This document shows positions 1 to 64,000 of a stretch of DNA of 64,000 nt, piece by piece. The notes beneath the pieces were generated by a model. That model was not told the DNA's origin. It worked only from the letters and a program-made list of their open reading frames with translations, and did not search any database. Every line of letters begins with the position of its first letter. Position 1 is the stretch's first letter. Source of the stretch: an uncultured Oscillospiraceae bacterium (GTDB lineage Bacteria; Bacillota; Clostridia; Christensenellales; CAG-138); contig CAZBBX010000002.1 of assembly GCA_964490325.1 (NCBI GenBank), positions 71,110 to 135,109 of the forward strand. Direction: 5' to 3'. The position numbers were made by a program, and so were the translations under genes.

Positions 1-238
1 TGCCGCAGCACAAGAGCAAAACGTTACGCTGGTGGGACTGAGCGCGCTGATGACCACGACCGTGCCTGCAATGGAAAAAACTGTAAAACTTATCAAACAT
101 GAGCTGCCTGCCTGCCGAGTGATGGTGGGAGGCGCTGTTCTCACAGAAGAGCTCGCCTTGAGCTTGGGCGCGGATCGATACATTGCCGACGCTCGCGCCG
201 CCGTTTTGTATGCGCAGGAGCTGTTTTTGCTTGTATAG
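1..238 (+). CDS. Cobalamin (B12)-binding domain protein, C-terminal fragment; the gene begins upstream of the window
   Basis: The frame is open from nt 2. The translation ...VTLVGLSALMTTTVPAMEKTVKLIK...CRVMVGGAVLT...GADRYIADA matches the end of the Rossmann-like B12-binding module of MetH/corrinoid proteins. Stop at 236-238. Confidence 0.6.
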   Translation, partial: AAAQEQNVTLVGLSALMTTTVPAMEKTVKLIKHELPACRVMVGGAVLTEELALSLGADRYIADARAAVLYAQELFLLV

Positions 239-317
239 ACCTTTCCAATTGTTCGTTTTAGAAGATCATTTGTGCAATTAGTGCAGCGGTAATTCTGTTA
301 ACTATACATATAAAGTC

Positions 318-346
318 TTGACAGCAATATATGTTTCATGTATATT
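318..346 (+). promoter_or_regulatory. Sigma-A type promoter for the PT-repeat surface protein gene
   Basis: TTGACA (318-323), 17-nt spacer, TATATT (341-346), in an AT-rich gap about 100 nt upstream of ATG 454. Confidence 0.55.
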
Positions 347-418
347 ATAAGAAATAAATAGTTCTTTTCTGCAATTCTGTCTTTACTTTTTGATTTTTGG
401 GGAATTCTATCAGTACAA

Positions 419-437
419 TGCGCAAACAAGTTGCGCA
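419..437 (+). promoter_or_regulatory. Perfect inverted repeat in the 5' leader next to the RBS (operator or leader hairpin)
   Basis: TGCGCAA-acaag-TTGCGCA with 7-nt arms. It ends a few nt before the AAAGGAG RBS of the 454 start. Confidence 0.3.
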
Positions 438-453
438 AGGAAAGGAGTATATC

Positions 454-1389
454 ATGAAGAAGGCACGGATCACTGCTTGGATAGTAAGCTTGTGTTTGTT
501 GTTCACTTCGGGCATCGGCCTCATCGCCGCTTCCTATGCCGCTCCGAACGTAAACAGGCTTAGCATTGGCATTGTTGACCCGAGCAGCAGCGACGAGCTT
601 ACCATCGATCTTAACAACGAAGAGCAGCACCCGGCTAAACCCCCGCATTCATCACAACAGCCGACCGAGACACCCAGGCCTACGCGCACGCCGAAACCGA
701 CGCACACGCCAAGGCCAACCGAGACGCCCAGACCGACCCACACACCACGGCCGACCCACACACCACGGCCGACCTGCACGCCGGAGCCCACTGCTACGGC
801 GACGCCTACACCAACGCCGACGCCAACCCCGACGCCAACGCCGACGCCAACACCGACGCCAACTCCAACGCCGACGCCAACCCCGACGCCGACGCCGACG
901 CCAACCCCGACGCCTACACCGACGCCGACGCCAACGCCGACGCCGACGCCAACCCCGACGCCTACGCCAACGCCGACACCGACGCCAACGCCAAAGCCGA
1001 CCGGTACGCCTAAGCCCACAGGGTTCGTAACGCCCACCCCCAAGCCCACGGCTGAGCCGACTGCAACACCGACGCCCGAGCCCACGGCTACACCGACACC
1101 AGAACCTACGGCAACGCCAACGCCCGAACCCACGGCCGCGCCGACGGCAGAGCCGACAGCGGAACCCACTGTGGAACCTACTGCCGCAGTTACCGCAGGC
1201 GCAACTGAAGTGCCCACTGCGGAGCCTTCCGCTGAACCGACAGCCGCCCCCACGACCGATCCGATCCCCGCTACGGGCAGCAGCAGCCTCATCGGCTTGC
1301 TGTGGATCGTCTGCATCGGCTCCGCGCTTGCGATCCTGCTGCTTGCTGTCAGCGAGCTGCATCGCAAAAAGGGGCCTAGCGCTCCGTAA
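454..1389 (+). CDS. Sortase-anchored Pro/Thr-rich (mucin-like) surface protein with an IPATG sorting signal
   Basis: ATG 454 follows the RBS AAAGGAG; the track ORF starts earlier at 397. N-terminal signal/TM segment [26 protein letters not shown]. Basic xTPRPT repeats, an uninterrupted (TP)32 run, and acidic EPTATPTP repeats. The C-terminus is IPATG (1264-1278), then a hydrophobic stretch, then HRKKG, which is the classic cell-wall sorting signal layout. A class B sortase gene lies immediately downstream. Confidence 0.75.
802..993 (+). repeat. Uninterrupted (Thr-Pro)32 coding microsatellite with a 6-nt period (ACN CCN)
   Basis: Counted codon by codon: 64 alternating ACN/CCN codons from 802 to 993 with synonymous wobble variation. 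More degenerate PT-rich repeats flank it across 660-1260. Confidence 0.9.
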
Positions 1390-1407
1390 AACATAGGACG
1401 TTTCGAC

Positions 1408-1437
1408 AGCGGCGGGGGTACGCTCCCGCCGCTTTTT
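1408..1437 (+). terminator. Rho-independent terminator between the surface-protein gene and the sortase gene
   Basis: AGCGGCGGG (1408-1416), 8-nt loop, CCCGCCGCT (1425-1433), followed by a T-run to 1437. It ends 9 nt before the sortase ATG. Confidence 0.65.
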
Positions 1438-1445
1438 GGTAAAGT

Positions 1446-2306
1446 ATGCGTAAGGGAAAGAAAATTGCATTGTATATCTGCACAGCCGTGCTCTTTGTGA
1501 GCTTGGGCTGTTTGGGAATGCACTACCTATCGCAGTACTTGGATGAGCTGGACTATGAAAAGTTGGCAGCTGACACGCATGTGATCAGTGTTACGATCGT
1601 TCCAAGCAGCACAGCGACACCCTGCGCTCCGTCGCCGATCCCCGACAAAAGCGCGGCCACCTCTTCAGTCCTAACCACGGAGGTCTGTACGCCCTCCGCC
1701 GCGCCAAGCCCCACCCCCGCCGTTGTGTTGGAGCGATATGCGGCGGCCTATGCCGAAAACTCGGATCTGGTCGCTTGGCTTTCGATCGATGATACGACCA
1801 TTGATTATCCCGTTGTACGCATCGAAGGCGACAACGATTTCTATTTACATCATAATTTTTACAAAAACCAAAGCGGCTTAGGTACGCCCTTTGTGGACTA
1901 TCGCTGCATGCTTTGGCCGCGCAGCACCAACCTGATCATCTATGGCCATCACATTCGCGGCGGTAAGATGTTCTCGGCGCTGCTGAAATATGAAAACGAT
2001 CCCGCCTACTGCGCCGCGCACAGTATCATCCATTTCAACACGATCTATGAGGAGCAGGACTATCAGGTCATGGCCGTGTTTCGCAGTCAGATCTATCGCT
2101 CGGACGAGGATGTGTTTAAGTTTTACAATTTCATTGAAGCAAAGAATGCCGCAGCTTTTGACAGCTTTGAGGAAAATATCCTTGCGCTCTCGCAGTATGA
2201 TACGGGTGTAAGCGCTAGCTTTGGCGACAGCTTTATAACCCTTGTTACCTGCGCCTACCATGTGACGAACGGCCGCTTTGTGATCGTTGCCAAGCGGATC
2301 GACTGA
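1446..2306 (+). CDS. srtB: Class B sortase
   Basis: N-terminal TM anchor. Collinear by eye with S. aureus SrtB: [29 protein letters not shown], and the catalytic Cys in ITLVTCAY followed by RFVIVAKRI. Confidence 0.85.
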
Positions 2307-2340
2307 TCCCTATCCCTTCGCGGCGCAGGAATGCCCTGCG

Positions 2341-2928
2341 TCATGCGCCCAGCTTGTGCAATCCCTCCTGTACCAGATCGACCGCCAGCTGCGCCAGCTC
2401 CTCCAAGCTGACAGAGCGATCCTCGCTTGACAGCCAGCTTTCATACAAGGCGATCACGCCCGACGAGATAAACTCGATGGCATAGGGTGCAAGCTTGTCA
2501 TTGGCAATGGGGCGGTCGCCCAAGGAAATGCGGATCGCACGCTTGAGCGCCTCCTTGATCTTCTTTAAGATGATGGTGCATGAACCGCTCTTGAGCAGGC
2601 TGCGGCAGGCGTCCATGTCATCCTCGATGATGTTGTTGATGCAAAGGAACAAGTAGTAGGGGGAAAGCGGATCGTTCCACAGGCCGAACTGGGTGAAAAG
2701 CTCCGCCATGCCATCGGACAGCTCCTCCTCCATTTCGGAGAGCACCGCTTCGATGCTGCTGTAATGCATGTAGAAGGTCTTGCGGTTGATGTCTGCCTCT
2801 GCCGCCAACGCGGTGATGCTGATCTCGGAGATGGTATGCTCCGTCATGAGCTTGATCAGCGCGCTGCGTATGGCACGCTTGGTCTTCTGCTGCCTTCTGT
2901 CCGTCTTGGCGGTTCTCGTTCCTGTCAT
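2341..2928 (-). CDS. TetR/AcrR family transcriptional regulator
   Basis: N-terminal HTH KTKRAIRSALIKLMTEHTISEISITALAAEADINRKTFYMHYSS. ATG 2928 is preceded by GGAAGGGAG; the track ORF extends to 2964. Confidence 0.85.
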   Translation of the reverse strand: MTGTRTAKTDRRQQKTKRAIRSALIKLMTEHTISEISITALAAEADINRKTFYMHYSSIEAVLSEMEEELSDGMAELFTQFGLWNDPLSPYYLFLCINNIIEDDMDACRSLLKSGSCTIILKKIKEALKRAIRISLGDRPIANDKLAPYAIEFISSGVIALYESWLSSEDRSVSLEELAQLAVDLVQEGLHKLGA

Positions 2929-2967
2929 CGTCAGTTCTCCCTTCCTCTGCTTTTGCAGCCGCAAAAC

Positions 2968-3774
2968 TCAGTTGGATCCCGTTGTATGCCGCAGGGTAAG
3001 CTGTATCAGCTCTGCGGGATCATGGATCCTTGGTACGGCAACTGTGTTACCCAAGCCGCAGCTGACCAGCATGGTCGTGTCGCCTTCCCGATAGCAACCC
3101 TTGGTGTATTTGGGGAACAGTCCCTGCTCGGGCGCATACAGGCCCCATCCAAACAGGCGGACCTGTCCGCCGTGCGCATGTCCGCAGAGCACCAGCTTGG
3201 CGCCGGCCGCAACATACTGCGGGAAGCATTCGGGTCGATGCGACAGCACCAGCGTAAAGCCTGTTGGATCCAGCAGGCTCCTTAGCTCATCCGTTGTGAA
3301 GCTTTCCTTAAGTCCCACAACGTTCAGTTCGCTGCCATGAAATGAGATCGAACAGCCCTCGTTTTGCAGTACACGAACGCCCAGTGTCCTAAGCTTTTGC
3401 AGTTTCTCTTCGCAGCTTGTAAGCGCCGTCTCGTGATTTCCCTCTGCAAACAGCACAGGCGCCAGCTTGACAGCCTGCTTGCAAAAGCCAAGGGCGTTCT
3501 TTTCCGCGCCCTCCTTGTGGCGATCAAACAGATCTCCCGTGATGACGATGAGCTGCGGCTTGCAGACCGCGATCGCCGCAAGCAGCTTTTCCTGCTCCCT
3601 GCCGAAGCAATGGTCGTGCAGATCCGAGACCTGTACGAGGCAGAAGCCTTCCAGAGCCTTGGGGATGTGCATACTTGTGTAGCTGTACTGCGAGAGCTTC
3701 ATTGGAAGGGGTACAAGCAGGCAGACGATCCACAGCAGCGCTGTGAGGGCCAGTGCAGCAAGGACATACAGCAT
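2968..3774 (-). CDS. Membrane-anchored metallophosphoesterase (YkuE/calcineurin-like)
   Basis: N-terminal TM segment. Motifs VSDLHD, ITGDLFD, GNHE and GHAHGGQ. The start shares nt 3774 with the stop of mpg. Confidence 0.85.
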   Translation of the reverse strand: MLYVLAALALTALLWIVCLLVPLPMKLSQYSYTSMHIPKALEGFCLVQVSDLHDHCFGREQEKLLAAIAVCKPQLIVITGDLFDRHKEGAEKNALGFCKQAVKLAPVLFAEGNHETALTSCEEKLQKLRTLGVRVLQNEGCSISFHGSELNVVGLKESFTTDELRSLLDPTGFTLVLSHRPECFPQYVAAGAKLVLCGHAHGGQVRLFGWGLYAPEQGLFPKYTKGCYREGDTTMLVSCGLGNTVAVPRIHDPAELIQLTLRHTTGSN

Positions 3775-4280
3775 CAGTGTTTATCCTCCTTAAAGCGCCA
3801 CAGTCTTTCCCTGTCCGCCTCATCGGCGTACGCGATCCCGACCCGCCGATCCAAGCTGAGTGAGCAGGTATACCCGACGCTTTCGATCCATACGGGGGCG
3901 TTGCTCCCGTAAAGGGGAAGGCCGTTTATGCTGCGGTCGATGCCGAGTTTGCGTGTCAGCTTGCCGGGACCGTCATAGCCCTCGCAGGCACGGATCAGCA
4001 CCCCCTGTGGTTGCTCCGCTTCTCCCGTTATCACGTTCATCAGGCTGTGCATGCCGTAGCACAGGTATACATAACTGATGCCGCCCTCATGGAACAGCAG
4101 CTCCGTACGCGCCGTTCTGCCGCGATGCGCATGGCAGGCCGTGTCCTCTACGCCGCGGTAGACCTCCGTCTCCGTGATGCGAAGGCGGCGGTCGCCGTGA
4201 ACCAACAGCTTTCCAACAAGCTGCGGCGCAACAAGCAATGCGTCCTGCAGGTAGAAGGCCTTGTCAAGCCGCGTGTTCAT
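3774..4280 (-). CDS. mpg: DNA-3-methyladenine glycosylase (AAG/Mpg family)
   Basis: FYLQDALLVAPQLVGKLL, ITETEVY, DTACHA, GGISYVYLCYGMH, NV...GVLIRA, GPGKL. ATG 4280 forms an ATGA overlap with the upstream stop. Confidence 0.85.
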   Translation of the reverse strand: MNTRLDKAFYLQDALLVAPQLVGKLLVHGDRRLRITETEVYRGVEDTACHAHRGRTARTELLFHEGGISYVYLCYGMHSLMNVITGEAEQPQGVLIRACEGYDGPGKLTRKLGIDRSINGLPLYGSNAPVWIESVGYTCSLSLDRRVGIAYADEADRERLWRFKEDKH

Positions 4281-5050
4281 TCCTCTTGACTGAGCCGCGC
4301 AAGGATGCGGTCGTACTCGTAATGCGGAATGAGGCAATTAGAGCAGTCCTTGACGCCGTTGTCCAGGATGCGGAAGTTGCCGCCGCAATTTTTACCCAGC
4401 AGATACAATGGGCAATAGCAAAACTGGCAGGAAAAGCGCTCGGGCGTATCCGTTTTGTGGCAAGGAAAATACGCGCAGCGGGGGTTTTGATAGAAGCGCC
4501 AACCCGCCGCCAAGGGTCGAGCGCCCTTTTTCCACTCCTCTGCCGTGATGGAATAGAAGAATTCGTCGAAAACGACCCCATCATAGCGTTCAAACGCCAT
4601 GCGCCGCACGCCGTCAAAGTGAAAGCCGCACTTTTCGATGACACGGCGGGAACGATCGTTTCCACGGAAATGGCCGACCGTCACGATGGGCAGCTGCAGC
4701 TCCTCGAATGCGTAGTTAAGCACGCAAAGCGCGGCCTCCGTCATCAGACCCCTGCCCCAGTAAGCGACGTTCATGACATAACCCAGCTCATGCGCGGCAA
4801 CATGTCCGTGCGAATGGTCGTGCAGTCCCAGCGCACCGATCACATGTCCGTCTTCCTTCAGCTCCATGGCAAGCGTATCGTTCTCTGCAATGGCTTTGCT
4901 GAGGTATTCCTGCGATTCCTCCACGGAGTCATGGGGCTTCCAGCCTGCCGCAGGACCAACGCTTGGATCCTTGGCATAGGCATAAAGATCCGCTGCGTCC
5001 TCCATGCGCCAGGGGCGCAGGATCATTCGTTCCGTTTCCAAGCGTTTCAT
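4277..5050 (-). CDS. GNAT (RimJ/RimL-type) N-acetyltransferase fused to a C-terminal cysteine-rich small domain
   Basis: MKRLETERMILRPW start and the Q/RxxGxG-like YWGRGLMTEA motif. The C-terminal ~70 aa carry 8 Cys (CAYFPCH...CQFCYCP...NCGG...DCSNC). The alternative ATG at 5062 is also possible. Confidence 0.8.
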   Translation of the reverse strand: MKRLETERMILRPWRMEDAADLYAYAKDPSVGPAAGWKPHDSVEESQEYLSKAIAENDTLAMELKEDGHVIGALGLHDHSHGHVAAHELGYVMNVAYWGRGLMTEAALCVLNYAFEELQLPIVTVGHFRGNDRSRRVIEKCGFHFDGVRRMAFERYDGVVFDEFFYSITAEEWKKGARPLAAGWRFYQNPRCAYFPCHKTDTPERFSCQFCYCPLYLLGKNCGGNFRILDNGVKDCSNCLIPHYEYDRILARLSQEE

Positions 5051-5352
5051 ATGTTCCTCCATTGATGATCCTTAAGCGATACGCAGCCGTTGACCACGGT
5101 CACGCCCTCTGTCTCCAACAGTTCCGCCTGCCGATCCTCTCCGCCAAAGGCAAAGGCCTTGGAGGTATGACCAAAGCGATCCACCACGCGATAGCAGGGT
5201 ATGCCCTTGGGATCGGGATTGACATGCAGCGCATAGCCGACCACCCGCGACCAGCGTGGGTTGCCTGCAAGTCTTGCGATCTGTCCGTAGGTCGCCACCC
5301 TTCCATAGGGGATTTGGCGCACGACCTCGTAGATGCGCTCGAAGCTGTTCAT
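5047..5352 (-). CDS. MGMT/Ogt-family DNA-binding domain protein (single domain) with a PCYRVV site
   Basis: IPYGRVATYGQIARLAGNPRWSRVVGYAL...IPCYRVV is the winged-helix/active-site region of O6-alkylguanine transferases. ATG 5352 forms an ATGA overlap with the rlmD stop. Confidence 0.8.
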   Translation of the reverse strand: MNSFERIYEVVRQIPYGRVATYGQIARLAGNPRWSRVVGYALHVNPDPKGIPCYRVVDRFGHTSKAFAFGGEDRQAELLETEGVTVVNGCVSLKDHQWRNI

Positions 5353-6713
5353 TCCGCCGTCTCCCGTAAAAGCAGCGTTGCGCACTCCACATGCGGCGTG
5401 TGCGGGAACATATCCACAGGCTGCACCGCCGCAAGGCGGAAGCCCGCATACCGAAGCTTGGCAAGATCCCGCGCCAGTGTTGCGGGATTGCAGGAAACAT
5501 AGACAACGCGCTTGACGCCGCTGTCCGCAATGGCCTGCAGCGCCTCGCCTTCGCAGCCCTTGCGCGGCGGATCCAGCAGCATCGCGTCAAAGCTGTTTCC
5601 CTCCGCCACGAGCTTCGGCAGCACCGTCTCCGCATCGCCGCAGAGGAAGTCTACGTTTGTAAGACCGTTGAGCGCGGCATTCTCCTTTGCATCGGCAATG
5701 GCCTGCGGCACGTTCTCGATCCCTGTGAGCTTTGCGCCGCTGCGCGCCGCCGCAAGGGTCAGCGTGCCGATGCCGCAGTACAGATCGACGATGCGCTCCC
5801 CCTTCTTGGGTGCAAGCAGCTCAAGCGCCTTCTCGTATAACAGCTCCGTCTGAACGGGGTTGACCTGCAAAAAGGACTGCGGACTGACGCGAAACTTGAG
5901 ACCGTTGATGGTCTCCGTCAAGGTCGCCACACCCGACAGCAACGTGAAGCGTTCGCCAAAGATCACATTGGTATCCTTGTCGTTGCAGTTATGGTACAGG
6001 CTGTCCGTGTCGTGCATCAGCTCGATCAGCTCCGCCTTGTGCGGCAAGGGCCCCGTGGTAACGACCGTCACCATCGACGCTCCGTCGCGTGTGACCCGCG
6101 CCACGACATGCCGCAGGACGCCCCGCTTGTTCTCCTCGTCATAGGGCATGACATGATAGCTTTGCGCCCACTCGGCCACACGTCCAACAAGCTCGGTGAT
6201 ACGGGCGTCCTGTATGGGGCAATCGTCCAACGGAACGAGCCTGTGACTGCGCGGTGCAAAAAAGCCCCACCGCGCCGTACCCTTGTACAGTCCAAAGGGA
6301 AAGCTGCCCTTGTTGCGATACCGCAGCGGCTCACGCATACCAAGGATGGGCTCGACCTGGACATCCGTAAAGCCGCCGATCCGCTCCAGCGCGTCCCGAA
6401 CCATCGTCTCCTTGACGGTCTTCTGCGCGGCATAGCTGAGGTGCATCATCGTGCAGCCGCCGCAAAAAGGATAGGCGGCGCAGGGTGGCTGTACGCGCTG
6501 CGGGCTCTGCGTCAATAGCTCCACAAGCTTGCCAACGGCATAGCTTGCCGTGATCTTGATGATATGCACGCGCACGCGCTCACCGACCAATGCGCCGGGA
6601 ACAAACACGGCATAGCCATCGATGCGGCCTATGCCCTGCCCCTCCCCTGTCAATGCGTCTATGGTCAGCTCTATTTCGTCGTTCTTTGCGATCGGTATCT
6701 TTCGTTCGATCAT
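5349..6713 (-). CDS. rlmD: 23S rRNA (uracil-5-)-methyltransferase, RumA/RlmD family
   Basis: N-terminal TRAM domain, Fe-S Cys cluster CAAYPFCGGC, SAM-binding DLYCGIGT, and the C-terminal catalytic VYVSCNP motif. Confidence 0.9.
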   Translation of the reverse strand: MIERKIPIAKNDEIELTIDALTGEGQGIGRIDGYAVFVPGALVGERVRVHIIKITASYAVGKLVELLTQSPQRVQPPCAAYPFCGGCTMMHLSYAAQKTVKETMVRDALERIGGFTDVQVEPILGMREPLRYRNKGSFPFGLYKGTARWGFFAPRSHRLVPLDDCPIQDARITELVGRVAEWAQSYHVMPYDEENKRGVLRHVVARVTRDGASMVTVVTTGPLPHKAELIELMHDTDSLYHNCNDKDTNVIFGERFTLLSGVATLTETINGLKFRVSPQSFLQVNPVQTELLYEKALELLAPKKGERIVDLYCGIGTLTLAAARSGAKLTGIENVPQAIADAKENAALNGLTNVDFLCGDAETVLPKLVAEGNSFDAMLLDPPRKGCEGEALQAIADSGVKRVVYVSCNPATLARDLAKLRYAGFRLAAVQPVDMFPHTPHVECATLLLRETAE

Positions 6714-9700
6714 TTCAGTATCACATTTTCCTTTCCAAATTCCGCTTCCAATTTTGCAAGCAGCTCCGCGCTTGGCTCAACGCTCCAATTGGCGGGAGCC
6801 GCCTTGGCGATCTTTACTGCACTGTCATACAGCACCAAACGCGTGGAACCGCTGTGTCCTTTGATAAGGCGCAGGATAGTTGCCATCACTGCTTCGCTCT
6901 GCGTGGGCGTCCTCAGATACAGCTTTTGCGCCGCTGCCTGCAGCTCCGAGAGTTTATCGATGAGCAGCGAATTGCTGCGATCCTCGCGTATGTTTAGCTT
7001 TCCCGCCGCCAGAACGGCGCCGTCGTTGTGGAACAGGTGGGAATTTTCCTGCAGGGTACGCGGGAACAGCACGATCTCCACGCGCCCCGACACGCCCTCC
7101 AGCACGCCATAGCCGACCAGTCCGCTGCCGTTCTTGGACGGACGCTGCTTGCACTCGCCAAGCAGGCCTCCCACGCGCACATACGCACCGTCCTCGATGC
7201 CGTGCAGACCGTCCGCCTCCGCAAGGTCGCTGACCCGATAATCCAACTTGTCCAGCACCGCACCATAGGCGTCCAAGGGATGTCCGCTCAGATACAGCCC
7301 CGTCGCGTCATGCTCCTTTTGCAGCTTGTAGCGTTCGTCCAAGTCGGGCACGTTCGGCAAGGGAATACTGAGCTTGCTTGCAGGCACATTTTCAGTGCCC
7401 ATAAACGCGTCCAAGAGGGAAAGCTGTCCCGTCTCCTGCACGCGATGCAGCTTTGCCGCCTCGTCCACCGCCTGCTCAAACACCGCCAAGTACTTGGAGC
7501 GGCCGACGCCAAAGCTGTCAAAGCAGCCTGCGCAGATGAGGTTCTCCAGCATGCGCTTGTTCAGCCCCTTGCCGCGCTCCACAAAGTCGAAGAAGCTGCG
7601 AAACGCGCCGTTCTCGTCTCGCTCACGCACGATGTCCTGCATCGCCGCCTCGCCCACGTTTTTTATTGCAGCAAGGCCAAAGCGGATAGCTCCCGCCTCC
7701 ACGGAAAACTTGGGACGGCTGCGGTTCACATCGGGCGGCAGGATCCGTATACCCTGATGTCTTGCGGCATAGACGTACTTGGAAACGCTGTCCGTATCGC
7801 TCATGTAGCCGTTGATGGTCGCCGTAAGAAACTCAACGGGATAGTAGCGCTTCAGGTAGGCGGTCCGATACGCAACGACGGCATAGCCCGCCGCGTGGGA
7901 CTTGTTGAAGGCATAGCTGGCAAAGTCCATCATCTCGTCAAAGATGTGGTTGGCAACCGCTTCGGGGACGCCGCGCTTTACGGCTCCCTCCACACCCTCG
8001 GTGCCGTGTATGAAAAATTCGCGTTCCCGTGCCATGACGTCCTGCTTTTTCTTGCTCATGGCGCGGCGCACAAGGTCGCTGCGCCCCAACGAGTAACCCG
8101 CCAAACTGCGCACGATCTCCATGACCTGCTCCTGATAGACCATACAGCCGTAGGTCGGCTTTAGGATCGGCTCCAGCAGGGGATGCTCGTAATGGATGCT
8201 GGACGGTTCGTGCTTGCCCTTGACGTAGCGCGGGATCTGATCCATCGGGCCCGGCCGATACAAGGAGATGCCTGCGATCAGATCCTCAAAGCAGTCAGGT
8301 CTGAGGGAACGCAAGAAGGCGCGCATCCCACCCGATTCAAGCTGGAACACGCCATCCGTATCCGCGTTTGCGATCATTTCGTAAACGAGAGGATCGCTGT
8401 AATCGTTCTTGGAAAAATCGGGAAGCTCATTGCCCTGCTCCCGCGCAAAATCCAGTGCATCGCGGATGATGGTGAGTGTGCGCAGTCCTAAAAAGTCCAT
8501 CTTGAGCAGTCCAAGCTCCTCCAAGGTGGTCATGGGGAACTGTGTGGTCAGCGCACCATCGTTGCTCTGCAGCGGGACGACCGTGTCCAGCGGGACGCCG
8601 GAGATCACCACGCCTGCCGCATGGGTGGAGCTGTGCCGCGGCAGCCCTTCCAACTTCATGGACAGATCCAAGATCCGCTTGATCGTCTCGTCGGATCCAT
8701 ACAGCTCTTTGAGTTCGGGCGAAAGCTCCAAGGCGTCGTGCAGGGTCATCTTAAGCATGGAGGGAACGAGCTTTGCAAGCCTGTCCACATCCGCATAGGG
8801 AACGCGCAGCACGCGTCCCACATCGCGTATCACCGCTCTTGCCGCCATGGTGCCAAAGGTGATGATCTGCGCGACATGCCCATCGCCGTACTTGCGGCCA
8901 ACGTAATCGATGACCTCCTGCCTGCGCTCATAGCAAAAGTCCACGTCAAAATCGGGCATGGACACGCGCTCGGGGTTTAGAAAACGCTCAAAGATGAGGC
9001 TGTAGCGGAGCGGATCCACGTCCGTTATGTCCATGCAATAGGCCGCAAGGCTGCCTGCACCGCTGCCGCGTCCGGGGCCGACCATGATGTTTTGCGACTT
9101 GGCAAAATGGATGAAGTCCCACACGATAAGGTAGTAGTCCACAAAGCCCATTCGCTCGACCACGGACAATTCGTACTGCAGCCTGTCCCACGCCGCCTTG
9201 TCCGCATCCGGGAGCTTCTTTGCCATGCCCTGCCTGCACAGCTCATGCAGGAACTCTACGTTGTCCTTGCCGTCTGGCGCGGTATACTTGGGCAGTCGCC
9301 GTACGCCAAATTGGATGTCCACGCTGCATTTATCTGCAACTTCATTCGTGTTGTCCAATGCATCAAGATCGGTGGGCAAGGCCTGCTCCATCTCCTCGCG
9401 GGACTTGAGGAAGAACTCCTGCGCACCCATGCGCATACGGTCGTCCTCGTCCACATAGCGCTGCGTTTGGATGCATAAAAGAATGTCCTGCGCCTCGGCG
9501 TCCTCACGGGCAACATAATGGATGTCGTTCGTGCCGACCGTCTTGATGTTCAGATCCCGCGCCAGCTTGCGCAGCTTGGGCAGCACCTCTAACTGCTCGC
9601 GTATGCCGTGGTTTTGCAGCTCGATGTAAAAATCATCGCCAAAGACGCCCTTTAGGCGTTCCGCCAAGGCATAGGCGTCGGCGTCACGCTGCTGCAAAAA

Positions 9701-10138
9701 GCGCTGGGGTATGTCCCCCGCTAAGCAGGCGGACAGGCAGATAAGCCCCTCGCTGTGCTTCTCCAGCAGGTCGTAATCGATGCGCGGCTTATAGTAATAC
9801 CCGTGAATGAAGGCTTCGGAGCTGAGGAGCATCAGATTTTGATAGCCTGTATCGTTCTTGGCCAAGAGGATCAGATGCGCATATTCACGATCCTCGCGCC
9901 CCTCCTTGAGCATGTAGCCGCGAGGCGCGACATAGGCCTCCATCCCTAAAATGGGCTTGATCCCCTCAGCCTTACAGGCGCGATAGAAGTCCACAACGCC
10001 GTACATCACGCCGTGATCGGTGATGGCAAGCGCCGTCTGCCCCAGCGCCTTTGCACGCTTGACCAGATCCGTTATGCGTGCCGCGCCGTCCAGCAGGCTA
10101 TACTGCGTATGCACATGCAGATGTACGAAGGGCTTCAT
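6710..10138 (-). CDS. dnaE: DNA polymerase III alpha subunit (DnaE type)
   Basis: 1142 aa. PHP domain FVHLHVHTQYSLLDGA, polymerase core, and a C-terminal OB region. Confidence 0.95.
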   Translation of the reverse strand: MKPFVHLHVHTQYSLLDGAARITDLVKRAKALGQTALAITDHGVMYGVVDFYRACKAEGIKPILGMEAYVAPRGYMLKEGREDREYAHLILLAKNDTGYQNLMLLSSEAFIHGYYYKPRIDYDLLEKHSEGLICLSACLAGDIPQRFLQQRDADAYALAERLKGVFGDDFYIELQNHGIREQLEVLPKLRKLARDLNIKTVGTNDIHYVAREDAEAQDILLCIQTQRYVDEDDRMRMGAQEFFLKSREEMEQALPTDLDALDNTNEVADKCSVDIQFGVRRLPKYTAPDGKDNVEFLHELCRQGMAKKLPDADKAAWDRLQYELSVVERMGFVDYYLIVWDFIHFAKSQNIMVGPGRGSGAGSLAAYCMDITDVDPLRYSLIFERFLNPERVSMPDFDVDFCYERRQEVIDYVGRKYGDGHVAQIITFGTMAARAVIRDVGRVLRVPYADVDRLAKLVPSMLKMTLHDALELSPELKELYGSDETIKRILDLSMKLEGLPRHSSTHAAGVVISGVPLDTVVPLQSNDGALTTQFPMTTLEELGLLKMDFLGLRTLTIIRDALDFAREQGNELPDFSKNDYSDPLVYEMIANADTDGVFQLESGGMRAFLRSLRPDCFEDLIAGISLYRPGPMDQIPRYVKGKHEPSSIHYEHPLLEPILKPTYGCMVYQEQVMEIVRSLAGYSLGRSDLVRRAMSKKKQDVMAREREFFIHGTEGVEGAVKRGVPEAVANHIFDEMMDFASYAFNKSHAAGYAVVAYRTAYLKRYYPVEFLTATINGYMSDTDSVSKYVYAARHQGIRILPPDVNRSRPKFSVEAGAIRFGLAAIKNVGEAAMQDIVRERDENGAFRSFFDFVERGKGLNKRMLENLICAGCFDSFGVGRSKYLAVFEQAVDEAAKLHRVQETGQLSLLDAFMGTENVPASKLSIPLPNVPDLDERYKLQKEHDATGLYLSGHPLDAYGAVLDKLDYRVSDLAEADGLHGIEDGAYVRVGGLLGECKQRPSKNGSGLVGYGVLEGVSGRVEIVLFPRTLQENSHLFHNDGAVLAAGKLNIREDRSNSLLIDKLSELQAAAQKLYLRTPTQSEAVMATILRLIKGHSGSTRLVLYDSAVKIAKAAPANWSVEPSAELLAKLEAEFGKENVILK

Positions 10139-10168
10139 TCCGCTTGCTCCTTTTCCGCCATTTTATTT

Positions 10169-10197
10169 AGTATATCAGCTTTTTTATGGAAAAGCAA
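10169..10197 (-). promoter_or_regulatory. Sigma-A type promoter upstream of dnaE
   Basis: On the minus strand: TTGCTT (10197-10192), 17 nt, TATACT (10174-10169). It lies just downstream of the 10229-10267 terminator. Confidence 0.45.
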
Positions 10198-10228
10198 CGC
10201 CGACAAAGGGCGCAATGCCGCCCTCCTT

Positions 10229-10267
10229 GAAGAAGAAACAGCGCGACAAGCCAAGCCTGTCGCGCTG
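10229..10267 (-). terminator. Rho-independent terminator closing the surface-protein/sORF unit
   Basis: Perfect 10-bp stem CAGCGCGACA / TGTCGCGCTG (10239-10248 and 10258-10267) with a 9-nt loop, followed on the minus strand by TTTCTTCTTC. Confidence 0.65.
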
Positions 10268-10287
10268 CAGAAGCCCGTAAACTGTGC

Positions 10288-10461
10288 TTACGGATTGGTG
10301 GGATCAAAAGCATCCCACAGAGAATCGCCGGTATCTACACCGCTTTCGCTCGTGTCGATGGTGCCGTTGGAATCGATCCAGCCATTTGCGGCCGAGGTGG
10401 TGATCACATCATTGACGCCAAACGAAACGGTTTGGATCTTGGGAGTGGTATACTGCTTCAT
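10288..10461 (-). CDS. Unlisted 57-aa sORF: acidic, Cys-free peptide with a RiPP/lasso-like leader pattern
   Basis: Below the 60-aa cut-off of the ORF track. GGAAGGAGG lies 8 nt upstream of ATG 10461, 18 nt after the stop of the large upstream gene. The terminator follows about 20 nt after its TAA. Translation: MKQYTTPKIQTVSFGVNDVITTSAANGWIDSNGTIDTSESGVDTGDSLWDAFDPTNP. Confidence 0.45.
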   Translation of the reverse strand: MKQYTTPKIQTVSFGVNDVITTSAANGWIDSNGTIDTSESGVDTGDSLWDAFDPTNP

Positions 10462-10479
10462 GTTCTTGTCCTCCTTCCG

Positions 10480-13443
10480 TTACGCACCATAAGGTACGGA
10501 GTAGCCTGTGCAGCCGTCCTCCTGCGGAGACGCGAGGAAGCCGTAGATGTTCCATACGCTGTTCGTCAGGATCGTGCCGTCCACGGTCGTTTCGCCGCAG
10601 GTCACACGGGATGCAAACAGCATGCTGAGCTGATAGCGGTAGCTTGCACCTGCCAGGGAATTGCAGGCCTTGTCAAAGCCGCTCATCGCAACGCAGAACT
10701 CGATGCTGCCCGCCTCGTTGTCGAAGGTGTGGAGCGTCATGCCTGCATCCGTCAGAAGGCCGTACAGCGTCTCGGCGTCCGTCGCCGCAGCCATGTCCGC
10801 CGTCCAAACAGCTTCGCCGCAGCTGACATAGTTCAGGCCGCTTGCCGTGTAGTACTCTGCGGGGGCAATACCGATCTCCAGCTTGAGGGTCTCGCCCACC
10901 GTCATGGCCGCCTGCAGCACTGCCGCATCGACCTTGGCGCCATAGCGCATGGCGGTAAGGCTGTTGGCGCGGATCTGTGCGCCCAACGTGTTGGTCAGGC
11001 CTGCGAACAGGGAGGGAGCAGCGGTGTATTGGGTGGGACGATAGGGAGCGCGGTACAGGGTCAGGGAAATCTTGTAATTTGCATCCGTCTTGTAATACCG
11101 CCAGGTCGACGTTCCAGATAAGGTGTTGATGTACACGGCCAGATTACGCCCTGAACCGTCACTAAAGTGCATCAGCAGGCCGTAGGTCGCATTGTCCGAG
11201 AAGCTCCAGTAGGCGCCTGCCGTGGCCGCGGCAACGACCTTGATGCCGGTAGTAGAATCGAACGCCTCAAGGTAGTAGGTGTTCTCGCCATCCACATAGT
11301 AGACCAGATACTGTCCTGCAGTGGCGGTCTCCCTGATCTGCCAAGTCGCGTACGTCCCATCGGGCACACCATCGGTCAGCGTCAGCGCGGTCGCGGTGGG
11401 CGTGGTCTTTACGCCTTCCTGCGTCAGGTAGTAGGGACCGCCATAGGTCGTGTCGCTGTGGTTGCCCGCAATGACATACTCGCCGCTTGCAACGTTCGCA
11501 GCCGCAGTGACAGCCGTCCAAGCGGTCGCCCCAGAGGCTTGCTTGCTGTAGATGGCAACGAAGCTCAAGGTGGCTGCATCGGTCACGCTTGTGGTGTAGC
11601 TGTCCGTGTAGAGCACGGGAGCCGTTGTTTGATCGTTCGAGAAGCTCGCGTCCTCCAGCATGTAGCCCACGAAGGTGTAAAGCCCTACGCTGCTGCAGGC
11701 GGGCAGAGTGATGGTCTCGCCCTCGTCCACCGTGCCGTTGGTGCTTGTGCCGCGGTCGGTGATCGTGTAGCTCAGCGTGCGCTCATAGCGATAGGTCGCT
11801 TCGATCGCGGTATCCTTTTGGATGGTGAAGGTCGTGCCGCTTGCAACAGCAGTGCCGTTGACCGTAATGGCATCCAGAACGTAGTTCTCGGCGGTGGCGG
11901 CAGCCGTTATGATGACCTGCGCGTGACGGTCGATCGTGTCGCCGTCCGCAAACAGTTCGGTGTCATCCGCGGCATTTGCAACGGTCAAGGTGCCCAAGGT
12001 ATTGTTGTAGTCGATGGACAGCGTGTACTGTGCCGCGACATATTCGTAGTTCTTGTTGGCGCCGACGCGCAGCTGCAGGCCGCCATTGTAGAGGGACAGA
12101 ACGCCGTACAGATTGACATAGTCTCCCGCAACAGCGTCCGTATTCTCGGAAAGCGTCCCGTTATAGGCGGGCACTTTGTAGGCAGCAAAGGTGGCTGCAG
12201 CGGCGTCCGTCATGGTGATGTTACTCGTTCCGTAGGTGGGCAGGGTCACATTTTGGATGCAGATGTACTCTGCCAAGAGCTCGTTGGTATCGCCGTTGGC
12301 AGTCGTGACCGCAGCATAGTTTGCAAAGGCCTGCACGGCAGGCGCCGTTTCGCCCGAGGGCGCCGTCAGAGCCGTCACATTGATGACATTGGCAAGCTGA
12401 GGAACACCGCTGTATGCGCCGACCGTACCCGCGACGGCTACATAATCGCCGATCGCCCAATCCGTCATGGCATTGTAGATCACATAGCCGTTGATGGAGC
12501 CGTCGGTGCCGCTGTAGTCCTCGATGATGGTGGTGTCGATGGAATTATTGCTGCCATACTTATAGGTGACATAGCCCTTGACGGAAATGACATCACCCGT
12601 CGCCGCCGCCTCTGCCTCTGTTATCGTCTTGATGGCGGAATAGTCGCTGCCCAAGGCGCGCACGAAGCTCTCGATGGCGGTCTGCAGGGCAGCTGCCGCC
12701 GTATTGGCGTCCTCCGTGGTGGCTGCTTCGCTGCTGCCGCCGGACTGGTAGGTCTTCGCAAGGGTAAGCGCGGCATTAAGTGCGTCCATCTGCTCGGTAG
12801 TCGCCCAATAGTTAAGATAGGAAACATCCGTGCCGTCCGCAGACTCCGTGGTGCCGTCGAGCAGCGCCTGCGCCGCGTTGACCTTGGTGTTCAATGCGGA
12901 GAAGTCCACACCGTCAGTGGCAGGGGTGTACTTGAACAGGCGAAGCACTTTTGCACCACTTAACACATAGGGACGGTAATCCGTTTGATACAGGGAGATA
13001 CCGCGGCCTCCGGCAGAAGCATGGTTTGACTTGAAGAAGAAACCGTGTGCAGCCGAATAACTGGCGGTGTAGCTTGTTGTCGCCGCTGCATTCAGAGCAA
13101 AACCGCTGGTCGTATTCTCCGTTATCTCGGCATACTTGCCGGCAGACTCGTTATACAGCGTCCAAGCGTCCGTTGTGCCTCCAAGCATCCAAACGATGGA
13201 GGCGGCGGGGTCTACGATGGTACCCGTTTCGCTGAACGTGACGGCAGTAGCTCCCAATCGGGTGGTGCCGCTTGCCGTCATCGCGCCTGTATAGGTGCCG
13301 TTCACGGCGTCATTCACGCCGTACAGTACATAGTACGAACCGGCTTCGAGATCGTCAAGGGTTGTGACCTCGCTGAAGGTACCTGTTCCGTCGTAGGTCG
13401 CCGACGTCGTGATCGCAAAGATCGGCAGCAGCGTCAGTACCAA
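10480..13443 (-). CDS. Large secreted multi-domain protein of unknown function; the 5' end is probably disrupted or mis-called
   Basis: 987-aa ORF rich in Thr/Ala/Gly/Tyr. It holds two similar ~160-aa modules, two OB-like segments ending GDYVxxxGxxxxYxGxxQL, and a FIVAR-like helical segment. The listed start is a TTG with no RBS, located inside what reads as a signal peptide (see findings). Confidence 0.8.
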   Translation of the reverse strand: MVLTLLPIFAITTSATYDGTGTFSEVTTLDDLEAGSYYVLYGVNDAVNGTYTGAMTASGTTRLGATAVTFSETGTIVDPAASIVWMLGGTTDAWTLYNESAGKYAEITENTTSGFALNAAATTSYTASYSAAHGFFFKSNHASAGGRGISLYQTDYRPYVLSGAKVLRLFKYTPATDGVDFSALNTKVNAAQALLDGTTESADGTDVSYLNYWATTEQMDALNAALTLAKTYQSGGSSEAATTEDANTAAAALQTAIESFVRALGSDYSAIKTITEAEAAATGDVISVKGYVTYKYGSNNSIDTTIIEDYSGTDGSINGYVIYNAMTDWAIGDYVAVAGTVGAYSGVPQLANVINVTALTAPSGETAPAVQAFANYAAVTTANGDTNELLAEYICIQNVTLPTYGTSNITMTDAAAATFAAYKVPAYNGTLSENTDAVAGDYVNLYGVLSLYNGGLQLRVGANKNYEYVAAQYTLSIDYNNTLGTLTVANAADDTELFADGDTIDRHAQVIITAAATAENYVLDAITVNGTAVASGTTFTIQKDTAIEATYRYERTLSYTITDRGTSTNGTVDEGETITLPACSSVGLYTFVGYMLEDASFSNDQTTAPVLYTDSYTTSVTDAATLSFVAIYSKQASGATAWTAVTAAANVASGEYVIAGNHSDTTYGGPYYLTQEGVKTTPTATALTLTDGVPDGTYATWQIRETATAGQYLVYYVDGENTYYLEAFDSTTGIKVVAAATAGAYWSFSDNATYGLLMHFSDGSGRNLAVYINTLSGTSTWRYYKTDANYKISLTLYRAPYRPTQYTAAPSLFAGLTNTLGAQIRANSLTAMRYGAKVDAAVLQAAMTVGETLKLEIGIAPAEYYTASGLNYVSCGEAVWTADMAAATDAETLYGLLTDAGMTLHTFDNEAGSIEFCVAMSGFDKACNSLAGASYRYQLSMLFASRVTCGETTVDGTILTNSVWNIYGFLASPQEDGCTGYSVPYGA

Positions 13444-13744
13444 CGCAAGGGACAGGAAAATTGCTATGATCCTTTCACTCTTGTTCTTCCTCCTACCTAA
13501 TTCGTTTGCCGCGCCATGCTCGAAAAATACGCATACCGAGACATATTACAGCAAACTACTCTATATAAAATATTACCGCTTTTTGAACAAAAAAGCAAGG
13601 TAAAAATGCTATAAATTCCCATATGTTTCGTCGAATTTTAAATGGAAGGTATTATTTCAGTTCAGCTTCAGTTTCGCCGCTGTTTTTTTGGATCACAGCA
13701 GGAGCTAAGGGCAACAAAATTTTGCATAGGGACGGGAAATCAGC

Positions 13745-13773
13745 TTTACAAGTGCCGCGCTTACTGCTATGCT
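13745..13773 (+). promoter_or_regulatory. Sigma-A type promoter for galM
   Basis: TTTACA (13745-13750), 17 nt, TATGCT (13768-13773), about 35 nt upstream of ATG 13808. Confidence 0.45.
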
Positions 13774-13807
13774 TTAGGAAAATATACAGTATTTGAGAGG
13801 GAGAGCC

Positions 13808-14887
13808 ATGATCGTAAGCGACATATTCGGAACCCTGCCGGACGGACGCGCCGTGAAGCGCTACACGCTGCGCCAAGGGCCTTGCTCCGCCTCCGTGATC
13901 GAATACGGGGCAAGATTGACCGCACTGTGTCTGCCGCGCTACGACAGCGAGGGCTATCTTACGCAGACCGACGACGTCGTACTGGGCTATGACGAGCTTG
14001 CGGACTACTTAACGGACACCGCCAATATGGGCGCGACCGTGGGTCCCGTTGCCAACCGCATCGACGGCGCAAGCTTTTCGTTGAACGGCAAGACCTTTCC
14101 GTTGACCGCCAACGACGGCGCTAACTGTCTGCACGGCGGCAGCGCGGCTTTCTCCGAGAAGCTCTGGTCGGGCTGTATCGTCACGGGAGATCAGCTCCTG
14201 CTGACCTATGTCGCGGAGGACGGCGAGGGCGGTTTCCCCGGACGGCGTACGGTCGAGGTCCTTTATAGCCTGACATGGGAGGATGACTATACGGATCTGT
14301 TTATTGGTTTTCGGGTGCAAAGCGACAAGGACACGCCCCTGAGCCTTACCAACCATGCGTATTTTCATTTGGACGGGGAGGCCGCAGGTCACGCCGAGCG
14401 ACAGAAGCTGCAGCTGCAGGCAAGCGCATTTTTGCCCGTTCGCAGCGATCTGATCCCGACAGGGGAGCGCCGTGCCGTTTTGGATACGCCCTTTGATTTT
14501 ACAAAGCCGCGGTCTGTGGATGAAAAGCTGAACGATGATGACGAACAGCTTCGCTTGGCAGGCGGATACGATCACTGCTTCCTGCTTGACCCTTCAAAGA
14601 AGCGCCATCCGAACGCTGTATTATATGCGCCTGCAAGCGGCCGAGAGATGGCACTGTTCACGGATATGCCGGGTCTGCAGCTTTATACGGGTAATTTCTT
14701 GGCGGGAGTACGCGGCAAGGGCGGACGGAGCTACGAAAAGCACGCGGGGCTTTGTCTGGAGCCTGAGCAGCTGCCCGACGCGCTGCATCACAGTGCCTTC
14801 CCCTCCCCCATCGTAAAGGCTGAGGAACCTTACACGGCGTATATCGAGTATTGTTTTCAGCAGGATTCCGGGGAGCCGCACTCATAG
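13808..14887 (+). CDS. galM: Aldose 1-epimerase (galactose mutarotase)
   Basis: ATG 13808 follows GAGGGAGAG. NCLHGG, the LTNHAYFHL motif and the GLCLEPE catalytic Glu region are present. Confidence 0.9.
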   Translation: MIVSDIFGTLPDGRAVKRYTLRQGPCSASVIEYGARLTALCLPRYDSEGYLTQTDDVVLGYDELADYLTDTANMGATVGPVANRIDGASFSLNGKTFPLTANDGANCLHGGSAAFSEKLWSGCIVTGDQLLLTYVAEDGEGGFPGRRTVEVLYSLTWEDDYTDLFIGFRVQSDKDTPLSLTNHAYFHLDGEAAGHAERQKLQLQASAFLPVRSDLIPTGERRAVLDTPFDFTKPRSVDEKLNDDDEQLRLAGGYDHCFLLDPSKKRHPNAVLYAPASGREMALFTDMPGLQLYTGNFLAGVRGKGGRSYEKHAGLCLEPEQLPDALHHSAFPSPIVKAEEPYTAYIEYCFQQDSGEPHS

Positions 14888-15873
14888 AGGATGTCGTTTG
14901 CGACCGTCGTATAGAAGCTGCGGCGAATGAAGGCAGGATCGCTGCTCTGTCCTAAAATCCACATCAGCTTGGCGACCACCGCCTCGGTGGTCATGTCGTA
15001 GGCCTCCAGCACGGACAGCTCCGCCTTGAGGCCGTGTCCCACGCGGTACACGGTCAGATTGCTGCCCTCGTTCTGTACCTGTGTGGTGATGACGATGACC
15101 TTGCCAAGCTTGAGCCAACCCGCTATGCAGTCGTAAAACCTGGTAGACAGCAGCGAGGGCACGCCGCCCACACCGAAGCTTTCGATGACGACCGCATCGT
15201 CCCGTGAAAGGACATAGTCCAATACGCCCGCATCCATGCCCGGAATGAGCTTGACCAAGCCGACCTTGGCGTCCAGCTTGTCGTAAAAGCGGGGCTTGTC
15301 GGCGTGCTGCGGCATGATGTAGCGAAAGACCGCTCCGTCCACCACTCGCGCCAGTTCGGGATAGTTGATGCTGGCAAAGGCAGAAAAGCTCTTGCTGCGC
15401 ACCTTGCGCGCACGCGTCCCCAAGATCACGCTGCCGTTGAACACGATGGTCACGCCGCAAAAAGCGCTGTCTGCCGCAATGCGAAAGGCGTCCAGCAGAT
15501 TGGTCTTGGAGTCCGTCACATCGCTGTCGATGGGCTTTTGCGCACCCGTAAGCACGATGGGCTTATCCGCATCCTGAATTAGATAGGACAGCGCCGCCGC
15601 CGTGTACGCCATGGTGTCCGTGCCGTGGCTGATGACAAAGCCATCGTACCGACCATAGTTTTCCTGTATGGTCTTTGCCATCTTGAGCCATTCTGCGGGG
15701 GTCATGTCGGTGCTGTCCAAGTTCATCAGCTGCAGGCACTCGACATGGCAAAGCTCGCGCACGGCGGGGATGTAGCGCAAAAGCTGCTCTGTATCAAGCT
15801 TTGGCGTCAAGCCGTTGTCCGTCATTTCCGAAGCGATGGTTCCGCCCGTTCCGATCATCAAAACGCGTTTCAT
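14857..15873 (-). CDS. ansA: L-asparaginase, type I
   Basis: MKRVLMIGTGGTIAS catalytic Thr motif, HGTDTM and VVLTGAQ-like motifs. The track ORF (to 16176) has a spurious 101-aa N-terminal extension that overlaps the next gene. Confidence 0.9.
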   Translation of the reverse strand: MKRVLMIGTGGTIASEMTDNGLTPKLDTEQLLRYIPAVRELCHVECLQLMNLDSTDMTPAEWLKMAKTIQENYGRYDGFVISHGTDTMAYTAAALSYLIQDADKPIVLTGAQKPIDSDVTDSKTNLLDAFRIAADSAFCGVTIVFNGSVILGTRARKVRSKSFSAFASINYPELARVVDGAVFRYIMPQHADKPRFYDKLDAKVGLVKLIPGMDAGVLDYVLSRDDAVVIESFGVGGVPSLLSTRFYDCIAGWLKLGKVIVITTQVQNEGSNLTVYRVGHGLKAELSVLEAYDMTTEAVVAKLMWILGQSSDPAFIRRSFYTTVANDILYECGSPESC

Positions 15874-15940
15874 GGCCTTTCCCCTTTCCGAATCAAAAAA
15901 AGAGCCGCCGACCGTGTCGGCGACTCCCCCTTGCACAAAT

Positions 15941-16366
15941 TTATTTGTCGTCCTCGGGTTCGTCCTCATCGTCCTCGTCGTCATCGCACTGGCCAATGGT
16001 GACCGTGATGTCGATGGGGCTGTTGCAATTCGGGCAGACCAGCCCGTCGGGCGAATCCAGCATATCCTCGTCGAAATAGATGGTCTCGCCGCAATCGGGG
16101 CAAACGACCTCAAAGAAGTCGTCGTCATCGTCTTCATCCTCATCCTCGTCGAAAAGCAGCTCGTCGTAGGCATCAAGGCTGTCGAAGATCTCGTCGAGGC
16201 TGTCGTCCATCTCGTCGATCCGTTCCTCGTGGTCGGTCAACTCGTCGGCAACGGCGGACAGTGTGTCCGTGATCGCATTCAGCAAGCGGGACAGCTTCTC
16301 GTCCTGCAGATTCATGCCGTCCTGTAAGCCCTTCAAATAGGCTACCTTTTCAGAGATCTTGCTCAT
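15941..16366 (-). CDS. Highly acidic helical protein with an embedded zinc ribbon; function unknown
   Basis: CPDCG...CPNC zinc ribbon flanked by DEDEDEDDDDD and DDDEDDEDEPEDDK runs. Sits between efp and ansA on the same strand. Confidence 0.75.
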   Translation of the reverse strand: MSKISEKVAYLKGLQDGMNLQDEKLSRLLNAITDTLSAVADELTDHEERIDEMDDSLDEIFDSLDAYDELLFDEDEDEDDDDDFFEVVCPDCGETIYFDEDMLDSPDGLVCPNCNSPIDITVTIGQCDDDEDDEDEPEDDK

Positions 16367-16396
16367 AGTACGCTCCTTTTTTTCCGTTAGTTTGGT

Positions 16397-16954
16397 TCAG
16401 ACGCGCTCCATGTATTCACCCGAGCGGGTATCCACACGGATCTTGTCGCCTTCGTTGACGAACAGCGGCACATTGAGCTTCAATCCGGTCTCGAGCGTTG
16501 CGGGCTTGGTGGTGCCCGTGGCCGTGTCGCCCTTGAAGCCCGGCTCCGTCTGCGTGATGGTCAGCGTTACAAAGTTCGGCGCCTCCACGGAGAAGGGCTT
16601 TTCCTTGTAGAAGCGGACCTTTACGTTGTCGTTTTCCATGATATAGGATATGGCGTCCTCGACCTGCTCGTGATTGAGCGGGATCTGCTCGTAGGTCTCC
16701 ACGTCCATGAAATAGTACAGCTCACCATCGCAATAGAGATACTGCATCTCCTTGGTCTCGATGCGCGCTTCGGGATACTTATCGGTGGGGTTGAAGGTGC
16801 GCTCCAACACTGCACCCGTCATCACGTTCTTCAAACGCGTACGGACAAACGCCGCGCCCTTGCCGGGCTTGACATGCTGGAAGTCCGCGATCGACCAGAC
16901 CGCTCCGTCGATCTCTACCGTGACGCCCTTGCGAAAATCGCCTGCCATTACCAT
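16397..16954 (-). CDS. efp: Elongation factor P
   Basis: 185 aa with the [13 protein letters not shown] loop and three OB/KOW-like domains. Confidence 0.95.
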
Positions 16955-16999
16955 ATGTTGCTTTCCTCCATGTTTCTCTCTCTTGTATTATACCGAGAT

Positions 17000-18067
17000 T
17001 CAGTCAATCGTCAACAGTTCTTTTGTCGAAGAGACCAGATCCAGCTTTCCGCCTTCCCGCACGATGCAGCAATCCTCGATGCGAACGCCCAGCTTGCCTT
17101 CCAAGTAGATGCCGGGTTCCACCGTGATGGTCGTTCCCGCCTCTAATATGTCGTTGCTCTTGACGGACGCATAGGGCGCTTCGTGGATCAGCAGGCCGAA
17201 GCCGTGTCCCAAGCTGTGCCCAAACTGCTCGCCATAGCCCTGTGCGCTGATATAGTCCCTGGCAACGGCGTCTAACTCACGTCCGCCCATGCCCGCCTTC
17301 AAGGCGTTTAAGGCGCGCTGCTGCGCTTCCCGCACGATGTCGTAGATCTTGTGGGAAAGCTCGTCCACAGGCCCCACCGCAAAGGTGCGGGTCATGTCGG
17401 AATGGTAACCATCCGCGATGCAGCCAAAGTCCAGCACCACAAGGTCGCCCTTTTCGAGCTTGCGCTCGGAGGGGATGGCGTGGCACATTGCTCCGTTGGG
17501 GCCGGAGCCCACGATGACGTCGAAGGAGGGGCCTTCGCTGCCGTACAGCGCGCAGGCATAGTTCAGCTCGGCTGCCACGCGCTTCTCGGTCATGCCCGAA
17601 TGGATGCGCTTGAGCAGCTCCGTAAAGGCCTTGTCCGCCATGGTCTGCGCCTTTTGCAGGGAGGCGATCTCCTCCTCGGACTTGATGAGGCGCAGCGCGT
17701 CCAGCTCGGCGCTGAAGGGCGTCAGGGTCACGGGCAGCGCTTCATAGCGGCGGAAGGTGGCAAGCGTCATGGCCTGCTCCTCAAAGCCCAGCCGCGTACA
17801 GCCGTCGTCGTGCAGCAGACGCTCCAGTGTGGAATAGAACTCGCCGCGGCCGACCTCGACCACGCGAACGGAGGGACCACACTGCTCGACAGCCTGAATG
17901 GTATAGCGAAAATCGGTCAGCAGATAGCTTTGCTTGTCTGTGACCAAGAAAGCGGCCTCGTCACTGGTGAAGCCGGAGAGATACCGTATGGCAGTCAGGC
18001 TTGTTGCCACCACGGCGTCAAGCTTTGCTTCCGCCATCCGTTGCCGTAATTTCGAGAGCTTGTTCAT
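17000..18067 (-). CDS. pepP: Xaa-Pro aminopeptidase (M24 family)
   Basis: Creatinase-like N domain plus the M24 metal ligands (DFGC..DGYHSDMTRT, HSLGHGFG, EPG, IED). Classic pepP-efp pairing. ATG 18067 gives MNKLSKLRQRM. Confidence 0.9.
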   Translation of the reverse strand: MNKLSKLRQRMAEAKLDAVVATSLTAIRYLSGFTSDEAAFLVTDKQSYLLTDFRYTIQAVEQCGPSVRVVEVGRGEFYSTLERLLHDDGCTRLGFEEQAMTLATFRRYEALPVTLTPFSAELDALRLIKSEEEIASLQKAQTMADKAFTELLKRIHSGMTEKRVAAELNYACALYGSEGPSFDVIVGSGPNGAMCHAIPSERKLEKGDLVVLDFGCIADGYHSDMTRTFAVGPVDELSHKIYDIVREAQQRALNALKAGMGGRELDAVARDYISAQGYGEQFGHSLGHGFGLLIHEAPYASVKSNDILEAGTTITVEPGIYLEGKLGVRIEDCCIVREGGKLDLVSSTKELLTID

Positions 18068-18206
18068 ACAAAAACCTTCTTTGCAAAGATACAAGATAGT
18101 ATAGCACGAAACGTTGCCCGAAACAAGCCCTTTTTGCGGCTTTCTGCCCCGATCGGGAGGACAATGAAGGCCTTTTTGAGAAAAGGAAGGCTTTTTATGG
18201 GACTGC

Positions 18207-18896
18207 TCAGCTGCGGTAGGGCAAAAGTTCTGTCAGGAGCTTTTCCATGGCGCGGGTCTCGATGCGGGATACATAGGAGCGGGAGATGCCCATCAGCTCC
18301 GCCACCTCGCGCTGCGCCAATGCGCAGTCCCGCCCCACGCCGTAGCGCAGCGTCAGCACCGTCTGCTCCCGTTTACTAAGTACCCGCTCCATGGCGTCAC
18401 GCAGCTTTTCTGCGTCCAAGCTCTTGTTGACACTGTCAAAGATGGTCTCCGCATCCGTGCCGATCAGATCCGCAAGTGCAAGCGGGTTCCCCTCCTTATC
18501 GATCCCGACGGATTCCTCGATCGACACCTCGCTCACCCGTCTGCGCTCACTCCTCAGGCTCATGAGGATCTCGTTCTCCACGCATTTGGACGCGTACCCC
18601 GACAGCGCGCCCTTGTCGGGGCGAAAGCTGTCCACCGCCTTTACAAGCCCTATCGTGCCGATGGAGATAAGGTCGTCCAAGTCGCGGCCGTTGCCGACAT
18701 ACTTTTTTGCAATATGCGCCACGAGCCTGAGATTGTGGATGATGAGCTGCTCCCTTGCGTCCTCGTCCCCCTGCGAAAGCCGTTTGATGTATGCCAGCTC
18801 CTCCTCCTTTTCTAAGGGCTTGGGAAAGGAGTTGCTCTGTCCGATATACCCCAGCAGCAGGAAAAACCCGCCAAATGCCGCCAATAAAGAAAACAT
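18207..18896 (-). CDS. sigK: Sporulation sigma factor SigK (pro-sigma-K), uninterrupted
   Basis: Hydrophobic pro-sequence followed by SNSFPKPLEKEEE and HNLRLVAHIAKKY, as in B. subtilis pro-sigma-K. Regions 2-4 are present and there is no skin-like insertion. Confidence 0.85.
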   Translation of the reverse strand: MFSLLAAFGGFFLLLGYIGQSNSFPKPLEKEEELAYIKRLSQGDEDAREQLIIHNLRLVAHIAKKYVGNGRDLDDLISIGTIGLVKAVDSFRPDKGALSGYASKCVENEILMSLRSERRRVSEVSIEESVGIDKEGNPLALADLIGTDAETIFDSVNKSLDAEKLRDAMERVLSKREQTVLTLRYGVGRDCALAQREVAELMGISRSYVSRIETRAMEKLLTELLPYRS

Positions 18897-18972
18897 AGCT
18901 TTCCACCTCGTTTCGTGAAAAGCTATGCTTGTCGATCAAGGAATATCCGTGTCGAACGGTTGGGAAGGCTGC

Positions 18973-20136
18973 CTATTGGCCGCTGTTCGTCCAGTACTGC
19001 GAGTACTTTTCGACATTCTGCTGATGCTCCTCATAGGTCTTGGAGAAGATCAGCGCCTTTGACTCGGCGGGGTTGCCGTTGCAGAAGTACAGGTAGCCCT
19101 CCGAAAGGAAGTCCTCGTTGGGATAGAGCGCGGCCTCGATGGCAGCCCTGCCCGGGTTGCTGATTGGGCCGATGGGCAGGCCGTCGTTGCGATAGGTGTT
19201 GTACGGCGAGACCGTTGCGATCTCCTCCGCCGTGAAGCTGTACTTGGTGACGCCCAGCACATAGGACAGCGTTGCGCAGGATTCCAAGCGCATCCCAGCC
19301 GCAAGACGGTTGTGGAACACCGCCGAGACCTTGGAGAAGTCCTCGTCCGTGCCCGCTTCGCGTTCGATGATGGAGGCAAGCGTCATCACCTCGTCCCGCG
19401 TCATGCCAAGCTCCTCTGCTCTTGCCAGATCCTCGGCCGTGAAGACCTCGTAGTAGCGAAGCAGCATCTTTACAAGGATGTCCTCGCAGCTTGCATCGGT
19501 GTAGACCTCGTAGGTATCGGGGAACAGATAGCCCTCCAAGACGTAACGGCGGTCGCTTGCATCGTCGATGGCGGCAATAAAGTCATAGTTTGCGAAAAGG
19601 CTTGCGTCCTTGCAAAGATTCAAAAATTCGCTTGCGCTTTGAATGATCCCGTTCTCCTCCAGATAGGCGGCTATGGCCTCGCAGCTGTAGCCCTCGGGGA
19701 TGGTGAAGCGCACCGTCTGTCTGGCGGGGTTGCCCTCGCAGAGGATGTCCACGATCTCGGAGATGCTCATGTTGCGGGAAAGGAGGTAGGTGCCTGCCTT
19801 CAGGCTGTTGGCCTTGCCGACAAAGTCCACATAGACCTTGAAGGACGCGGTGCTGACGATCAGTCCCGCCTCGTCCTGCCCGCGAGCCGTATAGAGGATG
19901 CGGGCAATGGTGCTTGCGGAGGAATTGTTGGGGATGACCACCTCGATGGGCGTGGTATCGTTCGCGTCCACGGGGCGTACATAGTGGTTGAGCACATAGT
20001 TGACGGCATAGACAAGCAGGAGCACCACCACGACTGCGCTCAGCACAAGAGCCACGCCCGGCCGTATCGTCTTCCAGATGCGGAGTGCGCGCTTTCTTGC
20101 GGCGGATCTTTCCTTTTTTCCCTTCTGCTGCGTCAT
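18973..20136 (-). CDS. mltG: Endolytic murein transglycosylase MltG (YceG-like)
   Basis: N-terminal TM segment and a YceG domain (ASIIEREA, NTYRNDGLPIGPISNPG). Confidence 0.9.
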   Translation of the reverse strand: MTQQKGKKERSAARKRALRIWKTIRPGVALVLSAVVVVLLLVYAVNYVLNHYVRPVDANDTTPIEVVIPNNSSASTIARILYTARGQDEAGLIVSTASFKVYVDFVGKANSLKAGTYLLSRNMSISEIVDILCEGNPARQTVRFTIPEGYSCEAIAAYLEENGIIQSASEFLNLCKDASLFANYDFIAAIDDASDRRYVLEGYLFPDTYEVYTDASCEDILVKMLLRYYEVFTAEDLARAEELGMTRDEVMTLASIIEREAGTDEDFSKVSAVFHNRLAAGMRLESCATLSYVLGVTKYSFTAEEIATVSPYNTYRNDGLPIGPISNPGRAAIEAALYPNEDFLSEGYLYFCNGNPAESKALIFSKTYEEHQQNVEKYSQYWTNSGQ

Positions 20137-20183
20137 GGCGTCAGTATAGCAGAGTTCCCGTCAAAATGCAAGATTGGCGGACT

Positions 20184-20534
20184 TTAGCTCAACATGCTGT
20201 CCAGCTTGATGTCCACCGCCTCGCCAAGGATGCGGTAGACGTCGCCCAGCAGCTGATCCATGCGCAGCTCCGCCATCAGATACCGAAAAGCCGCCTCATC
20301 CGACTGCAGCAGGCGATTGAGGCCGTCAAAGCGCTTGAGCAGCTCCTCATCCTTCGCGCCCGCCAGTATACCGCCCTGTATGCGCATACGCAGGCGGCTG
20401 TATTCGTCTAAAAGCGCGTGCGTACTTTCGGATGCAAACGCATCCTCCCGCGCCTCGATCAAGTTCTTATACGCCTCGCTGTCATGCAGAGCCGCGCCCA
20501 GCGTCCGCGCCTGCAAAAGAATCTTATCGTCCAT
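20184..20534 (-). CDS. YlbF/YmcA family protein
   Basis: 116 aa, all-helical, with the pattern SEAYKNL...LLDEY...LQ...AELRMDQLLGDV typical of Com_YlbF. ATG 20534 lies 1 nt after the rnj stop. Confidence 0.7.
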   Translation of the reverse strand: MDDKILLQARTLGAALHDSEAYKNLIEAREDAFASESTHALLDEYSRLRMRIQGGILAGAKDEELLKRFDGLNRLLQSDEAAFRYLMAELRMDQLLGDVYRILGEAVDIKLDSMLS

Positions 20535-20535
20535 A

Positions 20536-22179
20536 TCAGATCTCCACAACGATGGGCAGGATCACGGGCGTACGCTTGGTCTTGCTGTACAGGAACTGCT
20601 TGAGCACGGCCTTGATGTCGTTCTTGATGCTCGCATAGTTGCCCTTCTCCGCGCCCTCAAAGCGCTTGACCGTGCTGAGGATGTGCTCGATGGCCTGCGT
20701 GATCAGGTCCTCCGACTGGCGCATATAGATGAAGCCGCGGGAGATGATCTGCACGGGCGCCACCATGCGCCCCGTCTCGCTGTCGATGGTGATGATCGCT
20801 GCCACCAAGCCGTCCTCGGCAAGGAGCTTGCGATCCTTGATGACCACGTCCTCGATCTGGCTCAAGCCGTCCACCATGACGCCGCCCGCCTGCACCTGCT
20901 CTGTGATGCCGCCCTTGCGCGCATTGAGTTCCACAACATCGCCGATGTGCGCCACAAAGATGCGCTCCTTGGGAATGCCCATCTGCTCTGCAAGCTCCGC
21001 ATGCATCCTAAGGTGCCTTGCCTCGCCGTGGACGGGCATGAAGTACTTGGGCTTGATGATGCTGAGCATCAGGCGAAGCTCCTCGCGGCAGGCGTGACCC
21101 GAAACGTGCACGTCCGCCATGCGGTCGTACACCACGTTGGCGCCATGCTCGAACAAGGCGTTGATGACGCGGGACACGCCCTTTTCGTTGCCGGGGATGG
21201 CCGAAGCGGAGATGATGACCGTGTCGCCCTCGCTGATGTTCAGCTTGTGCGAATCGTTCGCCATGCGGAACAGGCCGCTCATCTGCTCGCCCTGACTGCC
21301 CGTCGTCATCACGCAGATCTGCTCGTCCTTGTAACGCTTGAGCTGCTCTACGCGCACCACGCGCTCCTCGGGGATCTTCAGATAGCCCTGCTTCTGGGCG
21401 ATCTGTACGATCTGCTCCATGCTGCGACCCTGAAAGCAGATGACGCGGTCATGCGCCACGGCTACATCCGCAACCTGCTGCAGACGGAACACGTTGGATG
21501 CAAAGGACGCCACGATCACGCGCCCCTTGGCGATGTCAAAGTAATGCTCGAAGGTCTTGCCGATCTCCTTTTCGGACTGGGTATGCCCTGCGCGCTCCAC
21601 GTTGGTGCTGTCGCTCAAAAGAGCCAGTACGCCGCGGGAGCCGTAGTAGGCAAGGCGGTTGATGTTGATCGGCTCTCCGTCCATGGGCGTCAGGTCAATC
21701 TTGAAGTCTCCCGTGTGGATGATGGTGCCGATGGGCGTGCCGATCGCCAGCGCCACTGCGCCCGGGATGGAGTGTCCCGTCTTGATGAATTCTACCTTGA
21801 AGCAGCCAAGCTCCACCGTGTCGCCGGGCTTGACCACCCGCAGATCGCCGTTTTGATGCGCCTCGTCCAGCTTGTGCTTGATGAGCGCCGTGGTGAAATT
21901 CGTGCCGTAAACGGGAGCCTTGCACTTGCGCAGCGCATACGGGAGCGCGCCGATGTGGTCCTCATGACCATGCGTGATGAGGTAGCCGCGCAGCCTGTCC
22001 ATGTTCTGTTCGATGTAGTTCATGTCGGGGATGACTGCGTCGATGCCCGGCGTTTCATCGTCGGGAAAGCTGACGCCGCAGTCCACCACGATCATATCGG
22101 AGCCGTACTCGACGACGGTCATGTTCATGCCGATCTCGCCGAGACCGCCCAGCGGTATAATGCGTAATTTGTTTTTCAT
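20536..22179 (-). CDS. rnj: Ribonuclease J
   Basis: Metallo-beta-lactamase HGHEDHIG motif, beta-CASP domain and RNase J C-terminal domain; 547 aa. Confidence 0.95.
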   Translation of the reverse strand: MKNKLRIIPLGGLGEIGMNMTVVEYGSDMIVVDCGVSFPDDETPGIDAVIPDMNYIEQNMDRLRGYLITHGHEDHIGALPYALRKCKAPVYGTNFTTALIKHKLDEAHQNGDLRVVKPGDTVELGCFKVEFIKTGHSIPGAVALAIGTPIGTIIHTGDFKIDLTPMDGEPININRLAYYGSRGVLALLSDSTNVERAGHTQSEKEIGKTFEHYFDIAKGRVIVASFASNVFRLQQVADVAVAHDRVICFQGRSMEQIVQIAQKQGYLKIPEERVVRVEQLKRYKDEQICVMTTGSQGEQMSGLFRMANDSHKLNISEGDTVIISASAIPGNEKGVSRVINALFEHGANVVYDRMADVHVSGHACREELRLMLSIIKPKYFMPVHGEARHLRMHAELAEQMGIPKERIFVAHIGDVVELNARKGGITEQVQAGGVMVDGLSQIEDVVIKDRKLLAEDGLVAAIITIDSETGRMVAPVQIISRGFIYMRQSEDLITQAIEHILSTVKRFEGAEKGNYASIKNDIKAVLKQFLYSKTKRTPVILPIVVEI

Positions 22180-22277
22180 AGTTTTCTTTTGTCCTTCCTT
22201 ATGGTCACCGATCCCCCGATCGGTCGTAATTCTATTTTTTTATAGGGGAATTTGACGGCGCAGCTCTCTCTGCGCGG

Positions 22278-22910
22278 TCAGTCCACGCTTCCGTAAAAGA
22301 AAAGGTTGCCGCCGATATTTTTGTACAGTTTGCGTCCGCCCCAGCCCGTGCCCAGCCGTTTTGCACAAAAGAACAGCACGTTTTTGGGGATGGACAGATT
22401 GCCGTTAACAAACACGTCCCGTGCATACTCCACGATCTCCGCGGGTGGGGACTGCTTGCTAAAATCGCGATGATTCAGCACGGAAAACTGCCCCTTGCGA
22501 TAAACCTCCTGCCGAATGGTGGTCACGCCTCCGCCGAAGCGAGACGCCATGCAGCGGTTGTAGATGACGCAAAGGACGGCGCGATACGCCGCCTCGCCCT
22601 TGCCGCCCGCCTCGTAAAACGCCACCGTGGCTGCAAGCACCAGATCCTCCTCCGCACAGACGTAAAAGTCCGTATAGCAAGGCGGAGCAGGCGTGGGGCT
22701 TGGCGTGGGCACGGGACTTGGCGTAGGCGTGGGCGGGGGCGTGGGACTATTCGTAGGCAGCGGCAGAGCCACGCTCTTGCCGATCCTGTGCTGTATTTGC
22801 GCGACCTCCACGATCTGTGGGGGTGCGCTGCATTCCGCGCTGTCGCGGCCGCAGCCGCACAGTGCCGTCATCAGTAGGAGAAGCAGCGGAATGACCGCTT
22901 TTCGTCGCAT
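22278..22910 (-). CDS. Cell wall hydrolase, SleB/CwlJ (Hydrolase_2) family lipoprotein with a PT-rich linker
   Basis: Lipobox-like LLLLMTALCGC, linker PTNSPTPPPTPTPSPVPTPSPTPAPP, and a catalytic domain with EAGG...VIYNR...QFS. Confidence 0.8.
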   Translation of the reverse strand: MRRKAVIPLLLLLMTALCGCGRDSAECSAPPQIVEVAQIQHRIGKSVALPLPTNSPTPPPTPTPSPVPTPSPTPAPPCYTDFYVCAEEDLVLAATVAFYEAGGKGEAAYRAVLCVIYNRCMASRFGGGVTTIRQEVYRKGQFSVLNHRDFSKQSPPAEIVEYARDVFVNGNLSIPKNVLFFCAKRLGTGWGGRKLYKNIGGNLFFYGSVD

Positions 22911-22949
22911 GAGCCGCTCCTTTACGAGCAGGAGCAGGCTCCTTGCCCG

Positions 22950-24326
22950 TTACAGAATGTATTTATGGAGGTTGGTGTCCGTCCACTCGTTCGACAGATG
23001 CGCCTCGACGTATGCGCCGTCGATGGTAAGCTCCACGACGGGATGATCGCCGCCCGCATTGAACGAAATGTCGTCCAACAGGTTCTCCATAACAGTATGC
23101 AACCTTCTCGCTCCGATATTCTCACTCGATTCATTTGCAAGGTAGGCAAAGTGTGCGATCGCCTGCAAAGCATCGTCCGTAAAGCTGATATTCACGTTAT
23201 CCGCCGATAAAAGCGCCGTATACTGCTTGGTCACGGCGTTCTCCGGTTGGGTGAGGATCTTGACAAAGTCTTCCTGCGTCAGATCCTTGAGGCGTACCCG
23301 AATGGGGAAACGTCCCTGCAGTTCAGGGATCAGATCGGACACCTTGGACACATGGAACGCTCCTGCCGCGATGAACAACATATAGTCTGTCTTGACTGGG
23401 CCGTACTTGGTGGACACGGTCGTTCCCTCCACGATGGGCAGGATGTCGCGCTGTACGCCCTCGCGGGACACGTCGGGACCGCTGCCCTGCGCGCCGCCTG
23501 CGATCTTGTCGATCTCATCGATGAACACGATGCCCTCCTGCTCGGCGCGCACCAGCGCCTCACGGGTCACCTCGTCCATGTCGATGCGCTTATCCGCCTC
23601 CTGCTGGATGAGGATGCGCCTTGCCTCCGCCACCGTCACGCGGCGTTTCTTGGTACGCTTGGGCAGCATGTCGCCCAGCATGTCGTTGAGGTTGATCTCC
23701 ATGCCGCCGCCCAGCATGGCGGCGTTCATGCTCTCCTCCACCTCGATATCGACCTGTTGATTCTCAAACTCGCCTGCGCGCAGCCGCTCAAGGAGCTGCT
23801 CGCGCTCCGTTTTGCGGCGCTGCTTCTCCTCCTCGCCGGGCGTCGGCTCCTCTGGCGTCTCCGGAACCGTTCCCATCAAAAGCTGAAACGGGTTCGGCTG
23901 CGGCTTTTGCTTTTTTGCCGTGGGATGGATCAGGTCGCAGAGTCGCTGCTCCGCCGCCGCTTCCGCCACGATCTGCACCTTGGCAAGGCGCTGCGCCTTG
24001 GCGATGCGGATGGACTCCTCCACAAGATCGCGCACGATGGATTCCACATCGCGGCCGACATAGCCCACCTCGGTGAACTTGGTCGCCTCGACCTTGATGA
24101 AGGGTGCGTCCACAAGCTTTGCAAGCCGTCTTGCGATCTCCGTCTTGCCCACGCCCGTAGGCCCAAGCATGATGATGTTCTTTGGCGTGATGTCCTCGCG
24201 CAGCGACTCAGGCAGGCAGTTGCGGCGATAGCGGTTGCGCAGTGCCACCGCCACGGCGCGCTTGGCCTCGTCCTGTCCGATGATGTACTTGTCCAACGCT
24301 TCTACGATCTGTCTGGGCGTAAGCAT
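22950..24326 (-). CDS. hslU: ATP-dependent protease ATPase subunit HslU
   Basis: [18 protein letters not shown] and Walker [16 protein letters not shown]; 458 aa. Confidence 0.95.
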
Positions 24327-24328
24327 GG

Positions 24329-24862
24329 TCAGACCTCCTCGACTCGGATATTGTCGTTTGTGAAGATGCAGATCTCACTGGCGATGTGCAGTGCCTTCTC
24401 GGCGATGTCATGCGCGCTAAGCTCCGTATTCGCCTTGAGCGCCTTGGCTGCGGCCAACGCGTACAGGCCGCCTGAGCCGATGGCGGCGATGTCGTCGTCA
24501 GGCTCGATCACCTCTCCCGTACCGGAGAGGATGAGCAGGGTGTCCTTGTCCGCCGCGATCAGCATGGCCTCCAGCTTGCGCATGACCTTGTCGCTGCGCC
24601 AATCCTGCGCCAGCGCCACGGCAGCGCGGGTCAGCGAACCGCCATACATCTCCAGCTTGGATTCAAAACGGTCGCAGAGGGAAAAGGCGTCCGCCACCGA
24701 GCCTGCAAACCCCACCGCGACCCTGTCGTGGTAGATGCGCCTGACCTTCTTTGCCGTTGCTTTCATGATGGCCGTCTCGCCCATCGTGACCTGTCCGTCA
24801 CCTGCTATTGCACACACGCCGTCCTTGCGCACGGCGATGATCGTTGTTCCCTTCAGGTCCAT
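24329..24862 (-). CDS. hslV: ATP-dependent protease subunit HslV
   Basis: Ntn-hydrolase start (GTTIIAVR); 177 aa; 2 nt upstream of hslU. Confidence 0.95.
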
Positions 24863-24928
24863 ATGACCCTCCTTCGTCCAATCGTCATTTTCTTCATCTT
24901 AACACAGCTTTTTTGAAAATTCGCCGCC

Positions 24929-26224
24929 TTACAGCAATGTTTGCTTTTCTTTCACGATTCGCAGCGCATTCTCCGCCGTTGCCAAGCAGCGCTCCCGCTT
25001 GCTTGAGAAGCGCCCCTTCAATACGTCCATGATGCCAAAGGTGATGTTCATCGGCTGAAAATCCCCGCCGTTATACTCGGAGACATAGTGCCCCAAGGCG
25101 CCGATCGCCGTGGCGCTGCCAAAATCCAGCGGCGTCTGACCGCGCAGCCTGCGGCCGAGCTGTACCGCCGCCATCAAGCCGCTTGCCGCCGACTCGACAT
25201 AGCCCTCCACCCCCGTCATCTGCCCCGCAAAGCAGATGGTCGGATCGCTGTGCAGGCTGTAGTCCCAGTTGAGCAGCTTGGGGGAACTGAGAAAGGTGTT
25301 GCGGTGCATCACGCCGTAGCGGATATACTCGGCATGTTGAAGCCCCGGGATGAGGCCGAACACGCGGCGCTGCTCGCCAAACTTAAGGTTCGTTTGAAAG
25401 CCGACCAAATTGTACAGCGTACCCGCCGCATCGTCCCTGCGCAGCTGCACCACGGCAAACGGCTGCCTGCCGTCGATCGTAAGGCCTACGGGCTTCATGG
25501 GGCCATACGCCAGCGTCATATCGCCGCGCTTGGCCATGACCTCCACGGGCATACAGCCCTCGAACACGCGGGGCTGTTCAAAGTCGTGCAGGGGCGCTGT
25601 CTCCGCCGTTGTGAGCGCACGGATGAAGCGGAAGTATTCCTCCCTGTTTAGGGGGCAGTTGAGATAATCCTCGCCCCTTCCGTAGCGGGAGGCCGCAAAG
25701 ATCTTGTCCTGCTCCAAAGAGTCTTTGCGGACGATGGGCGCCGCCGCGTCATAAAAATGAAGGGGCGCTCCGATGCGCGCGGCTATGGCGTCGGAGAACG
25801 CATCGCTTGTCAGCGGTCCCGTGGCAATGATGACGGGGCCATCGGGAAAGGCCGTCAGCTCCCGCCGCTCCACACGGAAACGGGGAAAGCTGTACAGCTC
25901 GTCCGTGACCAGCTGAGAAAAGCCCACGCGATCCACCGCCAGCGCGCCGCCTGCGGGTACCCGCGTCGCGTCCGCGCAGCGCAGAATGAGGGAATCCAAC
26001 ACGCGCAGCTCCTCCTTGAGAAGACCCACGGCGTTTTCCAATCTGTCCGAGCGCAGGGAATTGGAGCAGACTAACTCCGCAAACTCGTCTGTCGTATGCG
26101 CGGGTGTGCGCTTGACGGGCTTCATCTCAACAAGCGTGACCGAAAAGCCGCGCCTTAAGAGCTGATAGGCGGCCTCGCTGCCTGCAAGACCGCCGCCCAC
26201 GACCAAGACGCTATTCTGTGTCAT
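24929..26224 (-). CDS. trmFO: Methylenetetrahydrofolate--tRNA-(uracil-5-)-methyltransferase TrmFO
   Basis: VVGGGLAGSEAAYQL FAD motif, with length and order topA-trmFO-hslVU as in Bacillus. Start chosen at MTQNS (26224); the track ORF starts at 26266. Confidence 0.9.
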   Translation of the reverse strand: MTQNSVLVVGGGLAGSEAAYQLLRRGFSVTLVEMKPVKRTPAHTTDEFAELVCSNSLRSDRLENAVGLLKEELRVLDSLILRCADATRVPAGGALAVDRVGFSQLVTDELYSFPRFRVERRELTAFPDGPVIIATGPLTSDAFSDAIAARIGAPLHFYDAAAPIVRKDSLEQDKIFAASRYGRGEDYLNCPLNREEYFRFIRALTTAETAPLHDFEQPRVFEGCMPVEVMAKRGDMTLAYGPMKPVGLTIDGRQPFAVVQLRRDDAAGTLYNLVGFQTNLKFGEQRRVFGLIPGLQHAEYIRYGVMHRNTFLSSPKLLNWDYSLHSDPTICFAGQMTGVEGYVESAASGLMAAVQLGRRLRGQTPLDFGSATAIGALGHYVSEYNGGDFQPMNITFGIMDVLKGRFSSKRERCLATAENALRIVKEKQTLL

Positions 26225-28307
26225 CGCTCTTCTTAGTGTTTCTGTAGATGTACTTGCAGTCGGCATTCGTGCAGGCGATATAGCTGCCGTTCTGCCCGAC
26301 GCGCTTGACCATCACGCCGCCGCACTTGGGGCAGCGCATCTCGACGGGTCTGTCCCAGCTGACAAAATCGCAGGCGGGATACTTTTCGCAGCCGTAGAAG
26401 GTCTTGCCCTTCCTGCTGCGCTTTTTTAGGATCGCGCCGCCGCACTTGGGGCAGGCCACGCCGATCTTCTCTAAGATGGGCTTGGTGTTCTTGCACTCCG
26501 GGTAATTCGGGCAGGCCAAAAATCTGCCGTAACGCCCCATCTTGTAGACCATCTTGGCGCCGCACTTGTCGCAGACCTCGTCGGAGACCTCGTCGGGGAT
26601 CTCGACCCGCTCAATGGTGTCCCAAGCCTTCTGCAGGGACTCGGAAAAGGGCTTGTAGAATGCGTCTAACAGCTCCACCCAAGAGATCGTGTTTGCCTCC
26701 ACGCCGTCTAATTTATCCTCCATGTCGGAGGTGAACTTCACGTCCACGATGTCCTTGAAGTTGTCCTTCATCAGACGGGTGACGATGAAGCCCAAATCGG
26801 TGGGCATGAGGGTCTTTTTCTCGCGGGCGACGTAGCCGCGGTCAACGATGGTGGAGATGATGGGCGAATAGGTGGACGGACGTCCAATGCCCTTCTCCTC
26901 CAAGAATTTGACGAGCGTCGCCTCGGTATAGCGCGGAGGCGCCTGCGTGTAGCGCTGCTCGGGCGTGATCTTGCTTTGAGTGAAGCGGTCGCCCCGCTCC
27001 ATGGGCGGAAGCTGTACCTCGCTCTCCTGCTGCTCGTCGCGCCCCTCCGTGTAGACCGCCGTAAAGCCGTCAAAGAGCACGCGCACGCCGTTGGAACGGA
27101 AGATGCAGCCGTTCGCATCGAAGCTGACCGTGCTGGACAGAACCTGCGCATCCGCCATTTGACTGGCAACAAAGCGTTCGTAGACCAGCTTGTAGAGCTT
27201 GTACTGATCGGAGCTTAGGAAGGACTTGATGGCCTTCGGCTCGTTCTCCAGACTCGTGGGACGAATGGCCTCGTGCGCGTCCTGCGCGTTGCGTCTGCCC
27301 TTAAAGATGTTGGGCGTTATTGGCACATAGCGTTCGCCGTAGGTGGCGCTGATGTAGGCCTTGGCCGCCTCCTGTGCCTCCGAAGCCACGCGCACGGAAT
27401 CGGTACGGATGTAGCTGATGAGACCCTGCGCGCCCTTTTTGCCGATCTCCACGCCCTCATAGAGCTGCTGGGCGACCAGCATGGTGCGCTTGGTGGTGAA
27501 GCCTAACTTGCGCGAGGCCTCCTGCTGCATACTGCTGGTCGTGAACGGAGGCGCTGCGTGGCGCTTCTTTTCGACGGTCTTTACGTCGCTGACCACAAAG
27601 TCCGCGCCATCGATCAAGCCAAGGATCTCGTCCGCCGCCGCCTTATCGTGCAGCTCCTGCTTTTTGCCGTCCCTGCCGTAAAACTTGGTCTCAAAGGGCT
27701 TTTTCTTTCCGTTGCCGATCAGCGCCGTGATCGTCCAGTACTCCTCCGGCACAAAGGCCAGTATCTCCTCCTCGCGGTCGCAGATGACGCGGGTGGCAAC
27801 GGACTGTACGCGTCCTGCGGACAGGCCCTTTTGCACCTTTGCCCACAGGATGGGGCTGATCTTGTAGCCCACCAGCCTGTCCAGTATGCGCCGCGTCTGC
27901 TGCGCGTTGACCAGATCCATGTCGATGGAGCGCACCTTTTTGATGGAGCTTTTCACGGCGTTCGCCGTGATCTCGTTGAACACGATGCGGCACTTGCTTG
28001 CGGGATCCAGCTTTAGGATGTTGGCAAGATGCCAAGAGATCGCCTCGCCCTCGCGGTCAGGGTCTGTTGCAAGGTAGATCTTCTTTGCGTCCTTTGCCTC
28101 CTTGCGGATATGCTCCAGTACATCGCCTCTGCCGCGCAGGGTGATGTATTTGGGAGTGAAGCCATGCTCCACGTCCACACCGAGCTGACTTTTGGGCAGG
28201 TCGCGAATGTGTCCGTTGGACGCGATCACCTTGTATTTGCTGCCAAGAAACTTTCCGATCGTCTTTGCCTTTGCGGGGGACTCTACGATCACCAGTTCAT
28301 CCGCCAT
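26211..28307 (-). CDS. topA: DNA topoisomerase I
   Basis: Toprim domain ([13 protein letters not shown]), an active-site Tyr region (ISYIRTDS), and C-terminal CxxC zinc ribbons. Confidence 0.95.
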
Positions 28308-28321
28308 TGTATTTCCTCCAG

Positions 28322-29464
28322 TTATTCATCGAACGTTACCGTGGTATGTATGCCGTCTACTTCGTAAACTTTACCCGGCAACTGCCTAATTATTTCCGAA
28401 AAGCACAGTTCTGTCAAGGTCGAATTCAGCTCGCCTATATCGCAGTCGATCAGCTCGCTCAGTTCGTCCGCCGTATGCTCTCCCATGCGCAAGGTCATGT
28501 ATACCTGCTGCGCCAATTCTCCAAGCGTTCCAAAGGGGATCTGCTTGGCCTCCTTGGTCAGCCCCACATCGTCGCCAAGGCCTTGAAACTCTGCCAAAAT
28601 ATCCGCCGTGTCGAACACCGCCTTGGCTTCCCCCGCCCTGATGGCGCGGTTGGGTCCTGCGCTCAGCGGATCGGTCAGACGTCCCGGGATGGCGAACACC
28701 TCGCGCCCCTGCTCCGAAGCAAAGTTCATGGTGATCTGCGTGCCGCTCTTTTCCGCCGCCTCCACGCAGAGCACGCCCTTGCTTAGGCCGCTCATCACGC
28801 GGTTGCGTATGGGAAAATGATGCCCCAAAGGCGGCGTCTTGGGCAAAAACTCCGTTACGATGGCTCCCGCCTCCGCCACACGCTCATACAGCTGTGCGTT
28901 CTCCCGCGGAAAGACCACGTCGATGCCGCAGCCCAGCACGCCGATGACGGGCGTTTGTTCACCGCCCGCTTCCAAGGCGCCCATGCTTGCATAGCTGTCC
29001 ACTCCCGCCGCCAAGCCCGTCACCACGGTCGCGCCGTTTTCAACGAGCTGCCGTGCAAACAGCCGCGCCATGTCCTTGCCGTAGGCGCTGCAGCGCCTTG
29101 CGCCGATGACGGCAAGGGGCAGCTTCGGCTCGGCGGGGAGCTTGCCGCGGTAGAACAAAAGGCTCGGCGGGTCAAAGATCTCCGCAAGCAGCGTGGGATA
29201 GTCCTCGTCCGCAAGCGTCGTTACGCCGATGCGGTTCTTCTCCATCCAGCCCACATACCTGTCCATGAAGTCGGGCGCCGCCGCCGTGAGCAGGCGCTCC
29301 CGCACCCCCTCGGGCGTATCCGAGAAGAAGGAAAGCTGCTTCTTTGCTGCGCACTCGTAGGCCTCGGACAGATCGCCGAAGCTGTCGATCAGATCGCTAA
29401 AAAGCTTTGTGTCGTACTGCGTTGCGAAATTCAGCCACAGCCACAGCCGCGTCTCGTCCTTCAT
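28322..29464 (-). CDS. dprA: DNA-processing protein DprA
   Basis: Rossmann-like DprA core (VVTGLAAGVDSYA, FPIRNRVMSGLS) plus a C-terminal winged helix. Confidence 0.9.
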   Translation of the reverse strand: MKDETRLWLWLNFATQYDTKLFSDLIDSFGDLSEAYECAAKKQLSFFSDTPEGVRERLLTAAAPDFMDRYVGWMEKNRIGVTTLADEDYPTLLAEIFDPPSLLFYRGKLPAEPKLPLAVIGARRCSAYGKDMARLFARQLVENGATVVTGLAAGVDSYASMGALEAGGEQTPVIGVLGCGIDVVFPRENAQLYERVAEAGAIVTEFLPKTPPLGHHFPIRNRVMSGLSKGVLCVEAAEKSGTQITMNFASEQGREVFAIPGRLTDPLSAGPNRAIRAGEAKAVFDTADILAEFQGLGDDVGLTKEAKQIPFGTLGELAQQVYMTLRMGEHTADELSELIDCDIGELNSTLTELCFSEIIRQLPGKVYEVDGIHTTVTFDE

Positions 29465-29475
29465 GTATGCCCCCG

Positions 29476-31005
29476 TCAGTTCTCTCCGCTGAACAGCTCC
29501 ATGCTGCGGTATTGGATCGCCTCCGCGCAGTGCTTCTGCGAGATCTGCTGCGCGCCCTCCAAGTCGGCAATCGTGCGCGCCACCTTGAGGATGCGCTGAT
29601 ACGCACGCGCCGAAAGCTTGAGCCTGTCATAAGCCTGATGCAGCAGGCGTTCGCTTTCCGCGTCCAAGGTGCAGTAGCGGCGGATGCGCGGTCCATTCAT
29701 CTGCGCATTGCAGTGGATGTTTTCGCCGCGGAAGCGCTCGCGCTGCACCGTTCGCGCCGCATTGACGCGGGCACGGATATCCGCCGAGCTTTCGGCGGGA
29801 CGCTTGTCCGTGATCTCGCCGTAGCCGACCTCGCTCATCTCCACATAGATGTCGATACGGTCGAGCAACGGTCCGCTGACGCGATGAAAATACCTGCCGA
29901 CCTGCATGTCGGTGCACACGCACTGCTTGGTGCGCGAACCGCGGTTTCCGCAGGGGCAGGGATTCATCGCCGCTACCAAGGTGAACGCGGCGGGATAGGT
30001 GGCGGTGGCTGCGGAACGGGAAATGGTGATCATCCCATCCTCCAACGGCTGCCGCAGCGCCTCCAAGACGTCGCGCTGAAACTCCGGAAACTCGTCTAAA
30101 AACAGGATGCCGTTGTGTGCAAGGCTGATCTCGCCCGGCAGAGCGCGGCTGCCGCCCCCGACGATTGCGCTGGATGAAGCGCCGTGATGCGGCGCACGGA
30201 AGGGTCGCTCGGTGACCAGCCCCTTGGTGCCCCTTGTGTTGCCGACGATGGAATGGATCTTTGTGATCTCCAGCGCCTCCTCAAAGGTCAGCTCCGGCAG
30301 GATACCGGGGATGGCGCGTGCCAGCATGGTCTTTCCGGAGCCGGGTGTGCCGCACAAAAGGATGTTGTGTCCGCCCGCAACGGCGATCTCCGCCGCTCGT
30401 TTTGCGGTCTGCTGTCCCTTGATCTCGGAAAAATCCGTGCTGAAGCGCAGGGATTCGTTGGTGAACTCGCTTGGGGGGCAAGGCTCGATGAGCGTTTCGC
30501 CCCGAAGATGCTCCACAAGCTCGCGCAGGGTATGCACGGGCAGTATGGTCGCGTCCTTGATGTAGGACGCCTCCAAGGCGTTGTCCTTCGGAACGGCAAA
30601 CAGTCTTTCCCCGCGGGAGAACGCGTCGATGACCATGGGCAGCACCCCGTTGATGGGGCGGACGCTGCCGTCCAGCGACAGCTCGCCCAGCATGGTCATG
30701 CCCGCGCTCAGCAGCTGCGGGATCTGTCCCATGGCCGCCAAGGTCGCCATGGCGATGGGCAGGTCATAGACGGAGCCTTCCTTTTTGCGGTCGGCAGGCG
30801 CCAAGTTGATGGTCACACGCGCCGCGGGATAGCCAAAGCCCGAGTTTTGGATGGCCGCCTGCACACGTTCGCGGCTTTCGCGCACGGCGGCGTCGGGCAA
30901 ACCGACCACCTCCACGGCAGGCAGTCCCTTGGAGATGTTCACCTCGACCATGACGGGGAAGCCTATAAGACCGTTGAGGCCGTAGCTGGGCACCTTGGCA
31001 AGCAC
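29476..31005 (-). CDS. comM: YifB/ComM family Mg-chelatase-like AAA+ ATPase
   Basis: N-terminal Lon-like domain, Walker A GTPGSGKTMLA, a GILFLDE Walker B-like motif, and a C-terminal ChlI domain. Confidence 0.9.
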   Translation of the reverse strand: MLAKVPSYGLNGLIGFPVMVEVNISKGLPAVEVVGLPDAAVRESRERVQAAIQNSGFGYPAARVTINLAPADRKKEGSVYDLPIAMATLAAMGQIPQLLSAGMTMLGELSLDGSVRPINGVLPMVIDAFSRGERLFAVPKDNALEASYIKDATILPVHTLRELVEHLRGETLIEPCPPSEFTNESLRFSTDFSEIKGQQTAKRAAEIAVAGGHNILLCGTPGSGKTMLARAIPGILPELTFEEALEITKIHSIVGNTRGTKGLVTERPFRAPHHGASSSAIVGGGSRALPGEISLAHNGILFLDEFPEFQRDVLEALRQPLEDGMITISRSAATATYPAAFTLVAAMNPCPCGNRGSRTKQCVCTDMQVGRYFHRVSGPLLDRIDIYVEMSEVGYGEITDKRPAESSADIRARVNAARTVQRERFRGENIHCNAQMNGPRIRRYCTLDAESERLLHQAYDRLKLSARAYQRILKVARTIADLEGAQQISQKHCAEAIQYRSMELFSGEN

Positions 31006-31008
31006 GCT

Positions 31009-31509
31009 TCAGCCCTCCTTGGCCGCTTGCTGCGGCGCGGGCTTTGCGCGAAACACGAACAGCTTGTTGCCGATGAAGTTCAGCAGAATGCAGATCAGCG
31101 TTGCAATGAGCTTGCAGAAGAACTCGCCGTTGATGAGCTTCATCAGGAAGGCGGGACACCAAGTGTTTGCATCCCACCAAGCGGCGATGCCCAAGCCGTC
31201 GCGGAAGAGGAGCAGCAGTCCCAACGAGATCCCCAGTATGACAAGGTTCAGCGCAAGGAAGCTCAGCATCTCGCGAAGATCGCGCTTGCGTTCCTTTTTG
31301 AACGTCCACGCCGTGTTGAGCAGGTAGCTGTTGACGATGCCGCAGCAGTAGCCGATGATCTGCGCGGGCAGATACCAACTGAACAGCCAGTTGAGCAATC
31401 GGAACACGACCGTGTCCACAAGCGTGTTCAGCACGCCCACCAGCGCAAACTTGATAAACTGCCCCACGCTGCGCTTGGCGTTCTCTTTCCGTTCCATAGC
31501 TTCCATCAT
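31009..31509 (-). CDS. GtrA family membrane protein
   Basis: 166 aa, four TM segments, with the FIKFALVGVLNTLVDTVVF opening typical of GtrA-like proteins. Confidence 0.8.
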   Translation of the reverse strand: MMEAMERKENAKRSVGQFIKFALVGVLNTLVDTVVFRLLNWLFSWYLPAQIIGYCCGIVNSYLLNTAWTFKKERKRDLREMLSFLALNLVILGISLGLLLLFRDGLGIAAWWDANTWCPAFLMKLINGEFFCKLIATLICILLNFIGNKLFVFRAKPAPQQAAKEG

Positions 31510-31524
31510 GCCCCTCCTATTTCG

Positions 31525-33408
31525 TTAGACCCAACCGTAATACAGCCAGCCGCCCGGCAGGAAATACTCTAAGAAGTACGCGTAGCCCTTGCTTGCGGGC
31601 AGACCCGATATGGCGGGGTAAATGAGGATGAAATACAGCACGGCCAACCCCAGCCACAGCCACTTGAGCCACCAGATCTTGGGATAGCGCTTCTCTAAGT
31701 ACCCAAAGTAGTACACGCCCGCAAGGATCATAAACGGCACCGTTGCAAAGAAGTGGTACAGGAACACGCAGCGCGTGACCAGCACCCAAGGCAGATAGTT
31801 GGCAAGGATGGCGATGAGCAGCACCCACAGCGCCACATCGTGCTTGACGTTCTTTGTAAGGCGCGCTATGAGCAGGCACACGGACGCCACGGCGCTGACC
31901 CACCACACGATGGCGTTGCCGGTGCTGGAGATGTTGGAGATCTGGCCGCTTGTCGTGCTCGATACATAGAACCATACGGACTTTGCCGTAAACGGCCACT
32001 GGTACCACGCGGACTGGCACTGGTGCGTGGCGTCCAAGCCCGAATGGTAGTTGTACATATCCGACTGATTCTTCAGCAGGGTATTTACCATGTCCTTGAA
32101 GCCATAGCCGCTTTGCTGCGTTGCCGCGTAGCGATAGTAGGGTGTGTACGCCACAAAGTAGATGGCGCAGGGGATGGCGACAAAGAACAGCAGGCACCAA
32201 AGGATGATCTCGACAAGCTTCCAAGTGTAGCCGTTCACGCGGTCGTATCGGCGTTTGGCGTCAAGATACTCGGGAGTTTGAGACTTATTGCCGTACTTTT
32301 GCAGGATGGGCGCTGCTGCTTTCTTCTCGCGAACGCACTCCACGCCCCTTGCGATCAGATAGCTGAACAGCAGCACGGCAAGCCCCACGCCCGCATAGCA
32401 GCCGATCCACTTGCTGGCGACTCCAAGCCCAAAGAACAGCCCCGAAAGGAAGAGCTTGGGCAGCAGCTTCTTGAGGGGGACGTCAAAGAGATTCTGCGAG
32501 ATGAACTCGTACATGAACAAGTACATCAGCAGTATGAAGAATACCGCATACACATCGATCGTGGCGATACGCGTCTGCGTAAAGTGCATACAGTCGAAGG
32601 TGAACAAGCCCGTTGCGATGAACGCAAGGTCTGTGCGCTTGAAGATGCGCTTTGCGAACACATAGAGAATGGGCAGCATCCCAATGCCGAACAGTGCGCC
32701 CATGATGCGCCAGCCGAAGGGCGTCATGCCGAAGATGAGGATGCCAAGCGCAATGATGAGCTTGCCAAGCGGCGGATGCGTCCACTCATAGATGGACATG
32801 TTGTGGATGTTCTCGTAGGCGGTACGGGCATGGTAGATCTCATCGAAGTACATGCCATTGAAGTAGGAAGGCTCGTCGGGCACGGTGCCCTGCTCGTCCA
32901 CCAGATTGGCCTGCTCCCCCGTGGGATCGACCACCGATACGCTAAGGAGCGTTCCCTCCGCATCGAAGAAGGCAAGCTCGTTGAACGCCACGGCACTAGT
33001 GACATTAAGCGTCAGGTAACGCGTGGTGAGCGTCGCACTCACATCGTGCCACTTGAACATGTTGCCGTAGTCCTCACTGTAGCTCAGCTCGCTGCCGTCG
33101 TCGCCCGTGAGCGTCATCGACCCGTTGGCGATGTTGCCGTTGTACCAGATCTCGTTGAGCGTGACCGTTTGGCCAAAGTCCAGCGTGAGGGTCTCCCCCG
33201 CCGCACCGTGCCAAACGCTTGTTGGAAAGTTTGTCGTTCCCAGATTCAGCAGCGCGATCAGGCTATATACGGCGACCAGAATGCCCAGCAGGATCTTGTC
33301 GATGCGCTGCATCTTGGCGCTGCCGTTTTTTTCGAAGATCGAAAGGATCTCGGGCTTTTTGATGGCGCTCTGTGCGCCGTTCGCCTTTGCTTTAGCCATG
33401 CTCGACAA
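31525..33408 (-). CDS. GT-C glycosyltransferase, PMT/GT39-like, with a discoidin-like module in the first extracytoplasmic loop
   Basis: First TM, then a ~130-aa beta-rich insert (LTLDFGQTVTLNEIWY...RYLTLNV...FNELAFF), then the PMT loop-1 acidic motif YFDEIYHARTA and more than 10 TM segments. Confidence 0.8.
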   Translation of the reverse strand: MSSMAKAKANGAQSAIKKPEILSIFEKNGSAKMQRIDKILLGILVAVYSLIALLNLGTTNFPTSVWHGAAGETLTLDFGQTVTLNEIWYNGNIANGSMTLTGDDGSELSYSEDYGNMFKWHDVSATLTTRYLTLNVTSAVAFNELAFFDAEGTLLSVSVVDPTGEQANLVDEQGTVPDEPSYFNGMYFDEIYHARTAYENIHNMSIYEWTHPPLGKLIIALGILIFGMTPFGWRIMGALFGIGMLPILYVFAKRIFKRTDLAFIATGLFTFDCMHFTQTRIATIDVYAVFFILLMYLFMYEFISQNLFDVPLKKLLPKLFLSGLFFGLGVASKWIGCYAGVGLAVLLFSYLIARGVECVREKKAAAPILQKYGNKSQTPEYLDAKRRYDRVNGYTWKLVEIILWCLLFFVAIPCAIYFVAYTPYYRYAATQQSGYGFKDMVNTLLKNQSDMYNYHSGLDATHQCQSAWYQWPFTAKSVWFYVSSTTSGQISNISSTGNAIVWWVSAVASVCLLIARLTKNVKHDVALWVLLIAILANYLPWVLVTRCVFLYHFFATVPFMILAGVYYFGYLEKRYPKIWWLKWLWLGLAVLYFILIYPAISGLPASKGYAYFLEYFLPGGWLYYGWV

Positions 33409-35500
33409 CTCCTTTCAGCCAATTCTTAGCCTTCTTGATATCTTTCTCCCAGTCCGTCTCTTTTTTATGCTCGTACCACGCTCGTATCCTTTTGTTCACA
33501 CCGCGGTACATGTCCAAAACGACCCAGCCCAAGTACAGGCAGAAGCCCGTCTCCAAGAAGGAGCAAAACTTCAACAGACCGTTGTGCTCCCTGCCGCCGC
33601 GTACCACGCTTGACGCCAGATCGGACACGACATACATGGCGGTCATCTCGTTAAGGAAGGTCGTTACCGTCAGCAGCAACGACGCCAGCAGCAGCCGCTT
33701 GTCCCCGCAGTACACATACGCAAAGAGCAGCATGAACAGCACGGGGAAGATGTAGCGTTCGTGCATGTAGTGGCCGAAGGTGAAGATCCAGCACATGGTA
33801 AACGCTGCGGAGAGATAGACAACGCCCTTGTTCTCCTCGGCAGGCAGATCAAGCCTGCGGTTTGCAAGCACCTTTTGAATAAGCATCCAAGCGCCCAAGA
33901 CCACGGCTATGCCGATGGAGATGACGCCAAAGGTCTTGTAGCTGATGGGACCAAGCAGGCTTTGAGACGAGGCCGTCCAGTTGCCCCCCACAAGCGCCTG
34001 ATAATTGTATGCCTCGACGCTTGCGTAATCATACCCGCCCTGCGCCGAAAGGAAGCGCTCGATGAGCCAGAAATAGCCCTGCGTTCCCTTGAAGGGCAGC
34101 GACACGACGAAGATGAGCGCCAACGCCGCCGCCACGGCAAGAATCGTGTTGATGAGCTGCTTTTTGTTGCGGATGGTGACGATGTACGCCACAGCCAGCA
34201 CAGGCCCGAACATCAGCGCCTGCCACTTGAACAGGATGGCGACCGCGTAGACAAGACCCGCGCCGATGCGCTTTTCCTTGTTGAGCAGATAGAAGCTCAG
34301 CAGCAGAAACAGAGTCAGCAGGGAATCGATCTGCGACCAAGCCCCCGAAAGGAACACGGCCGCGGGATTGAGCACCACAAGACCGCCAAGCAGCAGCACA
34401 AGGCCGTTGGAGAGCTGCTTTTCCCTTGCGCAGTGCATGATGAGCACGCCGCAGAGAATGTCGCCTGCGAAGGCGGGCAGCATGTAGCAAAAGTAGCCAA
34501 GGTTCGTATAGGCGCTGATGCCAAACAGATCCATCAGCTTGGTCAGAAGCCCCAGCACGAGCATGTAGCCGGGGGGATAGTCGTACCAAGTGCCCACATA
34601 GAACGTGTTCAGCCCGCCGTTTGCGATCTGCCGACCCCAAGCAATCCAGCAGCCCATGTCGGTATCATGCCCCTGATACTTGGCGCACAGCAGATAGCGA
34701 ACGATCGCCCCCGCCACGACCAGCGCGGCAAAGATCCACTTCACATCAGCATTTGAAAGCTCCCAATCGATGATGCGCTTGCGATTTGCATACACGCCTG
34801 CAAGGAGCACCACCCCCGCCAGCACCGCCGCCCAAGTGATGACACTGAAGAACGCCTTCTTTTCCTCGTCGGTCATGCTGCTGACCGTATCGGTCGTTCC
34901 CTCGTCGCTGCTGCCGTCGCCCCAAGCGGTCAGGCTTTGGAACACGGCGGAGGACTGCGTTGTCTTGGTCAGCTTCACATTGCGGAAGTACGCCGTGCCG
35001 CTTGTCGCCTCGCCGTAGCCGCCCATGCGCAGCGCAAGGATGGCCTGCGTCTGCCCCTCGCCCATTTGAAATGCAAGCTCCACGCTCTGCCAGTCGTTGT
35101 CGCCAAGCAGGGAGTTGGAATAGATGCAGCTTTGATCGATGCTGTAATTATCTATGGACAGGCTCACGCCGCGTCCGTCCGCCGCGCCCTCCGTCATTAT
35201 CTCGGCGCTTAAGACATACTTTTCCCCCGCCTCGACCGTCACCTGATGAGTGAGCCGAAGGTCGTCCGCGATCTGACTGTTCAGTCGAAGCACGCCGTCG
35301 TTGAACTCATAGCTGTATTGGTTTTCGTAGGAGCTGAGGCTCCAGCCTGCAGGCAAGCCGTTGTCATCCAACTCGGTAAAGTCGAAGCTGCTGTCCTCCA
35401 CCGCCGCCTCCTCGTGCGGCAGGAGCAGAACAAGCGCCACGACGGCTGCTATGACGATCAGCGCCGCAATACCAACAAGGATCCAATGCTTTACTTTCAA
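33392..35500 (-). CDS. GT-C-fold membrane glycosyltransferase-like protein with an N-terminal CBM-like jelly-roll module
   Basis: TTG start after GGAAGGA. One TM, then a ~170-aa beta module (GWSLSSYEN...VTVEAGEKYVLSAEI...AYFRNVKLTK), then a polytopic domain with HDTDMGCWIAWG and YDYPPGY loop motifs. Overlaps the next gene by 17 nt. Confidence 0.7.
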   Translation of the reverse strand: MKVKHWILVGIAALIVIAAVVALVLLLPHEEAAVEDSSFDFTELDDNGLPAGWSLSSYENQYSYEFNDGVLRLNSQIADDLRLTHQVTVEAGEKYVLSAEIMTEGAADGRGVSLSIDNYSIDQSCIYSNSLLGDNDWQSVELAFQMGEGQTQAILALRMGGYGEATSGTAYFRNVKLTKTTQSSAVFQSLTAWGDGSSDEGTTDTVSSMTDEEKKAFFSVITWAAVLAGVVLLAGVYANRKRIIDWELSNADVKWIFAALVVAGAIVRYLLCAKYQGHDTDMGCWIAWGRQIANGGLNTFYVGTWYDYPPGYMLVLGLLTKLMDLFGISAYTNLGYFCYMLPAFAGDILCGVLIMHCAREKQLSNGLVLLLGGLVVLNPAAVFLSGAWSQIDSLLTLFLLLSFYLLNKEKRIGAGLVYAVAILFKWQALMFGPVLAVAYIVTIRNKKQLINTILAVAAALALIFVVSLPFKGTQGYFWLIERFLSAQGGYDYASVEAYNYQALVGGNWTASSQSLLGPISYKTFGVISIGIAVVLGAWMLIQKVLANRRLDLPAEENKGVVYLSAAFTMCWIFTFGHYMHERYIFPVLFMLLFAYVYCGDKRLLLASLLLTVTTFLNEMTAMYVVSDLASSVVRGGREHNGLLKFCSFLETGFCLYLGWVVLDMYRGVNKRIRAWYEHKKETDWEKDIKKAKNWLKGVVEHG

Positions 35501-35535
35501 TGCGCATGTCCTTCCTAAGCGAATAAGCTGCTTGT

Positions 35536-35565
35536 ACTATAGCACAGGAAAGGTATCCTTTGCAA
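35536..35565 (-). promoter_or_regulatory. Sigma-A type promoter upstream of the GT-C gene pair
   Basis: On the minus strand: TTGCAA (35565-35560), 18 nt, TATAGT (35541-35536). Confidence 0.4.
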
Positions 35566-35639
35566 TCGGGAAAATAGATTGCCCCATAGACCGCACAAAA
35601 AACCTGAGTTTTTGAAGGGCAGAGCCGCGCCTTGCTTCC

Positions 35640-35999
35640 CTAAAAGGCGTTCTCGATCCATTCGACCCGCCCCATTGGAAGGTAGACCTCGATGACGTCG
35701 AAACGCGCAGCGCTGTATTCCCCGCGAAAGACCGCAAGATAGCTCTCCGCCGCCAAGCGCAAAAACCTTTGCTTTTGTACGCCCACCGCCTCGCAGGGCA
35801 GGCCGTAGGAACCGTCCGTCCGCGCCTTGACCTCGACAAACAGCAGCGTATTATCCCGCCTTTGCTGTGCGATCAGGTCGATCTCGTGCCGTCCCGCACG
35901 GTAGTTGCGCTCCAGTATGCGGCAGCCCGCCTTGCGCAGCGTCTTCTCCGCAAGGCGTTCGCCCAAGCGTCCCTTTGCACCCGTATCGGCGGCGCTCAT
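35640..35999 (-). CDS. YraN family (UPF0102) endonuclease-like protein
   Basis: GEDLA-like opening (GERLAEKTLRKAGCRILERNYR...EIDLIA...VEVK). ATG 35999 forms an ATGA overlap with the rnhB stop. The 306-aa track ORF is an artefactual extension. Confidence 0.85.
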   Translation of the reverse strand: MSAADTGAKGRLGERLAEKTLRKAGCRILERNYRAGRHEIDLIAQQRRDNTLLFVEVKARTDGSYGLPCEAVGVQKQRFLRLAAESYLAVFRGEYSAARFDVIEVYLPMGRVEWIENAF

Positions 36000-36616
36000 A
36001 GGAGTTTTGTCAGGAAGCTTCTGCGATGGATGGGACAGGGACCGTACTTTTGCAGCGCCTCGATATGCTCCCGTGTGCCGTAGCCCTTGTTGCGCCGAAA
36101 GCCGTACTGCGGGTAGGTTTCGTCCATGCGGATCATGTACGCGTCCCGCTCCGTCTTGGCAAGGATGGAAGCGCAGGCGATGGAATAGGACAGCGCGTCG
36201 CCGTGGATGATGGCGTGCTGCCTTGCGGGGATGTCCAAGCCCTTCAAGGCGTCGATGAGCACCTCGTCCACGGGAATGCCTATGGCGGCAAAGGCCTCGT
36301 TGAAGGCGCGCTTGGTGGCGTTCAGGATGTTGATGCTGTCGATCGTCTCCGGCCACACCCAAGCGCAGCTTGTCGCCAGCGCCGTCTCCCTGATCGCTTT
36401 TCCCACCGTTTCCCGCCTGTTTTCGGAGAGCTTCTTGCTGTCGTTGACATAGGGGATGAGCGGTTCCGAAGGCATGACGGCGCAGCCTGCGACCACGGGA
36501 CCCGCCAAGGGGCCTCGTCCCACCTCGTCCATGCCTGCGACCACCAGTCCCTGCTCCCAAAACACGCGGTCACGCTCGGACAGGGTCAAAAGTCTGACCG
36601 TTTCCTTCTCGTTCAT
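35996..36616 (-). CDS. rnhB: Ribonuclease HII
   Basis: VAGMDEVGRGPLAGPVV catalytic motif and DSKKLS; 206 aa. Confidence 0.95.
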   Translation of the reverse strand: MNEKETVRLLTLSERDRVFWEQGLVVAGMDEVGRGPLAGPVVAGCAVMPSEPLIPYVNDSKKLSENRRETVGKAIRETALATSCAWVWPETIDSINILNATKRAFNEAFAAIGIPVDEVLIDALKGLDIPARQHAIIHGDALSYSIACASILAKTERDAYMIRMDETYPQYGFRRNKGYGTREHIEALQKYGPCPIHRRSFLTKLL

Positions 36617-36634
36617 CTAAAAAGGCCTTTCAAG

Positions 36635-37483
36635 CTATGGTTTTTCGGGGGTCTCCAGCGTCACATGCGCGATCTTGCCCGCCCGAAACTCGTCCAGTAC
36701 GATGCGCGCAGCGCGCTCCGTGTCCGTCGTGCCGCCCTGCAGCAAAAAGCCGCGGCTTTGCGCCACCTGCTCCAAAAGCGCCTCCTTGGGGGCGTCTGTG
36801 TTCAGCTTTTTATAGCGCTCGGTGAGCTTGTCGGGACAGAGCTTGCTAAGGCAGAGCAGCAGTTCCCCCGCAAGCTCCTCCGCGTCCAGTATCTCATCGT
36901 TGATGGAACCCAAAAATGCCAAATGCTTGGCAAATTCCGCGTTCTCAAGCTTTGGCCAAAGCAGCCCCGGCGTGTCCAAAAGCTCCAGATAGGGCGTCAC
37001 CTTGACCCATTGCTTGCCCTTCGTCACGCCCGGCTTGTCGCCTGTCTTGGCGCGGTTCTCTCCCGCGATATGGTTGATAAGCGTGGACTTTCCCACGTTG
37101 GGAATGCCCACGATGAGTGCGCGCACGATGCGGTTCACGCCCCGCTCCAGGCTGCGGGAGACGCGCTCCGCCGCCGCCTTTTCGATGAGGGGCACGACCT
37201 TGCTGCGCGCAGCGTTGTTGCTTGCGTTCAGCTCGGCACAGTTGAGACCCTGCGCACGATAGTAGTTCGTCCAAGCGCGGTTCAGACCGGGGTCTGCAAG
37301 ATCGCTCTTGTTGAGCAGGATGATGCGCGCTTTGCCGACGAACAGCTCGTCAAAATCGGGGTTGCGCGACGCCAGCGGCGCACGGGCGTCCGTAAGCTCG
37401 ACGACCACGTCGATGAGCTTGAGATTCTCGGTAAGCATGCGGCGCGCCTTGGCCATATGCCCGGGGTACCATTGTATCTGCAT
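36635..37483 (-). CDS. rbgA: Ribosome biogenesis GTPase A (YlqF/RbgA)
   Basis: Circularly permuted GTPase: MQIQWYPGHMAKA, NKSDL, GIPNVGKST. Confidence 0.9.
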   Translation of the reverse strand: MQIQWYPGHMAKARRMLTENLKLIDVVVELTDARAPLASRNPDFDELFVGKARIILLNKSDLADPGLNRAWTNYYRAQGLNCAELNASNNAARSKVVPLIEKAAAERVSRSLERGVNRIVRALIVGIPNVGKSTLINHIAGENRAKTGDKPGVTKGKQWVKVTPYLELLDTPGLLWPKLENAEFAKHLAFLGSINDEILDAEELAGELLLCLSKLCPDKLTERYKKLNTDAPKEALLEQVAQSRGFLLQGGTTDTERAARIVLDEFRAGKIAHVTLETPEKP

Positions 37484-37515
37484 GGAACTTTCCTTTATAG
37501 ATCTTGTCTTTTTTT

Positions 37516-37543
37516 ACGGAAAAGCCCCGACCGAAGTCGGGGC
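37516..37543 (-). terminator. Rho-independent terminator after rplS
   Basis: GCCCCGAC (8 bp), TTCG tetraloop, GTCGGGGC (37524-37543), followed on the minus strand by TTTT. Confidence 0.7.
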
Positions 37544-37553
37544 AGCGCGTTCG

Positions 37554-37910
37554 TTATCGCTTGTCGATGATGCGCTCACGGACCTTGGCGGCCTTGCCGG
37601 TCAGATCGCGGAGGTAGAACAGCTTTGCACGGCGCACAACGCCGTGACGCACGACCTCGATGCGGCCGATGCGGGGGCTGTTGTACGGGAAGGTACGCTC
37701 TACGCCCACGCCGTAGGAAATGCGGCGCACGGTGAAGGACTTGCGGATGCCGCCGCCCTGGATCTTGATGACGATGCCCTCGAAGTTCTGCAGTCTCTCG
37801 CGGGTACCCTCGATGACCTTTACGAATACGCGGACGGTGTCGCCGACTTCCAGCTTGGGAAGGTCGCTGCGGAGCTGCTCTTTTTCGAGCTCACGAATGA
37901 TGTCTGACAT
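37554..37910 (-). CDS. rplS: 50S ribosomal protein L19
   Basis: 118 aa; GDTVRV..KVIEG.RER.Q.FEG.VI pattern. Confidence 0.95.
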
Positions 37911-38019
37911 GAAATTTTCCTCCTTTAGATAGCTCGGTATCTAAGGCGTTCATACCCGAAGTGCAGCGGACCGCCTTTGTGCCAAAGCGCATTATATCAT
38001 AGCATTCTTGGCAATGCAA
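37911..38019 (-). promoter_or_regulatory. rplS promoter plus a structured 5' leader (candidate L19 autoregulatory leader)
   Basis: On the minus strand: TTGCAT (38019-38014), 17 nt, TATAAT (37996-37991). The leader of about 75 nt holds the hairpin TTAGATA-ccgagc-TATCTAA (37944-37925), directly abutting the AGGAGG RBS (37924-37919). Confidence 0.5.
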
Positions 38020-38030
38020 GCACAAAAATA

Positions 38031-38723
38031 CTATATTTTTGGATGTTTCCCGAAGTTTCCCAGCAGTTCCGGCCGCACGGCACGGGTCTTTTCGATGGCC
38101 TGCTGCCTGCGCCATGCCTCGATGTGGGCATGGTTGCCGTTTTGCAGCACCTTGGGCGCCTCGACGTCCCGAAACAGGGCGGGTCTGGTGTACTGCGGAT
38201 ACTCCAAGAGCCCATCGGAAAAGGACTCGTCCTCGGCGCTCTCGTCGCTGCCCAGCACCCCGGGTATGAAGCGGGAAACGCAGTCGATGAGCACCATGGC
38301 GGGCAGCTCGCCGCCCGTTAGGATGTAGTCGCCAACGGAGATCTCCTCGTCGATAACGCACATGGCGCGCTCGTCGATCCCTTCGTAATGTCCGCAGAGC
38401 AGCGCAAGGTCGCTCTCTGATGCAAGCTCCCGCGCCAATTCCGTTGTGAGCGTCCTTCCCCTTGGGGACAAGAAGATGCGCCGCACGCTGCGGCCCGCCG
38501 TCACAAGCTCCATGCAGTCCACAATGGGCTGCGCCAGCATGACCATGCCCGCGCCGCCGCCAAAGGGATAGTCGTCGGTCTTGTTGTGCTTGTTGTCCGT
38601 ATAGTCCCGAATGTTATGGGTGCGAATGTCCATCAGGCCGTTTAGCTGCGCCCTTGCAAGGATGCTGCTGCCCAGCACGCTCTCGAACATTTCGGGAAAG
38701 ACGGTAAGAACGTCAATTCGCAA
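38031..38723 (-). CDS. trmD: tRNA (guanine37-N1)-methyltransferase TrmD
   Basis: TTG 38723 after GGGAGGTGGG gives (M)RIDVLTVFPEMF. SPOUT knot motifs GGGAGMV and CGHYEGIDER. The track ORF carries a spurious 49-aa extension. Confidence 0.9.
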   Translation of the reverse strand: MRIDVLTVFPEMFESVLGSSILARAQLNGLMDIRTHNIRDYTDNKHNKTDDYPFGGGAGMVMLAQPIVDCMELVTAGRSVRRIFLSPRGRTLTTELARELASESDLALLCGHYEGIDERAMCVIDEEISVGDYILTGGELPAMVLIDCVSRFIPGVLGSDESAEDESFSDGLLEYPQYTRPALFRDVEAPKVLQNGNHAHIEAWRRQQAIEKTRAVRPELLGNFGKHPKI

Positions 38724-39231
38724 ACAGACCCACCTCCCGCAAGACCTCCGCATCGAACACGATGACCTTGTTTGCCGTATCGACCCGCTGCAAAAGCTTC
38801 TTGAGAGCGGGGACCATGAGCTTGCCGCCGTCGATGATATAGACGTCGTTTGCGCCTGTGGGCGCCACATCCGTGATGCGGCCGTAGCTCCTGCCCTCGG
38901 TATCCGTGACCGCGCAGCCGATCAGATCGGCAATAAAGTAGCTGTCCCGGGGCAGCTTGACTGCATGTGCCCGATCCACGCAAAGGTAGCTCCCGCGCAG
39001 CTGCTGCGCCGCTTCGGGCGTGTCATAGTCGTTGAGCTTGACAAGCACCGCATCCTTTGCAATGGATAAAACAGAAAGCTGCACGGGCGCTATCTGCCCC
39101 TGCAGCTCCAAGTATGCTTCGCGCAGCCCCGAAAAGCGCGCCGCGGAGTCGGTCAAAGGCTCCAGCTTGACCGCTCCGTGTACGCCGTGCGGGCGCACGA
39201 TACAGCCTATGCGAAACAGATCCGAATTCAC
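38713..39231 (-). CDS. rimM: 16S rRNA processing protein RimM
   Basis: GTG 39231 (GTGA overlap with the KH gene stop) gives (M)NSDLFRIGCIVRPHGVHGAVKLEPLTD, followed by a PRC barrel. Confidence 0.85.
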   Translation of the reverse strand: MNSDLFRIGCIVRPHGVHGAVKLEPLTDSAARFSGLREAYLELQGQIAPVQLSVLSIAKDAVLVKLNDYDTPEAAQQLRGSYLCVDRAHAVKLPRDSYFIADLIGCAVTDTEGRSYGRITDVAPTGANDVYIIDGGKLMVPALKKLLQRVDTANKVIVFDAEVLREVGLFAN

Positions 39232-39455
39232 AGGATCTCCACCATGTACTTCTTCTCGGAATTGATGGACGCCGCCTTGACAAGTGTGCGGATGGCCTTG
39301 GCGATGCGCCCCTGCTTGCCGATGACCTTGCCCACGTCGGACGGGTCGACCGAAAGCTCGATGACGAAGCAAGCCTCATCCTCGCGCATTTCGACCTTGA
39401 CCGCCTCCGGCTTGTCTACAAGGCTTTCGGCGATGAACTGTACAAGCTTATCCAT
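39228..39455 (-). CDS. KH domain RNA-binding protein (YlqC-like)
   Basis: MDKLVQFIAESLVDKPEAV...GKVIGKQGRIAKAIRTL; conserved position between rpsP and rimM. Confidence 0.85.
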   Translation of the reverse strand: MDKLVQFIAESLVDKPEAVKVEMREDEACFVIELSVDPSDVGKVIGKQGRIAKAIRTLVKAASINSEKKYMVEIL

Positions 39456-39468
39456 CGCGCCGCTCCGC

Positions 39469-39711
39469 TTACTCGATCGCGCCGCTCTTCTTGAGCAGGG
39501 CACGAACGGTGTCGGTGGGTTGTGCGCCCTTCTTCATCCAGTCGGCAGCGCGCTCGTTATCGACCTTCAGCTCCACGGGCTCGGAAACGGGGTTGTAGTA
39601 GCCCAGCTCCTCAACGAATGCGCCGTTGCGGGGTGCGCGGGAATCCGCCACGATGATGCGGTAGAAAGGAGCCTTCTTTGCGCCCATGCGGCGCAGTCTG
39701 ATCTTCAACAT
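39469..39711 (-). CDS. rpsP: 30S ribosomal protein S16
   Basis: [25 protein letters not shown]. Confidence 0.95.
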
Positions 39712-39771
39712 TGTTTGTATCCTCCAATTTATTGTTGCCTGTTTATCCGAAAACGGTCTCCCGTTTGCGTC

Positions 39772-41118
39772 CTACATACCGAAGGGGAAGCCGCCCCTCC
39801 TGCCCTTTTTGCCTAACTTGCCCATCTTGCCGCCCGTCATCTGCTTCATCAGCTTGCGGGAGCTTTCAAATTGATTCATCAGGCGGTTGACGTCCTGCAC
39901 GCTCATGCCGCTGCCCTTGGCGATGCGCCTGCGGCGGCTTGCGTTGAGGATGTCGGGATCCTTGCGCTCGGCGGGCGTCATGGACTGGATGATGGCCTTG
40001 GTGCGCGCCATCTGCTTTTCATCGACCTGCAGCTGACCGACCTTGCCGCTCATGCCCGGGATCATACCGATCAGCTCCTCCATGGAGCCCATGTCCTTCA
40101 TCTGCTCCAACTGATCGAGGAAGTCCTCCAGCGTGAAGCTGTCGGTGCGCATTTTCTTTTCCAGCTCCGCCGCCTTTTTGTCGTCGAAGTTCTGCTGCGC
40201 CTTCTCGATGAGCGTCAGTACATCGCCCATGCCCAGTATACGGCTTGCCATGCGGTCGGGATGGAAGGGCTCGATGTCGGTGAGCTTCTCGCCCGTGCCC
40301 GAAAACTTGATGGGCTTGCCCGTGACCGCTCTTGCCGAAAGCGCCGCACCGCCTCTGGTGTCGCCGTCCAGCTTGGTCAACACGATGCCTGTGAGCGGCA
40401 CCGCCTCGTTGAAGGCCTTTGCCACGTTCACCGCGTCCTGCCCCGTCATGGCGTCGACCACAAGCAGGATCTCGGCAGGCTGCACCGCGTCGCGGATGCG
40501 CTTTAGCTCGTCCATCATCTCGCCGTCGATGTGCAGTCTGCCTGCGGTATCGATGATGACCACATCCAAAAAATTGTGCTTGGCAAAGTCGATGGCCTTC
40601 TTGGCCGTGTCCACCGGGTCGTTCTTGCCCAGCTCAAACACCTGCGCGTCCACCTTTGCGCCTACGACCTTGAGCTGATCGATGGCGGCGGGACGATACA
40701 CATCGCAGCCGACCAAGAGCGGCGATTTGCCGTATTGCTTTTTCAATAGACCCGCAAGCTTGGCGCACATGGTCGTCTTACCTGCGCCCTGCAGACCCGC
40801 CATGAGGATGACCGCAGGCTTGACGGAGCCAAACTCCAGCTTTGCGTTGGCGCCGCCCATCAGTCGCGTCAGCTCCTCGTTGACGATCTTGATGATCTGC
40901 TGACCCGGGGTGAGGCTTTCCAACACCTCCGCGCCAACAGCGCGATCCGTGACCGTCTTGATGAAGTCCTTGACCACCAGATAGTTGACGTCCGCCTCGA
41001 GCAGCGCCAGCTTGATCTCGCGCATGGCCTCCTTGACGTCCTTTTCGCTCAGGCGGCCGCGTCCCGTCAGCTTCTTAAAAACGCTTTGCAGCTTGGATGA
41101 AATGCCTTCAAACGCCAT
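39772..41118 (-). CDS. ffh: Signal recognition particle protein Ffh
   Basis: ATG 41118 after GGGAGGA gives MAFEGISSKLQSVFKKL. NG domain GLQGAGKTT and DTAGR, plus a Met-rich M domain. Confidence 0.95.
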   Translation of the reverse strand: MAFEGISSKLQSVFKKLTGRGRLSEKDVKEAMREIKLALLEADVNYLVVKDFIKTVTDRAVGAEVLESLTPGQQIIKIVNEELTRLMGGANAKLEFGSVKPAVILMAGLQGAGKTTMCAKLAGLLKKQYGKSPLLVGCDVYRPAAIDQLKVVGAKVDAQVFELGKNDPVDTAKKAIDFAKHNFLDVVIIDTAGRLHIDGEMMDELKRIRDAVQPAEILLVVDAMTGQDAVNVAKAFNEAVPLTGIVLTKLDGDTRGGAALSARAVTGKPIKFSGTGEKLTDIEPFHPDRMASRILGMGDVLTLIEKAQQNFDDKKAAELEKKMRTDSFTLEDFLDQLEQMKDMGSMEELIGMIPGMSGKVGQLQVDEKQMARTKAIIQSMTPAERKDPDILNASRRRRIAKGSGMSVQDVNRLMNQFESSRKLMKQMTGGKMGKLGKKGRRGGFPFGM

Positions 41119-41464
41119 CTTCGTCCTCCCATACCGCAAGTAGTTCGTTTAGCTCGTCCTTGAGCGCATCACGCGCCTGCTTTTTAAGCGGCAGCGCGTC
41201 CAGCGTCTCGTACAGTGACCGCGCACGCCTTTGCTGCTCGTCCAAGCGGCGTACAAGCCCCAAGGCGCACTCCAGCTCGCACAGCTGCTGCATGGCCCTT
41301 GCCAAGGTGTCGTGTACCCCTTGGCGGCTGATGCCCTCGCGCTCGGCGATCTCGGACAGCGTGCAGTTTTCATACACATACTGCGCCGTGATACCGCGCT
41401 GCCTGTCCGTGAGCAAAGCGCCATAGGCGTCCAGTAAACGTCCCTGTTCGATCAAACGCTCCAT
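41108..41464 (-). CDS. ylxM: YlxM (UPF0122) putative HTH protein
   Basis: LLDAYGALLTDRQRGITAQYVYENCTLSEIAEREGISRQGV; conserved position upstream of ffh. Confidence 0.85.
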   Translation of the reverse strand: MERLIEQGRLLDAYGALLTDRQRGITAQYVYENCTLSEIAEREGISRQGVHDTLARAMQQLCELECALGLVRRLDEQQRRARSLYETLDALPLKKQARDALKDELNELLAVWEDEDGV

Positions 41465-41543
41465 ACCGTCTCCGTACTGTAAAGGGAAATGCCTTTACAC
41501 TTGTTTTATTATACACATACGGAGCGGCTTGTCAAGCATCTTT

Positions 41544-42443
41544 TTACAGCAAAGCCGCCGCAAAGTCATCCGCGTCGAAGCGCTGCAGATCGTCTATGCC
41601 CTCGCCCACGCCGATGAAGCGCACGGGAACGCGCAGGGTGTCGAAGATGTTGACCACCACGCCGCCCTTGGCGGTACCGTCCAGCTTGGTAAGGATCACG
41701 CCCGACAGCGGCGCGACCTGTTGGAACGCCTCCGCCTGCGCCACGGCATTCTGCCCCGTTGTGGCATCCAGTACCAGCAGCACCTCGCAGGGCACAGTGG
41801 GCAGCTCCCTTACGATGACGCGGGTGATCTTGCCCAGCTCGTTCATCAGATTCTTCTTGTTGTGCAGTCTGCCCGCCGTGTCACAGATGAGCAGGTCGCA
41901 GCCCTTCGCCTTGTAGGAAGCGATCGCATCGAACACCACAGCCGCGGGATCCGCGCCCTCACCATGCTTGACCATCGGCACGTCTGCGCGCTTGGCCCAC
42001 TCGCCAAGCTGCTCTGCCGCAGCTGCACGGAAGGTATCCGCCGCCGCCAGCATGGGACGGCGTCCCTTTTGGCGGTAGGCGTTTGCGATCTTGCCGATGG
42101 ATGTGGTCTTGCCCACGCCGTTCACGCCGACGATCAGCAGCACGCAGGGACCTTCATCCGCCGCGAAAGCATCCGTTTGGCGCACGGTATCCGCGATGAG
42201 GCGGATCAACGCGCTGCGCGCCTCGTCCCGCCGCTGCAGCTTCTGCTCCTTGACGAGCTTTTTGAGCGCCTCCGTCAAACGCGTCGCCGTGGGAACGCCC
42301 ATGTCAGCCAGGATCATGGATTCCTCCAGCTCCTCATAGAACGCGTCGTCTATGCGCTCCTGCGAAAACAGACCCGAAAACCAGCTTCCCGTCTTGCCCA
42401 AGCCCTGCTTGAGTTTACTGAAAAAGCCCTTCTTTTCTTCCAT
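41544..42443 (-). CDS. ftsY: Signal recognition particle receptor FtsY
   Basis: NG domain: GVNGVGKTTSIGK, DTAGRL, TKLDGTAKGG. Confidence 0.95.
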   Translation of the reverse strand: MEEKKGFFSKLKQGLGKTGSWFSGLFSQERIDDAFYEELEESMILADMGVPTATRLTEALKKLVKEQKLQRRDEARSALIRLIADTVRQTDAFAADEGPCVLLIVGVNGVGKTTSIGKIANAYRQKGRRPMLAAADTFRAAAAEQLGEWAKRADVPMVKHGEGADPAAVVFDAIASYKAKGCDLLICDTAGRLHNKKNLMNELGKITRVIVRELPTVPCEVLLVLDATTGQNAVAQAEAFQQVAPLSGVILTKLDGTAKGGVVVNIFDTLRVPVRFIGVGEGIDDLQRFDADDFAAALL

Positions 42444-42446
42444 ACT

Positions 42447-45400
42447 TTAGGATGCCTCCTCAAATTTTGCGGATACGATGCTGCTTACGCCCTTCTCCTC
42501 CATCGCCACGCCGTACAGCGTGTCGCACACCTCCATGCTGCCCTTGCGGTGGGTGATGAGGATGAACTGCGTATCAGCGGAATACGCCTTCAGGTAGGCG
42601 GCAAAGCGCTCTACGTTCGCCTCGTCCAGCGAGGTCTCGATCTCGTCCAGCACGCAGAAGGCGGGCGCCTTGAGCTCCAACAGCGCAAACAGCAGCGCAA
42701 TGGCGGTCATGGCGCGTTCGCCGCCCGACAGCAGGCTTAAAAGCTGCAGCTTCTTGCCCGGGGGCTGCGCAATGATGTCCACATCGCAGTTGAGCACGTC
42801 CTTCTCGTCGGCAAGCAGCAGCTCCGCGTGTCCGCCGCCAAAGAGCTTTTCAAAGACCTCCGAGAAGTTCTTTTGTACCTTTGCAAACTCGGTCGTAAAG
42901 ACGCGGCGCATGGCGTCGGTCAGCTTTTCGATCAGCTCCGTCAGGTCTTCCTTGGCCTTTAACAGATCCGCATACTGCTTGGACAGCTCCTCGTACCTTG
43001 TCGAGACCGCCGCAAAGTCCTCTATGGCGGAAAGATTGACGTCGCCAAGGGCGCGGACGCCGCTCTTCAGCTCCGCTATGCGCACATTGGTGCTGCCGAT
43101 GGGCAGCTCACGCTTCAAGGGCAGCGCGTTCTCGTAGGTCAGCTCGTAGCGCTCAAACAGTGCGTCCAAGCTCTGCTTTTGCTCCATCTCCAAGCGGTCG
43201 GCGGCAAGCTCGGTCTTGTGCCGCTTGTCCTCCAGCTCGGCGTTTTTTTGATGCAGCTGCTCCCGTTCGTCCCTGCGATGCGACAGCAGCTCGTTCTCCG
43301 CCGTGCGCTCGTCCTCCAAGCGCTTCAGCTCCGTCCGCGCCTCCGCGATCACATCCTGCTTGTCCGTTTGCGCCTGCTCCATCTCCGCTATCCGCGCCTT
43401 GGCACTGCGTATCTTGATAAGGCAGTCGGCAGATCCCGCTTCGATGCTGCCGAGGCGCTCCTTCGTCTCCGCGCTCTCGCGCTCCAAGCGCCTGCGCTCC
43501 CGCTCCCGCGCCTCCGTTTCACGCGTAAGCGCCGCTTCCTCCACGCGCAGCGTCTGCAGCGACTGCGCAAGCGTTTCCCGCTCCGTGCGGTGCGCGTTTA
43601 GGGCTTGCTGCGCCCTTGCCACATCCTCGCGGCTGACGGCGTCTCCCTGCTCGATGGACTCGCTGAGCTGACGGGACGCTTGAATACGCGCCTCCACGTC
43701 GGCGCGATCCTCCGCCGTGTCGGACAGGGCGGTGGTAAGCTCGTCCCTGTGTTGGGCGGAGCGCTGTATGTCGCGCTCAATGATGCGGCACTGCTCAAAC
43801 TGCTTGGCAAGCGCCAGTTCGCTTTCGTGCAGCGCCGTGCGGCAGGCTGTGATGCTGTTTTCGCAGCGCTCCACGTCCACCTTGAGCTGTTCGATCACGC
43901 TTGCTTTCTCCGCGCAGGCGGCCTTTTGTGCCTTGATCTGTTCGTTCAGCTCGCCAAGCTCGCGTTCGCGGCTGAGCAGGCTGAAGCTGCGGCTCTGCAC
44001 GCTGCCGCCCGTCATGGTGCCGCCCGTGCTGATATAGTCGCCCTTGAGCGTGACGATGTGGAACGTCCCGCGGGACTGCTGCTTGAGCGCGATCCCGCTG
44101 TTGAGGTCGGTCACGATCACCGTACGCCCCAAAAGATAGTCGATGGCCTTTTTGACGCTCTTGTCGCAGTCGATCAGCTCCGACGCGACGCCGATGCAGC
44201 CCTTTTCGCCAAGATAGCGCCGCTCCGCCGCGTCCAAGGGTCGGACGGAAAGCAGGGACAGCGGCAGCACCGTCGCACGGCCGTATTCACGCCTGCGCAG
44301 CTGCTCGATGACCGCCTTGGCGTCCTCGGCGTTGCGCGTGACAAGGTTTTGCAGCGAACCGCCCAACGCCATGCTGACGGCGGTCTCGTATTCGGCGGGA
44401 ACACGAATCAGCTCCGCCACAACGCCAAGGATGCGGCTGTTCAGCTCGCCGTCCGTTTCCGCATCCCGAAGCAGCAAACGAACGCTGTTTTGATAGCCCT
44501 CGCGGGAACGCTTCATTTCGGCAAGCACATGTGCGCGGGAGGACAGCGCGCCTAAATTCTGCTCCAAAAGGCGCTGCTCGCTCCCCCGTGCCGCGCATTC
44601 GCCCTCCAAGCGCAGCCGCTCCTGCTCCGCCTTTGAGAGCCGTTCGCGGCAAGCCGTACGCTCAGCTTCCTCCGCAGTCCTTTGGGTGGCGGCTCTTTCG
44701 GCTTCCTCCGCTAAATCTTCCTGCTCCGTTTCCGCCTCGGCAAGCTCTGTTCTTAGCTCCGCCGCACGGGCGTCCAAGGCGTTTAGCATGGCTTCGCAGC
44801 GGGACAGGTCGCTCTTGGCATCGGAAAGGCGGTTGAGCTGCGCCATGATGCGCTCCTTCTTCTCGTCCAGTTCGCCTTCCTCGCCCTTCAGCGCCTCGTC
44901 TGCCGCACCCAAGGCGGCCTCCGCCTCGCGGATCTGCTGCTGCAGCGCCGCTACCGCCGCCGCATCGTTCTTGCCCTCGCCCTGCTCGATAAGCGAGCTG
45001 TGCAGCAGCGCAAGCTTTGCTGTTGCCGTTTCGCGCTCCGCAGCAAGCCTTGCAAGCTCCGCTTCCCCCTGCTCTGCGTTGGCGATGAGCAATTTGCATT
45101 CTCCCGCGCTCTTTTCCGCGCCTGCAAGCAGCTCCATCAGGACGTTTTGCCGCTTGCTCAACGCCTCGTCCAGTGTGCGGATCCGCTCCTCATGCGATAG
45201 GCACTGCGTTTTCAGCTCCTCGTCCATGGTGGAAGCGTCGGCAAGCTCCGTGTCCAGCGCGGTCTTGAGCGCGGCAAGCGCATTTCCGCGCTCCCGATTC
45301 TTGTCCGTCTGGTACAGGAGCATACTCACTTCCAGCTCCTTCAGCTCATCGCGCAGCTTGAGGTAGCTCTTTGCCCTGTCGCTTTGCTCCCGCAGCGGAT

Positions 45401-46007
45401 CGATGCGCGCCTGCAGCTCGCCTAAAATGTCATAGATGCGCTCCATGTTCTTTTGGGTGGCGTCCAGCTTACGCTCCGCCTCCTCCTTGCGCACCCGAAA
45501 GCGCATCACGCCTGCGGCCTCCTCCAGCGCGGTGCGGCGATCCATGGACTTGTTGGACAGGATCTCGTCCACCTTGCCCTGTCCGATGATGGAATAACCG
45601 TCCTTGCCGATGCCTGTGTCGCGGAACAGATCCAGCACGTCCATGAGGCGGCATGCCGTGCCGTTGATGCTGTACTCGCTGCCGCCTGTGCGGTACACGC
45701 GGCGGCTGACGGTGATCTCGCCATAGTCCAGCGGGAGCTTATGGTCGCTGTTGTCAAAGGTCAGCGCCACCTCGCAAAAGGCCTGTGCGCGGCGGGACTG
45801 CGTCCCGTTGAAGATGACGTCCTCCATGCGCGCACCGCGCAGAGCCTTGGCGCTCTGTTCGCCCAAGACCCAACGCACGGCGTCGGCAAGGTTGCTCTTA
45901 CCGCTGCCGTTTGGCCCGATCACCGCCGTGATGCCGCTGCCAAATTGTAATTCTGTTTTCTTTGCAAAGGATTTGAACCCCTGCAGCTCCAGTTTTGTAA
46001 GTCGCAA
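42447..46007 (-). CDS. smc: Chromosome segregation protein SMC
   Basis: 1186 aa. Walker A GPNGSGKSN, long coiled coils, a hinge, the LSGGE signature and Walker B CVLDEIE. Confidence 0.95.
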   Translation of the reverse strand: MRLTKLELQGFKSFAKKTELQFGSGITAVIGPNGSGKSNLADAVRWVLGEQSAKALRGARMEDVIFNGTQSRRAQAFCEVALTFDNSDHKLPLDYGEITVSRRVYRTGGSEYSINGTACRLMDVLDLFRDTGIGKDGYSIIGQGKVDEILSNKSMDRRTALEEAAGVMRFRVRKEEAERKLDATQKNMERIYDILGELQARIDPLREQSDRAKSYLKLRDELKELEVSMLLYQTDKNRERGNALAALKTALDTELADASTMDEELKTQCLSHEERIRTLDEALSKRQNVLMELLAGAEKSAGECKLLIANAEQGEAELARLAAERETATAKLALLHSSLIEQGEGKNDAAAVAALQQQIREAEAALGAADEALKGEEGELDEKKERIMAQLNRLSDAKSDLSRCEAMLNALDARAAELRTELAEAETEQEDLAEEAERAATQRTAEEAERTACRERLSKAEQERLRLEGECAARGSEQRLLEQNLGALSSRAHVLAEMKRSREGYQNSVRLLLRDAETDGELNSRILGVVAELIRVPAEYETAVSMALGGSLQNLVTRNAEDAKAVIEQLRRREYGRATVLPLSLLSVRPLDAAERRYLGEKGCIGVASELIDCDKSVKKAIDYLLGRTVIVTDLNSGIALKQQSRGTFHIVTLKGDYISTGGTMTGGSVQSRSFSLLSRERELGELNEQIKAQKAACAEKASVIEQLKVDVERCENSITACRTALHESELALAKQFEQCRIIERDIQRSAQHRDELTTALSDTAEDRADVEARIQASRQLSESIEQGDAVSREDVARAQQALNAHRTERETLAQSLQTLRVEEAALTRETEARERERRRLERESAETKERLGSIEAGSADCLIKIRSAKARIAEMEQAQTDKQDVIAEARTELKRLEDERTAENELLSHRRDEREQLHQKNAELEDKRHKTELAADRLEMEQKQSLDALFERYELTYENALPLKRELPIGSTNVRIAELKSGVRALGDVNLSAIEDFAAVSTRYEELSKQYADLLKAKEDLTELIEKLTDAMRRVFTTEFAKVQKNFSEVFEKLFGGGHAELLLADEKDVLNCDVDIIAQPPGKKLQLLSLLSGGERAMTAIALLFALLELKAPAFCVLDEIETSLDEANVERFAAYLKAYSADTQFILITHRKGSMEVCDTLYGVAMEEKGVSSIVSAKFEEAS

Positions 46008-46014
46008 AAGTGTG

Positions 46015-46725
46015 CTACCTTCCGTTTATTCCCAACAGCTCCAGTGCCTTGCGCGCTGCGTCCTGCCCCGCCTGCTGCTTGGTGGCGCCGCTGCCCTCGC
46101 CCAACACCTTGTCGTCGAACAGCACCTCCATATGGAACAGCTTGTGATGATCCGGACCTTCTTCCCCCATGAGCCGATAGGTGGGCAGTCTGCCCTCGTA
46201 CTTCGCCTGCGTATACTCCTGCAGGCGCGTCTTGGCGTCCGTCTGCTGAATGCCCACGGCGGCGGGTGCAAAGCTGTTTGTCACATGCGCCGCAATAAAG
46301 CTTTGCGCCGCCTCCAAGCCCCCGTCCAGATAGATCGCGCAGATGACCGCTTCCATGGCGTCCGACACGATGGAGGGCTTGCTGCGTCCGCCCATCGCGT
46401 CCTCGCCGTGCGAAAGCAGGATGTGTTTAGCAAGGCCAATAGGCTCCGCGTCCCGAAACAGCGCCGTCTCGCAGACCAGCTCGGCGCGGGCTCTGGTCAT
46501 GCTGCCCTCCTGCATGTCGGGGTAGGTATGGTACAAAAAGTCGGATACGCACAGCTCCAGCACGGCGTCGCCCAGATACTCCATGCGTTCGTTGTCCCTT
46601 GGCGTCCGACCCTCCGCTTTATAGAACGAAGAATGCGTCAAGGCGCGGGTCAACAGGGCGCGATCCGAAAAGTGATAGCCGAGCTTGTCCTCCAGCTCCG
46701 CGATGCGATCAAAAATGGTCTTCAT
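46015..46725 (-). CDS. rnc: Ribonuclease III
   Basis: NERMEYLGDAVLE signature and a C-terminal dsRBD. Confidence 0.95.
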   Translation of the reverse strand: MKTIFDRIAELEDKLGYHFSDRALLTRALTHSSFYKAEGRTPRDNERMEYLGDAVLELCVSDFLYHTYPDMQEGSMTRARAELVCETALFRDAEPIGLAKHILLSHGEDAMGGRSKPSIVSDAMEAVICAIYLDGGLEAAQSFIAAHVTNSFAPAAVGIQQTDAKTRLQEYTQAKYEGRLPTYRLMGEEGPDHHKLFHMEVLFDDKVLGEGSGATKQQAGQDAARKALELLGINGR

Positions 46726-46753
46726 ACGGCTCCGATCCGTCCGTAAACAAGCG

Positions 46754-46779
46754 AAAAAACCCGCACCTATAGGGTGCGG
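46754..46779 (-). terminator. Rho-independent terminator after acpP
   Basis: CCGCACC, 5-nt loop, GGTGCGG (46761-46779), followed on the minus strand by GTTTTTT. Confidence 0.7.
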
Positions 46780-46804
46780 ATCCTTCGATTGCCGCGGACA
46801 AACA

Positions 46805-47026
46805 TTATTTGTCCAGGTACTTCATGATGTCGCCGACGGTCTGCACCTTGGGCAGATCCTCGTCGGGTATCTCCACGTCAAACTCCTGCTCCATATCCAT
46901 GACCAGCTCGACAATATCCAAAGAGTCGGCGTGCAGATCCTCGATGAAGCGGCTTTCCTGCGTGATCTCAGCGGGATCCAGATCAAGCTGCTTGGCGATG
47001 ATGTCCCTGACCTTATCAAATTCCAT
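46805..47026 (-). CDS. acpP: Acyl carrier protein
   Basis: ATG 47026 after AAGGAG. Phosphopantetheine site [13 protein letters not shown]; 73 aa. Confidence 0.9.
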
Positions 47027-47172
47027 GGTTCTTGCTCCTTCTTGATTAGGTGCGTTTGAACGCCCGTTCATTCACGTTATTCTATATGAGTTTTTTGCTT
47101 CTGTCAATCCTTAAAGCCCCCGTTTCCTAAAATTATACAGTCAACAAGCGTCTTTTAGGGCTTTGGCGGCTA

Positions 47173-47201
47173 TTGACAGCTTCTGCCGAGAAACGTAAAA
47201 T
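47173..47201 (+). promoter_or_regulatory. Sigma-A type promoter for the EamA transporter / U32 peptidase unit
   Basis: TTGACA (47173-47178), 17 nt, TAAAAT (47196-47201). Confidence 0.5.
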
Positions 47202-47234
47202 GTTCTTGCCGCCTTTTTGCGGCAGGAGGTCGTA

Positions 47235-48146
47235 TTGAATAAGAAACTTCGGACGCTCTGCGTTCTGCTTTCCGGTTGTCTGTGGGGAACGACGGGACTG
47301 TTTGTTCGCGAGCTGACCAATTTTGGCTACAGCATCTGGCAGATCGTGGCGGCGCGCGCGCTGACCACGCTTGTGATATTCGTTCTTGTCGCGCTCCTGT
47401 TTGATCGCAGGGCCTTTCGCGTTCGCCTGCGCGACCTGTGGATCTTTGCGGGCATGGGACTTATCAGCGTTGTGGTGTTCAACTGGTGCTACTTCACCTG
47501 CATGAACAGCTGCTCCCTGCCCGTAGCCGCTACGCTGATGTATACCTCTCCCGTGTTTGCCATTCTGCTGGCCGCTCTTCTCTTTCGGGAGCGCATCAAC
47601 CTGCGCGTCGTCCTTGCGATGCTGGCTGCGATCTTGGGCTGCGTCATCGTGTCCGGCCTGTGGAGAGCGGACATTCGCGCTACCCCGCTTGGCGTCATCC
47701 TCGGCCTCTGTTCGGGGCTGTTCTATGCGCTGTACAGCATCTTTTCGCGCATCGCCTTCCGCCGCTACAGTCCCCTGACCGCCAACCTGTACGCCTTTGT
47801 GTTTGCCTCCATCGGCGCTTTGGCGCTTGCGGGACCTGCGGACTTTATCGATGTGCTGAAGAACACCGCCTCCATCCCCTACGCGCTGGGCGTAGGCGTG
47901 ATGACCGCCGCGCTGCCGTATTGGCTGTTCAGTTACGGTCTGCAAACGATGCAGATCTCTACCGCCAACGTCCTTGTGATGGACGAGATCGTCGTTGTGA
48001 CGCTCCTGTCGGTGTTCGTGTACCACGAGTCGATCAAGTGGTACACCGCCGTGGGCATGGCGCTGGTGCTTGCAGCCGTCATCCTTCTGACCCTGCCCAA
48101 AAAGGCAAAGAAAGCCGTTCAAAATGGAACAGAGCAAACGTCCTGA
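47235..48146 (+). CDS. EamA/DMT family transporter
   Basis: Ten predicted TM segments in two EamA repeats. TTG 47235 lies 5 nt after AGGAGG; the track start at 47217 is also a TTG. Confidence 0.8.
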   Translation: MNKKLRTLCVLLSGCLWGTTGLFVRELTNFGYSIWQIVAARALTTLVIFVLVALLFDRRAFRVRLRDLWIFAGMGLISVVVFNWCYFTCMNSCSLPVAATLMYTSPVFAILLAALLFRERINLRVVLAMLAAILGCVIVSGLWRADIRATPLGVILGLCSGLFYALYSIFSRIAFRRYSPLTANLYAFVFASIGALALAGPADFIDVLKNTASIPYALGVGVMTAALPYWLFSYGLQTMQISTANVLVMDEIVVVTLLSVFVYHESIKWYTAVGMALVLAAVILLTLPKKAKKAVQNGTEQTS

Positions 48147-50178
48147 GATCCTTGCCCCCGCAGGCACCCGCGACGCGCTCACCGCCGCCGTTCGCTGCGG
48201 TGCGGACGCCGTATACTTTGGCATGGGCGCTTTGAACGCTCGCCGCAACGCCGAAAACTTTGAAGGAGACGCCTTCACGGAGGCCGTTGCCTACTGCCAT
48301 GCGCGCAGCGTTAAGGTATATCTGACATTGAACACGCTCCTTCGCGACGACGAGCAAGAGAGCGCGGCTGAGGCTGTCCGCCTTGCCGCCATAAACGGCG
48401 TCGACGCCCTGATCGTGCAGGATCTTGCCGTGGCTGCGCTTGCAAAAAAGCTTTGCCCGACCCTGCCCCTGCACGCCTCCACGCAGATGGCCATTCATAA
48501 CGCAGCGGGCGTACGGGAGGCGCAGGCGCTCGGCTTTTCCCGCATCGTGCTTGCGCGGGAGCTTTCCCTCACGGAGATCCGCCGCATCCACAGCGAAACG
48601 GACGCGGAGCTGGAGGTCTTTATCCACGGTGCGCACTGCATGAGCGTGTCGGGACGCTGCTATCTCTCCGCTCTGATCGGCGGACGCAGCGGCAACCGCG
48701 GTCTGTGCGCGCAGCCCTGCCGCTTGGATCACCAAGTGAACGGCCGCCCCTACGCCCTCTCCCTCAAGGATCTGTCCTATATGGAGGAGCTTCCATCCCT
48801 TGGTGAAGCGGGCGTCTGCTCCCTCAAGATCGAGGGGCGCATGAAGCGTCCCGAATATGTCGCCGCCGCCGTGACCGCGGCTCGTGAAGCGCTTGACGGC
48901 AGGCGTCCCGACATGGGCGCGCTGAAGGCCGTATTCTCGCGCAGCGGCTTTACCGACGGCTATCTAAAGGGCAAACGCGGCCTTGCGATGTTTGGAAGAC
49001 GCACCAAGGAGGACGCGGCGGAATCAAAGAGCGTGCTGGGTCAGATGGCGGGGCTGTATCGCACGGAGCGCTGCGCCGTTCCCGTGACCCTGCGCCTAAG
49101 GGCGCAAGCCGAGAAGCCGTTGGAGCTGTCGGTCGAGGACGGCGAGCACACGCTCACGCGCTTTGGCGCGGCTCCCGAACCCGCGCTGCACACGCCTGCC
49201 ACCAAGGAGAGCGTGCTGCGTTCCCTCACAAAGACGGGCGGGACGCCCTTTACCGTGCAAACGGCCAAGATCGACTTGGACGAGGGACTTGCCCTTCCCT
49301 CCGCCGCCCTAAATGCGCTGCGCCGCGACGCGCTTGCCGACCTTCTAAAGCTGCGGGAAACGCCAAAGCCGCTGCCCCTGACGGACGAGCCTTTGCCCGG
49401 ATCGCCTGTCCCCTACACGGCGCAGGCGCAAAGCTATCGGCTGCGCTTTTATTCCTATGAACAGTTCTTTTTACCCGATGAAGCTGCCTTTGCCATCCTT
49501 CCTCTTTCCGAGCTTGTAAAGAATTTAAACGCGCTGCGCCCCTTCCTGCCGCGCCTGATGGCGGAGCTGCCGCCCTTCCTGTCGCCCTTGGAGGAGGAAA
49601 CAATCAAAAGGGCGCTGCTGGACGCAAGGGAAGCGGGGCTAAGTCACGCCCTGAGCGGAGACTTGGGCGGCCTAAGGCTCATCCGTGAAGCGGGCCTATT
49701 CGCACATGGGGACGCGTGTTTGAACGTGATGAACACGCCGAGCCTTGAGGCTCTGCAGGCGCGGGGCTTATGCGATGTGACCCTGAGCTTTGAGCTGAAC
49801 AAGAAGCGCACGGCGGCGCTTGGCGGTTCCTTGCCGCGGGGACTGATCGTATACGGTCGGCTGCCCCTGATGCAACTGCGCTGCTGCCCCGCCAAGACGG
49901 CGGCGGGCTGCGGAAGCTGCGATGGACGTCCCGTCGTGCAGGATCCCACGGGGCGAACCTTTCCCCTGCTGTGCAGCGAAAAAAAGCTCACGACGCTGCA
50001 TAACGGCGTCCCCCTGTACCTTGGGGATCTGCCCCTGCCCCCCGTTGACTTTGCCACGCTGTACTTCAGTACGGAGAGCCAAGACCGCTGCCATGCCGTG
50101 TGGGAGCTACTTAAGCACGCGCTGCCCTTTGACGGGGAACGCACACGCGGCCTGTACACGAAGCCCGATCTGCAATGA
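48124..50178 (+). CDS. U32 family peptidase, long form
   Basis: PEILAPAG...GADAVYFG, VYLTLNT, and the E-x-F-x-H-G-A-x-C-x-S-x-S-G-R-C signature (ELEVFIHGAHCMSVSGRC). Confidence 0.85.
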   Translation: MEQSKRPEILAPAGTRDALTAAVRCGADAVYFGMGALNARRNAENFEGDAFTEAVAYCHARSVKVYLTLNTLLRDDEQESAAEAVRLAAINGVDALIVQDLAVAALAKKLCPTLPLHASTQMAIHNAAGVREAQALGFSRIVLARELSLTEIRRIHSETDAELEVFIHGAHCMSVSGRCYLSALIGGRSGNRGLCAQPCRLDHQVNGRPYALSLKDLSYMEELPSLGEAGVCSLKIEGRMKRPEYVAAAVTAAREALDGRRPDMGALKAVFSRSGFTDGYLKGKRGLAMFGRRTKEDAAESKSVLGQMAGLYRTERCAVPVTLRLRAQAEKPLELSVEDGEHTLTRFGAAPEPALHTPATKESVLRSLTKTGGTPFTVQTAKIDLDEGLALPSAALNALRRDALADLLKLRETPKPLPLTDEPLPGSPVPYTAQAQSYRLRFYSYEQFFLPDEAAFAILPLSELVKNLNALRPFLPRLMAELPPFLSPLEEETIKRALLDAREAGLSHALSGDLGGLRLIREAGLFAHGDACLNVMNTPSLEALQARGLCDVTLSFELNKKRTAALGGSLPRGLIVYGRLPLMQLRCCPAKTAAGCGSCDGRPVVQDPTGRTFPLLCSEKKLTTLHNGVPLYLGDLPLPPVDFATLYFSTESQDRCHAVWELLKHALPFDGERTRGLYTKPDLQ

Positions 50179-50189
50179 AAGCTTAGCGC

Positions 50190-50218
50190 TTGACTTTGGC
50201 AATGGGGATGGGTATACT
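50190..50218 (+). promoter_or_regulatory. Sigma-A type promoter for plsX
   Basis: TTGACT (50190-50195), 17 nt, TATACT (50213-50218), 36 nt upstream of ATG 50255. Confidence 0.55.
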
Positions 50219-50254
50219 TAAAAAAATCAAACTATCTGCGGGAGAAACTACGAT

Positions 50255-51283
50255 ATGAGATTAGCCATTGATGTAATGGGCGGGGATCACGCTCCAGAAG
50301 CCGTGATGGAGGGCGTACAGCTTGCTTTAGCGCAGCTGCCCGCTGAGACGGAGCTGCTGCTGTTTGGCGATGCGGACGCGATACAGGGTCAAATGGAACG
50401 GCTGTCCCTTTCCGACACACGCCTAAAGCTCGTTCCCACGACACAGCTGATAGGCTGCGATGAGCAGCCCACCGCCGCAATCCGCACCAAGAAGGATTCC
50501 TCCCTCGTACGCGCCATCCGTTCGGCGGCGGACGGAGAGTGCGACTGCGTACTGTCCGCAGGCAGCTCCGGTGCGCTGCTGGCAGGCGCTACCCTGCTCA
50601 TCCGCCGTCAAAAGGGCGTCAAGCGTCCTGCGCTGGCTCCCCTGCTGCCCACCGTTACTGGCGGTCAGGTGATGCTGCTGGACGCGGGTGCAAATGCTGA
50701 CTGCAAGCCTGAGTATCTGCTGCAGTTTGCATACATGGGCAAGGCCTACATGGAGCAGGTGCAGGAGCTGCCCGCTCCGCGCATCGCTCTGTTGAACAAC
50801 GGCACCGAGGCCGAAAAGGGCAGCGAGCTGAGCAAGGCCGCCTACGGTCTGCTCAGCAAAGCCACAGACCTGAACTTTGTGGGCAACTGCGAGGCGCGGG
50901 AGCTGATGAGCGGCGACTATGACGTGATCGTGACCGATGGCTTCTCCGGGAACGTCCTGCTTAAGAGCACGGAGGGAACCGCCAAGGCCGTCACCACCCT
51001 TTTGAAGGAGGAGCTGCTTGGCAGCACCCGCACAAAGCTGGGGGCGCTCCTTGCAAAGCCCGCCTTCAAACGCCTGAAAAAGCGCATGGACTACACGGAG
51101 GTGGGCGGCGCGGCGCTCTTGGGCGTCAACGGCGGCGTCATCAAGGCGCACGGCAGTTCCAACGGCAACGCCTTCTTTAACGCCATCCTGCAGGCGGAAC
51201 GCTTGGTAAGCCGTCAGGTGACGGAGCGCATCGGCAAAAGCGTGGCCTTGCTTGCGGAGCAAGCGCTTACGGAGCAACCATAA
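50255..51283 (+). CDS. plsX: Phosphate acyltransferase PlsX
   Basis: MRLAIDVMGGDHAPEAV opening; 342 aa. Confidence 0.95.
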   Translation: MRLAIDVMGGDHAPEAVMEGVQLALAQLPAETELLLFGDADAIQGQMERLSLSDTRLKLVPTTQLIGCDEQPTAAIRTKKDSSLVRAIRSAADGECDCVLSAGSSGALLAGATLLIRRQKGVKRPALAPLLPTVTGGQVMLLDAGANADCKPEYLLQFAYMGKAYMEQVQELPAPRIALLNNGTEAEKGSELSKAAYGLLSKATDLNFVGNCEARELMSGDYDVIVTDGFSGNVLLKSTEGTAKAVTTLLKEELLGSTRTKLGALLAKPAFKRLKKRMDYTEVGGAALLGVNGGVIKAHGSSNGNAFFNAILQAERLVSRQVTERIGKSVALLAEQALTEQP

Positions 51284-51290
51284 GTTTTGA

Positions 51291-51318
51291 TTGCAATATT
51301 TGAATTATCTGATATACT
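51291..51318 (+). promoter_or_regulatory. Possible internal promoter for the E2-like acyltransferase gene
   Basis: TTGCAA (51291-51296), 16 nt, TATACT (51313-51318), in the 81-nt plsX-downstream gap. Confidence 0.35.
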
Positions 51319-51364
51319 ATTGTCGAACGAAACGCGCAAGGCGCGCAAGCTAACGGAGGCGGGG

Positions 51365-52261
51365 ATGGAACAGATCCCGAAGAAACGCAAACGCAGATTT
51401 GGCGATCGCAGCGATGGCAGAAGGGTGCGTACCATTCCGCCCATGTCGCAGGTCGCTCCGTTCATCATGCCCAACAGAAACGGAGCAAGCAACTACTTTG
51501 ACTCCTCCATCGAGGTCACGGAGATCGAACGCTACATCCGCAAGAAACGGCGGGAAGGGCTGAAGGGCTTTGGCGTGATGCACGTCCTGCTGGCGGCCTA
51601 TGTTCGCGTGGTCTCGCAGCGTCCCGCGATCAACCGCTTTTTGGCGGGACAGCATATCTTTCAGCGCGACGATGTGATCGAGATCATCATGACCATCAAA
51701 AAAGAGATGTCCATGGAGGCGCCCGACACCGAGATCAAGGCCTACCTGACCCCCGCCGACACAGCGGACGTCGTGTACGAAAAGCTCAACAAGGTCATCA
51801 CCGAACAAAAGGAAGCTATGGGTTTGGACAGCAGCTTCGACAAAACGGCTTCCTTCCTCAACCACATCCCGGGCGTGATCCTCAAGTTCACGCTGTGGTT
51901 TTTGAAGCTGCTCGACTATTTTGGCCTGCTGCCCGCAAGCCTCATCAAGCTCAGCCCCTTCCACGGCTCCATCGTCGTCACCTCGATGGGTTCCTTGGGC
52001 ATTCCGCCCATCAACCATCACCTGTACGACTTTGGCACCGTACCCGTTTTCCTTGCCTTTGGCGCCAAGCGCAAGGCCTATGAGTTGGACGCGAACGGAC
52101 AGGTGCAGGAGCGCAAGTACATCGACTATCGCGTCACGACGGACGAACGCATCTGCGACGGCTTCTACTATGCCTCCGCGTTCAAGCTGATGAATTCCTA
52201 CCTCAAAAATCCCTTTATTTTAGACACGCCCGTAGAAGCGGTCGTGCGCGACATTCCCTAA
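51365..52261 (+). CDS. Stand-alone 2-oxoacid dehydrogenase E2 / CAT-like acyltransferase catalytic-domain protein
   Basis: ATG 51365 after GGAGG. No lipoyl or E3-binding domain. The C-terminal region VTTDERICDGFYYASAF aligns by eye with the E2 DHRxxDG active-site motif. Confidence 0.75.
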   Translation: MEQIPKKRKRRFGDRSDGRRVRTIPPMSQVAPFIMPNRNGASNYFDSSIEVTEIERYIRKKRREGLKGFGVMHVLLAAYVRVVSQRPAINRFLAGQHIFQRDDVIEIIMTIKKEMSMEAPDTEIKAYLTPADTADVVYEKLNKVITEQKEAMGLDSSFDKTASFLNHIPGVILKFTLWFLKLLDYFGLLPASLIKLSPFHGSIVVTSMGSLGIPPINHHLYDFGTVPVFLAFGAKRKAYELDANGQVQERKYIDYRVTTDERICDGFYYASAFKLMNSYLKNPFILDTPVEAVVRDIP

Positions 52262-52265
52262 AGCC

Positions 52266-52913
52266 ATGAAGGGCGGGCTGCGAAGATACTATCGTGCGCA
52301 CGCCGGGTTTATTCATGCCGTCCTGATCCTTGTGGCGATCGCGTTATTTACGCTGATCGCCTTTTTCTGCGGCCGCAGCGGCGAGGAAGTGAGCGCGGCT
52401 TCGCCCTCTCCTTCGCCCTCCGCCGAACCCACCGTACCGCCGCTGCGCTTCACACTTGTGCAGAATTGCTTTACGCTAAACGGACTGTCCTTGGAGGCCG
52501 AGGACGGGTATTACGTCATACGCGTTACGGAAAGCGGCGAAAGCTTGGGACGCTGCACACCCAAGATCAGCGATGGACGCGTGCAGCTGCTGTCCCTGTC
52601 GCTGCCTGCGCTCCGATATGAGCAAACGGATGCGCCGACCGAGCTGGAAAGGGAGCTGCAGCAGCGCGTCAGCGCGCAGCGAGAGCTGTTTATGAGTATC
52701 CTTTCGGCGCTGCGCAGCGCCGCCCTGACCCCAACGGACAGCAGCGACTCGCACGGCTTGGAGCATTATCAGATCCTGTTGAACGCCGTATTGGACGATG
52801 GCAAAAGTGAGAGCTGGGTCTATGGCAGCTATCGGTGCAGCTTGGAACGCAAGGACGATTTGGACGGCGGCGCGACCCTGCTGATCGACCTAAGCTACAT
52901 CGCCTCGAACTGA
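52266..52913 (+). CDS. Hypothetical membrane-anchored protein
   Basis: Starts 4 nt after the previous stop. One TM (FIHAVLILVAIALFTLIAFF), an SPSPSPSAEPTVPP linker, and no motif I recognise. Confidence 0.55.
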   Translation: MKGGLRRYYRAHAGFIHAVLILVAIALFTLIAFFCGRSGEEVSAASPSPSPSAEPTVPPLRFTLVQNCFTLNGLSLEAEDGYYVIRVTESGESLGRCTPKISDGRVQLLSLSLPALRYEQTDAPTELERELQQRVSAQRELFMSILSALRSAALTPTDSSDSHGLEHYQILLNAVLDDGKSESWVYGSYRCSLERKDDLDGGATLLIDLSYIASN

Positions 52914-52918
52914 CAGAT

Positions 52919-53974
52919 CTAGAATTCTCCGTCTAACAAACAACGCCGCATACGCCCCGCAAACGCAGTCAGGCGCTCCTCGATGGCAGGCAGGTGCAGG
53001 GCTGCGTTGGGTTCGTTTGCCGTCTCCGCAAGGCAAAAGTGTGGGTGCAGCATGAAGGTCTTGTTCATGGACAGCGCCCCCAAGACCTGCCGCGCCACAA
53101 GGTCGCCGCCGCTGTAGCCCGACACGATGATGGCGTAGACATACTTGTCGTTCAGCGGCGTCTTGACCAGCACGTTCGTGAGCCTGTTGATGAAGGCCAT
53201 GATGTTCGCGCTCACGCTGTCGTTGTAGTTGGGACACAAAAGAAGCAGCGCATCGGACTCCAAAAGTGTGGGAAACACATCCGTCGTCAGACTGCCGCCA
53301 TAGAAGCAGCCATCGTTGTGCGCATAGTGCAGACAGGTCTTATACGAGCAGCCCCGACAATCGATCAAAGCGCCATTCTGCAGGGATCTTGTCGTAACTT
53401 CTATCTCTTGCCCCAAGCGCTCGGCCACGGCGCAGCCCAACGCGTAGGTGTTGGAGGTGGCGTGCTCGGACGCGTGCAGCATCAAGACCCGCGCCGTTTC
53501 GCGCCTGACGGGGGCATAGTCCATCAGCCGCTGCGCCAAGTCGCGAACGGCAAGCTTGTATGCGTCAAGCAGGGTAACGCCTGCGTTCATCGACCGAATA
53601 TGAAAATTGTACAGACTGCCCGTGCCCTCAACGAGCGGCTTGCCCACCAGTAAAGCGCCCGCTCCGTTGGCCGCCAAAGCAAAGCGGCTTGCAAAGTCCT
53701 TGGTGAGAAACTCGCTGTTTGCATCCGTTACCATGCCCACAACGCAGGCGTTCAAGGCCGTTGGCGTCCCACGCAGTGCGATCAGGAAAAGCTCCGCCGC
53801 CGCCGAGCCGTTTCTGCCCAGTGAAAAGCAGAACAGCAGCCTTGCGCCCCTACCCCCGCCTTCCAACACCTCCTGCGGCGTCAGTTCCTTGGTGGGCAAG
53901 TGCAAGAGCGCCTCGTCAAGCACGGCGTTCAGCCGCGCCCCCGTATCCACACGCACCAAGATCAGTCTTTGCAT
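52919..53974 (-). CDS. Two-lobed flavodoxin-fold protein; the C-terminal lobe is NADPH-dependent FMN reductase / iron-sulfur flavoprotein-like
   Basis: C-terminal half: VLMLHASEH.TSNT..., CRGCSYKTC Cys cluster, LLLLCPNYNDSVSA. The N-terminal ~170 aa look like a degenerate second alpha/beta lobe. The start overlaps the upstream stop by 13 nt. Confidence 0.7.
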   Translation of the reverse strand: MQRLILVRVDTGARLNAVLDEALLHLPTKELTPQEVLEGGGRGARLLFCFSLGRNGSAAAELFLIALRGTPTALNACVVGMVTDANSEFLTKDFASRFALAANGAGALLVGKPLVEGTGSLYNFHIRSMNAGVTLLDAYKLAVRDLAQRLMDYAPVRRETARVLMLHASEHATSNTYALGCAVAERLGQEIEVTTRSLQNGALIDCRGCSYKTCLHYAHNDGCFYGGSLTTDVFPTLLESDALLLLCPNYNDSVSANIMAFINRLTNVLVKTPLNDKYVYAIIVSGYSGGDLVARQVLGALSMNKTFMLHPHFCLAETANEPNAALHLPAIEERLTAFAGRMRRCLLDGEF

Positions 53975-55209
53975 AGCTGCGCCAGCTCCTCCCTTGCGGC
54001 GTTCAGGCGCACGATAAGCGCATCAGGGAGAGGCCGCCGCTCGATGAGCGGTCCCAAGGCGGTCTCCTGCACGCGGCAGCCAAAGTACAGGCCGTCAAAG
54101 TACGCTGTCGCATCGAACGCTTCGCCGCGCAGCATCCGTAAAACGGAAAGGCAGCCCGATGAAAGTCCCGGCGCGATGAAGGGCTTGTAGCCAAGCTCGC
54201 GCACACGCAGGTTCGCTTCCCTTGTAAGGCGGGTGAGCTGTTGTGAAAAGGCGTCGTCATAGTCCTCATCCAAGGCGTTTGCCGCGACCAGTCCCGCTCC
54301 GTGCGGGCCGTAGACCCGTCCCGTGGAGAAGTCCCTGCCCGCCTTCCTTGCATAGTAGGCGGCTCTGCCGCGCATCACCCCCAAGCCAAAGCCGCGGATC
54401 TGTTCGGGCAGCAGGCCCAAGGCGTCGAACTCGCCCAGATCATTTTTGTTGGCGGTTAGGAAGGCGTCGCGGCACAGCAGATCCACGGGGTCGGACAGCA
54501 CCACAAAAAGTCCCGTATAGCCGACCTTCCGCGCAAGGCGCGCATAGGCGGCGACCAAGGGGCGATTGGCCTGCCACTGCGCAAGGCGTACATCCGTCTG
54601 CTCCGCTCCCAAGGGCGGCACGCCCCGCGTTGCGGCAAAGATGAAGACGTCGCCACTAAACAGTTCCGGCTCCTTGCACACGCGCACCAAGGGACGGCGC
54701 TCCCCTTCCGTCAGCTCGATAAGTTGATTCAGCTCCAATTCGTACCGTGCGCAGAGCTTTTCGTTGGGGTCAAAGATGCACAGCTCGTCCACAAGGCCGC
54801 TGCCTAAGAGAGTCAGTCCCCGCGCAAGCTCCGCACCCACATCGCCCAAGCCCGCCAGTTCCACGCGAAAGCCCGTTTTCTTGCGAAGGAGCCTGCGGCG
54901 CAGCACGGGCAGGGCATTTGAAAACGCCGTGTTGACAAGGCTTGCGCCCTTTTCATGGATCAAAGCCGCAAGCGCGGCGTTTAGGCGCGCCTCCCCTACG
55001 GGGGGCAGCAGCAGCCCCATGTCCTCCCGCTCGAACAGCTCCCGCTCATCGCGCAGCGCCGTAAGGCCGCGGAAACGCTTTGGATCGCGGTCTGTCAGGA
55101 ACGCAAGGGGCGCAAAGGGTTCGTCCACGGGTCTTGCTCCCTTTGGCACGGCGCCGTCAAGGGGGCAAAGGCACAGGCCGTCCATTGTAAAAAAGCGCAG
55201 ATCAAGCAT
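53962..55209 (-). CDS. LDH/MDH-fold dehydrogenase-like protein with a ~115-aa N-terminal extension
   Basis: Rossmann GLGDVG, DVRLAQWQAN (aligns with the TRLDLxxxN loop), VVLSDPVD (NPVD-like) and GPHGAG (GEHGDS-like). The start overlaps the upstream stop by 8 nt. Confidence 0.7.
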   Translation of the reverse strand: MLDLRFFTMDGLCLCPLDGAVPKGARPVDEPFAPLAFLTDRDPKRFRGLTALRDERELFEREDMGLLLPPVGEARLNAALAALIHEKGASLVNTAFSNALPVLRRRLLRKKTGFRVELAGLGDVGAELARGLTLLGSGLVDELCIFDPNEKLCARYELELNQLIELTEGERRPLVRVCKEPELFSGDVFIFAATRGVPPLGAEQTDVRLAQWQANRPLVAAYARLARKVGYTGLFVVLSDPVDLLCRDAFLTANKNDLGEFDALGLLPEQIRGFGLGVMRGRAAYYARKAGRDFSTGRVYGPHGAGLVAANALDEDYDDAFSQQLTRLTREANLRVRELGYKPFIAPGLSSGCLSVLRMLRGEAFDATAYFDGLYFGCRVQETALGPLIERRPLPDALIVRLNAAREELAQLCKD

Positions 55210-58200
55210 GGGGCGTTTCCTCCCGATACAGGCCGATGCGCCGCATCAACAGCAGATCCTCCTCCAAATAGGCAGAGGCGCGCTCGTCCCTGTTGTATTC
55301 CATTCCCGCGCCCTTGTCGGGCAGACGCGGACGGTAGATCGCCTCGGACAGCCGCTTGATGTCGAGCGTCTTGGAGAACGCTGTAAGATGCGTCTTTTCC
55401 AGAGCCGTCAGGATCTCCTTGGCGTTCACCAGCGCCGTATGCGACAGCTTATGCAGCGTCTTTTCGGAAGTGCCATGGATGTAGGAGGGGTATTTGTACG
55501 GCAGGATCAGGTTGATGGACGAGGGCAGGCGCTGAATGCTGCGGGGGCTTTCCACGCTGTCGCCGCCCAAGAAGGGGTACAGCAGGCTCTCGGTGAACCA
55601 GTACCGCATGTTGGGGATGAAGTACACGCAGTCCACCTTTCTGTTCTGCTGCCGCATCAGATCCTTGCCCTTGCCCGAAAGGATGCCCACCAGTATCTCG
55701 TCCACGGTCAGCTCCTCGCGCTTGAACAGGGGATCCAGCTTCTCCATGCGATAGCCGTTGTGCAACAGATCGTCCACCAAAATGACGGGACGGTCGAAGG
55801 AGCGGATCGTCTTGATCTGGCTTTGCAGGGTGGAATAGCCGGGGTACTCCGTGATGTCGAAGCCCTCGATGTTCGCATGGAACTGCTTGTTGGCGTGCAG
55901 CGTCTTTGTGACGGTGTGCGGGATGATCTTATTGGCAAGGATCTTGCCGTAGGGTACGCACATCTTCGGCCCCAGCACGCCCTCCGCCGTGTCCGCACCC
56001 ACGCCGTTATGCCTCTGTACCGCCTCGGTGAGCTGATCGTTGAGCAGCTCCGCCTCGAAAGACAGCAGCAGCTTGCCGGGATACAGCTCGGTCAGCACGC
56101 GGCGCAGACGCACGTTCGCCTCATCGATCGCCCTGCGGACGAGGGGCGCTGAGCGGTGCGGCTCCTTGATGTGCTGCAAAACGTCGTTTATCAGCACAAT
56201 GGGAAAGCGCATGTCCGTAAAGAGGATCGTGCGCTCCGTGTCGGGAACGCTCTCGTAGCCCGACAGCAAGAAGCAGTCGCGAAACTGTCGTCCCTCGTCC
56301 CGAAGCTCCGCAAGCGCATAGGTATAGTTGTCGCTCAGGCTGCGGGCGCAAAGCTCCAGCAGCAGCAGAGAGGCCTCCCTCTCGCCGCAGGCCGTGAGCG
56401 CGTCGATGACGAGCAGCTTGCCCGACACGCGCTCGCGCACATACTCGATGAGCGGCAGCTCACTTAGCTCATCAAACAGATCGTCCACATTTGCGGCATG
56501 GGCGCTGATACAGCCCAGCTCCTCCCCGTCGCCCCGCACAAGGCGTATGCTGCGCTTCTCCGTGCTGCGTCCCGACGAAAGCGCGGCCTCGCCCCGCTCC
56601 CAAAGGAAGCGCAGGCTCATCGGATCTGCAAGCTCTTTGTACTGCGGGGAACGCAGGTAGAAGCCGTATTCGTAGATGTACTCCTGCACGACGGGATCGA
56701 CCAGCATGGAGATGTCCAAGTCCTTGTCGATGGATTCGCGAATACGCGTGGAGCTGACGTCCTCATAGAAGGCGGGCAGGGACAGCGTGATCGTCTTGCC
56801 GCGGATGGCTGTTGGCAGAGGCGCGCTCTCCGATTCGCGCAGGAACAGCACATGGTTGTAGTCGGCCACGCCGCCAAGCTTTTGGTCGCGATAGGCGGAA
56901 GCGTGTGCCACCACGTCGCTGCCGACCACCAGATACAGCTCACGCTTTGGAAACAGCGACTTGAGCAGCCTTAGGTCGTTGTGATTGGCAAGGTTCACGG
57001 GGATCTCGTCGGGGAACACGCAGGCGTCGATGCAGTCTGCCGCCGCCATCTGCGCGATCTTTCTGCGCTGCAGCTTGGGCAGGGTACGCTTGCTCCAGGA
57101 GAACTCGTCGATCGCCAGAAACGTTTCAAAGCCCAACGCCGTAAGCTCCTGCGTGATGCGCTTGTGCCCAAGGGAGAAGGGGTCGAAGGTTCCCGGGAAG
57201 AACGCCGCGGGACGCGGGGCGGGATAGGCAAAATCGCCGTAGAGGACGCGGCTCTCCGTTGCAAAGCGGTACAGATGGTTGAGCATTGCCGCCGTGTTGT
57301 AACGGGTGAGGGTCTCCTCCCTTGGCTCGTCCAGCAGGGTCAAAAGCTTTTTTACGATGCGGGTGAAGATGGCGCGGCGGTTTGCCTGCGGGATGGCGGC
57401 GTTTGCAAAGATCTCGCGGCAAAGCACCAGCAGCGCCACGCGGTGGATCTCCTCGCGAAAATGCGCTACGCCCGTAAGCAGCAGACCGATGAGCCGCTGC
57501 GCAAGCGGCGTGTCGGGCGTGAAGTCCGCCTCCGCCGCCAGTCCCCCAAGAATGGCGCCAAGCGTCAACAGCGCAGCGCGGGCGCTCTTGGACAGGGACG
57601 AGCGCAAAAGCTGCTCCAGATACTCCACCGCCTCGTCGGTCTCCTTTTCGGGCAGACCAAGGATCAGCCGTCCCAGATAGGGGCCTATGAACTTGGAGAC
57701 CTCATACTGTCCCGTTTCGATCTCGCGGCTCAGATCGACGACGATCTCGTTTCGCTGATCGACCGTCAACAGGTCGCTGATGCGCATGAGTCCCTTCCCC
57801 GCCGCTTCGCGGGCGGGCAGATGCTCACTGACGCAGAGCACATTGGCAAGGTGCATGGCAACATGAAAGGCCTGCTCGGGCACGCGCTGCGCATATCCGC
57901 ACAGCAGCTCGATGTTGCAAAGCTTGATCGTCCAATGCACCGCGTTCTTGAGGTCGGAAAGGAAGATGGCGGCTATGTCCGCCTCCGTGGCGGCGTCCCC
58001 CGTCTCGATCTTCGTGGGGAACGACTGCGGCAAAAGCTCCCTTAGACGCGTAAAAAGCGCGTCGGGCAGTTTACTCTCCCACTCGGCATAGCAGCAGGCG
58101 GCGCAGATGCGTTCCTCCCTTTGATCGCTTTCGGCCAAGCAGACGAGCGCCTTTGCGCAGGCCTCCATATCCGCCGCCTCGTAATACTCCACGGGCAGGG

Positions 58201-59224
58201 AGAACGCCGCTGCATACAAAAGCTGCAAAGTCGGCTCCGCAGTGCAGAGCTTTTCGACAAGTACCCGCGCATACAGCCGCGCCCTGCCATGCTCACAGAA
58301 GGAAAAGAGGCTTTCCGTCACCACGCGCAGGGAGTTTTGAATGCGGGCGGCATGCTTTTGCGAGATCTTGTGATCGGGTTTGATCAGCTTGTCGAGATAG
58401 GAGCGCCACAGCTGCGCACCCTCCACAAGGATGCTGTCCAGAGCGGGTGCGACCCCGCCGCCCGAAACGGCTGCGGGCAGGCGCTTGCGATAGCCGGGGC
58501 CGCTGTTGGCAAGGATGCGTCCCATGATGCGTCCCGCCTGCCGTCTCACGTCCCCCGCGTGGTGCATCAAAAGCTCGTAGAGCAGCTCCAGCGCGGCAAG
58601 CTTGTTGGCGCGGGACATGTAGGTGACGTATTCCTCGATGGTGCGCAGATAGGTGCGGATGCCGTCTAAATTGCTTGCGTTGCGCACGGACTCCAGCAGC
58701 CGCTCAAAGGCGGGCCCCGACGCCAAGTAGTGCATGATGCGGATGTTGCTTTCCACCGTACGAAGGCGCAGCTCCTCTGCGGCCTCCTCGTGGGTCAGCA
58801 GCGCCGCATAGCGCGGCGAAACGGGCATACATTCGCTCTGCGCCGCGTCATCCCCTATCCCCAGTGAGCGCATGTACCCTTCAAAGTCCTTGAGCTTGCT
58901 GAACACCAGCGCATAGCGCGTCCTTTTTGCCTCGTCCACGTTGGCGAGCTTGGAAAGGATGATGCGATAGCCCTCGTTGAGCGTGACAAAGCGCATATGC
59001 TCCTTGCCCGCTTCGTCACGAAAGCCGCGCACACGGAAGTCCGCATAGATGAGCAGGAGCGATTCGACGGTCAAATTCTCGAACTCAAGATCCCAAGTGC
59101 TGTGATTTGCGGCGATGTGCGCGATGCGCTCCATGCCGCCGTCGACCAGCCACTTGTGCGTGTAGTAGTAGTGCAGATGCGGGGTGAGAGGCAGCTCATC
59201 GCCGCGGCAGCCGAACTTTCCCAC
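55202..59224 (-). CDS. Giant multi-domain protein, downstream fragment: rest of the HD domain, helical repeats, NadD-like nucleotidyltransferase, alpha/beta segment, PRTase-like C-terminus
   Basis: The ORF opens inside the HD motif (..SHD-VGKF..). FFPGTFDPFSLGH and VSSTRIRE are nucleotidyltransferase signatures. RPVILVDDLLHNGYR is a PRPP-loop-like motif. It is continuous with 59240-59844 once one G is restored at 59239-59242. Confidence 0.8.
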   Translation of the reverse strand: MGKFGCRGDELPLTPHLHYYYTHKWLVDGGMERIAHIAANHSTWDLEFENLTVESLLLIYADFRVRGFRDEAGKEHMRFVTLNEGYRIILSKLANVDEAKRTRYALVFSKLKDFEGYMRSLGIGDDAAQSECMPVSPRYAALLTHEEAAEELRLRTVESNIRIMHYLASGPAFERLLESVRNASNLDGIRTYLRTIEEYVTYMSRANKLAALELLYELLMHHAGDVRRQAGRIMGRILANSGPGYRKRLPAAVSGGGVAPALDSILVEGAQLWRSYLDKLIKPDHKISQKHAARIQNSLRVVTESLFSFCEHGRARLYARVLVEKLCTAEPTLQLLYAAAFSLPVEYYEAADMEACAKALVCLAESDQREERICAACCYAEWESKLPDALFTRLRELLPQSFPTKIETGDAATEADIAAIFLSDLKNAVHWTIKLCNIELLCGYAQRVPEQAFHVAMHLANVLCVSEHLPAREAAGKGLMRISDLLTVDQRNEIVVDLSREIETGQYEVSKFIGPYLGRLILGLPEKETDEAVEYLEQLLRSSLSKSARAALLTLGAILGGLAAEADFTPDTPLAQRLIGLLLTGVAHFREEIHRVALLVLCREIFANAAIPQANRRAIFTRIVKKLLTLLDEPREETLTRYNTAAMLNHLYRFATESRVLYGDFAYPAPRPAAFFPGTFDPFSLGHKRITQELTALGFETFLAIDEFSWSKRTLPKLQRRKIAQMAAADCIDACVFPDEIPVNLANHNDLRLLKSLFPKRELYLVVGSDVVAHASAYRDQKLGGVADYNHVLFLRESESAPLPTAIRGKTITLSLPAFYEDVSSTRIRESIDKDLDISMLVDPVVQEYIYEYGFYLRSPQYKELADPMSLRFLWERGEAALSSGRSTEKRSIRLVRGDGEELGCISAHAANVDDLFDELSELPLIEYVRERVSGKLLVIDALTACGEREASLLLLELCARSLSDNYTYALAELRDEGRQFRDCFLLSGYESVPDTERTILFTDMRFPIVLINDVLQHIKEPHRSAPLVRRAIDEANVRLRRVLTELYPGKLLLSFEAELLNDQLTEAVQRHNGVGADTAEGVLGPKMCVPYGKILANKIIPHTVTKTLHANKQFHANIEGFDITEYPGYSTLQSQIKTIRSFDRPVILVDDLLHNGYRMEKLDPLFKREELTVDEILVGILSGKGKDLMRQQNRKVDCVYFIPNMRYWFTESLLYPFLGGDSVESPRSIQRLPSSINLILPYKYPSYIHGTSEKTLHKLSHTALVNAKEILTALEKTHLTAFSKTLDIKRLSEAIYRPRLPDKGAGMEYNRDERASAYLEEDLLLMRRIGLYREETPHA

Positions 59225-59844
59225 ATCGTGGCTGAGCGCCCCGCAGACAGCAGCGGCAGATCGGTTGCCACCCCCGCAAGTGCCAAGAGCCTGCCAAAGT
59301 GCAGGGCAAGGTTGTGAACGCCCAGCACATGCGCCCCCGTGTCGAAGTTGGTGGCGTCCGAACAGATGCGCAGAAGGATCAGAAAATCATCGTCATAGAC
59401 CAGCTTTTGAAAGCGCCTGTACTCCCCCGCCACCGCGCTTTTGGAAAGCTCCGTATCGTCAACGTCGCGCATGGTCCGAAGCGGATCGAAGGGAGCGCCC
59501 TCCTCCCTTGCCAACGCGCAGCGGCAAACATCTAAAAGCAGCTCGACCGCATCGTGCTGCGCCTGCGTGAGCGAAAGACCCTCCTCAGTCGGATACAGGC
59601 GCTCTGTGAGCGCATCGTAGGCAAGACGGACAAGGCGCTTTTCATCGATCTGCGTATCGTCAAGCAGGGGCAGGCAGAGCTTCGCCGCAAAAAGTCCGTC
59701 AAAGGTTCCGTTTGCCGCCGCCTCGTCGATGCGCATAAGGAACGCCGCTTCGCTGCCGAAGGCTCGCGCAAGCATGACTGCAAGCTTTGTGTCGCGAAAG
59801 CGCTCTGTCAGCTTTGTTCGTTCCGTCGCTATGTCGTATCGCAT
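59071..59844 (-). CDS. Giant multi-domain protein, upstream fragment: N-terminal region and start of the HD domain, read out of frame after about 59240
   Basis: First ATG at 59844; the track start at 59895 is a TTG with no RBS. GAHVLGVHNLALHFGRLLALAGVATDLPLLSAG is the first HD-domain helix pair. The sequence after 59240 in this frame is low-complexity nonsense. Confidence 0.7.
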   Translation of the reverse strand: MRYDIATERTKLTERFRDTKLAVMLARAFGSEAAFLMRIDEAAANGTFDGLFAAKLCLPLLDDTQIDEKRLVRLAYDALTERLYPTEEGLSLTQAQHDAVELLLDVCRCALAREEGAPFDPLRTMRDVDDTELSKSAVAGEYRRFQKLVYDDDFLILLRICSDATNFDTGAHVLGVHNLALHFGRLLALAGVATDLPLLSAGRSATMWESSAAAAMSCLSPRICTTTTRTSGWSTAAWSASRTSPQITALGILSSRI

Positions 59845-59922
59845 GAAGACTGCCGCCCTTTCATCCGCGTATCGATGCAAAACAAGCCTCTGCAAGGAAG
59901 TGCGAACACAAATTTTAGATAT

Positions 59923-59951
59923 AGTATACCGAATTGCCGTTATAAATGCAA
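59923..59951 (-). promoter_or_regulatory. Sigma-A type promoter for the giant-protein operon
   Basis: On the minus strand: TTGCAT (59951-59946), 17 nt, TATACT (59928-59923), in the 57-nt gap after the TVP38 gene stop. Confidence 0.5.
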
Positions 59952-59952
59952 G

Positions 59953-60696
59953 TTACTGTCCGTCGAAAACGTTCTCCGTCTCGCCTGCTTTTTCGTTGAC
60001 GGCGTCACCCTCCGACAGCGCCAACTGCTTTTGCTCCCGCCGCGTGCGCCATTTTTCCTCTAATTTTTTGTTCAGCAGAATGCCGCCGAGCGCCAGTACC
60101 GCAGAGATGGCAAAGTAGACGATCGTCATTTTCCAGTTGCCGTCGTACAGGGAAGCCCCCGCAAGCGTGGAGGTTATGACGGAGGGGATGCGCCCCAGTA
60201 TGGCCGCCGCAAAGAAACGCTCGGGACGAACGGGTATGAAGGGGCCGAAATAGGTCAGCACGTCCTTGGGCGTGCCGGGGATGAGAAAGAGGATCACCAC
60301 CAAGCGGTACGCCTTTTTGGGATCCTTGAGGAAACGAAATTTATCGAACTTTTTGTTGTTTTCGATGCTCTTTGCGCCCAGCAGTCGCGTGCCGTAATAG
60401 ATGCTCACCGTGCCGATGCCTATCCCCAGCAGGCAGACGGCAAGTCCCCACCACGCCCCGTACAGGACGCCGGCGGCGATCTCCAGCGGCTCTCCCGGAA
60501 GGAAGGCGACAAAGATCTGTAACAGCTGCAAGCCCAAAAACACGGCGATGCTCCACTTTCCAAAGCCGCGTATGGTCTCCGCAAGATCTCCGCTGACAAG
60601 CAGCGGCCATGCCTTCACAACGCCCCAAGCGATAAGCGCCAAAAGTGTAAGGCACAGCAAGATCTTTCCAATCAAAATCGCTGTTTTTTTGTGCAT
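59953..60696 (-). CDS. TVP38/TMEM64 (DedA-related) family membrane protein
   Basis: FLPGEPLEIAAGVLYG motif and multiple TM segments. ATG 60696 gives MHKKTAILIGKILL. Confidence 0.8.
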   Translation of the reverse strand: MHKKTAILIGKILLCLTLLALIAWGVVKAWPLLVSGDLAETIRGFGKWSIAVFLGLQLLQIFVAFLPGEPLEIAAGVLYGAWWGLAVCLLGIGIGTVSIYYGTRLLGAKSIENNKKFDKFRFLKDPKKAYRLVVILFLIPGTPKDVLTYFGPFIPVRPERFFAAAILGRIPSVITSTLAGASLYDGNWKMTIVYFAISAVLALGGILLNKKLEEKWRTRREQKQLALSEGDAVNEKAGETENVFDGQ

Positions 60697-60851
60697 CCTT
60701 TGCCCCGTATCGGAGCCTCGCCCCCTCGCGAAGCATTCGTGTCCATTTATAAAAGCGGTGAGGCGGCGCCGATCTGTCGCTGTTGTCACGCTCACCGCCC
60801 GATCCTTTGTTTATTGCTCCCCCGCGTCATGCCCGCCAAGGCGGTCGCGGC

Positions 60852-61994
60852 TCAGGCCTCGCTGTGATACTTGTCCACCAAGTCCTTGTAGCGCTTGAGC
60901 GCAAGCTTTATGACACTGCTCCACGCCAGCGGGATGGTCTGCCGTGCGCGCACGCCCACCTCCGCAGCGCTCTTGAGCGCCTCGTTGATGCAGCGGGCAA
61001 TGTCCTCGGGTTCGTCCTCGCACAAGAAGCCGTTGTCGCCGTCCGTGATGCCCTCCGCCGCGCAGGCGCCGCGCACCACCAAGGAGGGCGTGCCCGCAGC
61101 CGCGGCCTCGCGCACGACCATGGGCGCGTTGTCGTACAGGGAGGGAAAGACCAACAGATCTGCCTTGGCATAGACGCCCATCAGCAACTCGCGATCCATG
61201 ATCTGTCCCGCAAAGATGACCCGATCAGTCAGTCCCAGTCGGATCACCAGCTCGCGGATCTTTTCCGCATCGGGCCCCTGCCCGACAAAGACCATCGTGA
61301 AGTCGTCGCGCTGCTTGGCGCAGATGGCGATCGCCTCCAAAATGTGCCGAATGTTCTTTTTGAAGTTGTGCTGCCCGACAAACAGCAGCGTATAGGGGCT
61401 GTGGATCTGCAGCTGCTGTGCAGCACGCTGCTTTTGCTCCTCGCTTGGGTACCACAGATCCGTCCCGTTGGGCATGACGATCACTTCCTTTTTGAAGCCG
61501 TAGTCGCGCAGCACATCTGCCGTGCTCTCGTTGACCGTCCACACCTCGTCGCAGCGGTTGTAAAAGTGCAGGATGATCTCCACACCCTGCTTGCTGATGA
61601 CCTTGCTCTTGGTCTTGGAATAAAAATCGTCGTAGTACTTGGAGTGAAACGAACCGACCAGCGGGATATGCCGAAACTGTGCCATGCGGATCGCTTCGGT
61701 TCCTGCCGTAAAGGGGCTGTGCGCATGGACAAGGTCGAAGCTGATCTTGCTCACGTTCCACAGGTAGTTGATGTCGATGAAGGGCAGTCCCAGCCGATAC
61801 GCTTCCTTGGGCAGGGGAACGCTGGCATAGTTCAATGCGGGGACCTCGTCGGTCTCCAAGCTCTCCTTGGGTTTGGGCGCGATGTACAGGCAGTTGTTCT
61901 GCCCATCGTTCATGTGCGTAACGTAATTTTTGACGACCGTTCCGACGCCGTCTATTTCAGGCGGAAATACGTCGCAATACTCGCCTATGATCAT
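60852..61994 (-). CDS. GT-B glycosyltransferase, family 4 (possibly a glycolipid synthase type)
   Basis: N-terminal PPEIDGVGTVV, HAHSPF, and a C-terminal EX7E-like region (FPSLYDNAPMVVREAAAAGTP). GGGAGG RBS. Confidence 0.85.
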   Translation of the reverse strand: MIIGEYCDVFPPEIDGVGTVVKNYVTHMNDGQNNCLYIAPKPKESLETDEVPALNYASVPLPKEAYRLGLPFIDINYLWNVSKISFDLVHAHSPFTAGTEAIRMAQFRHIPLVGSFHSKYYDDFYSKTKSKVISKQGVEIILHFYNRCDEVWTVNESTADVLRDYGFKKEVIVMPNGTDLWYPSEEQKQRAAQQLQIHSPYTLLFVGQHNFKKNIRHILEAIAICAKQRDDFTMVFVGQGPDAEKIRELVIRLGLTDRVIFAGQIMDRELLMGVYAKADLLVFPSLYDNAPMVVREAAAAGTPSLVVRGACAAEGITDGDNGFLCEDEPEDIARCINEALKSAAEVGVRARQTIPLAWSSVIKLALKRYKDLVDKYHSEA

Positions 61995-62016
61995 GATGAA
62001 CCTCCCAATCGTTAGT

Positions 62017-62046
62017 ACCGCCTTGAGTATACGCCTATAGAGCGCG
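62017..62046 (-). promoter_or_regulatory. Sigma-A type promoter for the GT4 gene
   Basis: On the minus strand: TTGACC (62046-62041), 18 nt, TATACT (62022-62017). Confidence 0.45.
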
Positions 62047-62127
62047 TTTGGTCAACGGGATCGACAGATCCTTACAAATTGTTCGCGTATCCTACGCATT
62101 TGCGGCATGATCGTGTGAGAAACGCCG

Positions 62128-62784
62128 CTACTGCTCGCAGGCAGAGACGATCTTCTTGGCGATCTCGTCCATGCTGAGAAGCTTTCCATCTGCCATGCAG
62201 CCGATGACCCGCGCCTCTTTGATGCGCTTTGCATACAGCAGATACTTGCTGCGTGCACGCGCCTGCAGGGAATCGTGCGCTTCGTATACGTCCTTTTCGT
62301 TGCCGACGTATTCGCGATAGCCCTTCTTGTCCACGTTGTGCGCCGCATCGTCCGTGTCCATGTCCAAGATCAGGTAGCGGTCGGGCTTGGGCAGACCGAA
62401 ATGCACATGCTCCAATTCGAGCACAAAGTCCAAGATGTCCTCCTTGTCAAGGTCGCAGTCGCGAATGCCTTGGTACACGGCGTTGGACAGCACAAAGCGG
62501 TTGATGAGCAGCACGTCGCAGTCCTTATAGTCGAGCTTTTGGAACGCCTCAAAGCGATCCAACGCAAACCACAGCGCCATGCTCTTGCCGTCCACGGTAT
62601 CCGCCGCAACGCCGTCGCGCGCACTGAGGTAGCGGCCGACATAGCCGCCAAAGAAGCTTTCATAGCAGGGGAAGGACAGCTCCATCACGCGCTTGCCCTC
62701 GGCGCGGTATTTCTGCGCCAATCTAGCCATCTGCACGCTCTTGCCCGTGCCGTCGATGCCCTCAAAGGCGATGATCTTTGTCAC
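62128..62784 (-). CDS. Thymidylate kinase-like protein (type I / eukaryote-like sequence pattern)
   Basis: GTG 62784 (GTGA overlap with the dapL stop). P-loop FEGIDGTGKS, SFP..., LWFALDRFE, LINRFVLSNAVYQG and GLPKPD are collinear by eye with human TMPK. The track ORF to 63162 is an artefactual extension. Confidence 0.75.
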   Translation of the reverse strand: MTKIIAFEGIDGTGKSVQMARLAQKYRAEGKRVMELSFPCYESFFGGYVGRYLSARDGVAADTVDGKSMALWFALDRFEAFQKLDYKDCDVLLINRFVLSNAVYQGIRDCDLDKEDILDFVLELEHVHFGLPKPDRYLILDMDTDDAAHNVDKKGYREYVGNEKDVYEAHDSLQARARSKYLLYAKRIKEARVIGCMADGKLLSMDEIAKKIVSACEQ

Positions 62785-64000
62785 TGCAAACCTCCCTTGA
62801 TGCGTTCCATGGCCTTGATGGTGTTCTCCTTGGTCGCAAACGCCGTCATGCGCAGATAGCCCTCGCCAGCCGCGCCAAAGCCCGCCCCGGGGGTGGCGAT
62901 GATGCTGCACTTTGCCAACAGTCGGTCGAAGAAGCCCCAGCTGTCGCCGTCGGGTACGCGGATCCAAACATAGGGGGCGTTGACCCCGCCATAGACCTCG
63001 TACCCCGCGCCGGCCATGGCGCTGCGGATGCGCTTGGCGTTGTCCATGTAGTACCCAACGACCTGCAGGATCTCGGAATAGCCCTCGCCGTAGGCGGCCG
63101 CCGCGCCCACCTGCGTGATGTAGGAAACGCCGTTGAACTTGGTGGACATGCGGCGCTTCCAAAGGTCGTTTAGGCGCACGCTGCTGCCGTATTCGTCCCG
63201 AACGACAATGTCACGCGGCACCACGGTGTACGCGCAGCGCGTGCCGGTAAAGCCCGCCGTCTTGCTCATGGAGCGGAACTCCACCGCGCAGGCCTTGGCG
63301 CCCTCGATCTGGTAGATGCTGTGCGGTTTGTCGTCCTCTGAGATATACGCCTCGTAGGCGGAATCGTACAGAAGGAGCGTTCCCGTTTCAAGGGCGTACT
63401 CCACAAAACGCTTGAGCTGCGCCTTTGTGGGCATGACGCCTGTGGGATTGTTGGGATAGCAAAGATAGATGACGTCCACGGGAGTGGCGGGCAGCTCTGG
63501 TACAAAGCCGTTCTCCGCTGTCGCCTTAAGGTACACGATGCGTTCATAGCCGTGCTTTAATTCGTCATAAGCGCCGCTGCGGCCGCCCATGACATTGGTG
63601 TCCACATAGACGGGATAGACGGGATCCAGCACCGCAATGCGGGCGTCCCGTGAGAACAGCTCCTGAAAGTTGCCCACGTCGCACTTGGCGCCGTCGGAGA
63701 CGAAGATCTCGTCGGGGGAAAGCTCCACGCCGCGGGAAAGATAGTCGCGCTTTAGGATGGCCTCGATGAGGAAGTCGTAACCAAAGGCGGGCGGATAGCC
63801 GTGAAAGGTCTCGGCCGCCCCCATCTCCTCCACCGCACGATGCATGGCGCGAATGACGGACGGCACCAGCGGCTGCGTCACATCGCCTATGCCCATCTTG
63901 ATAAGCTCCGCCGCAGGATGCGCCTCGCGATAGGCGTTCGTCCTTTTATCCATCTCGTAAAACAGATAGCTGCCGCGCAGCTTTCCGTACTCTCCGTTAG
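62781..64000 (-). CDS. dapL: LL-diaminopimelate aminotransferase (DapL type); the 5' end runs off the window
   Basis: LRGSYLFYE...IKMGIGDVTQPL, with the PLP Lys in RSMSKTAGFTG. The frame stays open upstream of ATG 63953 to nt 64000. Confidence 0.85.
   Translation of the reverse strand, partial: NGEYGKLRGSYLFYEMDKRTNAYREAHPAAELIKMGIGDVTQPLVPSVIRAMHRAVEEMGAAETFHGYPPAFGYDFLIEAILKRDYLSRGVELSPDEIFVSDGAKCDVGNFQELFSRDARIAVLDPVYPVYVDTNVMGGRSGAYDELKHGYERIVYLKATAENGFVPELPATPVDVIYLCYPNNPTGVMPTKAQLKRFVEYALETGTLLLYDSAYEAYISEDDKPHSIYQIEGAKACAVEFRSMSKTAGFTGTRCAYTVVPRDIVVRDEYGSSVRLNDLWKRRMSTKFNGVSYITQVGAAAAYGEGYSEILQVVGYYMDNAKRIRSAMAGAGYEVYGGVNAPYVWIRVPDGDSWGFFDRLLAKCSIIATPGAGFGAAGEGYLRMTAFATKENTIKAMERIKGGLQ

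Follow-up and report, generated by a model that had tools for sequence, protein, structure and literature searches.

Three minus-strand genes of an uncultured Oscillospiraceae bacterium form a conserved, Clostridia-specific cassette around a giant fusion protein of 1,547 residues, which is accompanied by two redox partner proteins. The genes lie in the window, the stretch of 64,000 nucleotides of contig CAZBBX010000002.1 that was analysed, and encode the giant protein, an LDH/MDH-superfamily dehydrogenase-like protein (g2) and an FMN-reductase-like protein (g3) (Table 1). The domains of the giant protein are, in order, a probable HD phosphohydrolase, HEAT-like repeats, a nucleotidyltransferase, a GNAT-like domain and a type-I-PRTase-like domain. 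Tentatively, the cassette is read here as a metabolic unit that may represent a PRPP/ATP-dependent nucleotide-conjugate pathway or sensor with redox partners. For this family we found no solved structure, curated family, informative name, defence model or literature description. The sequence-only reading knew of no characterised function for the architecture, and searches of PDB sequences, NCBIfam, PADLOC and the literature likewise returned no characterised orthologue.

Table 1. Features of the cassette in window coordinates.
Feature	Residues or length	Coordinates	Strand	Remarks
Promoter-like site		59923..59951	(-)	-35 TTGCAT 59951-59946, 17-nt spacer, -10 TATACT 59928-59923; read from sequence
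Giant gene	1,547 codons	55202..59844	(-)	after restoring one missing C between 59241 and 59240
N-terminal helical region and HD phosphohydrolase domain	1-330	58856..59844	(-)	
HEAT-like helical repeats, ~520 aa	~350-870	57236..58798	(-)	
Class-I (HIGH-type) nucleotidyltransferase domain	~880-1066	56648..57208	(-)	
GNAT-like fold	~1078-1225	56171..56614	(-)	
Type-I PRTase-like fold	~1234-1460	55466..56146	(-)	
C-terminal helical extension	~1461-1547	55205..55465	(-)	model and conserved columns
g2, LDH/MDH-superfamily dehydrogenase-like	415 aa	53962..55209	(-)	
g3, FMN-reductase-like	351 aa	52919..53974	(-)	

Gene Layout and Integrity of the Giant Gene

In the unrepaired window the giant gene is split between two ORFs of the minus strand, 59895..59071 and 59224..55202, that are out of frame with each other. 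The sequence-only reading had proposed one very long gene after a 1-nt frame correction, and the repair does yield a single protein of 1,547 aa from the ATG at 59844. The frameshift is a 1-nt deletion at 59241/59240 relative to L001, a contig of 98.55% identity that comes from a different sample: the window has GCGG-GGCGCTC and L001 has GCGGCGGCGCTC. The base was lost from a GCG repeat rather than through a slip in a G run. The restored protein is 100% identical to an intact public protein (P0001), with 100% coverage. At the codon level, the window and L001 differ by 24 synonymous and 5 nonsynonymous changes in the giant gene, and none of the nonsynonymous differences lies 3' of the frameshift. 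Over the last 1,340 codons the two strains show 0 nonsynonymous vs about 20 synonymous differences, and the giant gene is therefore under strong purifying selection.

The cassette is intact in the species and the giant gene is broken in the window copy. It is doubtful that the gene is a recent pseudogene in this genome, with a cassette that no longer functions here. The 1-nt deletion relative to conspecifics would fit such decay. In addition, an identical broken product of 1,290 aa has been called on a Logan contig (L086, run SRR8925823) and two contigs list it, with both NCBI and Logan as sources; more than one assembly thus shows the break. However, both assemblies with the shared break may come from the same reads, at least four conspecific assemblies carry the gene intact, and a further one is broken at another place, a pattern as from sequencing or assembly errors. 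Moreover, zero nonsynonymous changes have gathered downstream of the break.

Both gene overlaps described earlier are present: the stop of the giant gene overlaps the g2 start by 8 nt (ATGCTTGA, 55209-55202) and the g2 stop overlaps the g3 start by 13 nt. The sequence GGGAGGA lies 8 nt upstream of the g2 ATG. A promoter is plausible at 59923-59951 as read by eye, with 8 of 12 consensus matches. It had been called near-consensus, a description that has to be dropped because a consensus scan of 52000-60800 requiring at least 9 of 12 matches found no site. The promoter-like site stands directly 3' of the stop of an upstream VTT/DedA-like gene.

Domains of the Giant Protein

All motifs that had been quoted for the giant protein are present, and they are invariant or near-invariant in 25 homologues. 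For the HD phosphohydrolase domain, the motif and matches in most homologues support the call. Its conserved residues are H172, H206-D207-x-G-K-F, H225, H248, D252 and D269, of which H172, H206-D207, H225, H248 and D269 are invariant in the homologue alignment. Pfam HD matches the giant protein at E 0.03 (14.9–16.7 bits, below the cutoff of 22) and 20 of the 25 homologues at E<=0.05, the best at 4.4e-6. The AlphaFold model of the region (pLDDT 91.5) finds the HD proteins YpgQ, 1xx7 and YhaM as its best Foldseek matches (probability 0.85–0.96, E 0.14–0.7). The sole NCBIfam match in the region is a DVU_1551-family NTP transferase (E 0.0016), and no YqeK model is among the NCBIfam matches at E<=0.1. 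The HD domain and the NadD-like domain had been likened to the nadD/yqeK pair; the analogy stands at the superfamily level, but the nucleotidyltransferase scores far below NadD cutoffs and YqeK does not match the HD region. A short subfamily, 28–32% identical, lacks the HD domain and keeps both partners in the same gene order. The HD domain is therefore accessory, and an HD plus NadD pair, contrary to the earlier view, is not the core of the system. Catalytic-type residues are retained in the aligned sequences of this subfamily down to 28% identity, where the motifs read FFPGSFDPFSIGH, VSSSVIR, VPFG, PNTVTK and DDLL(N/H)KGYR.

The Leu/Ala-rich helical repeats noticed earlier are HEAT-like, with Pfam HEAT or HEAT_EZ matches in 7 of the 25 homologues (best 8e-7) and a weak profile match to CAND1 (E 0.03). 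A simple metabolic enzyme would not usually carry some 520 aa of such repeats; their presence suggests that the giant protein has proteins or nucleic acids as partners.

The class-I nucleotidyltransferase core with NadD/NMNAT-type motifs was recovered by profile search. Pfam CTP_transf_like matches residues 882-1037 with 32.3 bits (cutoff 21) and is found in 25/25 homologues. The motifs are PGTFDPFS(L/A)GH and VSSTRIR. Within the first, the (H/T)xGH signature reads S891-x-G893-H894, with Ser in place of His/Thr, and S1031, S1032, T1033, I1035 and R1036 of the ISSTxxR signature are invariant. The NadD model TIGR00482 aligns end to end at E 1.7e-9 with 38 bits vs an equivalog cutoff of 112.45, other NCBIfam NadD models give 22–34 bits vs cutoffs of 150–315, and PPAT and NMNAT are weak profile matches in the PDB. 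The domain was rejected as a NadD orthologue, at 38 bits vs equivalog cutoffs of 112–315. What we take to be the NaMN-contacting positions of NadD ("SYT" and Trp) read VNIA and Tyr in the giant protein when compared by eye.

The C-terminal part was modeled by AlphaFold over residues 1066-1547 (pLDDT 90.9, pTM 0.91). The alpha/beta segment of the sequence-only reading is present and had been left without a named fold; the high-confidence model predicts it to be GNAT-like. Its Foldseek matches include FeeM, GCN5, NatD, the GNAT-like domain of ICL2 and other GNATs (E 5e-4 to 3e-3, probability 1.0). As read by eye from the consensus, the Q/RxxGxG/A acyl-CoA pyrophosphate motif is absent, and strand 4 is followed by RxLLNELLARSL without the Gly motif. 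The GNAT-like fold opens a reading that had not been considered, namely a ligase like citrate lyase ligase (CitC), which joins GNAT-like and cytidylyltransferase-like folds in one chain. The nucleotidyltransferase would activate a carboxylic acid, e.g., the 2-hydroxy or 2-oxo acid of g2, as an acyl-adenylate, and the GNAT-like domain would pass this acyl group on to an acceptor amine or thiol. The acceptor could be a phosphoribosyl compound that the PRT-like domain binds, and an amide or thioester would result instead of a dinucleotide. The direct adjacency of the two domains agrees with this, as do the resemblance of a GNAT-like fold lacking the CoA P-loop to FeeM-type enzymes with non-CoA acyl donors and the common amide-forming neighbours AsnB and GS-III. 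We nevertheless consider it quite improbable: the best sequence matches of the nucleotidyltransferase are NadD, NMNAT and PPAT and not citrate lyase ligase, the domain order is opposite to that of CitC, and the cassette has no conserved gene for an acyl carrier or acceptor.

The C-terminus of the giant protein is predicted from the same high-confidence model to have a type-I PRTase fold. Foldseek matches are UPRT (6wn8), XPRT (2fxv/1y0b), OPRT, APRT and PurR (E 1e-4 to 3e-3, probability ~1.0; target-normalised TM 0.4–0.48). Its elements are a PPi-loop-like MCVPYGK, a conserved loop PNTVTKxLHxxK and a PRPP-loop variant LVDDLLH(N/K)GYR. A type-I PRTase motif requires four hydrophobic, two acidic and two hydrophobic residues followed by T/S-G-x-T. 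The acidic pair D1358-D1359 is invariant and is followed by L-L-H-(N/K)-G-Y-R, in which H-(N/K)-G-Y-R replaces the phosphate-binding T-G-x-T. Pfam Pribosyltran matches 0 of 25 homologues at E<=0.05, and NCBIfam APRT/HPT models match weakly (E 0.006–0.011). Thus the PRTase-like block of the sequence-only reading holds as a fold recovered by structure search but not as a canonical sequence motif, and with neither T-G-x-T nor a Pribosyltran match the domain could be a ligand binder instead of a catalyst. The C-terminal extension, with modeled helices H396-425 and H458-478, is conserved together with the PRT-like domain. An exhaustive search with a profile of the GNAT and PRT module retrieved only 508 proteins, and all those listed are members or fragments of the giant family. 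Among 1.84 billion representative proteins, the module is essentially confined to this family.

Partner Proteins

The LDH/MDH fold proposed for g2 was recovered by profile matches to L-LDH, L-HicDH and MDH among PDB sequences (E 1e-7 to 1e-3; L-LDH 3d0o, E 9.5e-8), and g2 partners of the short subfamily match Pfam Ldh_1_N. The conserved motifs of g2 are GLGDVG (120-125), D147, DVR (206-208), SDPVD (239-243), R282 and GPHG (301-304), with G120-x-G122-x-x-G125, R208, R282 and H303 invariant or near-invariant; the N-terminal ~115 aa are poorly conserved. Against the NCBIfam L-LDH model, g2 gives E 3e-4 and 20.3 bits vs a cutoff of 303.55, a score at which it was rejected as an L-lactate dehydrogenase orthologue.

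The C-terminal lobe of g3 (residues 162-313) matches Pfam FMN_red with 56.6 bits (cutoff 24). The protein had been described as two-lobed and flavodoxin-like, a description that holds for this lobe; the N-terminal lobe (1-~160) shows no similarity to it (hhalign probability 0.4). A four-Cys motif, DCxGCxYxxCx(8)CxYGG (205-227), has C206, C209, C214 and C223 invariant. Sequence search detected no close solved structure for g3.

Distribution and Gene Context

Relatives occur in 574 or more species-representative genomes. Those examined are all Clostridia, and many carriers are abundant gut Oscillospiraceae, Lachnospirales and Anaerovoracaceae. The three-gene synteny expected earlier is found in related genomes. 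The order giant, LDH-like, FMN-reductase-like on one strand is kept in 63 of the 67 loci with enough downstream DNA, as well as in the distant HD-less subfamily, and overlaps are typically 4–13 nt. The unit is conserved in dozens of genomes at 28–50% protein identity and is therefore far beyond chance. Defence systems often contain very large proteins as well as HD, nucleotidyltransferase and PRTase domains. It is nonetheless very improbable that the cassette is a nucleotide-centric anti-phage or conflict system whose giant effector makes or degrades a signalling nucleotide, as PADLOC defence models give only insignificant matches to the cassette (best E 0.004–0.009), and it is a single, vertically distributed unit with housekeeping genes on its flanks and a stable order; mobile-element genes are absent, and the purifying selection described above is strong.

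At 22 loci, about a third of the copies examined, the cassette lies beside asparagine synthetase (AsnB, 12 loci), glutamine synthetase III (GS-III, 9) or glutamate dehydrogenase (GDH, 9); these counts include related genomes and thus non-independent observations. Four or more arrangements of this linkage exist, spread over several Clostridia lineages. In this window and about two-thirds of loci, nitrogen-assimilation genes are absent beside the cassette. At other loci adenylosuccinate synthetase, glycerate kinase or a 2-oxoacid:ferredoxin oxidoreductase subunit adjoins it. Genes for PII or AmtB were not seen, nor were GlnR/TnrA boxes. The asnB/GS-III/gdh linkage was not mentioned in the sequence-only reading. 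From this frequent linkage, the substrate or product would appear to be connected with the 2-oxoglutarate/glutamate/glutamine/aspartate node.

By analogy with GlnD/GlnE, the giant protein might instead be a writer and eraser that regulates nitrogen assimilation. With GS-III, AsnB or GDH docked on its HEAT repeats as the target, it would use the nucleotidyltransferase to attach an adenylyl group and the HD domain to take that group off again. The PRT-like and GNAT-like domains would sense PRPP/(p)ppGpp and acyl-CoA, and g2 and g3 would report 2-oxoacid or redox status. Recurrence beside asnB, GS-III and gdh is consistent with such a regulator, as are the long HEAT scaffold and the atypical PRT and GNAT motifs. 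The Foldseek matches also include PRT-fold sensors (PurR, XPRT with bound ppGpp) and an ICL2 GNAT-like domain crystallised with acetyl-CoA. It seems unlikely, however, since class-I HIGH-type nucleotidyltransferases are, to our knowledge, known for adenylylation of small molecules and carboxylates and not of proteins. Moreover, a whole subfamily that keeps everything else is missing the supposed eraser, two-thirds of loci have no nitrogen-assimilation gene nearby, and the PII, AmtB and GlnR/TnrA elements are not seen.

Proposed Function

The sequence-only reading had inferred that the locus may synthesise, edit or sense a (di)nucleotide. The folds, catalytic-type motifs, gene linkage, purifying selection and context given above are observed; under the preferred reading of a metabolic unit, each chemical step and the identity of the metabolite are what we infer. 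The core protein joins a HEAT scaffold to class-I nucleotidyltransferase, GNAT-like and type-I-PRTase-like domains, with HD at the N-terminus in most lineages. The PRT-like domain would use PRPP to form a ribose-5-phosphate conjugate of a small acceptor, and the NadD/PPAT-like domain would use ATP to adenylylate the phosphate (or carboxylate) of that conjugate. The GNAT-like domain would then transfer or bind an acyl or amino-acyl group, and the HD domain, where present, would trim or recycle the product. The LDH/MDH-like g2 and the putative Fe-S/FMN protein g3 would supply or process a 2-oxo/2-hydroxy-acid-type substrate or reducing equivalents.

A pathway fits better than a pure switch because partners with enzyme-type folds (LDH/MDH-like, FMN_red) travel with the giant protein. 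The possible role of the PRT-like domain as a ligand binder, given its altered loop and the lack of Pribosyltran matches, counts against a pathway. Three further observations speak against it, the GNAT-like domain without a CoA-binding motif, the nitrogen-gene linkage in just about a third of loci, not including this one, and the long stretch of HEAT-like repeats. The pyridine-base PRTases of NAD metabolism are type II and not type I, so a literal NAD-like route is unlikely.

In a more specific form, which we regard as speculative and improbable, the cassette would make, and with HD also destroy, an undescribed ribosyl-phosphate/adenylyl conjugate that acts as a new cofactor or a new second messenger. 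The 2-oxo/2-hydroxy-acid dehydrogenase and the putative Fe-S flavoprotein would gate the synthesis of this conjugate, through which PRPP/ATP status would be coupled to the 2-oxoglutarate-glutamine-asparagine node. If true, Clostridia would have a nitrogen-status pathway of their own that is not related to GlnD, GlnE and PII. Ammonia assimilation is poorly understood outside the GlnD/PII paradigm. If the proposed chemistry is right, dominant gut anaerobes would hold a new nucleotide-conjugate pathway or signal, possibly linked to ammonia assimilation. Culturable carriers (Anaerotignum neopropionicum DSM 3847, Anaerovorax odorimutans DSM 5092, Hominibacterium faecale, Faecousia intestinalis and Dysosmobacter) make the function of the cassette directly testable.

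Comparison with Known Systems

The nucleotidyltransferase domain resembles NadD/NMNAT and PPAT in its end-to-end NadD alignment and its GxFDPxxxGH and SSTxIR motifs but is embedded in a 1,547-aa protein. The C-terminal domain shares with the type-I PRTs (UPRT, XPRT, OPRT and APRT) and PurR the predicted fold (Foldseek probability ~1.0), the DD pair after a hydrophobic strand and the PPi-loop-like VPYG; it differs in the loop DDLLH(N/K)GYR vs DDxxxTGxT, in the missing Pribosyltran match and in TM values of 0.4–0.48. By sequence the giant protein does not match the citrate lyase ligase family. Both folds of CitC stand side by side in it, but in reversed order and with extra HEAT, PRT-like and HD domains.

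Like L-lactate, L-malate and L-2-hydroxyisocaproate dehydrogenases, g2 has a Rossmann GxGxxG, a loop Arg (DVR) and an xPVD motif, and by eye its GPHG aligns a His where LDHs have GEHGD. Unlike LDHs, it has Asp in place of Asn140 (SDPVD) and an extra variable N-terminal ~115 aa, and its profile similarity is just E 1e-7. The C-terminal lobe of g3 resembles NADPH-dependent FMN reductases, scoring above the Pfam FMN_red threshold, and its compact four-Cys motif after the first strand may be like that of the iron-sulfur flavoprotein Isf, which binds a [4Fe-4S] cluster. Its spacing of CX2CX4CX8C and the extra ~160-aa N-terminal lobe set it apart from both. GlnD, SpoT and CCA-adding enzymes combine a nucleotide transferase and an HD hydrolase in one polypeptide, an arrangement that suggests the making and breaking of one bond. 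The giant protein also pairs a nucleotide-transferring domain with HD in one chain, but its transferase is HIGH-type vs the pol-beta or RelA fold of those enzymes, and its HD domain is dispensable in a subfamily.

Gene Layout and Integrity

Three tightly packed minus-strand genes occupy 52919-59951 of the window, a giant gene followed by an LDH/MDH-like gene (g2) and an FMN-reductase-like gene (g3). The sequence-only reading had described a 1-nt shift in the long gene and overlaps of 8 and 13 nt between the genes, and all are borne out. The giant stop and the g2 start share 8 nt (ATGCTTGA), GGGAGGA lies 8 nt upstream of the g2 ATG, and the g3 start overlaps the g2 stop by 13 nt. In the window the giant gene falls into two ORFs, 59895..59071 and 59224..55202, whose frames differ. 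Comparison with L001, a homologous locus on a contig from another sample with 98.55% identity across 9.86 kb, places an absent C between 59241 and 59240 (GCGGCGGCGCTC in L001 vs GCGG-GGCGCTC in the window). Restoring the C yields a 1,547-aa protein starting at the ATG at 59844, listed at 100% identity and 100% coverage to P0001, an intact public protein. The 90%-identity cluster of the giant includes four copies that are intact at 1,547 aa and come from different assemblies; also in the cluster are the broken 1,290-aa version of the window (listed from NCBI and a Logan assembly) and a further conspecific copy split elsewhere (1,125 + 412 aa). Programmed frameshifting was ruled out, since the gene is unbroken in conspecific copies and its break in another assembly lies elsewhere. 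Compared codon by codon, the giant of the window and that of L001 differ by 24 synonymous and 5 nonsynonymous changes. The latter all fall at residues 24-162 (window 59844-59360), in the poorly conserved N-terminal stretch of about 160 residues upstream of the frameshift, and the 1,340 codons past the break differ by synonymous changes only. The intact conspecific copies and the lack of nonsynonymous change after the break indicate that the gene is functional in the species, and the break in the window is either an error peculiar to the sample or a very recent mutation. Assemblies repeatedly show breaks in this long, GC-rich gene; on an ENA contig of the same species (41,704 bp) the giant is split near residue 1125-1135 into the public proteins P0123 and P0124.

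The promoter upstream of the giant, previously called near-consensus, reads TTGCAT-17-TATACT and matches the consensus at only 8 of 12 positions; a consensus promoter scan found no site in this region, so the wording was too strong, although the site is still plausible. Downstream of g3 there is no terminator-like site, and the convergent gene terminates 5 nt away. That gene belongs to a pair (324 and 215 aa) following plsX and conserved in all conspecific contigs; the 324-aa product has a sub-threshold match only, to a 2-oxoacid dehydrogenase acyltransferase domain. Elsewhere in the window, thymidylate-kinase-like and class I/II aminotransferase ORFs overlap by about 380 nt. The former encodes 344 aa with the domain at residues 133-297 only, and its true start is probably further downstream.

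Coordinates of the cassette, its domains and associated features (unprefixed positions, window; L-handles, homologous loci from other genomes or samples)
Feature	Location	Remark
Giant gene	59844-55202 (-)	1,547 aa after correction
g2	55209-53962 (-)	415 aa
g3	53974-52919 (-)	351 aa
HD domain	giant, within residues 1-330	sub-threshold in giant itself; E<=0.05 in 20/25 homologues, best 4.4e-6
HEAT helical repeats	giant, residues ~350-870	detected in 7/25 homologues
Nucleotidyltransferase	giant, residues ~880-1066	Pfam CTP_transf_like, 882-1037, 32.3 bits vs threshold 21
324-aa gene	51287-52261 (+)	converges on g3
215-aa gene	52266-52913 (+)	converges on g3
Thymidylate-kinase-like ORF	62128-63162 (-)
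Aminotransferase ORF	62781-63953 (-)
2-oxoacid:ferredoxin oxidoreductase gamma subunit	L078 8947-9543; L080 8767-9396	immediate neighbour, two Blautia loci
Adenylosuccinate synthetase	L032 17075-18346	immediate neighbour
Glycerate kinase	L020 8652-9770	immediate neighbour
T-box leaders of cassette-flanking asnB	L033 7884-8126; L056 16139-16381; L076 19051-19293
Short-subfamily loci	L082 731-6250; L083 129-5113	last gene of L083 truncated by contig edge
Two cassette copies (L013, L040)	OY762290.1, about 7-31 kb and 3,581-3,606 kb	one chromosome

Domains of the Giant Protein and its Partners

The CTP_transf_like match of the nucleotidyltransferase domain is present in 25 of 25 aligned homologues, and its catalytic-type motifs PGTFDPFS(L/A)GH and SSTxIR are invariant. 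The NadD/NMNAT-like core proposed earlier thus stands as a class-I nucleotidyltransferase but not as a NadD orthologue: the domain aligns end to end with the NCBIfam NadD models at only 22-38 bits against cutoffs of 112-315, and a PDB profile search of the giant returned weak PPAT and NMNAT matches and no closer solved relative. On these scores the domain is NadD/PPAT-like. In the HD domain the ligand pattern H172 / H206-D207 / H225 / H248 / D269 is invariant, and a model of residues 1-345 (pLDDT 91.5) found HD proteins as its best fold matches (YpgQ, 1xx7 and YhaM), though at no better than E 0.14-0.7. The model of residues 1066-1547 is confident (pLDDT 90.9, pTM 0.91) and was split by Foldseek into two folds. 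The first, formerly read as an alpha/beta segment, is predicted to be GNAT-like (FeeM, GCN5 and the ICL2 GNAT-like domain) and lacks the CoA P-loop. The second is a predicted type-I phosphoribosyltransferase (PRTase) fold, with matches to UPRT, XPRT, OPRT, APRT and PurR at E 1e-4 to 3e-3, probability ~1.0 and TM 0.4-0.48. The fold of the suggested PRTase-like block is therefore recovered in the model, but Pfam Pribosyltran matches 0 of 25 homologues and the PRPP loop is atypical, LVDDLLH(N/K)GYR in place of the DDxxxTGxT of type-I PRTases.

The LDH fold assigned to g2 is supported by profile matches to L-LDH, L-HicDH and MDH at E 1e-7 and by retention of GLGDVG, an Arg at the mobile-loop position, xPVD, a second Arg and GPHG; the score is far under the LDH equivalog thresholds. 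For g3, which had been read as two flavodoxin/FMN-reductase lobes, only one such lobe was found, an above-threshold FMN_red domain at residues 162-313. The N-terminal ~160 aa form a separate lobe with no resemblance to it, and internal duplication was ruled out (hhalign probability 0.4). A CX2CX4CX8C motif is invariant in g3. Selenocysteine was also ruled out, as the in-frame stop in two translations came from extending the ORF beyond the true stop. The search for a close solved relative of g3 by sequence gave one match, at E 0.22. A preprint (10.1101/803486) offers only the speculation that Isf (iron-sulfur flavoprotein) proteins make dipicolinate, and the cassette family is not its subject.

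Conservation and the HD-Less Subfamily

With one genome scanned per species, at least 574 loci encode a relative, and the best 80 of them are all from Clostridia (Oscillospiraceae, Christensenellaceae, Lachnospirales including Anaerotignum and Blautia, Anaerovoracaceae and Sedimentibacter). Clustering of the ORFs of 81 loci gave three co-travelling families only, the giant, g2 and g3. Synteny across Clostridia holds in 63 of the 67 loci whose downstream DNA reaches 2.5 kb or more, where the three genes lie on one strand with overlaps usually of 4-13 nt. The four loci without g2 and g3 showed no replacement partners, only unrelated genes downstream (GGDEF, AMP-binding enzyme, Fe-ADH and others). 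An exhaustive HMMER search of 1.84 billion representative proteins with the GNAT+PRT module gave only 508 matches, 211 of them at E<=1e-30. The 150 matches listed are full-length cassette-family proteins or shorter fragments, and no canonical PRTases are among them. Paralogy exists within the family, as a single Christensenellaceae genome has two cassettes that are both complete and have diverged from each other.

The matches to the GNAT+PRT module include a shorter subfamily (1,065-1,220 aa, 28-32% identity) that has the architecture HEAT-NT-GNAT-PRT without the N-terminal HD domain. In two members the gene is complete, and overlapping genes of the LDH-like and FMN_red types still come after it, the LDH-like partner (306-312 aa) being without the N-terminal extension. 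Retention of both partners in this subfamily indicates that the core system is [HEAT-NT-GNAT-PRT] with LDH-like and FMN-reductase-like proteins, to which the HD domain is an accessory.

Genomic Context and Possible Function

After the cassette genes, the most frequent neighbours are Pfam-confirmed nitrogen-assimilation genes: glutamine-hydrolysing asparagine synthetase (asnB, 12 loci), type III glutamine synthetase (glnN, 9 loci) and glutamate dehydrogenase (gdh, 9 loci). At least four arrangements are seen among the 22 loci that have one or more of them, counts that ignore kinship: asnB immediately upstream on the same strand; asnB and glnN downstream in the same orientation; asnB on the opposite strand with glnN downstream (Anaerotignum, Lachnospirales); and gdh upstream and divergent (Anaerovoracaceae). 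The oxidoreductase gamma subunit, adenylosuccinate synthetase and glycerate kinase found at other loci are again enzymes of central carbon/nitrogen nodes. The window has none of these genes; its cassette is flanked by genes for PlsX, a U32 peptidase, a VTT/DedA-like protein and a GT4 glycosyltransferase. The linkage, which is not universal, hints at a tie to the 2-oxoglutarate/Glu/Gln/Asp/Asn node. No GlnR/TnrA operator (TGTNAN7TNACA) was found upstream of 63 giant genes, and in a search for a riboswitch or leader no Rfam model matched in the window, or upstream of the giant in six loci; the only matches were Asn-specific T-boxes belonging to asnB, in three scanned loci, with the specifier of L033 reading AAC (Asn). 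The asnB-to-giant gap is just 53-62 nt in L033, L041 and L054, and in L033 and L041 it holds a promoter-like TTGGAA-17-TGgTAAAAT, so that the giant retains a promoter-like site of its own.

A serious though improbable rival explanation is a writer/eraser regulator of nitrogen enzymes resembling GlnD; the transferase fold type and the dispensable HD domain weaken it. The reading tentatively preferred, and short of an even chance, is a metabolic module that would handle a putative ribosyl-phosphate/adenylyl conjugate with redox input, the chemistry being a proposal. It is favoured because catalytic-type residues are conserved (in the NT and PRT-like domains down to 28% identity), the enzyme-fold partners are obligatorily linked and selection on the giant is purifying. 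The NT-GNAT pair would also suit a CitC-like acyl-adenylate ligase, to which still less weight is given. A defence role is unlikely, with no support from PADLOC. Quinolinate and nicotinate PRTases are type II; for this reason, and because the NadD equivalog tests fail, a literal NAD-type route (such a PRTase followed by NadD) was considered unlikely.

Comparison with Known Systems

In the databases the giant is named 'cytidyltransferase-related domain protein' or 'hypothetical protein'. The earlier statement that no characterised orthologue was known agrees with the searches: no solved structure, NCBIfam family or PADLOC model describes the cassette family, and the literature, searched by domain combination, database name and neighbour, yielded nothing on it. 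As a class, the cassette would be a multifunctional nucleotide-handling enzyme with partners, its function being a proposal. Every individual fold in the cassette is already known; no counterpart has been described for the architecture, for the GNAT+PRT module private to the family or for the complete cassette.
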